Assembly (NCBI RefSeq): GCF_001194135.2
Contig: NC_068981.1
Location: 89,089,315 to 89,130,204, forward strand
Reading direction: 5' to 3'
Source of the DNA: Octopus bimaculoides
Taxonomy: Eukaryota
DNA: 40,890 nt
Each line of letters begins with the position of its first letter. The stretch's first letter is position 1. The notes below the pieces were generated by a model. The model was given only the letters and a program-made list of their open reading frames with translations, did no database searches and was not told where the DNA came from. Shown here piece by piece: positions 1 through 40,890 of the stretch. The position numbers and the translations under genes are program-made.

Positions 1-2
1 AT

Positions 3-34
<32 letters not shown>

Positions 35-140
35 ATATATACATATATATAAATGTATATTTATATACATATATATTATGTATATATTATATATATACAT
101 TTATATATGTGTGTGTGTATGTGTGCGTGCGTGTGTGTGT
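1..140. repeat. (AT)n/(GT)n compound microsatellite
   Basis: Directly visible dinucleotide runs. Confidence 0.95.
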
Positions 141-149
141 CTGTATATA

Positions 150-213
150 TATATTCTGTTTCTCTTTTATTCATTTATATGCTTCAGTCATTTGGCTGCA
201 GTCATGCTGGAGT
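150..213 (-). mobile_element. SINE 3'-end fragment
   Basis: 'ttcagtcatttggctgcagtcatgctggag' resembles the reverse complement of a common octopus SINE tail. Recalled, not searched. Confidence 0.5.
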
Positions 214-219
214 TCGGAA

Positions 220-427
220 ACTAACCACCGTGTAAATGTGCATAAAAGAAAAATAGGGACTCGTCTCTTAGGAATGTCCCATGCAACGAATATCTAGATA
301 TCTGTGCAAATGGAAAATATAAAATATTCCCATTTACAAAATAAACGATGAAAATGTGCAACTACAAAATGTACAACTACGAAAGGCAAAAGAAGAATGC
401 TTTATAAGAATTCTAAATCCGAAATAA
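220..427 (+). mobile_element. Penelope-like element, C-terminal GIY-YIG endonuclease remnant (frameshifted)
   Basis: With two frameshifts it translates as RVNVHKRKI-DSSLRNVPCNEYLDICANGKYKIFPF-KINDENVQL...RKAKEECFIRILNPK*. This fits the PLE endonuclease C-terminal pattern (R.xVH...I...H/YL..C....IFPF......R...E..FI....P.LN). Confidence 0.7.
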
Positions 428-942
428 AACCGGAAATAGCCTACACTCTATATAATAAACAATGGTTAAAGAATATTTATCATTAGTCCGAAAATAAACC
501 GGAAATAATACTACCACTACTACAAAAATAACTTCCTCTTTAAGAGCACGTGTGTTTGAAAAGGTTTAACGAGAGCGCTCACACACTAGAGAAAACTTTT
601 CCCCCAAAATGTTAGTAACCGCCTTCAACGCCTTAAACAGCTATATAATTCTTGTATATATCCAGAGACACCATCTGACATTGACGATACGTGCTAATTA
701 AGCACCATCTATACTGGCTGATGAAATGATTGTCTGCACCGGCGAATGTCAGCACCACATCACGTGGTTTCACTGTTACAGCGGATCATGGGCGATGACT
801 AAGCCTCGCACTGAATGCTAGAACGAAAATCAATCTAACCGATATAGTATCGTAATGGCCAAACATTCTGTGATGTCGCAAAGAGACGGCGGGCTACGAA
901 TAAATTGATAGCTAATTTATATATATATATATTCCCCTTTTT

Positions 943-1372
943 TTCTCTCTCTAACACTCTTTCTCCTTACCCCTCGCTGGTCACATGTGTCCGGCTTCTG
1001 CCTCCGATCTTGTCTTGGCTGCTGCCAAGCCAGCATGAACTTCTTATCTCTCCCTTCCAGTTCGTCTCATCACAGCATTCAGTATACATATATATTTTTT
1101 CACATCTGGCCTTACAGCCCTTGTTTATTTTCACTGTTTCGTTTTCCTGTCATGTTTTCTGTTCATATTCCTCCGCACTACAAATTAAATTTGCTTCCGC
1201 GGGAAGAGCCATTCTAACAATGCGTCCTGCCCTAACTACTCGAAACGCTTAGTTTTGGAATGGTGGCATCTGATGACGGAAATGTTCTCTATGTGGCCTG
1301 TGTGTTTTCTGTACTATGTTTATGTTCTGTTTTTCATTTTGTCCACGTTTTTTGTGACGTCATGTACCCAGA
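943..1372. repeat. Unclassified interspersed repeat, possibly PLE-associated terminal region
   Basis: GC-richer non-coding block between microsatellites; resembles a recurrent octopus repeat from memory only. Confidence 0.25.
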
Positions 1373-1467
1373 TATGCATCTATATATACATGTAGATGTA
1401 GGTATGTACGTACATGTACGTATATATGCATATACTCACATATTATTTGTATTATTATATATATTTT

Positions 1468-1524
<57 letters not shown>

Positions 1525-1546
1525 TTGCGTGTCGATTTTTCTATAG

Positions 1547-1688
1547 TGGGCGTAGGCATTGGTATGCAGTTAAGAAATTTGATTCCCGCTCTAGTTCAGG
1601 TCAGTTGTGGCTTCAGTTGTGGTACCAGGCTAATAAGTAATTTTCGCTTGAAATCTTTACAGAGCGGAAGACCACAAAAGCCCGTCAG
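1547..1688 (+). CDS. Two candidate small exons (1547-1599, 1663-1688) of an unidentified gene
   Basis: Acceptor tttttctatag and donor CAG|gtcagt; 63-nt intron containing ctaat; acceptor ctttacag and weak donor CAG|gtgcgc. Joined peptide GRRHWYAVKKFDSRSSSERKTTKARQ. No homology recognised. Confidence 0.15.
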
Positions 1689-2041
1689 GTGCGCCCCACT
1701 CCACATATTTATTTATTTATTTTTATACTGCAATTCAAAAAGATCAGTATAATAATTTGCTGTTGTAACATCTGGTGAACTTTTAGAATTATAATAAAGA
1801 AGAATTGAAAACGCTTAGCATGTATAATAATAGTTACACGTTGAGGAGTATAGAATGAAGGGGTAAGAGTAATGAAAGAGCAGCGGTGGGAAAAAAATTA
1901 AAAAGAGAAAAAAAGTGGGATACGGAAAAATAAGTAAATAGTTGTTACAGACAAGTAGATTTAATCTGCATGTTTAATCTTGATGTTGTTGCAGCTATGT
2001 AATCACTAAATTTGTTATACATACATACATATATACATACA

Positions 2042-2085
<44 letters not shown>

Positions 2086-2999
2086 NNNNNNNNNNNNNNN
2101 NNNNNNNNNNNNNNNNNNNNNNNNNNNNNNNNNNNNNNNNNNNNNNNNNNNNNNNNNNNNNNNNNNNNNNNNNNNNNNNNNNNNNNNNNNNNNNNNNNNN
2201 NNNNNNNNNNNNNNNNNNNNNNNNNNNNNNNNNNNNNNNNNNNNNNNNNNNNNNNNNNNNNNNNNNNNNNNNNNNNNNNNNNNNNNNNNNNNNNNNNNNN
2301 NNNNNNNNNNNNNNNNNNNNNNNNNNNNNNNNNNNNNNNNNNNNNNNNNNNNNNNNNNNNNNNNNNNNNNNNNNNNNNNNNNNNNNNNNNNNNNNNNNNN
2401 NNNNNNNNNNNNNNNNNNNNNNNNNNNNNNNNNNNNNNNNNNNNNNNNNNNNNNNNNNNNNNNNNNNNNNNNNNNNNNNNNNNNNNNNNNNNNNNNNNNN
2501 NNNNNNNNNNNNNNNNNNNNNNNNNNNNNNNNNNNNNNNNNNNNNNNNNNNNNNNNNNNNNNNNNNNNNNNNNNNNNNNNNNNNNNNNNNNNNNNNNNNN
2601 NNNNNNNNNNNNNNNNNNNNNNNNNNNNNNNNNNNNNNNNNNNNNNNNNNNNNNNNNNNNNNNNNNNNNNNNNNNNNNNNNNNNNNNNNNNNNNNNNNNN
2701 NNNNNNNNNNNNNNNNNNNNNNNNNNNNNNNNNNNNNNNNNNNNNNNNNNNNNNNNNNNNNNNNNNNNNNNNNNNNNNNNNNNNNNNNNNNNNNNNNNNN
2801 NNNNNNNNNNNNNNNNNNNNNNNNNNNNNNNNNNNNNNNNNNNNNNNNNNNNNNNNNNNNNNNNNNNNNNNNNNNNNNNNNNNNNNNNNNNNNNNNNNNN
2901 NNNNNNNNNNNNNNNNNNNNNNNNNNNNNNNNNNNNNNNNNNNNNNNNNNNNNNNNNNNNNNNATATATATATATATATATATATAAATATATAAAAAC

Positions 3000-3710
3000 T
3001 ATTAAAATTTTCTCTTCTCCATTTTTAACTGTTAGTTGTTTTTTTTTATATAGGTTTTGTTCCAAGTATCCCAATACTGAGTTCGCGAAAGCTGGAACAA
3101 ATCGCGTCTCCACAGCTGTGCCTCGAATTTGGATGTAGTTTTTTTTCCGTTGAAAAGGAATGTATTGTTCTCGAGGATGCGACTGACCACGTCTAGAATG
3201 ATGGTTAGAGTAAATCTACTATGGATCACTTCTCTATGTTTCTCGATCCAATATTTTATCGCAGTAATTCCCAAATCGTGTGGAATGTTCGTATTTAACT
3301 TTGTTACATCAAAACTAGGAGTGAATTAGATTCCATTTTTGAGCAGATGTGACAGGAAATCGATGTCATCCCGAATGAAACTGGGTGTGACTACGTAGTG
3401 GTTTTATGATAATATCAGTGAGGTTGCTTAGACGATTCTTGGGTGTCTTAGTGGTCTCGTGGGTAGAGACATAATTAGACAGCCACGTTGAACATCCTGG
3501 GGAGGTTCAATCCTATCCAGGGCCTGCTGCTCAGACGATGTGTAGGATAGGCTGGACCAGCTTTAATAGGTCTTAGTTTAAGATCCTTTGCTTGTAGTAG
3601 CTTTATGTATTCACTAACTTGTAGCTCTATAGCATTTTGCATTTCTTTTGACTTGTGTATTTTAGGTAAGCCATAGAAGTTGCTGGATTTCGATTCAAAG
3701 CTGACCAGTC
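3000..3710 (-). mobile_element. Penelope-like element reverse transcriptase, degenerate
   Basis: Minus-strand translation with frameshifts: SNFYGLPKIHK...DLKLRPIKAGPAYPTHRLS[insert]NLTDIIIKPL...SFIRDDIDFL...SFDVTKLNTNIPHDLGITAIKYW...ILENNTFLFNGK-YIQIRGTAMETRFVPAFANSVLGYLEQ. These are the PLE RT motifs FYGLPKIHK, RPI, FDV.LYTNIP and GTAMG..AP.FAN. Confidence 0.92.
3437..3528 (+). mobile_element. 92-nt tRNA-like (Pol III A/B-box) insertion with 11-bp TSD
   Basis: Flanked by gcttagacgat (3426-3436) and gctcagacgat (3529-3539). A-box-like tgtcttagtgg at 3444-3454 and B-box-like ggttcaatcc at 3504-3513. Removing it restores the PLE frame PTHRLS-NLTDII. Confidence 0.6.
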
Positions 3711-4097
3711 ACAAATTCTCTGTCTCTCAGTTCTCCATCCTTCAAGACATTTTCTAAGCGTTACCCACTATTCTCGTCTCCTTGGCTCCAAGGCTGTATT
3801 TTGTTCGGCTGTTCGTCCTTGTCCACCGTCCTAAATCACACTCTGTGTAGTTTTGCTTGTTTTGTTTTCTTTGCTCTCGTCCCTAATTCTCCGCAAGAAA
3901 ACTTAAAGGTGGGAAACTGAATATTACCAATTGGTTGATAACCGATGAAGTATTACATACCTCTTGCTTCTCTCCCGTTCGTTTTTACATTCAGTATACA
4001 TTATGTCGTTTGTTTTATTTACCATACATTTTTTCATTTATTAAGTAATGGAACGCAATACACACCAAACTTTATTAACAAGTAAGTTTTTTTATGT

Positions 4098-4744
4098 ACA
4101 TATATATGTATATAAAATCAAAATGAGCTACATGATTTCAAGTAGAAATGCAGTACGACCCTTTCAAGGGGATCCATTTAATTGAACAAAGCAATCATTA
4201 CATCAATTTAAATACATCGCTATCTTCAGCAGCACAAAAAAATATGGAACTTCAACAGGTAAGATACATTAATATAAGTTTTCTGAAATATTTNNNNNNN
4301 NNNNNNNNNNNNNNNNNNNNNNNNNNNNNNNNNNNNNNNNNNNNNNNNNNNNNNNNNNNNNNNNNNNNNNNNNNNNNNNNNNNNNNNNNNNNNNNNNNNN
4401 NNNNNNNNNNNNNNNNNNNNNNNNNNNNNNNNNNNNNNNNNNNNNNNNNNNNNNNNNNNNNNNNNNNNNNNNNNNNNNNNNNNNNNNNATATATATGTAC
4501 ATATATATGTATATATATATGTATACACACAGACACACACACACACACACATATATATGTATATAAAATCAAAATGAGCTACATGATTTCAAGTAGAAAT
4601 GCAGTACGACCCTTTCAAGGGGATCCATTTAATTGAACAAAGCAATCATTACATCAATTTAAATACATCGCTATCTTCAGCAGCACAAAAAAATATGGAA
4701 CTTCAACAGGTAAGATACATTAATATAAGTTTTCTGAAATATTT
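4098..4744. other. Identical 196-bp duplication either side of an N-gap (4098-4293 = 4549-4744); probable assembly artefact
   Basis: The copies are identical on reading, differ only in the upstream microsatellite, and flank gap 4294-4488. Confidence 0.8.
4605..4709 (+). CDS. Candidate internal exon (duplicated at 4154-4258)
   Basis: Only one frame is open through a strong donor CAG|gtaaga: YDPFKGIHLIEQSNHYINLNTSLSSAAQKNMELQQ. The acceptor is weak. Confidence 0.25.
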
Positions 4745-5450
4745 TAAGAGAGCAAGAATATGGAAGAAATCCTTGTTGTCTCTATTGTAGCAAGAATGGC
4801 TAGGAAAACATTACAATTTCTTAGAATAGCATGAAACATAATGGGGTCATAGTGTTGTAATTCGTTTCCAATTTATCTATCTCTTTATTATCTACTAAAA
4901 TCTGAGACTAGAGTACTATATACACATACATACATACATGCATACATACACACATACATACATATATATATGCGTGTGTATTTATATATATATGTACATA
5001 TATATGTATAAATGTATATATATATATATATACATACATACATGTATACACATACATAGTTATATACATTCATGTATGGGTATATATATACATGTGTGCG
5101 TGTGTGTGTGTAACTAGTGATATGTGTGCCTGCGTATGTGCGAGTGTGTTAGGTTATGTCTGTGTATGTTTCACTGTGTCTGTATGTGCCTATACAACAT
5201 AAGGATAAGTTTATATACAAGAGTAACAAATGTTATTGAATGCAGCAGTGGAAATGCTAAGTGCAAGAAGCACTTTAAATTGAAAATGAAAGTTTATCGC
5301 GTCAGTTGATGGAACGTAAGCAACTAATAATATTTCAACTAAGTACAAGGTCAAACGCTGTCGTTTGCGGACGAAAAGAATTTAATAGTTATCACTATAT
5401 TAATTGATGCATATTTTATAACTACATATTTCATCCATTCTATTGTTCAG

Positions 5451-5480
5451 ATGAGGGACATAAAGAATGAATTGAATTGA
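5451..5480 (+). CDS. Candidate terminal coding exon (MRDIKNELN*)
   Basis: Pyrimidine-rich acceptor ending tattgttcag, in phase with the 4709 donor; AATAAA at 5593-5598. Confidence 0.25.
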   Translation: MRDIKNELN

Positions 5481-7254
5481 AATCAAAAGTGTGCAGCATC
5501 AGCCGTTACGTAGTACATACTATATTTCTGCGCCTCATTTCCATTTGTGTTTCTGCATGTGACCAGTCAAAAATAAGTATCAAATAACATCAAATAAAGG
5601 CAATGTATAGCATAAATAAACACAAAATAAGAACCCAACGACTAGAAATTCTACATGATAAATACACTTTACCACGTTCTCTCTGACTCCTTTTGTGTAT
5701 GTGAGTGCATGCTTTACCAAATACACACGAAATTGTTGTTTTTCCTCATATATACGGCTAACGAAGCAATAACATCCTTTAACAGCTGAAAGAACAGTAA
5801 AATGATTAGCTATGAAGATAAAGACAATACTTGTTTATTTATCATGTTCCATCGCATTCACATAAAATTCAGAAGCATTAATTTTTTTCTTTAGATTTTG
5901 GATAGATTGAAGCAATCAGAGGTTAATAAAACCGATAACACGTTTTTTTTCCCCTTGTTAGCAATTTGTATGAAAATGGAATATCTTGTAACATAATGAA
6001 AACATAGCGGCAACAAATATGCAAAGAAATATCCTGTAGCGAAAACTTATGTAATAAACTTAAATGATTGCTACGTACTAACCTTAAATAATTGTTAATC
6101 ATATTAGTTTTGGGCAAGATGGCGTCCTTATAAGTGATCTTAAATGCTCTGTGGCATTGTACTTATGCTTGAAATGTTTAGGTTTCCGTTGCTGTTTTCG
6201 TTTTTATTGTTGTAATTATTGCAGAATTTGTCGTATATATTACTGTGTTACTTTTGCTTTTCTTTCAAAAACGTTTTCAGAACGCCCTATAAAATATTGC
6301 TTTTGTTAATAAAAGAAATCCAAAACGTTATGGTAGAAAAATAAAATTTTTGTAAGCAAAGCAAATGTATAAGCGATGTACAAATTAAAGATAATGTTTC
6401 TGGGAAAATAATAACTTAAATGTTGCAATTCAACAGAAAAGAAAACTTGGACGGCTGCTTTGTAAAAACAAGAGGAAAATATTGCAATTATGTGAAAGAA
6501 AACTAAAGATTGTAAAGTAGTCATTGCTATTTGTGATTAGGAAACATTTTAGTTTACCTCCACCATCACCATTCTGATAAAATTTATGCGTGCAAAAGAT
6601 GTGTAATACATGACCGCATATATATCAGACAAAACAATGTAAAAAAAAGCGTAGAAAGGTAATTGAGAATAAAAGCAAAACAAAGTATATATACACACAC
6701 ACNNNNNNNNNNAAAGCAAAACAAAGTATATATACACACACACATACACACACACACACAGACAGACACACAGACACACAGACACAGACACACAAACACA
6801 CATATACACACACACATATATATTACACTTCTTTTAAAAATATTTCAATAATTGAAATAACAGGTGAGAAAGAATGTAAAAGAGAAAAGATATTAGATGT
6901 ATCCTTCGACAAACAATCACCAAATCATTAAAATATGATACCAGTTATACCAAAGTAAAACGAAAAGAAACAATCACATCGCGTACCAATGAAGGAAAAT
7001 CCAGGCAGTCGGTCTACTGGTTAGAAAAAACAGTCAAGTAACGCCCTAATGATAAAAAGAACTGCAAAATCAAAACTGATAAAATTGGTATTTTATATAA
7101 CAAACGAAGGGGTGTTTACGACTGAACTAACTGCTTATGATCATTGATTAATTCGATCAGGTGAGACAACAATAACAACACCAAAAAGCCACAACATAGA
7201 TTTCGGTATACAACTGCAAAAAGAAACTGACATAAGATGTTAACTATGTATTTT

Positions 7255-7389
7255 TATGCATATAACGATATATAAATGCAAAGAAACACAGACGCTCTCT
7301 CTCCCTCACTCTCTGTCGCGCGCACACGCACACAGTCAGTCAGACAAGCAGACAAACAGGCACACAAACACACACACACACACACACAT

Positions 7390-7439
<50 letters not shown>

Positions 7440-7448
7440 ACACACACA

Positions 7449-7480
<32 letters not shown>
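7255..7480. repeat. Compound (CA)n/(CT)n microsatellite
   Basis: Directly visible. Confidence 0.9.
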
Positions 7481-7481
<1 letters not shown>

Positions 7482-7509
7482 TCAGAGTATAACCTATACT
7501 GACGTAGTA

Positions 7510-7890
7510 AGCGTCAACTCAAAAAGATTTATTTCTTCTTTTTTGAGTGGTTCTTAATCTTTCTGCATCTGGCTTGCTCCTTTTTCTTAAAGCGTTCCAC
7601 GTTACCTTTAGTTCTGATGGTATTTTCCTCGAGGCTTGCTTCTCTCTATTCTGGTATTTCGTGTCGTTTTGCAGTTCTTCTCTACAATTCACGTCGAGCA
7701 ACAGCTTTTTGTGATAATCTTCGTCTTTTATCTGCATTTAGAAGTCGATAAATTCCTCTGTGACAGAGAATTTGTGTCTGATTTGCAGGTACCTGCTGAG
7801 TGGGTTGGAAAAGTTTCAATTCCATATTGCTATACACTGGGCTTCTCTTGCTCATAATCTTTGGCGTTCTCTCTTCACTTCTTTAAGATT
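7510..7890 (-). mobile_element. Degenerate coding-like region, possibly an N-terminal helical segment of a retroelement ORF
   Basis: One frame is open for ~125 codons apart from 3 stops (NLKEVKRERQRL*...HKFSVTEEFIDF*MQIKDEDYHKKLLL...), charged helical composition. No diagnostic motif. Confidence 0.3.
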
Positions 7891-8332
7891 ATACTCCCTC
7901 ACCCTCCATTTTCTTTAATATCCTCACTCATTCTTTTCTTTGTTTCTGTATGTGATTCCTTATTTACGCTCTAAAACAAAATCTTTCCCTGCATTTTCCA
8001 TCACTGACGCTTCACACACATCCATCATAAATACAAATTCCTTCCTCTCTCTTTTAACACATTTAATCTTTCCCTTTATCATTCGTTTATCATCTACATC
8101 TGTTTGTTTTTATTTATTCCGTTATTACTCTAACTCCTTATGCTATTTCAAAATTGTATCGTTCTCGTTTCCGCTCTCTCTTCTCAACATGATTACCTAC
8201 TCATGCCACTAGTTGATTTCTTATTCATTCTTTCTTCCATCCATTACTATCTTTCTCGGTGTGCTTGCCTGACTGCTTGTCTCGTAGTCATTCTTTCTGG
8301 CTGACAGCCGACTATTTCTCTCCACGCCCCTC

Positions 8333-8400
<68 letters not shown>

Positions 8401-9443
8401 TTCTTCCTCTATCTCTCACGATCTCATTCCGTCAATCTCTCACATATATGTCTGTCTATCCGAACCACCTCTTATCACAATAACTTCATATCACCCTAAC
8501 ATTTTTTTCAGTAGGGTCCCTGACCTCCCATCCTTCCATTGGTTATCAATATCACGGAACGAACATTGTATGTTTCATTATATTCTCGAATACATGATTC
8601 TCTATCTATGTATCTATTTGGGTAAGTATATATGCATGTATGTGTGCTTGTATATAAGTGTACAGTTTATAGTGTGACAACACAACGAAAAAAGTTACTC
8701 ATCCTTACATCTACACAAACACCCCTCACACGTATATATATATATATATANNNNNNNNNNNNNNNNNNNNNNNNNNNNNNNNNNNNNNNNNNNNNNNNNN
8801 NNNNNNNNNNNNNNNNNNNNNNNNNNNNNNNNNNNNNNNNNNNNNNNNNNNNNNNNNNNNNNNNNNNNNNNNNNNNNNNNNNNNNNNNNNNNNNNNNNNN
8901 NNNNNNNNNNNNNNNNNNNNNNNNNNNNNNNNNNNNNNNNNNNNNNNNNNNNNNNNNNNNNNNNNNNNNNNNNNNNNNNNNNNNNNNNNNNNNNNNNNNN
9001 NNNNNNNNNNNNNNNNNNNNNNNNNNNNNNNNNNNNNNNNNNNNNNNNNNNNNNNNNNNNNNNNNNNNNNNNNNNNNNNNNNNNNNNNNNNNNNNNNNNN
9101 NNNNNNNNNNNNNNNNNNNNNNNNNNNNNNNNNNNNNNNNNNNNNNNNNNNNNNNNNNNNNNNNNNNNNNNNNNNNNNNNNNNNNNNNNNNNNNNNNNNN
9201 NNNNNNNNNNNNNNNNNNNNNNNNNNNNNNNNNNNNNNNNNNNNNNNNNNNNNNNNNNNNNNNNNNNNNNNNNNNNNNNNNNNNNNNNNNNNNNNNNNNN
9301 NNNNNNNNNNNNNNNNNNNNNNNNNNNNNNNNNNNNNNNNNNNNNNNNNNNNNNNNNNNNNNNNNNNNNNNNNNNNNNNNNNNNNNNNNNNNNNNNNNNN
9401 NNNNNNNNNNNNNNNNNNNNNNNNNNNNNNNNNNNNNNNNNNN

Positions 9444-9487
<44 letters not shown>

Positions 9488-10179
9488 GTGTGTGTGTGTG
9501 TGTGTAAGCATCTATGCAAGTATAAATCTGTGTATGCATATATATTCATATGTATATATGAACTTTTAAAAGAGAATACTTTTCTTGGCTGCCGGAAATA
9601 GCAGGAAGTAATGGGTTTTATCTTGAGTGACAGACAGCCTGTGCGTATGTATATAGCGAGTGCCTATCGGTATTAGTAACACCATCTTCAAGGAAACCTC
9701 TTTCTCTTCTCTCTGTCTCTTTCGCCCCCACATGCACACATTCATACCAATGTTCGCACACAAATCCGAACGCAGTTTCTTATATATTCTCATATGTATC
9801 TGCGTAGTCTATTTACATCACATAATATATATTTATCTGTTTAACTCACCATTAACGAGAGAAGAATAAGAAATTACAAAAAATCTTCGTGCAAAGAGTT
9901 TCGAAGAAGAAAAGAAATAATAAGCTTTGATGTGATTCAAAGCAGTCACTGCTTTATGGATTTATAGGTTATAATGCCTTATGTTAGTTAAGTAATATCA
10001 CTGAGTCCATTAAAGTGGTTAATACAAGATTTAATCTTCCGGTCTTCACAAGACCAGCCTTTACACAGAAATGCAATAGAATATACGTTCATATATCCAA
10101 ACTAGTACGCTATCATATATTAATATATATTACATATATGCATATATCAATGCAAATATCAGTCACATAGTCATGTGCA

Positions 10180-10244
<65 letters not shown>

Positions 10245-11174
10245 AAATGCATACACTCTGTTGACATACTTATGTACATACAAACATTCTTAAGTACGTA
10301 ATAGGTAAGTAGTTTATTTGTGTTCTTTTTGCTATATGTATGTGTGCGTGTATGTTTGTGAGTTATATAGTTTATATGCGTATAATTATTGCGAATGTAT
10401 GCTTACGTTTGCTTGTATGAAAATGTATGTATGTAATGCATGTAAGTAAATTTTTTATATCTATATCTACAGGAAAACTATGAGTAAATAATGGCCTGTT
10501 TTCTCTTATCACTCTTGTAATTAAATGATAGTGGAAGATTGGCAGAAGCAATGGACCAACAGGCAAAATACCTTGCGCAAATTTATTGTCCCTTTACGTT
10601 TATTCTTCGTTCAAGTCTCTGTGAGGTAATCCCTATTTTTCATCATTTAAGGGTCACTAAAACAAGTAACAGTCAAGTAACGGGATTGACATAATCGGAT
10701 ATCCCTCCTTCCACAACAAAGATAAATTTCTGACCTGATGCGTATTTGAAAAATAATTACGATAGTTAATTAAGCAGTTCTGAAATCTTCATAATATTTA
10801 CACATTGCTGCTACAGTTACCTCGTGAAGAATTTTATCAAAGTTAAATAAAATACACGCTAGTAATTCATGTGACAGCCACTAAAAAATACGAACTGTTT
10901 TCATAAAAACAAAAGGCAAAAATACTTTTTATAGATGTCACAAGAATATTCCTTCAAAATTCTACAGTCAGAAACTGAAACAATTTACGTTCACTAAAAC
11001 AGCTTGGTACTAATCAAATTAGTTATTAAATTTAAATGCTAACCAAGCAGTCTACTAAATAGTAATAAATCATTAAATGAGTATCATTAAATGAGTATGG
11101 ACATGCAGCTGAAGCATACACTTTGTGCCAAATATGGCATGCTAGGAGAATATGGGTTAACTAAGCTCAATAAT

Positions 11175-11394
11175 GGCTTCAAATTTTGGTTCAAAGCCCG
11201 CAATTTCGAGGAAGGGGATAAGTCGACTACATCGATACTAGTGCTCAAATGATACTTATTTTGTCGTGTCCAACTGGATGAATGGCAAAGTCAACCTCGG
11301 TGGAATTTGATCTCAAAATGTAAAGTCGGACCAAATACCACTAAGCACTTTGCCCAGCGTGGTAACGATTTTGTCAGCTCGCTGCCTTAAATTG
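11175..11394 (-). mobile_element. tRNA-derived SINE, full length, 11-bp TSD
   Basis: Minus strand reads aaggcagcgagctgacaaaatcgttaccacgctgggc...gagatcaaattccaccgaggttgactttgcc. TSD agctcaataat at 11164-11174 and 11395-11405. Confidence 0.9.
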
Positions 11395-13357
11395 AGCTCA
11401 ATAATAAAGAGACAGAAAAATATAAATTTCACGTTATTTTTCTTATTTCTTTCTTATTTTTGTTTTTCTCAAGGATGAAATATTTCAATAATTTTCAATG
11501 TCGACATATTTAATATGAACAGCAAAACTGTCGACTTTTGACGCAAATAAAAAATAAACTGAGGTAAGCATTTAAGGAGCTTACATTACAACTTCACTCC
11601 CATTTCTGGTAAGATGGATGGCATCACGCCATTATTGTGATCATACCGTCACGTTTTTAGAGTACACAGTTAACATAATCTAATGTATATAACTAATGGT
11701 ACGATGCAGTAGGATTTCGGGATGGGTTGATTTAGTTGCATAGGGAGCATTTACAGAGATCTCATGGAGATTCTCTCCTCTGATCTGTTTTCTATCCTTA
11801 AATAATATTCCCAGCGATCAATACCTGAGATCTGTTTGGAGATCTTGCACTGATACAAAGATAAAAATGCTATAGACAGATACTAGAAATAGTGGATATT
11901 TTACAAAGAATCTTGTGTCGTTGACGAAAGGAGGTTAACAATAATTTCAGTTGGTATATGTGGGCACAATATAAGATTGGATACAATCAATCCTACGTTG
12001 GGCAGTTTCAGCATGGCCAACTTTACTAGCTTTACTGTCAATGAAACAAAATAATTTTTTAATACCACAAAAAGCGGACGGATATTTGTCTAGCCAGTAA
12101 TGCTAATTTTGATGCCAAAAGTGAAATTAAACATAGAAACAACTAATAATAAATATTAGACTAAATTCAGCTGTAGCAGCTTTTCAATACTTTAGTATGA
12201 ACTTAACGCATAGAGTGTATTGGTAGTTGGTGAAATACTTAAAATAAAGAGGAATGATCAGCATTATATTGAAGCTATTTACGGTGAATGCAAAATAGAA
12301 GCATTCCATGACAATTTTGACGTCAGATCTTATTAATGTAAAACTTAATGTAATTATTTTAAATGGAACATTTAGCAGCATAGATGTAGTACAGTTATAT
12401 ATTATAAGCTAGCAAATATACATTCATATACGCACAGATATCTACATATAATCACACAAAATCACGTCACAACCTCAATATAGACATACGCAAACACACG
12501 CATGTACATATACATAAACATATCTTCCCCCTCTCTTACATCCACCTTCCCATTCCCCCTTCATCGTCAACNNNNNNNNNNCACACCAATACCCTCGGAT
12601 CACACCACGCACACACTACAACTGACCAACTCCTTTCTTCCTTCCCCATTTTCATACTACATACGTCAAGATCACCAGCATTCTATCTCCCACACACAGC
12701 CCCTCGTTCTTCGATCACCGTTTGTTATCTCCCCCTTTTCTTAGCTCTCCTGAAAAAAGAATTTCTAACTTCCGGTCAGCCATTGTTATGGTCAGCCATT
12801 ATTATGATTGACCGTTGACTGAACNNNNNNNNNNNNNNNNNNNNNNNNNNNNNNNNNNNNNNNNNNNNNNNNNNNNNNNNNNNNNNNNNNNNNNNNNNNN
12901 NNNNNNNNNNNNNNNNNNNNNNNNNNNNNNNNNNNNNNNNNNNNNNNNNNNNNNNNNNNNNNNNNNNNNNNNNNNNNNNNNNNNNNNNNNNNNNNNNNNN
13001 NNNNNNNNNNNNNNNNNNNNNNNNNNNNNNNNNNNNNNNNNNNNNNNNNNNNNNNNNNNNNNNNNNNNNNNNNNNNNNNNNNNNNNNNNNNNNNNNNNNN
13101 NNNNNNNNNNNNNNNNNNNNNNNNNNNNNNNNNNNNNNNNNNNNNNNNNNNNNNNNNNNNNNNNNNNNNNNNNNNNNNNNNNNNNNNNNNNNNNNNNNNN
13201 NNNNNNNNNNNNNNNNNNNNNNNNNNNNNNNNNNNNNNNNNNNNNNNNNNNNNNNNNNNNNNNNNNNNNNNNNNNNNNNNNNNNNNNNNNNNNNNNNNNN
13301 NNNNNNNNNNNNNNNNNNNNNNNNNNNNNNNNNNNNNNNNNNNNNNNNNNNNNATAT

Positions 13358-13665
13358 AATATTCCTCTGGAAACACGAGTGCTTTGTTCACCATCCTTAA
13401 AAAAATCCTTTTCAGGGACATTTTGAGCGGGATGGTCTACTCAGCCTGAAGAAATTTCTAACTGGGTCCCACCTGCAAAGTCATGCGCTGTTTATCTTGA
13501 TATGAGATCACCATGTCACGCATATATGGTTGTGATGTATGTGTCTGGTGTACCCTTATCAGACATGTAGTCATGATGCGTATATTAGGCTTCGTATATT
13601 TGTATCCCAGTGTCCCTTTGGTGGCATGCGTTGCGCTCTCACTCAATAATAATAATAATAATTAG
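13358..13665 (+). mobile_element. 3' end of a non-LTR retroelement with (AAT)n tail
   Basis: Ends ...gcgctctcactc(aat)5; resembles a common octopus repeat end (recalled). The 5' part is lost in a gap. Confidence 0.6.
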
Positions 13666-14329
13666 CACTTTCAACCTAAATTGGATGTGTTGTTTGGAGC
13701 GCTTTAAAATACTGTAAACATCCAGAGGTACTGAACTTCTTAAATATACAGCTAGGCTATAATGACAATATACAAGTCATGATACCGTCAGCAACTAATG
13801 TGAGCAAAGAAAGTAACATTTTACAGGAGCTTCTAAGCGAAGGTACGACATGCAAAAATTATCACAACTCAGAACTTTTAAATTACAATCGTGTCTTAAA
13901 TGATGAGGGAATTAGTAACATAATACAGACTTGCATATTACCTAAAAAAAACACAGCAGTGACGACTTCATCGCCTTTCATCAATGATCTGCTCGACACT
14001 TTTGATCATGGTTTAAAACTCTTGTAATTTAGGCACAAAAAGACGGGATCGATCAATTAACTAGAACGTAACCAATTGTGTTCAAATCCCTTTGAAGTTA
14101 ATTTTGTCTCTCGACTCTCCGAGGTTTGAGAAAAGATTTAAGATTTTGTACCAATCTTAGAAGCCTTCGTTTAAATCATAAGAGCAATACAAGTGGCAAC
14201 AACATCGGCAACGTATATTCCTTCTATACTGGAGACACATACGCCGAGAGTATTCTAAATCATAAAATTAACTGCATTATGAGAAATCTTATGCGATAAT
14301 TATACATGGAACTATTCGTGCAGCCATAT

Positions 14330-14550
14330 ATACATGTATATTAATACATGTATATTAATACGTGTATATTAATACATGTATATTAATACATGTATATGCA
14401 TGGTTAATACTTACGATGTATGCATGTATGAATGTATGTATGTATGTATGTATGTATGTACGTATGGATATGTGTGTGTGCATGTATATATGGATATGTA
14501 TATATGTGTGGTTATGTACACATACAAATATACATGTAGATATGTATGCA

Positions 14551-14635
<85 letters not shown>

Positions 14636-14980
14636 GCCTGTCTGTCTGTCTGCCTGCCTGCCTGTCTGTCTGTCTGTCTTACTGTCTGACTGTCTGTCTG
14701 TCCATCTATCTATCTATACATCTACACACACACAAATATAAATTCTCTTTTCTTGACAAAACGCACTCACACACATAATGTTATACGTATATATTTATAT
14801 GTATGTATATACATGCATACATACATGCAAAAATATATGGCTACATGCATACATGCATACATACACATACACATGCAAGCATACATACATACATGCCTAC
14901 ATACGTACACACACTCACACACATACACACATATATATACATACATAGACACTCACACACACACACGCACATAAGTGTAT
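14330..14980. repeat. 14-bp minisatellite followed by compound (TATG)n/(ATCT)n/(GTCT)n/(CATA)n microsatellites
   Basis: Directly visible. Confidence 0.92.
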
Positions 14981-15515
14981 ATGTAATTTTGGTAGTGGAA
15001 AGACCACTAATTATTTCTCCGAAATAAAAATGAAAGTTGCGGATAATTGCTAAATGATTAAAGTAAGCAATAATTATATTCTTGCCTTTAGTAATCACAT
15101 GGACTTAAAAGGTCATCGGTTTATCGGCTTCGTTAACCTTATTAATTAATATTTGGTCTTATTATTCAGGAAATACAAAAGACAAAACGGAAGAACAACC
15201 CCCTTCTCTGCATAAAACTGAATGTATACGTGTGAATACTTGGAAGATTCAGTGAAGAGGCAGTTGAATGTCAGAGATAAATGAATCATTGAAAGTTAAC
15301 AAAGGAAGAGAAAGATATTCGTTTGCGCCAAACCTGCTTCAATCTCGTAGATCCATGACGAACGTCACTCTAGATTTAAAGATGTTGCGTTTTTTTAAAA
15401 AATTTTTAATAAGTTTTTCCAGTTGAATACTGACCATTTAACTTGAAATTTGCTTTCTATTAGGAGGAGTTCTATTCCAAGGCGCAGATATAAACAAAGT
15501 TTATAACGTGGGAAG

Positions 15516-15838
15516 TGAAAAGCGTGGCTTAGTGGTTAGGGCATTCGGTTCACGATCGTAAGGTCGTGAGTTCGATTCTCGGCGACGCGTTGAGTCCTTG
15601 AGCAAGACACTTTATTTAACGTTGCTCCAGTCTACTCAACTGGCGAAAATGAGTAGTACCTGTATTTCAAAGGGCCGGCCTTGTCACACTCTGTGTAACG
15701 CTGAATCTCCCTGAGAACTACGTTAGGGGTACACGTGTCTGTGGATTGCTCAGTCACTTGCCCGTCAATTTCACGAGCAGGCTGTTCCGTTGATCGTATC
15801 AGCTGGGACCCTCGTCGTTGTAACTGACAGAGTGCTCC
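15516..15838 (+). mobile_element. tRNA-derived SINE, full length, 15-bp TSD
   Basis: A box tggcttagtgg at 15525-15535, B box gagttcgattc at 15568-15578, central gtccttgagcaagacactt domain. TSD ttataacgtgggaag at 15501-15515 and 15839-15853. Confidence 0.92.
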
Positions 15839-16312
15839 TTATAACGTGGGAAGCTGCAACTGCCCATATATGCAAATCTCTTTCAAGCAACGGGCGTTTT
15901 TCCAGAGATAAATAAGGCCGATTCTATTAAACATCACTGACGTTCGCAAGTAAGGCTTGCAGAACTCAAAGAACTCAAAGGTATAAATATCGCTAGGTAA
16001 TAAAGGCCAATGTAATTGAAGTTCCACCAATCTTATTCCTTGGGTTGGTACTGTTTTTATCGATCCAGAAAGGATGAAATGTGAAGTTGGACATAGTGTG
16101 TAGAAAGTCTAGAGAAATAAGTAAATAATTTTAACTTAGTTTATCAAGCTACAGACAACATAGCAAAGAGACATTTGAAGGAGTCTTGGTTGCTATTTTA
16201 ATTGATTTAGCGACACAATAGAAGCTTTCTTGTTGTTTTAGGATACAGAAAATTAAATATCAAAATAAATAGCTTCCAGTAAATACTATATCTTATGTTT
16301 GATGTTTATTAT

Positions 16313-16420
16313 TAAGGCGCGTGATGGCAGAATCGTTAGCACTCGGATAAAATGCTTATTCGGCATTCGTTTGTCTTACCGTTCTGAGTTCAAATTCTAC
16401 CCAAATCAACTCTACTTTTT
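16313..16420 (+). mobile_element. SINE 5' fragment
   Basis: ggcagaatcgttagcac...cgttctgagttcaaattc, same family as 30301. Confidence 0.75.
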
Positions 16421-17149
16421 ATTCTAAGCCGTTTACCTCTGGTAATGGACTGAAACATATAAAGTTTACTCAACTTTCCTTTTCGCATTCTTATAAGCTC
16501 TTCTTCTTTGCTACTTGTTATTTTACTTTATTAAAACTTACTTTTTTTATACCACTCCATCTTAGTTGCTTATAATACTTAGACAAGTATCAAAATCTCT
16601 ACTTCCTATTTCGAATCCCACTATAGAAGGAATGCTTTGTGAATGCGGAGATTATTGGTTTATACCATAGGTACAAGGGGGACTAACTTTAGGAGAGAAG
16701 TGTCTCCGATTTAACTGATCACTGCTATTATTTAATTATTTTATATATTTTATTTCACAGTTGGTTAGCTTTAACGCTATAGGTTACAGGTTTCACACTG
16801 CCGATCTGTATTTCTGACGGTACAAATGATGCAGGACAAAAAGCCTCAGACACCTAAGTCCATTTTCTTTAGCTAATTCGGCGATGTTTACATATTTCAT
16901 CTATTTACATCCTATCGGCGAAAAATAAACTGTAGTAAAACCCAAACCATTCAGTAGTGCATTTTTAGTATGTCCATGTTCTGTTCATGCGCTTTTATGT
17001 AGGTGTGTATACGGTTTTGTGTTTTGCTACAGTTCATTGGGCTAGAAAGTATTTTGAGGTGTGGTTAAAAAATGACATTAGATTTAATTTCCATAGGTTT
17101 TTATATGTGGTCTTTTATCTTTTATCTCTACTGTCGCTCAGTACTATTG

Positions 17150-17440
17150 CTTTGTGGCTTAGTGGTCCGAATGTTGAATTCACATTTGCGAGATCGTGGT
17201 TTCAACTCCCAGACCGGGATTTTCGTTGTGCTCCTGAGCAAAACAATTTATTTCACGTTGCCCTGCGACCATATGATATGTGGCACGCCGTGCACCTGCG
17301 CAAGGGATGTCCATTTGACGAAGACAGTGTACATACGTAAAAAAAAACATTTGGTTACTGCAAACAAATCATCTGTGTGGTTAACTCATCAAGAAATTGC
17401 AGAACACTCATGCGTCGTCAATGACGGGAGAGTCCATGAT
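17150..17440 (+). mobile_element. tRNA-derived SINE, diverged
   Basis: A box tggcttagtgg at 17155-17165, B-box-like ggtttcaactccc, central gttgtgctcctgagcaaaacaatttatttcacgttgc homologous to the 15516 copy. Confidence 0.8.
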
Positions 17441-19109
17441 GTTATACATATATGAAACTTCCAATTGCCCAGGATTAATAGAGAAAGAATTTCCCAAGAG
17501 CAATGGGATGGAACACAAAACCAATTTCTAATGAGGAGAATATTTTTACCCCAGGACTTTCTTTAGAACTTATTTTATCGACCACTCCATGATGAAAGTT
17601 AAAGTCTTGCTCCGCGATATTTGAAATCCGAATATAAAACATTGGCCCAGATTTAGCAATCCTCCTCCCGAAAGACTATGTAGAATATCCATTCACTTTT
17701 TCAGCACTTCATCTTTCTGTTTTCACATTTATTTAAAGAACATGTTCGATTCGTATTTCAACCAAACTGGTTATTAAAATACTTTTCTATGATGCACACT
17801 TTTTCTATTTTTTTTTTTTATCACAGACTATTTTAATACTTCAAACATTGGTGTTTATTTACTTCAACATTTATTGCTTTTGAATGTATTTTGCAAGCAT
17901 TTATATTTTAAAACTAAAATACCGGTCAGCATTTCAAATATAATATCCACACACATTTGTATGCTTGTATATATATATGTATATATATATNNNNNNNNNN
18001 NNNNNNNNNNNNNNNNNNNNNNNNNNNNNNNNNNNNNNNNNNNNNNNNNNNNNNNNNNNNNNNNNNNNNNNNNNNNNNNNNNNNNNNNNNNNNNNNNNNN
18101 NNNNNNNNNNNNNNNNNNNNNNNNNNNNNNNNNNNNNNNNNNNNNNNNNNNNNNNNNNNNNNNNNNNNNNNNNNNNNNNNNNNNNNNNNNNNNNNNNNNN
18201 NNNNNNNNNNNNNNNNNNNNNNNNNNNNNNNNNNNNNNNNNNNNNNNNNNNNNNNNNNNNNNNNNNNNNNNNNNNNNNNNNNNNNNNNNNNNNNNNNNNN
18301 NNNNNNNNNNNNNNNNNNNNNNNNNNNNNNNNNNNNNNNNNNNNNNNNNNNNNNNNNNNATATATATATATATATATAAATATACATTAAATATTTGAAT
18401 ATGGCTGGTAGCTTTATTTGTAATTTTTTTCCTATTTCCTTTTTGGTCTTTTCAATAAGCAGATACAAAATCGAATTATGCAGGTTAGCTGATTATATTT
18501 TTACTCCATAAAGGATGTTTCTAAATTCTATAGACTGGTCATCCATTCATTCCAGTTTCATAGTATTTTGGGGATTCTATTGTATGATTAAATTTTCAAA
18601 AGCTATTTACATGTTCCACTCCTTTAACTAGTACCGTTAAGTGAAAAACCAAAACAAAACAACAATTGACGAAAAAGAACAACAAAAAACAAAAGAAACA
18701 TAAAGTAAAATATTCCCCACCATTATGCACCAATAATATAAAGTAAAAAGTATCTAATTTAGCTGTAAAGCAATGTTCGGGTTTAGCAGCCAACATGAAA
18801 AGTTGGATGGTCAATAAACTGAACATTGCAATTATTGCATACGCACCGATAAAACTAAATCAAGTGCGTTCTAATTTAAGCGTACATACCATATATGGAA
18901 TATAATTAGAGTTTCGATTTTATCTCTGTACTACTAGAATTATACAACAATTTTCTAAATATATACGTTTCGGGTTGCCAATAAATGTTCTCAGAATTTT
19001 ATCTTCGTTTTTCTTGTTAGAGTATAAATTCTTACGAGGAAATTCGAAGCATATGTTTTACATGTTCATTGCATGTCACATAAAATAAGTATCGAAGATG
19101 CTTTGCCTC

Positions 19110-19260
19110 ACGGATAAACTGTAGAAGCTACTTAGAGGTTTTGCAAGCTCTTCTTCTGAATCCATCACAATGTCCAAAGCCCTTCCGGATCATCAGCAAA
19201 TATGCTAGATTAATGAATTTTTTTCCCATAAATGCCCAACAAGATTTTAGTTTGAAAATC
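19110..19260 (-). mobile_element. RTE-like LINE reverse-transcriptase core fragment
   Basis: Frameshifted minus translation GKKFINLA-FADDPEGL-DSEEELAKPLSS (tttgctgatgat = rc of 19189-19200) fits the RTE pattern GR.I.NLRFADDIDGLAGSEEELA.L. Confidence 0.6.
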
Positions 19261-19354
19261 GGGATACGTTACTGACAGAATTCTGCACGAAATTAGTCAT
19301 ATAGTGTAAGTCTTTCGTGATTCAAAGAACACGTATCACAACATAAGAACATTC

Positions 19355-19752
19355 GATGGCGATACCTGCTCGGTGACATACGCAAAGATGCAGAAAGTGT
19401 ATGGACATGAGTGTATGAACCGCACACAAGTGTACGAGAAGTTCAGACGTTTCGAAGATGGCTGAAAAATTGTCGATATTGACGAACGTTCTGGGAGACC
19501 CGCAACCAACAGAACCAGCGTGCGTGCAGCTGTTAGAGGAAATCGTCGATATTGAAGAGTTGTAGGCCTGTGAGTTATCAGAAGATGTGCAAATAAGTTA
19601 CGGTTCAGTTCAGTCCATTATCACTAAAATTTGGTTATGAGACGCGTGTCTGCTAAGTTTGTGTCAAAACTTCTCTCCGCTGACCAAGAAGACACTCGGG
19701 TTTCAGTTACACAAGATCTCCTTGATTGTGTCGAGAACGGGGAAAACTTTTA
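19355..19752 (+). mobile_element. Mariner transposase N-terminal fragment (pseudogene)
   Basis: TYAKMQKVYGHECMNRTQVYEKFRRFEDG*KIVDIDERSGRP...LSEDVQISYGSVQSIITK-LVMRRVSAKFVSKLLSADQEDTRVSVTQDLL: two HTH regions, the RSGRP linker and a WVP(K/H)EL-equivalent motif. No catalytic domain visible. Confidence 0.92.
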
Positions 19753-21663
19753 CATCTATGGTTTAATGTATGTATGTATGTATCTTTAGTGTGGACAGTG
19801 CTTCTGTGTATGTATGTATGCGCGTCTGGAAGTAAATATGAGTGTTTGCATATGTATGTGCTTGTATATTTATCTGTATATGTGTTTGTATGTGTATGCG
19901 ATTGCATTCTTTTAATGTCTACACACATGTAAAACTCGACCTCTGATCTTATGCTTATATGCATTGGTTTCTTATTAATTCTAAGTGGTTCAAATTTTTA
20001 ATTAATTTGTTGCTTTTATTATCAAAAATACTTCATATTCCATCAGATATAACTCAGTCACATCAAAGTAAAAGCACAAAGACATCAACATATATATGAT
20101 CGAATAACACACTTTTGGTGTTATTACTATTTCCTAATTATTTTATTGATTGTTTTACCTCAATTATATTTTCAATCACAAATGTATCAACTTGAAAACA
20201 AACATTAAGATATTGACATACTAAAATATTCTTCCCGAATATTTTGGATGAAATTTCTGTGTAGTTAACTTCCATTTAGTCTAGTTATTCACTGCTTGCT
20301 TTGCAATTTCGTAAGTGATTCTATTTCAACACTGTTGTAAAGTAAGTGGTATCACATAAAGATTCAAATTAAGAATTTTTGAAGATTTTTCGATCAGTTC
20401 AAATGTTTGGGTCATACATGACTTGGAAAAAGAATCTTGCTTTAGGCAGTTTGCTATGAAAAAAGAATATTGCTCTAGGCAAAAGATGTTCAGCGCTACA
20501 GCCATTTTAGCGCATCCCACCCCGCCCTACCACTATGGAGTACTATATGCATTTAAAACTCCTTATGCTTTCATCATTATTAGATGCCAAGCAGGACAGT
20601 TGCGAAATGAGTGGAAGCTTTCGCTTATTTATAAGAAATCAATAGAAATCTCACAAAAGAGAAACTCGCAGCGTTAGACCAAAATATATGATTGGTACGA
20701 GAAGCATTGTTGTGAAACTCTTCGGACATTTCAAATACGTTTGGTAATATATTTGAGCAATAAAAATGCCATTTTTACTGCGGTTTGCTACGCGGAAAAT
20801 TTTCCCTTGAGGTAAAAGCTGTAAAACAAGAAAGTAATTTTCAAGCGGCCCCTATCGATTAATATATGTATTTCGTGCTCTTTATGCTCGCAGTAGATCA
20901 TTTCTATGGACTTTTTAAAAGCTAGGAAATTCTTCCAGTCATTTGTAGATATCTCGCTTGGTATCTAATGCTCATGAGCGCATAATGAGCTCGGAGTGTA
21001 AATATATTCCATGGGTGCGTCACGAAATGGGTTTAGTATTTTATACCTTACAACTAAAACTAGAATTTTCCATTGCAGACAACAATGAAAATGACCTCTT
21101 TTATAAGTCAAACATGTCCTAAACATGTTTGAACTGATCGAAATCTTTGTATATTTCACTACATTGTTTTGCACGCCAACAATGTATTTAAAGATTTCTT
21201 TTCTGTTCCGGTTTGATGCTTCATGCATCTTTCAGGCGTATCTTTAGTAAGACAATTTTAGAGTATTTTTACATATTGTTGCCGATACACACTTCTACTT
21301 CAGATGAAAGAATGTTGAAATGAAAGCAAATAAAAAAACAAAAAACAAAAAAAAAACAAGAAACAAAATCAAAAGCTAATCCACAGTGATTAGTGTAGAA
21401 AGACAATGCTGACATACGATAAGCCAATACATTGACTTCAGGTGAAATCATGCGACCAACATTGACTAAAATCATTTCAGAATTTGAATGGAATATTGAA
21501 TCTGATATTGACAGATTGAGATCGCTTTACGACACTTGACCGTCTCTACGGCGATCACACCTAGTAAGAAAGGTTTGTACTTGATACGCTTGAGGTACCA
21601 AATTCGAATGTCACAAAAGGAGTTGTAAGGCGAAAGGCGTGCGTTGTAATATATTTGTCATAT

Positions 21664-21998
21664 TCCGACGAGGTTGGCGTTGCCTTTCATCATTTCGGGG
21701 TCGATAAATTAAGTACCAGTTGCGTACTGGGTCGATCTAACCGACTGGCCTACTCCCCAAAAATTTCGGGCCTTGTGCTTAGAGTAGAAAAGATTATTAT
21801 TCTTAAAATAAAGCGGTGAGTTGGCAGAAACGTTAGCACGCCGTGGGAAATGCTTAGCGGTATTTCGTCTGTCTTAGCGTTCTGTCTTCAAATTCCGCCG
21901 AGGTCAATTTGCCTTTCATCCTTTCGGGGTCAATAAATTAAGTACCAATTGCGTACTGGGGTCGATCTAAGTTCGGTCCTTGTGCCTAGAGTAGAAAA
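21664..21998 (+). mobile_element. Head-to-tail SINE pair (5'-truncated unit plus near-full unit) within a 17-bp TSD
   Basis: TSD taatatatttgtcatat at 21647-21663 and 21999-22015. Both units carry cctttcatc(a/c)tttcggggtc(g/a)ataaattaagtacca. Confidence 0.92.
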
Positions 21999-22791
21999 TA
22001 ATATATTTGTCATATGAAAAATCAAAGCTGATACAGATACAATTTCGACAAATATGTCCATCTCAAATTTGTATGTATGTATGTGTGTATATATGTATGT
22101 ATGCATGTATGTATGTATGTATGCATGCATGTATGTATGTATGTATGTATGTATTCACATATACACATATATATGTAAAAATACACACTTATGTACAAAT
22201 GAGAATGTATATATATATATATATATACAGCGCATACTTATGCATATGTATATGTGTGTGTTGCATATGTGTCAATGTGTATAATGTCTGTAACATTTCA
22301 CTTCATGCATACGTACACAAGCGTATACTAACATTCATGGACGCTACATTGTGTTGAATGACACACAAATAATGCAGTGACTTTATATGTTAACCTTATT
22401 TACAACGCTCATTAGATAAAATCTATTTACACCCAGTCGTTGAAAAAATGATGAGATGGTTATGTTTGGAACGTCTCCGATCATACATTTAACCGATCGG
22501 AACTAACATTGAGATAAACAACAACTACAACAACAACAACCACAAACCACCACCATCAACAACAAGAACAACAAAAGGAGTCCCAATGAAACCGATATTA
22601 TTAAACGGTGAATAAATATAAAAATAACTATTACGATATAAATAAGTTAACTAAATTCTTCACAACTTCTATTCTGGTTATTCAGTTTCATAAATTTACT
22701 GTCGTCTGAGTAAATTTTATATTGAAATATACGGAACACTATGAGATATAAATTCATAAATAATGTAATAGAGAAGCTATTGATAAAATAT

Positions 22792-22843
22792 CAATATGGC
22801 GGCTGCTTTTAGCCTATATATTGAGGAAGCTATGTCGGAAGTG
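22792..22843 (+). promoter_or_regulatory. YY1-type site plus ETS-type site
   Basis: CAATATGGCGGC at 22792-22803 (consensus CAANATGGCGGC) and CGGAAGTG at 22836-22843, in otherwise CpG-poor DNA. Confidence 0.3.
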
Positions 22844-23232
22844 GCTTAATGCAAATGGTTACACATTAACAATAAACATTAACGATAATAATACAAGAGT
22901 TGTAAATACTTTCCATCATTAAACAGTCAACGCATAGAATATAACGGCTCGGATTCTATAAACGGTCACGCTGTAGTAATGGAAACATAAATTACTGAAA
23001 TATATAATATATAATAGAATATATAACGGTATGCTTTATATATTCATGTACAAACATACATACATACATACATACATACATACATACATACATACCTACG
23101 AACGTACACATGCGCATAAATATTTACGAAGTATATATATTATTATATATACATATGTATCTGTTTATATTGTGTATATCTATAATTGTTGTATATATAA
23201 ATTATATACACACACACACATATATATATATT

Positions 23233-23279
<47 letters not shown>

Positions 23280-23978
23280 GGATATGATGCATGCATACAT
23301 ACAGAGGCACACAGATGCATACACACATGCACTCACATGTATACATATATACGCATATTTGTATATATAGACATATAATACACATATATATCGACATGCA
23401 TGTATATATGATCATATGTACATGTATGAGCGTGTGTGTATGTATATATACACGCACACACACAAACACACACGCACACTTACATATATAAATGTGTATA
23501 GGCGTTGTTTATAACAAACAAAGAAATATACTGCACTCATGGTGTAGAGTGTAATTATTCGACTGATGTCTACTAAACAAATTAACGAGAAAATCTATGT
23601 CTAAACTTAAGATCTCGATTAGGCCTCATGTTTGCATTGGTTAGTACTAATTGCATGAATCTCATTAAAGAGCTGCAATTTTCTATGAAGAAACGGGAGA
23701 GCACTGTTATTTGACATGATACTTTGATTTGAGTTTTAGCTGAAATTGTTGGGTTCGTGTGAAATATCTGCACAAAGTTTGTGTGGTATTGTGTACATAA
23801 GAACATCTTCCTTAAAGAGTAATGGTTAACCAACTTGGCGTATTTGTTAGCGTTAAAATATATCATAAATTTCAGTTTGGCCTTACATCGTGAATCTCTC
23901 ACATACATACACACACACATACATACATACATACATACATACATACATACATACATACATACATACATACATACATAC

Positions 23979-24411
23979 AAAAACCTGGAAAAATTAGGGT
24001 TCTCAAAACCTGAAAGAAAAAGGCTGATTAGAAGACTACAGATTCAAGCCATCAACGGAACAGTAAAGATATGTAAAACTTTCTAAAAATTTAGCACATA
24101 AATACATATGCAAGCATCTAGACATGAAAAGATATACATAAAAACGTATGCATAAAACAAACATACAAATCTGCACATAAATACATATGCATACGCCTAG
24201 ACATGAAAATATATACATAAAAACGCATCCATAAAACAAACATACAAATCTGCGCATACACTAACACCAAATACTGCACACAAACACACACACACATGCA
24301 CAAATACCTAGATGATGTCGATAAAAGTTCCAATGAAGGAGCCTTGAATCTATGTTAGAGTCCGGCTCTTTCTCTATTGACAAGAAATACAGAAATGAAA
24401 CTGATTGATAA
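23979..24411 (+). mobile_element. RLE-type (R4/Dong-like) LINE, 5'-truncated 3' end, family 'TACA'
   Basis: NLEKLGFSKPERKRLIRRLQIQAINGTVKICKTF, homologous to the 28422 copy, followed by a 3' UTR. Both ends abut (ATAC)n. Confidence 0.88.
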
Positions 24412-25014
24412 CATACATGCATGCATACATACATACATACATACATACATACATACATAATCGATTCTCTCGTCACGAATGACAAATGAAAGCTCAGTAA
24501 AATAGAACAGTGATTATGTACTATGGACAAGAGTGTGTCTCTTGAGGCCTGCTGGTACTTTGTAAACCTTCTGGGCAAATGGACAAGTTGAGGACTCAGT
24601 TTACTCGAATGCATGTGGATCATTTTGTTGAGTGGACAAGGCCTACTTTGCACCGTACCACAAATTTCGGTTGCATCTTGGATATATATATATATATATA
24701 TTTGAAAACATACTCATAATTGTGGAAGGACTATACTCCTGTATATGTACATATATGCATATAAATCTCTAAACGTGTGTCTCACTGATCTCCCTCTTCC
24801 AATCTCACCCCGTCTTCGTTTGTACGTCGGTCACTCCTCTCATTCATCATATATTTCTTTGCTTACATGTCTTAGTTTCAATCAATCACTTTTAAAATGT
24901 ATTGTTGCTAACACTTTATTGACAAAACTCTATTCTGGCATTAACAGTTATTTTCTCATGTGGAATCATTATTATAATCATCAATATGTTGCCTTACTTA
25001 ACATATTATATGCA

Positions 25015-25045
<31 letters not shown>

Positions 25046-25269
25046 NNNNNNNNNNNNNNNNNNNNNNNNNNNNNNNNNNNNNNNNNNNNNNNNNNNNNNN
25101 NNNNNNNNNNNNNNNNNNNNNNNNNNNNNNNNNNNNNNNNNNNNNNNNNNNNNNNNNNNNNNNNNNNNNNNNNNNNNNNNNNNNNNNNNNNNNNNNNNNN
25201 NNNNNNNNNNNNNNNNNNNNNNNNNNNNNNNNNNNNNNNNNNNNNNNNNNNNNNNNNNNNNNNNNNNNN

Positions 25270-25301
<32 letters not shown>

Positions 25302-25869
25302 ATATATCATTTTGCTTTTCACTTTCTGTATTTACAACCAGCCAACTTGGAGTTGCTTGATAATCATATCTGTAAACATATGTCGATGTTGTCTTTCGTT
25401 ATAGGGAACAACTGTCCCGTCACGCCATTGTTCAAACAAACCAAACTTTATGCATTATTACACTTTAATGTCGGCCGAATCTTCATCATTTATAAGAACT
25501 AATAACTAAATACATCAATGAAATTTTGTAATATGTAGCCAAGATGATATCCACCCTGGAGGTCAGCAATCTTTCGGACGAAGCGCTAATATCCGGTTGC
25601 TGTCTTCGGTTCCTTCGTCAAACATGAACAATAATGTCAAACCACCATGTTATTATTCTGTAAGGTTGCAGAAATATGTGTGTAACTATATATGTACAAA
25701 TAAAATGTAAATATCTTTGCGTATGCAGTATATACGTTCAACTGTACATTACATACATACATTATATGCATACATTCATACAAGTTTATGCGTTTATGTA
25801 TGTATATATGCATCTATGGTTACATATATATATATTTATATATATTTATGTATTTATACATATAAATAT

Positions 25870-25967
<98 letters not shown>

Positions 25968-26029
25968 TCCCTATTGATTAGTTGCATGAGTTTTATGAGT
26001 ATACACACACGTGTTTATTTTTGTTTTTC

Positions 26030-26315
26030 TGTACCGTTTCTGGTGAAGTATCGAGATGGACGGAGCTGCTCTTCTTTCTGCCTCCTGCTTCAATGTGGTT
26101 TCATCTGATATCTTCGATAAGAATTAGTCCATATCTACACTCAACAAATCTCTGGGGTTGTTTAACAGAATGTTGAAAGGTTGTGGACACTTGAAACACA
26201 AGCTGGATCCTTATTCTAGATGGAAAAGACGTGAACCGACTAGTTCAGTGGCTGGTATATTTTTCAGTTACAATGCTGGGAGCTAGACCTTCCAGGATCT
26301 TCCATATATATATTG
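26030..26315 (-). mobile_element. CR1/Jockey-group LINE C-terminal fragment
   Basis: IYIWKILEGLAP...SRIR...PQPFNILLNNPRDL...D*FLSKISDE...RAAPSISILHQ, a typical post-RT C-terminus (IIY.WKILEG, P.LFN.LP..R, LD.FL..IPDEP, RAA.SNS). Confidence 0.75.
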
Positions 26316-26623
26316 AAAAAGTCGAAAAGACTGAATCCGATACTAAAATATTCTTCATGAATATTATTTTAGCACTTTCTACCTTGTCTTATATATATAT
26401 ATATATNNNNNNNNNNNNNNNNNNNNNNNNNNNNNNNNNNNNNNNNNNNNNNNNNNNNNNNNNNNNNNNNNNNNNNNNNNNNNNNNNNNNNNNNNNNNNN
26501 NNNNNNNNNNNNNNNNNNNNNNNNNNNNNNNNNNNNNNNNNNNNNNNNNNNNNNNNNNNNNNNNNNNNNNNNNNNNNNNNNNNNNNNNNNNNNNNNNNNN
26601 NNNNNNNNNNNNNNNNNNNNNNN

Positions 26624-26663
<40 letters not shown>

Positions 26664-28152
26664 CTCTTCCTTTCTCCATATAGTTATGTATTTAGGTACA
26701 CATGCGTGCATGTGCTCGAATACGTGTTTTCAAAAAAAAAAAATTCTCTTCCAATATGTATATCTTTTCGGACATGTGTACTAAAATGCACGTACAGTAT
26801 TTATATATACACTTGTTTGCATTATATTCTCAAACGCATAAGTATTTCTTATATATTTCTAATACACCAATAGACCTACAGACAGTGGTGGCAGATATTT
26901 CTAATTTCTTTATTTATTTTGTAAATACAGTTTGACAAGTAAATCTAGTGTTTGATTTGGGAAGTAGTGATGGGTAAGACGATTATAGATAATTAATGTT
27001 GATTGTTGAGCTGTAAATATATTCAATAAAAGTTTAAATCTTCAGACATGTTGGAGCAGATAGGAAAGAACAGATGATAAACAAAGTCAATTAGATTTAG
27101 TTTTAGGTTTGGGGAACAGAGTTAGGGTGGGTAATGATACGTTTATAAATAAAAGTCTCTGATAGATAAACGCTAAAACTGTGAACAAGGTAAGTACTTA
27201 ATATAACTTTTCCGTTGCAAAAATAACATTGTTAAACTGATGTGTTGGTGTAGGAAATGTACAAAATTTCACTGGTTAATTACGGTAAGTTAGAATGGCA
27301 AACGAGATATATAGAAGACGAGTGTAAGAAAATCAAAGAATATCGTAAATCAAATAGGAAATATGTAGGAAGTAATCTAAATATTCCCAAGATTTGTATG
27401 CTTATCAGTTACATTTCTGATATGTATCAAAGCAATTCTATAACTGTATCATAAACCACTGGAGAATTCGGTCTTTTCTCGATAAATCATCGAAATATTG
27501 TGTTAATGGAAACTAGTTATGTTACTTATATAAGCCGTTAAATCTTTTCGCTATCGTTCATCATAGCTGCATCAACCTATAAATATACAATCTCTTTTGG
27601 CTACATATTTTAAGAACATAACAATCATAAGTGGAAGTATAACGCTGAGACGAAAAGAGGGAAAATGAATTAAAACTCTCGTAATATTCTCTACAATAAG
27701 CGACGATGACTGAATCAATAAGCGGTATCCTGTTATTGACTCGGATTGACACAAGCAATGGCATCTTTTTATCAACAGCCAAGTCTACCTAAGTAGTAGC
27801 AATTAATGAGCAATAGGACAAACAGATTTATCTAAGTTTTGTAAACAGTAGGAGTACTGAGTCCAAGAAAAAATGTGTCCATTGCAACAACTTCTCTAAT
27901 AATGCAAAAGAGAAATTCGTCTGTAATCTGGTTAATTCTGTAGAGACCAAAGATATACGTGGACTCAATGCTGCAAAATAGATACGTAAATTAAGAATAA
28001 ATATTCATGTATGACTATGCAGGTAGTTTATGTATATATGTGTAAGCATACATATATCATACACACACACACACAACTATACACATACACATATATGTAT
28101 GTGTACATACTGACGCACGCACCCACACTACATACGCGCGAGCGCACACGCA

Positions 28153-28183
<31 letters not shown>

Positions 28184-28421
28184 GCGCGCGCGACATTTTT
28201 GAAAAGCATAACACCACTAAATTTTGCGAAAGAAATTATCGTATTGTGTATATTGTGTAACCCCTCTGGTTTTTCAACTTTTCAAACAAGCATGTTTTGT
28301 GATGCACACACACACACACACACACACACATACATACACACACACAAACAGATATGCATACATACATGCATACACCTATACATACATATATACATACATA
28401 TACACATACATACATACATAC

Positions 28422-29299
28422 AATCCAGAAACAGGAAATATCAACCAAGCACCTGATGCACAAAAGGGATAGAGATGCAGGAAAAGCAGTAAAATGTGAC
28501 AACCGAAGCAGACTTTGTGGTGTTAACATCGAAGATATCCCCACACCATAAGCAGTTCTCCGCAGATGTTATCACCGTATTATCTACCTATGAGACATGA
28601 TATTGTAACTAGGACACTTTATAAGGAAATCCGTAGGAAGGATAATCCCGAGGACAAAGAAATAAGAACCCACAGTTCGGCAGACGCCATAGCCACTCAT
28701 AATAAAAAGGAATATTGGTGGAATGTCCCAGTGAAAACCTCAATAAAATGAAAGGACAACAGACTTGATACAATGATTTGGAATATAGAAGTGAAACTGT
28801 GCACAGATGTGAAAATTAGCTTTCAAGCAGATGATGTTAACATATAGCTGAAGATGTTAACATAAAGCTGAACTATTGAGAAATCTGCTATTACTCTATC
28901 CAGATTACAAATTCAGGTTCATATCTGTAATTATTGAGGCCCTGGGATATATAACACACTGCCTAAATACCAATCTTGAGAAATTAGGCTTCTCAAAACC
29001 AGAAAGGAGAAAGCCAATTCGAAGACTACAGTTCCAATCCATCAGTGGAACTGTAAAAATCTGAAAAATTTTCCAGAGGTTTATCATTTAAGCATATATG
29101 ACCATGTCTAGATGTGCAACTATGTGTATGACAATACAAACATAAGGCAAAACATACAAATCTGAACAAATGCATCCATCCATCCATACATACATACATA
29201 TATAAAAACAAAAATACCCTGTTGTTGTCTAGGTTAGAAACTGGGTCTTTTTCTTTTGGCAAGAAATCTTGAAATAAAACTGAACAATATCATGCATAC
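28422..29299 (+). mobile_element. RLE-type LINE 3' portion (zinc knuckle plus restriction-like endonuclease), family 'TACA'
   Basis: ...DNRSRLCGVNIEDI-H...-YYLPMRHDIV...WWNVPVKTSIK*KDNRLDTMIWNIEVKLCT...LRNLLLLYPDYKFRFISVIIEALG...NLEKLGFSKPERRK: degenerate CCHC knuckle, RHD and PD-D region. Preceded by (CATA)n; ends ...ctgaacaatatcatgcatac. Confidence 0.92.
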
Positions 29300-29665
29300 N
29301 NNNNNNNNNNNNNNNNNNNNNNNNNNNNNNNNNNNNNNNNNNNNNNNNNNNNNNNNNNNNNNNNNNNNNNNNNNNNNNNNNNNNNNNNNNNNNNNNNNNN
29401 NNNNNNNNNNNNNNNNNNNNNNNNNNNNNNNNNNNNNNNNNNNNNNNNNNNNNNNNNNNNNNNNNNNNNNNNNNNNNNNNNNNNNNNNNNNNNNNNNNNN
29501 NNNNNNNNNNNNNNNNNNNNNNNNNNNNNNNNNNNNNNNNNNNTATATATATGTATATATATGTATATATATACATCCATATATATACATACATATATAT
29601 ATATGTACATATATACACATCTATATATATATGTATATATATATGTGTATATATATATACATACA

Positions 29666-29707
<42 letters not shown>

Positions 29708-30109
29708 CACCGAGACCTTCATAAATGTATGCGCATGTTTGTGTGTGTTGTGTGTATTCTCTATAAATCTAATTCCCCTATTTTATCCTTTTATTATTGA
29801 TATATATTAATTTTTCAATTTGGTTTATCATGCACAAATAATTATATTTAGTGAAACTAATGTATATTGGTAATTAAATCGATATCAGTATAAAATGGTA
29901 CTTAATTCATATTTCAAGTTGTTTTTAATTTAAATTTCATTGATTTATCTGGAGGTAGCGCAGTGCTCCTGACACGTTACAAGGTCTTCGATACTGGATA
30001 GAGGAAGGTACCATCGGCTTGAATGACTGCAAGGTATTTCATTCCCCTAAATTCACCAAAGTACGAGGTGCTGGTGTGAAGCTGGGTGACAGATTAAGTC
30101 TAACACCAA

Positions 30110-30290
30110 TGTAGGTCCAACTGGAATTTGAATTCAGAACGCAAAGAGATTTATCACATTCAATAACGCATTCTATCCGATGCCACAACTCTAGCCTGGT
30201 ATTTTATTTATAACTCTACCTCTGGAAATATGAATAACGAAGTTGGTTTTGGTAGGGCTTCAACCTAGAATGCAAGGATCCAGAATATAT
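30110..30290 (-). mobile_element. Two degenerate SINE fragments
   Basis: The rc of 30123-30148 reads tctttgcgttctgaattcaaattcc, the B-box region of the adjacent family. Confidence 0.55.
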
Positions 30291-30300
30291 ATCGCCTGAA

Positions 30301-30730
30301 ATGCGGTGAGGTGGCAGAAAAGTTAGCACGCCGGGCGAAATTCTTAGCGGTATTTCGTCTGCCGCTACGTTCTGAGTTCAAATTCCGCCGAGGTCGACTT
30401 TACCTTTCATTCTTTCGGGGTCTATAAATTAAGTACCAGTTACGTACTGAGGTCGATGTAATCGACTTAATCCCTTTGTCTGTCCTTGTTTGTCCCCTGT
30501 CTGTTTAGCCCGTTGTGGGCAATAAAGAAATAAGAAATGTTAGCATGCCGGGCGAAATGCTTAGCGGCATTTCGTCTGTCCTCACGTTCTGAACTCTAAT
30601 TCCGTCGTGATCGACTTTGCCTTTCATCTTTTAGGGCTCGATAACATAAGTACCAGTTGAGTCCTGGAGTCGATGTAATCCACTTATTCCTCTCCGAATT
30701 TGCTGGCCTTGTGCCAGAATTTGAAATCAG
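30301..30730 (+). mobile_element. Tandem SINE pair with two different 3' tails
   Basis: Unit 1 at 30301-~30533; unit 2 restarts at agaaatgttagcatgccgggcgaaatg. Confidence 0.92.
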
Positions 30731-31956
30731 TATACTAGAATCTTTATGGTCCCCTATACGTATCTCATAAAATTATAACTAACTTTGAGACAAACTATGA
30801 AGTAAACGCTTAGATGCAAAATTTTGCAAACGTAAGTATTTTAACGCGTCGTCAGTTAAAAAATATAAACTGGGACGGCTTGCCAATAACAACAAATTTC
30901 TCCGGATTCATTGGTTATTTATTTTCTGGTATATTTCCCGAAATTTAAGAGAAATATAAATCCACCTAGGCAAGGTAAATGTGTATCTATTTCTTTGTTT
31001 CTATTCTTTGATATTACATTACGTGATTTGATGAATTCCTCACGGCATTGTTAAAAGATTTTCAAACATGAAAGAGAATATTTCACGAAATATTATCGGA
31101 TCATTAAACAACCTACATAAGGCAATACACTATCATTTCTCTTTGCTTTCATTTATTGACATCACATTACATACTTTCTCTAATGTGTCACCTACATTGC
31201 CCGAAGGTTTTTCAAATATCTCCTTTAAACTGTATTTACTTAGAGCAACTCCTATAAGCATTTGGAAACACAGAAAGCTTTTAATACTGATATTTACATA
31301 TGTACTTTGAGGATACAGGTTCAGAAAAATCTATTTCGTCATATACTTGTTCATCTTTTCTTACTTGTTCGTCTTCTCTTGTTCATTTTTTTTCGCTTTG
31401 ATGTTTAAATAGTTGAAGATTGTTTGTAGTATTCATTATTTGTTCTTGTCTATACGATTTTCTTGATACATAACAAATATTTCACTTCCATTTCATCTTC
31501 TTTGTGCTGTATTAACTCAAAGAAACTATGAATAAACAACTTTCATGCATATTAGATCAGGTAGAATTTGGACAACCCCACTATATAGCTGTCACTTTCG
31601 ATAAACTGTTATTGATTTTCGAATATTTTAGCGTAAAGTATAAGATTTTTCAACTTTCAGTATTTTTTTTCCAGTTAAACAGCTTTATAAATATTTCAAA
31701 CATTATTTTCGTAATGAGAATCATATTATTATCCTTATTAATCTACTCTCTTCTCTCCTTTTTGTCAAAATCTTGTTTTTTGATTATCTGTGTACATTAT
31801 ACCGCTTTTAACAATCATAAACTTTCAGTCCTAATTTACGCAGGAAAGGAAATTGATATCTCAAGCAATCAAATGACAACTCAAAGGGATTCAATACAAA
31901 CATAAATACACACACACGTACATATATATATACATATGTATGTATGTATGTATGTA

Positions 31957-32066
31957 GGTCATTATTCAGTTTATTTCATGATGTCTTGCCGATAGAGAAA
32001 ACACCGGTTCCTAACCTAGATGCAAGGCTGCTTCATTGGAATTTTAACATCAACAACAGGATATTT
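31957..32066 (-). mobile_element. RLE-type LINE terminal ~110 bp, family 'TACA'
   Basis: The rc reads aaatatcctgttgttgatgttaaaattccaatgaagcagccttgcatctaggttaggaaccgg...gaaataaactgaataatgac, homologous to 24302-24411 and 29212-29290. Embedded in (TATG)n. Confidence 0.85.
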
Positions 32067-33324
32067 GTGTATGTATGTATGTATGTATGTATGTATGTAT
32101 GTATTATGTATGTATGTGTGTATGTATGTATGTATGTATGTATGTATGTATGTATGCATGTATGTATAACGAGTTTCTTGGTAGTCACCAGTTTTTCTAC
32201 AACAGTTATAGTAGTTGAAATAATTGTATTTTAAGGCTGCTTATTTTACATTCATTTATGAGTGTATATTTTAATTGTCTTGAGTGAAAGTTGCGATATC
32301 AATAAGTATTATCTCTCAAGTTAATATGTACGTCATGTTAGCATAAGTCTTGTACGGACGCTAATGTACACCTTTACGTCTTATGAAATGTATGTCGAAG
32401 ATCGTGTCCTTATTCTGTACAGCTATAAAAAAACAAAAAAAACAAAAAAAAAAAAAACGCTACAGATTATTAAACAGAATTAAACATGTTAAACATGTTG
32501 GGAAGAATTGAAGAAAGATGAAATATCATTTTATATATTTTATTACAATACATTATTACATATATTATTTTTCTAGCTAATTTTTTCTTTTGGCTCAACT
32601 TATGAAACACGATAACCAAAATAGGTGTCAGACTTTTAAAGAGTATTTCTCATGGTAGTAACCATTACTCTGGATTTGAGTGACGTGGATTAATTTAGAC
32701 AACCACAGACACTAAAGTTTTCCCCAAAATCCAGGGTTTTTATAACTGCTAAACTTGACTTTCAAGAATAGAAATTTCATAAAAATATTCTTTTACTAAT
32801 TCTTGGAATTCAAATATGAGCAGTTATTTCAACCAATGGGAAAACAACAATCATATCTCCTCGGCAATACAACATTACGTCATATTGCCGGCTGTTATGA
32901 ATTTCGCGCCACGCTACATATGTATGTTTGTATGTATGTAAAACGTAAAATGAAAACAGAACACAAAGGATTCCGCGGTACACGCGTTTCAAGCTTTATA
33001 CACAACCAGTCGTTGCATCATTATATGAGTATATAATTGATAGAAAGGATGGTTTAAAGCTATATTCAGCCGCAAACATTTTCAGTCCCAAGATTACATC
33101 ACAAAGATAAAAATCACAAATAAAAAAGAAAAAGAGAGAGAAAAAGGAAAAGTCCATTTAGTATTATCCATTGTAATATGCTTATCTTTTAAATTGTTAT
33201 ATCTACATAAAAATCCCTTGGTATTCAAAAATCTGTCCATATTGTACCACAATTCAAGGTAGAGTGAATGATAAAGAAATATAACTAGCGCATATGGGAT
33301 AGGAGAAGATAATAAAAAAATCCT

Positions 33325-33960
33325 CCTTCTGTGGGTGGTTCTGCATTTGGGGATCAATTTTGTCTCTGCCAGACCTAGCCAGTGTGGTATGCTACTGTTC
33401 CCAATGAAAGTTTGCTGGTACAGACTAATAAGGTATGATCGGTAGAACGTTAGCATCTTGTACCAATATCCAACAATCAAGTCTCTTCCAGGTGCTTTTC
33501 CATCCTGGAGTTTCTGGATCACAGTTGCAATGTTATATGTCTTGGATGTAACGTAGGAGCAATAACTTTTTCGGATTTCTTCCAGCCACAGATCATCTTG
33601 GTTAAATTCCTTCTCTTCACTCCAGATTTTCCACCAGAAGGAGTCTATGTCTTCTCGTGAAGGAGCTTCCGTGATATTTATTGCTCCTCCTCTCATGTCT
33701 CTGTATACTGCTGCCTTGTTGTGGTTAATTTTTTTTGTTTATTTTCTTCTCACGGTTATTCTCTTCTGATGTCGGAGTTTTGCACTGACAGCTCTTATCT
33801 CCTGCATTAGTAGTTTGAAAGTGAGTGACCCCTTTTTGCTGTCTCCAAACATCATTTCTATCTCCTTTACTTTCTATTGGTAGGACGTATAGTGATTTGC
33901 TTGTTTGCATGCAATAAGCATCATTACATGACTGATGGTCTTCTGTAACCCAGTTATCTT
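33325..33960 (-). mobile_element. RLE-type (R4/Dong-like) LINE, pre-RT and RT N-terminal fragment
   Basis: ...AVSAKLRHQKR...NKK-TTNKAAVYRDMRG...PSREDIDSFWWKIWS...IQKLQDGKAPGRDLIVGYWYKML...IPHWLGLAETKLIPK: KAPG.D.I..FW.K and P.WL...T.LIPK motifs. Confidence 0.9.
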
Positions 33961-33991
33961 TTTTCTGTTAGTAGTACATAATATTAATATT

Positions 33992-34409
33992 GAAAGAAAG
34001 AAAATGAAGAAACATGGATGCATGAATAATTTATTCGTATGATATACGATGTTGAAATTTTAAAAACATAGTCTTTCTTGGAAGGATGCATACAGATGCA
34101 TCTTTCCATGAAAATTGTTAACCTTAGCTCATAATAACTCATAATAAGCTAATAAAAACCCCGAAGGAGTTCTGCCCCATATAGTTAAAAATGATACCAT
34201 TCTCAGCATATAACCAAATGCTTAGAATTGCATATCGACTAGGGGATAAAACTGAAGTATATATGTAGGTTTTTTCGCATCTCCCATTTTCTTTTTCAGC
34301 TTTACAACTTATAATTTATCTGCATTGTTATTGTTTTTAAAATTTCAACGTCTTTATATCATACAAATAAAATATTCATACATCCATCTTTCTCCATTTT
34401 CTTTCTTTC
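33992..34409. mobile_element. Foldback/MITE-like element with ~78-bp terminal inverted repeats
   Basis: 33992-34068 is the reverse complement of 34332-34409 with about 8 differences. The right end runs into a gap. Confidence 0.6.
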
Positions 34410-34954
34410 NNNNNNNNNNNNNNNNNNNNNNNNNNNNNNNNNNNNNNNNNNNNNNNNNNNNNNNNNNNNNNNNNNNNNNNNNNNNNNNNNNNNNNNNNNN
34501 NNNNNNNNNNNNNNNNNNNNNNNNNNNNNNNNNNNNNNNNNNNNNNNNNNNNNNNNNNNNNNNNNNNNNNNNNNNNNNNNNNNNNNNNNNNNNNNNNNNN
34601 NNNNNNNNNNNNNNNNNNNNNNNNNNNNNNNNNNNNNNNNNNNNNNNNNNNNNNNNNNNNNNNNNNNNNNNNNNNNNNNNNNNNNNNNNNNNNNNNNNNN
34701 NNNNNNNNNNNNNNNNNNNNNNNNNNNNNNNNNNNNNTATATATATAAGCAGTTATAATGATAGTTACAATAGCTAGTCTGCTTCGCCATAACATTCTCC
34801 AATGCTTTTTCCAGTTAACATGATGAATAAATCTTTATGCTAAAAAACAAGTGGAGAAATTAGGCATTTCTCATATTAGAAATAATAAACTATAATTCGG
34901 AATACCATAGTATAATATTATATATGAAAAAAATAGTATAATATAATATATAAT

Positions 34955-35084
<130 letters not shown>

Positions 35085-35085
<1 letters not shown>

Positions 35086-35382
35086 TAGAAATAGAGGTAA
35101 CTCGAATGTGGAATCTAAATACAGAAACAATTTCTATCATAGTAGGTGCCTTAGGTATAATAAAAAAATATTCAGACAAATACATAACAAAAACACCAGG
35201 ACTTACAAATATATATAACATACAGAAAATTGCATTACTGGGCACTGCACACATCCTACGCAAAACACTTTCAATACAGTAACCATAAGAGCATCACAGC
35301 AAACCACAGCACATACCCAAGGCGCACAGAGCTGCGCTCGGTAGTGAAGTGAAAGCACGTTATAAAAATAAAACTACTGAAC

Positions 35383-35385
<3 letters not shown>
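35085..35385 (+). mobile_element. Dong-like RLE LINE 3' end, family 'TAA'
   Basis: Uninterrupted frame 35088-35282: EIEVTRMWNLNTETISIIVGALGIIKKYSDKYITKTPGLTNIYNIQKIALLGTAHILRKTLSIQ*. Followed by a 3' UTR and (AAT)n to ~35424. Confidence 0.92.
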
Positions 35386-35414
<29 letters not shown>

Positions 35415-35973
35415 TAATAATAATGGTATGGAATTTATAAATATTTAATACATCGCTACGTACATTGCCATACATCGCGTGATTTTGACATCAGAGTCGG
35501 GATTAGTACAGTATAGTCCGTATTAACCCTGGGCATCCAGTTGCTCATCATCATTGATTCATTTCACCAGGCGATACTGCATTATTGGATGAATCACAGA
35601 GGGATGTTTATCTCTCCTTGCCAGTATGAAGGCCAATCTGGCTGTGTATTTCTGTATGTACTTGGTAGGGGGGTAGGTGATGGGAGTAGAGGAAGGAATG
35701 GTAGTAATATGGGGATGAAGTTGTGTGTGGTGGTGTAGACTTTATTTGCTATTCATTGTGCAAATTTTAAGGATAGTGATTCATTTTGCAGATTTAAGGA
35801 TGGTAGTACATCTCTTTGATTTATTTCATTGAAGACCTAACTATTGCTTAACCGCTGTCTCACACCGTCTCCGATAAAGGGATATATAAAATATCGGGGA
35901 AACAGCTGTAAGACCTATTTATAAATGTTCTAAAATCTTTCACAGCCTTGGATTTTTATCTCATTCTGAAAAT

Positions 35974-36028
<55 letters not shown>

Positions 36029-36106
36029 CTATCANNNNNNNNNNNNNNNNNNNNNNNNNNNNNNNNNNNNNNNNNNNNNNNNNNNNNNNNNNNNNNNNNN
36101 NNNNNN

Positions 36107-36175
<69 letters not shown>

Positions 36176-36302
36176 AGAAGAAGAACAGAGCTGGAGTTCA
36201 AAATTCATAACTGCCCTTTTGACAACATTTTATTGCAGCATTCTTAGGTTACATCTTGGCAAAAATCCGCCATTTTCAGGTAAATTTTAAACATGTAGGC
36301 TG

Positions 36303-36395
36303 GTAAGACAGAAATAGAGGTTACTAGTTCACCAAGAGTTATGCCTTGTTTCATTGTGGCTGTTGGTGAACTAGTCGCCTCTATTTCTGCCTTAT
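36303..36395 (+). ncRNA. Candidate pri-miRNA hairpin
   Basis: 36304-36343 pairs with 36355-36394 without bulges: 32 Watson-Crick pairs, 5 G-U, 3 mismatches; 11-nt loop containing UGU. Not matched to any miRNA I recognise. Confidence 0.45.
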
Positions 36396-36414
36396 ATACA
36401 TACATACATACCTG

Positions 36415-36462
<48 letters not shown>

Positions 36463-37699
36463 CATATAGTCTGAGTATCCATATGCACTCGTATATTTGT
36501 CACTATAGTGGGGATTTTAGTCAAAGTGTACAGTAATATATAACTCTTACGGTTTTGCACTGTTGAAGTGGATGCTAGATAACAGTATGTTTATGTAATA
36601 CTGCGTGCTGGTAAGATCTGCCAGGTATGGAAACAATCTTATTGGATAAACAAATACATCCGATGCGGGGACGCTGTGAAGAAGACGAAATGAAGTAAAA
36701 TTTATATCAATAGTTATAGCTTTCGGTTTCAAATTAGAAATGCATGTGTGTGTGTGTGAAGGGGGTTAGTAGTTGGGATTCTTGCAGGTTATGTAGGGTC
36801 GGAATGTAATAGGGTTAATATATGTAAAGAGTTGGTGGGAAGAGGATGCTGGGCGGGTGTCCGAACGCTTTTTTCCATTTTTAATGAGATGTTTCTGCGT
36901 GATCTTTTGTGCATGTTTTGGTTAAACACTTAGCTGGGTTCATATGGTATGGTGGAGAAAGGGTCGAAGGTAGATGACTGGTAATTATAGTCATGATGGG
37001 GTCCATAATTACAATAAAATAACATTCTTTCATGTGGGCAAGGGCTAAAAATCTCATTTCTCCAGCTTAGGTAGATTATGTCTGTACCGAGATTTTTAAT
37101 ATTGTTATTTTCTCGGCTAAGCATACTCTTCATTTTTTCTTGCTACTAAATTAAGACTTGCACTTCTTTCCCACTTTATGGTGTACTCCATAACATCTTC
37201 CTTTAAAGACGATACGCGTCTGACCAGCGCAGTGGTATTTCGTCTCCCTTAATATACATATCCTTACTGACAAGACATAAAGCATACAAAATCAAATAGT
37301 TCCATGCATGCAAGGCTTCTTACAAATAGACGCACCAAAACATACAAAAAAGTTCATTCCCACAACGACAGAAATACTGAAGCGAAAGCGCTAGCCATCC
37401 TTTTAAATATAGAGAATCGCGTGACCACCTCGCCATGCGACCACCCCATATCACGCCAATGAACTGAAATGCTGCACTGTAAATATTACTGTACTCAGTG
37501 AGGTGAGACCAATTTTTTTGAAGGTTCTCTTAATAAGGTTAGTGACAGTTGTATCTTCTAGCATTGTCCTCACTAACCATGTCGTATCTCGTTCTTAGTG
37601 TCCATCTGATAGTGTGAACAATGACCGTTTCTATTACACATTAGATCAGGCACTGACTACTAGCTTTAAAATACTAAAGTAATATTTGAAAAAAGCTTT

Positions 37700-38700
37700 A
37701 GTTAGAAGCCGGAGTGGTTGAGAAGGTTTTTAGAGAAAAGAGATGTCAGGAGAGACGTAGTTTTATAAAAAAAACAAACAACGGAACTGTTAAAAGAAAG
37801 AGTAGAGCGTGATGAGTGAGGAGGCAAAGAAGAATTCATAATAAAGGAAGTAGAGAAAGGAGAAGTAACAGGAAAGAAAGCAGTAGGGTAGCAAAAAAAA
37901 AAAAGAAAGAGTGAAAAGGCGAGATAAAAAGGGAGGAAATGAAGGACGAATTGGCAAGATAATTGGAGTGCAGATGTAATAAAATAAATATAGAAAGGAG
38001 ACAGAGAAATAAAATGAAAGGATAAAAGAAATGAGAAAGGGAAGATTAAAACAGAGATGGGGAGGAAAGAAAGACAGATAATAAAGAATGGATAAAATAT
38101 AAGGATAGAAATAAGGAATAGAGATAAAATTGGAGGAGTAAAAGAAGATAGGTACCAGAGTAAGAAACCGTTAAGGGATAATAATAAAATGTCAAAGAGG
38201 AAGAAGAAATGCCATAAATTTAGTTTTATCGAAGTAATGAATGGGGGAAACAATATGTAAGTAGCATAGAGTTTAGAACTAAGTCTCTGATTAGAAAAGA
38301 AGGAAAGGTGAAGTATTTGGTTCTTAAAACAGAGAAATAGGAAGAGCAGAGTAACAGATAAAATAGTGGTAACATGCGAGAAGCTATATGAGATTAGGGG
38401 TTGAGAAGAAACTGAGATGGTAGAATAGAACGACGGATGCTTAGAAAGTATGCGTCTTAAAATTTATACCTTTCAGGAAAGTAGGAAAGGATACAATCTG
38501 GTTGTCGCTGGATGAAAATTATAATTTGGAGAAATCTTTTTGCTGATATCTAGAGAAAGTAGCGTTGGAAATATTGGAGAAATCTTTATTTTACTCGAAG
38601 AAGGATAAGTAGGAGATAAATATTTATAAATTGTGTCATTGTCATGAAATGTTTGAGAGAGAGAGGAAAACAAAGAGGGAAGGGTGTAAGACGGTAAACG
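37700..38700 (+). repeat. ~1-kb purine-rich (GA-skewed) low-complexity tract
   Basis: Strong A/G bias on the + strand; produces the spurious F/L/S/I ORF 37702-38253. Confidence 0.75.
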
Positions 38701-39711
38701 ATAACTATTTCACAGTATTAAGAGCCTGCTATCTTTCAATGAATCAAAATTAGTTTCCTGATAAATACATGTTATTAAAAAAGATTCAGTAAGCTTTTGG
38801 CTACCAACTAAACTATATTTTCATTCACATATTTGCATTCCAAAAATTTAACATTATCATTTTTCCTTTAGTCACCTATCGTAAACGACATTTTTTATCA
38901 CTACCACAATGACGATGACGTCATATTTTCGATATGAGTGTGTTCGCACGTTCGCTACCTACGTTCGGCCGATGACTGACAAGTATATGTGTGTGAAGGC
39001 GTATGAGTCTGTAAGTATACATACATTTTTGTGACGACTGACACACACACACATCTAAAGACAGAGACGCACACACACACACAGGGACAGAGATTGGCTT
39101 CAGGTGTGCGTTAATGTACGTGTGTGTGTCTCTTAGTTTATGTATGTAGCTTCCCCATCACCACTAACAGTGAAACGCACCGATATTGAAAGTTTACTTG
39201 CAGCACGGACTTCAAACAAACGACAACGTTCACTTTCAAGTACTACCAACATAAAGTTTCGGCTGATTTAACACCACTCACAATACTCGCAAATATATCT
39301 GGAAAAAATATTCTGGTTTTATAACAAATTCGGAAACTTGACGAAGTAGAAAGCCTCAGCGGCTCTTTCAATATAATTACAGAAATGTTATTCCACTCCT
39401 TCTAACCAGTTTCCAGATATTGTTTTTAAAACTGTCCTTGTATTGTATTCTTCATCATTGTGAGTATCAACGTCGCACAACTTTTTTACTACGTTACTCA
39501 GTATTTATTCTACAGCCTATAATCTTACACAGGTCAAAAACATTATCTTCCTTTTTATACACTTCCATTATTCCATTAACTTTATATCAGCTGTGCCGAT
39601 TCTGTCCATAAGAAAGGAGCAAATAATAGAATGTGCTTGTAGGTCATAACACCAGGGCAACTCCGGGATGCATTACTAGTGTGTGTGTGTGTGTGGGTGT
39701 GTATGTGCGTG

Positions 39712-39759
<48 letters not shown>

Positions 39760-39764
39760 ACAGG

Positions 39765-39900
39765 CTTATTTCAGTTTCCCTCTACCAGGTCCACTCAGGC
39801 TTTGGTCGGTCCGAGGCTATACTAGGAGACATTTGCCCAAGTTGCTACGCAGTGGGACTGAACTCATGTGGTCGATAAGCAAACTACTTACCACACACCC
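39765..39900 (-). mobile_element. tRNA-derived SINE fragment
   Basis: The rc reads gtgtggtaagtagtttgcttatcgaccacatgagttcagtcccactgcgtagcaacttgggcaaatgtctcc...ggaaactgaaa (tRNA head plus ttgggcaa core). Confidence 0.85.
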
Positions 39901-40842
39901 ACTTCTGCTCCTGTATGTTCATTTGAAATATGTGTGCATCTTCTTCCTTCATTATAGCACCATCCATATACATGTCGTTTTATGCTATGCGTTACACGAG
40001 CACGGGAGAGTTTAATGTGGATTCTATATCTAACTCTATTCGCATGGTAACTCATGCAGTTTTTGCACATAACGAAGTATTAAGTATGGATGCATGCATT
40101 TGTGTATGAATGCATGTAAGCAAGTATATATATATATATATANNNNNNNNNNNNNNNNNNNNNNNNNNNNNNNNNNNNNNNNNNNNNNNNNNNNNNNNNN
40201 NNNNNNNNNNNNNNNNNNNNNNNNNNNNNNNNNNNNNNNNNNNNNNNNNNNNNNNNNNNNNNNNNNNNNNNNNNNNNNNNNNNNNNNNNNNNNNNNNNNN
40301 NNNNNNNNNNNNNNNNNNNNNNNNNNNNNNNNNNNNNNNNNNNNNNNNNNNNNNNNNNNNNNNNNNNNNNNNNNNNNNNNNNNNNNNNNNNNNNNNNNNN
40401 NNNNNNNNNNNNNNNNNNNNNNNNNNNNNNNNNNNNNNNNNNNNNNNNNNNNNNNNNNNNNNNNNNNNNNNNNNNNNNNNNNNNNNNNNNNNNNNNNNNN
40501 NNNNNNNNNNNNNNNNNNNNNNNNNNNNNNNNNNNNNNNNNNNNNNNNNNNNNNNNNNNNNNNNNNNNNNTTAAACTATATTTTTTTTTAATTCTTTTCA
40601 TATTTTGCTTTTAGTTTTATAGATTTCGTTTGGAAAAAGTATGCATGCATAAGTTCATTAGTGCTTCAAGTCTTTCTGGGCCTCATTATTTGATTCAAAC
40701 ATCAGTAGTGGCGTGTTGTTTTCGTTTATGGTCTATCTATTTATGTATGTATCGAACTATCATCTAAATGCCTGTCTATCTATTTAACAAACAATTTTCC
40801 TACTTATATATCTATCTGTGCATCAAGCTAACCTATCTTTCA

Positions 40843-40890
<48 letters not shown>
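40843..40890. repeat. (CT)n microsatellite
   Basis: Directly visible. Confidence 0.95.

What the first reader, a model, noticed from the sequence alone, without database searches (positions are those of the whole stretch)
36303..36395. Near-perfect hairpin with pri-miRNA hallmarks: candidate novel microRNA
Seen: a 40-position bulge-free stem in unique sequence between microsatellites. Five of the eight non-Watson-Crick positions are G-U on the + strand and would be A-C on the minus strand, which suggests selection at the RNA level. There is a basal UG at 36301-36302 and an apical UGU in the 11-nt loop, but no CNNC at the expected 3' position. Microprocessor geometry predicts approximately 5p UAGAGGUUACUAGUUCACCAAG (36315-36336) and 3p UGGUGAACUAGUCGCCUCUAUU (36364-36385); the ~71-nt precursor would be somewhat long. 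Established: coleoid cephalopods have many lineage-specific miRNA families. I do not recognise this sequence, and it may already be annotated. A MITE-derived palindrome is the main alternative.
Basis: partly seen in the sequence, partly recalled or inferred. Interest (0 to 1): 0.7.

Follow-up and report, generated by a model that had tools for sequence, protein, structure and literature searches.

The report
Lone stable hairpin, unproven microRNA
A real and very stable 93-base hairpin lies in repeat-rich non-coding DNA, but only its shape suggests a microRNA gene, and it fits a small transposon-type or replication-made DNA palindrome at least as well.

Summary
The hairpin at 36303-36395 is exactly as described. 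It has 40 stem positions (32 Watson-Crick, 5 G-U, 3 mismatches), no bulges and an 11-13 nt loop. Its MFE is -56.9 kcal/mol (z = -9.9), the most stable 100-nt fold in the window, and it occurs once in the window.

The microRNA arguments do not exceed chance:
- The + strand has a basal UG but no CNNC, no mGHG, a UGU about 10 nt from its canonical place, and a stem 5-6 bp too long.
- Measured the same way, the - strand has a canonical CNNC at +16, a 35-position stem and a 21-nt loop.
- The + strand is 4.1 kcal/mol more stable than the - strand; 61% of neutral-decay simulations give a gap at least that large. The G-U excess is matched in 5%.

At DNA level it is a 35-bp inverted repeat (31/35 complementary) around a 21-bp spacer, bounded by TA...TA. 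This is the layout of the Made1 MITE, the source of mir-548.

No Rfam family matches, and the held octopus miRNA target-site tables contain no matching seed. Copy number, conservation, expression and the source organism could not be tested.

Best reading: a non-genic DNA palindrome (MITE or template-switch origin). I put a true miRNA at about 0.07. Interest is low.

The parts
36303..36395 (+). RNA-level hairpin as described: a 40-41 position stem without bulges and an 11-13 nt loop
36304..36338 (.). Left arm of the DNA-level inverted repeat. It is 35 bp, and 31 of 35 positions are complementary to the right arm.
36339..36359 (.). 21-bp spacer of the DNA palindrome. On the + strand only, its ends add 2 more pairs and 4 G-U pairs, which lengthens the stem to 40-41 positions.
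36360..36394 (.). Right arm of the DNA-level inverted repeat
36304..36305 (.). TA at the outer edge of the left arm. It could be half of a Tc1/mariner-type TA target-site duplication, or simply the last two palindromic pairs.
36393..36394 (.). TA at the outer edge of the right arm, the partner of 36304-36305
36301..36302 (+). UG at -14/-13 of the predicted + strand 5p Drosha cut. The chance frequency of UG in this window is 6.8%.
36295..36298 (-). CNNC (CUAC) starting at +16 from the Drosha 3p cut predicted on the - strand with the same ruler. The chance of a CNNC starting at +16 to +18 is about 9%.
36315..36336 (+). It is hypothetical, with no read evidence.
36364..36385 (+). It has U at positions 1 and 9. 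It is hypothetical, with no read evidence.
36396..36466 (.). Compound microsatellite (ATAC)n(AC)n(AT)n directly abutting the right end of the palindrome

Best explanation
This is a non-genic DNA palindrome: two 35-bp inverted arms (36304-36338 and 36360-36394, 31/35 complementary) around a 21-bp spacer. It sits in repeat- and microsatellite-rich non-coding DNA.

It was most likely made by a DNA-level event, not shaped by selection on an RNA. I consider two origins.

(a) Somewhat favoured: a miniature inverted-repeat element of the Tc1/mariner type, with two terminal inverted repeats collapsed onto a short core and inserted at a TA. This is the architecture of human Made1.

(b) A template-switch mutation during replication that copied the neighbouring sequence in inverted orientation.

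Since then the arms have drifted apart by about 11%.

Shown: the structure, its exceptional stability, its single occurrence in the window, the TA...TA boundary, and the chance-level status of the miRNA motifs.

Inferred: the origin and the lack of a dedicated function.

If the locus is transcribed, either strand would fold into a 35-40 bp duplex. That duplex would be a passive substrate for dsRNA enzymes (ADAR, Dicer). It would be a sub-optimal Microprocessor substrate on the + strand. There the basal ruler places the cut at 36314|36315, while about 22 bp measured from the apical junction places it near 36321|36322.
For: Structure and uniqueness.

Both strands fold almost equally well (-56.9 and -53.0 kcal/mol), as expected of a DNA palindrome. 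In 61% of neutral-decay simulations the stability gap between strands is at least as large as observed.

Within the 35-bp arms the four differences are 2 transition-type and 2 transversion-type. One gives a G-U on each strand, so the arms show no strand bias.

The outermost DNA-level pairs are TA/TA. The 87-91 bp size and the layout of arms plus short core match Made1, which is 80 bp with 2 x 37-bp TIRs and a 6-bp core, is mariner-derived and forms 'highly stable hairpin loops' (PMC1784062).

A decayed Mos1/mariner transposase relic lies in the same window (HTH_48, E = 4e-5). If the genome is an octopus, Tc1-Mariner is its largest TIR superfamily, at 119 Mb in 362 families (PMC13282606).

Template switching made more than 6,000 miRNA-like hairpins in primates, of which at least 18 became miRNA genes (PMC10710096).

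The pri-miRNA motifs are at chance level, one per strand.

No Rfam family matches. The held rows of the O. vulgaris conserved target-site tables (2,937 mentions of Ovu miRNA names in Data S3) contain no site for the predicted seeds at registers -1, 0 or +1.
Against: No second copy was found anywhere, so MITE status is unproven. The window is too small to expect one, and the collections searched hold no animal genomes.

The arm termini (TA|AGACAG...) do not show the terminal motifs I know for Tc1, pogo or mariner (CAG..., YYAGGT...; from my own knowledge). They do not resemble the mariner relic in the window, which has no detectable TIRs.

TA is itself palindromic, so TA...TA may simply be the end of the palindrome.

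Four G-U pairs extend the stem on the + strand only. The overall 6:1 G-U versus A.C split is matched in only 5% of neutral simulations, a faint hint of RNA-level constraint.

The basal UG is in the canonical place. Both predicted arms start with U, the 3p also has U at position 9, and the duplex has the typical 19 pairs.
Confidence: 0.6

Rival explanations
1. A bona fide canonical microRNA gene on the + strand. It is cut by Drosha at 36314|36315 and about 36385|36386, then by Dicer, giving roughly UAGAGGUUACUAGUUCACCAAG and UGGUGAACUAGUCGCCUCUAUU. It would be lineage- or species-specific.
For: The hairpin is stable and discrete. UG sits at -14/-13. The duplex has 19 pairs, equal to the MirGeneDB mean of 19 +/- 1.6. 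The 71-nt precursor is under the <80 nt limit seen in molluscs. Both arms start with U and the 3p has U at position 9. There is a G-U excess on the + strand. Octopus miRNA counts are said to be an underestimate that misses species-specific genes (PMC9699675).
Against: The stem is 40-41 bp against about 35. The inter-arm loop would be 27 nt against a median of 15-16. There is no CNNC at +16 to +18 and no mGHG: the A.C mismatch is at -7/+5, not -6/+4. The UGU is at +33, not at the apical junction about 22 nt from the cut. The - strand scores equally well. The G-U bias is not significant. No Rfam family matches. The held part of the O. vulgaris target-site tables has no matching seed site. The base rate is about 0.3% of suitable hairpins. 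No expression or conservation data exist.
Confidence: 0.07
2. A long-hairpin dsRNA element that matters as dsRNA and not as a miRNA. It could be a source of endogenous siRNAs (hpRNA-like, from either strand). It could also be an ADAR editing or dsRNA-binding site within an intron or UTR of a host transcript.
For: The duplex is 35-40 bp and nearly perfect on both strands, longer than Microprocessor prefers. In octopus, hairpins in introns and 3'UTRs are described as the ADAR substrates where most A-to-I editing occurs (PMC9699675). Made1 hairpins are transcribed from both strands by read-through (PMC1784062).
Against: There is no evidence that the locus is transcribed. No exon, Pfam domain or host gene was recognisable in the flanks. 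Being a substrate does not make it functional.
Confidence: 0.1
3. A 3'-tailed mirtron. The hairpin starts exactly with GUAAGA (36303-36308), a good 5' splice-site match. Splicing, not Drosha, would then define the 5' end.
For: GUAAGA is preceded by G at the first paired base. A YAG acceptor-like 'uuuucag' lies 24 nt upstream at 36273-36279.
Against: There is no AG at or near the 3' end of the hairpin; the next AG after 36374 is at about 36468. No exon is recognisable. At 93 nt the hairpin would be far longer than known mirtron hairpins (my own knowledge). GUAAG occurs by chance about once per kb at this base composition.
Confidence: 0.01
4. An assembly artefact, that is, a fold-back chimera created during sequencing or scaffolding of a gap-rich draft.
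For: The window has 13 N-gaps. It also has at least one gap-flanking exact duplication, 4098-4293 = 4549-4744.
Against: Artefactual fold-backs are perfect palindromes. This one has 4 arm differences and a 21-bp asymmetric spacer, and it lies about 200 bp from the nearest gap.
Confidence: 0.03

Closest known systems
Made1 MITE / hsa-mir-548 family (human; PMC1784062)
   Same: Both are short, near-perfect DNA palindromes. This element is 87-91 bp with 35-bp arms and a short core; Made1 is 80 bp with 2 x 37-bp TIRs and a 6-bp core. A TA sits at both ends. The fold is a very stable hairpin on either strand. Mariner-type transposase remains lie nearby in the same genome window.
   Different: There is no sequence similarity. 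Copy number is unknown here, whereas Made1 has many paralogues. The spacer is 21 bp, not 6. No parent element with matching TIRs was identified. No small RNAs are known.
Template-switch-mutation hairpins that seed de novo miRNAs (PMC10710096)
   Same: An inverted repeat in otherwise unique sequence that forms a complete hairpin, apparently single-copy locally. This is the kind of raw material from which a small minority become miRNA genes.
   Different: The origin by template switching cannot be shown without an outgroup sequence lacking one arm. The arms have already diverged by about 11%.
Canonical bilaterian pri-miRNA (Microprocessor substrate; PMC6298569, MirGeneDB 3.0 PMC11701709)
   Same: A stem-loop with single-stranded flanks, a basal UG at -14/-13, a 19-pair duplex, arms that can be 22 nt, and a loop of at least 8 nt.
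   Different: The stem is 40-41 bp, not about 35. There is no CNNC and no mGHG, and the UGU is not at the apical junction. The pre-miRNA loop would be 27 nt against a median of 15-16. There is no read, conservation or family evidence.
Octopus/coleoid novel miRNA families (Zolotarov et al. 2022, PMC9699675; MirGeneDB)
   Same: If the window is from an octopod, this would be the class the candidate belongs to: lineage-restricted hairpins not found in miRBase or Rfam.
   Different: Those families were accepted only with small-RNA reads and presence in two octopus species. The held target-site tables contain no site for this hairpin's predicted seeds. The MirGeneDB sequences themselves were not available for comparison.

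Membership tests
Animal miRNA gene (MirGeneDB / Microprocessor criteria) | Hairpin with at least 16 complementary nucleotides between the two 20-26 nt arms, and a loop of at least 8 nt | tested here: met
   19 of 20 duplex positions pair (18 Watson-Crick + 1 G-U), and the apical loop is 11-13 nt. The MirGeneDB mean is 19 +/- 1.6.
Animal miRNA gene (MirGeneDB / Microprocessor criteria) | Reads of about 22 nt from both arms with 2-nt 3' offsets and homogeneous 5' ends | not testable with these tools
   No small-RNA data are reachable.
Animal miRNA gene (MirGeneDB / Microprocessor criteria) | Stem of about 35 bp (about 11 bp lower plus about 22 bp upper) with an unstructured apical loop of at least 10 nt | tested here: not met
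   The + strand stem has 40-41 positions, so the basal and apical rulers disagree by 6-7 bp. The - strand would meet the criterion, with 35 positions and a 21-nt loop.
Animal miRNA gene (MirGeneDB / Microprocessor criteria) | Basal UG at -14/-13 | tested here: met
   UG at 36301-36302 on the + strand, where the chance frequency is 6.8%. The - strand has UA.
Animal miRNA gene (MirGeneDB / Microprocessor criteria) | CNNC starting 16-18 nt downstream of the 3p cut (present in about 60% of pri-miRNAs) | tested here: not met
   On the + strand CNNC starts only at +2 and +27. The - strand has one at +16.
Animal miRNA gene (MirGeneDB / Microprocessor criteria) | Apical UGU(G) at the stem-loop junction and a mismatched GHG (CmR) at -6/+4 | tested here: not met
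   The UGU at 36347-36349 is +33 from the predicted cut. Positions -7 to -5 read ACA and +3 to +5 read UGC. The A.C mismatch lies at -7/+5.
Animal miRNA gene (MirGeneDB / Microprocessor criteria) | Conservation of the locus in at least two species, with arms more conserved than the loop | not testable with these tools
   No animal genome collection is available. The DNA and translated-ORF searches returned nothing, and the calibration queries were also empty.
Known miRNA family (Rfam 15) | Score at or above a family's gathering threshold | tested here: not met
   The whole window has 0 hits at gathering. The best hits on the hairpin are mir-335 at 19.6 bits (gathering score 64) and MIR7996 at 21.1 bits (gathering score 119).
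Annotated Octopus vulgaris miRNA (Zolotarov 2022) | Seed of either predicted arm (registers -1, 0, +1) listed among the miRNA target-site k-mers | tested here: inconclusive
   None of the six site 7-mers appears next to an Ovu miRNA in Data S2 or S3. However, both files were cut when stored, and the source species of the window is unverified.
MITE (Tc1/mariner-type) | Terminal inverted repeats, small size, no coding capacity | tested here: met
   The arms are 35 bp with 31/35 complementary, the total is 87-91 bp, and there is no Pfam signal in or around it.
MITE (Tc1/mariner-type) | TA target-site duplication flanking the TIRs | tested here: inconclusive
   TA is present at 36304-36305 and 36393-36394. 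TA is self-complementary, so it cannot be told apart from the last two pairs of the palindrome.
MITE (Tc1/mariner-type) | Many dispersed copies in the genome, with empty sites | not testable with these tools
   There is one copy in 40.9 kb, and no genome of the source organism is reachable.
MITE (Tc1/mariner-type) | TIRs matching an autonomous element | tested here: not met
   There is no similarity to the mariner relic at about 19.3-19.8 kb, which has lost its TIRs. Only this one candidate parent could be examined.
Template-switch-generated hairpin | Outgroup or ancestral sequence has one arm only, and the second arm is an inverted copy of adjacent sequence | not testable with these tools
   No outgroup sequence is available.
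Mirtron | Hairpin ends coincide with the 5' GU and 3' AG splice sites of a short intron | tested here: not met
   GUAAGA is present at the 5' end, but there is no AG at the 3' end; the next AG is at about 36468.

The most novel reading that the evidence does not exclude
The hairpin is a very young, species-restricted miRNA, or a hairpin on its way to becoming one, that arose from a MITE or a template-switch palindrome in a cephalopod genome. If so, it would be a caught-in-the-act example of how the large coleoid miRNA expansion draws on new hairpins. The authors of the octopus miRNA study say the source of those novel loci is not known (PMC9699675).
Probability: 0.07. Interest if true: 0.4.

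Novelty: new member of a known kind. Interest (0 to 1): 0.13.

Why it matters
As it stands the finding matters little. Long genomes contain thousands of such palindromic hairpins, and only a fraction of a percent are miRNA genes.

It would matter modestly if small-RNA data showed precise processing. The origin of the many lineage-specific cephalopod miRNAs is an open question, and a young hairpin with a traceable DNA-level origin (MITE or template switch) would be a useful example.

The practical lesson for the scan is about method. pri-miRNA 'hallmarks' and G-U counts should be scored on both strands and against chance before they are counted as evidence.

Tried and rejected
(1) Rfam at gathering threshold on the whole window, and at E <= 10 on 36150-36550. 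Only sub-threshold generic miRNA hits appeared, the strongest of them on the flanking microsatellite.

(2) Search for other copies:
- Within the window, by 22-mer with up to 3 mismatches and by blastn with word size 7: none.
- In the metagenome, prokaryote-genome and viral collections, with the arm consensus ATAGAGGNNACTAGTTCACCAA: none.
- With a gapped palindrome pattern: one metagenome hit (L001). It is an unrelated perfect palindrome at a contig end that shares only the 11-nt core.

(3) 'Protein trick'. The two frames that stay open through the hairpin were aligned (A2) and searched in the 5.8-billion-cluster database and in the 1.84-billion representative library. Both gave 0 hits. Calibration with an ORF from a repeat present twice in the window and with a LINE-like ORF also gave 0. 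These databases therefore do not hold spurious ORFs from this genome, and the negative says nothing about copy number.

(4) The look-up of encoding contigs on three window ORFs: not on record. The source contig and organism could not be identified.

(5) Literature:
- Full-text search for 15-mers of both arms (U and T forms): 0 papers.
- Supplements of Zolotarov 2022 and its preprint: no arm sequence and no seed site beside an Ovu miRNA.
- MirGeneDB 3.0 and MirMachine: no supplements held.

(6) Other TSD types were considered and rejected. For an 8-bp hAT duplication around TAGAG...CTCTA, the flanks are reverse complements, not direct repeats. For a 3-bp TWA duplication, the two sides read TAA and TTA.

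(7) The mariner relic in the window as a parent element: it has no TIRs and no similarity.

(8) Pfam on ten ORFs flanking the hairpin: nothing.

(9) tRNA scan of the window: none.

Full report

Positions 36303-36342 pair with 36395-36356 over 40 consecutive positions without a bulge. There are 32 Watson-Crick pairs, 5 G-U pairs and 3 mismatches (A.C 36308/36390, U.C 36322/36376, G.G 36336/36362). A sixth G-U is possible at 36343/36355, and the loop CCUUGUUUCAU is 11 nt.

The 121-nt + strand folds at -56.9 kcal/mol (z = -9.9), and none of 200 shuffles does as well. The - strand folds at -53.0 (z = -9.0).

I folded every 100-nt window on both strands. This locus is the best in the whole window at -52.6. 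Complex-sequence windows average -14.6 with sd 5.8, and the next unrelated locus scores -37.4. The hairpin survives as a discrete domain in a 361-nt context.

The smaller statements are also right:
- There is a UG at 36301-36302.
- There is a UGU in the loop.
- There is no CNNC at +16 to +18.
- The predicted 5p and 3p products are mutually consistent.
- The sequence is unique between microsatellites.

It is not an assembly fold-back. The arms differ at four positions, the spacer is asymmetric, and the nearest gap is about 200 bp away.

WHAT IT LOOKS LIKE AS DNA

Counting only true complementarity, the palindrome runs from T36304 to A36394. It has two 35-bp arms (31/35 complementary) around a 21-bp spacer.

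The extra length of the + strand stem comes from the spacer ends, where two pairs and four G-U pairs happen to continue the helix. On the - strand these become A.C mismatches, leaving a 35-position stem and a 21-nt loop.

The outermost two pairs are T-A and A-T, so the 87-bp core is bounded by TA...TA.

DO THE miRNA ARGUMENTS EXCEED CHANCE?

1. G-U bias.
- Every transition in a perfect stem gives a G-U on one strand and an A.C on the other with equal probability. A 5:1 or 6:1 split has a two-sided binomial p of 0.22 or 0.125.
- In 3,000 simulations of neutral decay of a perfect 41-bp palindrome, a 6:1 split arose in 5%.
- A stability gap between strands at least as large as the observed 4.1 kcal/mol arose in 61%.
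- Inside the 35-bp arms there is no bias at all, with one G-U on each strand.

2. Hallmark motifs. The determinants are a stem of about 35 bp with a mismatched GHG, a basal UG, an apical UGUG, and a CNNC present in about 60% of pri-miRNAs. Drosha measures about 11 bp from the basal junction (PMC6298569; PMC11701709). I applied the same rulers to both strands.
- + strand: the UG is in place (chance 6.8%). There is no CNNC and no mGHG; the A.C mismatch is one position off, at -7/+5. The UGU is at +33, not about +22, and a UGU somewhere in an 11-nt loop is expected 23% of the time. The stem is 5-6 bp too long, so the basal and apical rulers disagree by 6-7 bp.
- - strand: there is no UG. A CNNC starts at +16 (chance about 9%), and the stem and loop geometry is closer to canonical.
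- One canonical motif on each strand is what chance gives, and it does not identify a transcribed strand.

3. Features that do fit a miRNA.
- The predicted duplex has 19 pairs, against a MirGeneDB mean of 19 +/- 1.6.
- The 71-nt precursor is below the <80 nt limit seen in molluscs, although its 27-nt inter-arm loop exceeds the median of 15-16.
- Both arms start with U, and the 3p has U at position 9.

COMPARISON WITH KNOWN RNAs

No Rfam 15 family reaches threshold anywhere in the window. On the hairpin the best scores are about 20 bits against thresholds of 64-119. MirGeneDB states that its cephalopod annotations are not included in miRBase. Whether Rfam holds any cephalopod-specific family was not checked, so the Rfam result does not settle whether the hairpin is already annotated.

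The supplements of the octopus miRNA study contain no arm sequence. Among the held rows of the conserved target-site tables (2,937 mentions of Ovu miRNA names in Data S3) there is no site for the predicted seeds at registers -1, 0 or +1. This is moderate evidence against an already annotated, conserved octopus miRNA. It is weakened by truncated files and by the unverified source species.

That study accepted novel families only when they were present in two octopus species. It reports 164 and 162 genes, which it calls an underestimate.

ATTEMPTS TO OBTAIN COPY NUMBER OR ORTHOLOGUES FAILED

The DNA collections hold no animal genomes and gave nothing relevant.

I translated the two frames that remain open through the hairpin and searched both protein libraries. 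Both gave 0 hits. Control queries from a repeat present twice in the window and from a LINE-like ORF were equally empty, so these negatives carry no information.

Three window ORFs are not on record in the contig index. I could therefore not verify that the window is cephalopod. It is a 34% GC, gap-rich, microsatellite-rich draft with a mariner relic and several repeat families.

BEST EXPLANATION

The object is most simply a DNA-level palindrome without a dedicated function.

Its layout matches Made1, the 80-bp mariner-derived MITE (2 x 37-bp TIRs plus 6 bp). Made1 folds into very stable hairpins on either strand and gave rise to mir-548 (PMC1784062). The TA...TA boundary fits a Tc1/mariner insertion. 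A Mos1-type transposase relic lies in the window. In O. vulgaris, Tc1-Mariner is the largest TIR superfamily, at 119 Mb (PMC13282606).

Several points count against the MITE reading:
- TA is self-complementary, so the boundary is ambiguous.
- The termini lack the terminal motifs I know for Tc1, pogo or mariner (own knowledge).
- No second copy or parent element was found.

The equally ordinary alternative is a template-switch mutation. In primates these made more than 6,000 miRNA-like hairpins, of which at least 18 (about 0.3%) became miRNA genes (PMC10710096).

Combining such base rates with the mildly favourable features (UG, U-starts, G-U hint) and the unfavourable ones (stem length, no CNNC or mGHG, strand ambiguity), I estimate by inference:
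- non-genic palindrome: about 0.6;
- dsRNA element of some consequence (ADAR or siRNA substrate): about 0.1;
- true miRNA: about 0.07;
- artefact: about 0.03;
- mirtron: about 0.01.

The mirtron idea came from the GUAAGA at exactly the first paired bases. It fails the test for an AG at the 3' end of the hairpin.

VERDICT

This is a real structure of a known and common kind. The miRNA label is unproven and improbable on priors, but it has not been refuted. A genome-wide BLAST and a small-RNA read pile-up would settle it within minutes.

Noticed in passing
window 4098-4293 and 4549-4744: Two 196-nt stretches are 100% identical and lie on either side of the N-gap at 4294-4488. This looks like a gap-flanking duplication left by the scaffolder or gap-closer, not a biological repeat.
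   Followed up: no
window 33992-34068 and 34332-34409: A 78-nt inverted repeat (89.7% identity) whose second arm abuts the N-gap at 34410-34737. It could be a larger fold-back or the TIRs of an element interrupted by the gap.
   Followed up: no
window ~19310-19790 (+): A decayed Mos1/mariner-type transposase relic. The HTH_48 domain scores E = 4e-5, at the Pfam cut-off. A second, frame-shifted piece at 19628-19786 resembles a mariner transposase by eye. The relic is truncated by a microsatellite and has no detectable TIRs.
   Followed up: partly
window 21658-21970 and 30300-30714: A dispersed non-coding repeat family (72-86% identity) with an internal duplication of roughly 220 nt in each copy, probably a SINE-like or satellite-like element. 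An ORF through it has no match in the protein database.
   Followed up: partly
window 23982-24447, 28972-29209, 31923-32155: Three copies (71-74% identity, one inverted) of what looks like the 3' end of a LINE. Each lies next to (ATAC/GTAT)-type microsatellites.
   Followed up: no
window 3035-3325 (-), 3478-3708 (-), 33097-33738 (-): Open frames that look reverse-transcriptase-related by eye ('YGLPKIHK', 'APGRDLIVGYWYK'). They have no Pfam hit and no homologue at E <= 0.001 in the large protein database, so their identity is unconfirmed.
   Followed up: partly
window 36273-36308: A splice-acceptor-like 'uuuucag' (36273-36279) is followed 23 nt later by a donor-like G|GUAAGA exactly at the first paired base of the hairpin. 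This is probably chance in AT-rich DNA, but it is the only hint of a transcript structure near the hairpin.
   Followed up: partly
L001 1540-1653 (metagenome contig Ga0172379_10156978): A perfect palindrome of more than 100 nt running to the end of a 1,653-nt metagenome contig. It shares only an 11-nt core with the hairpin and is likely an assembly fold-back or a hairpin end of some replicon.
   Followed up: no
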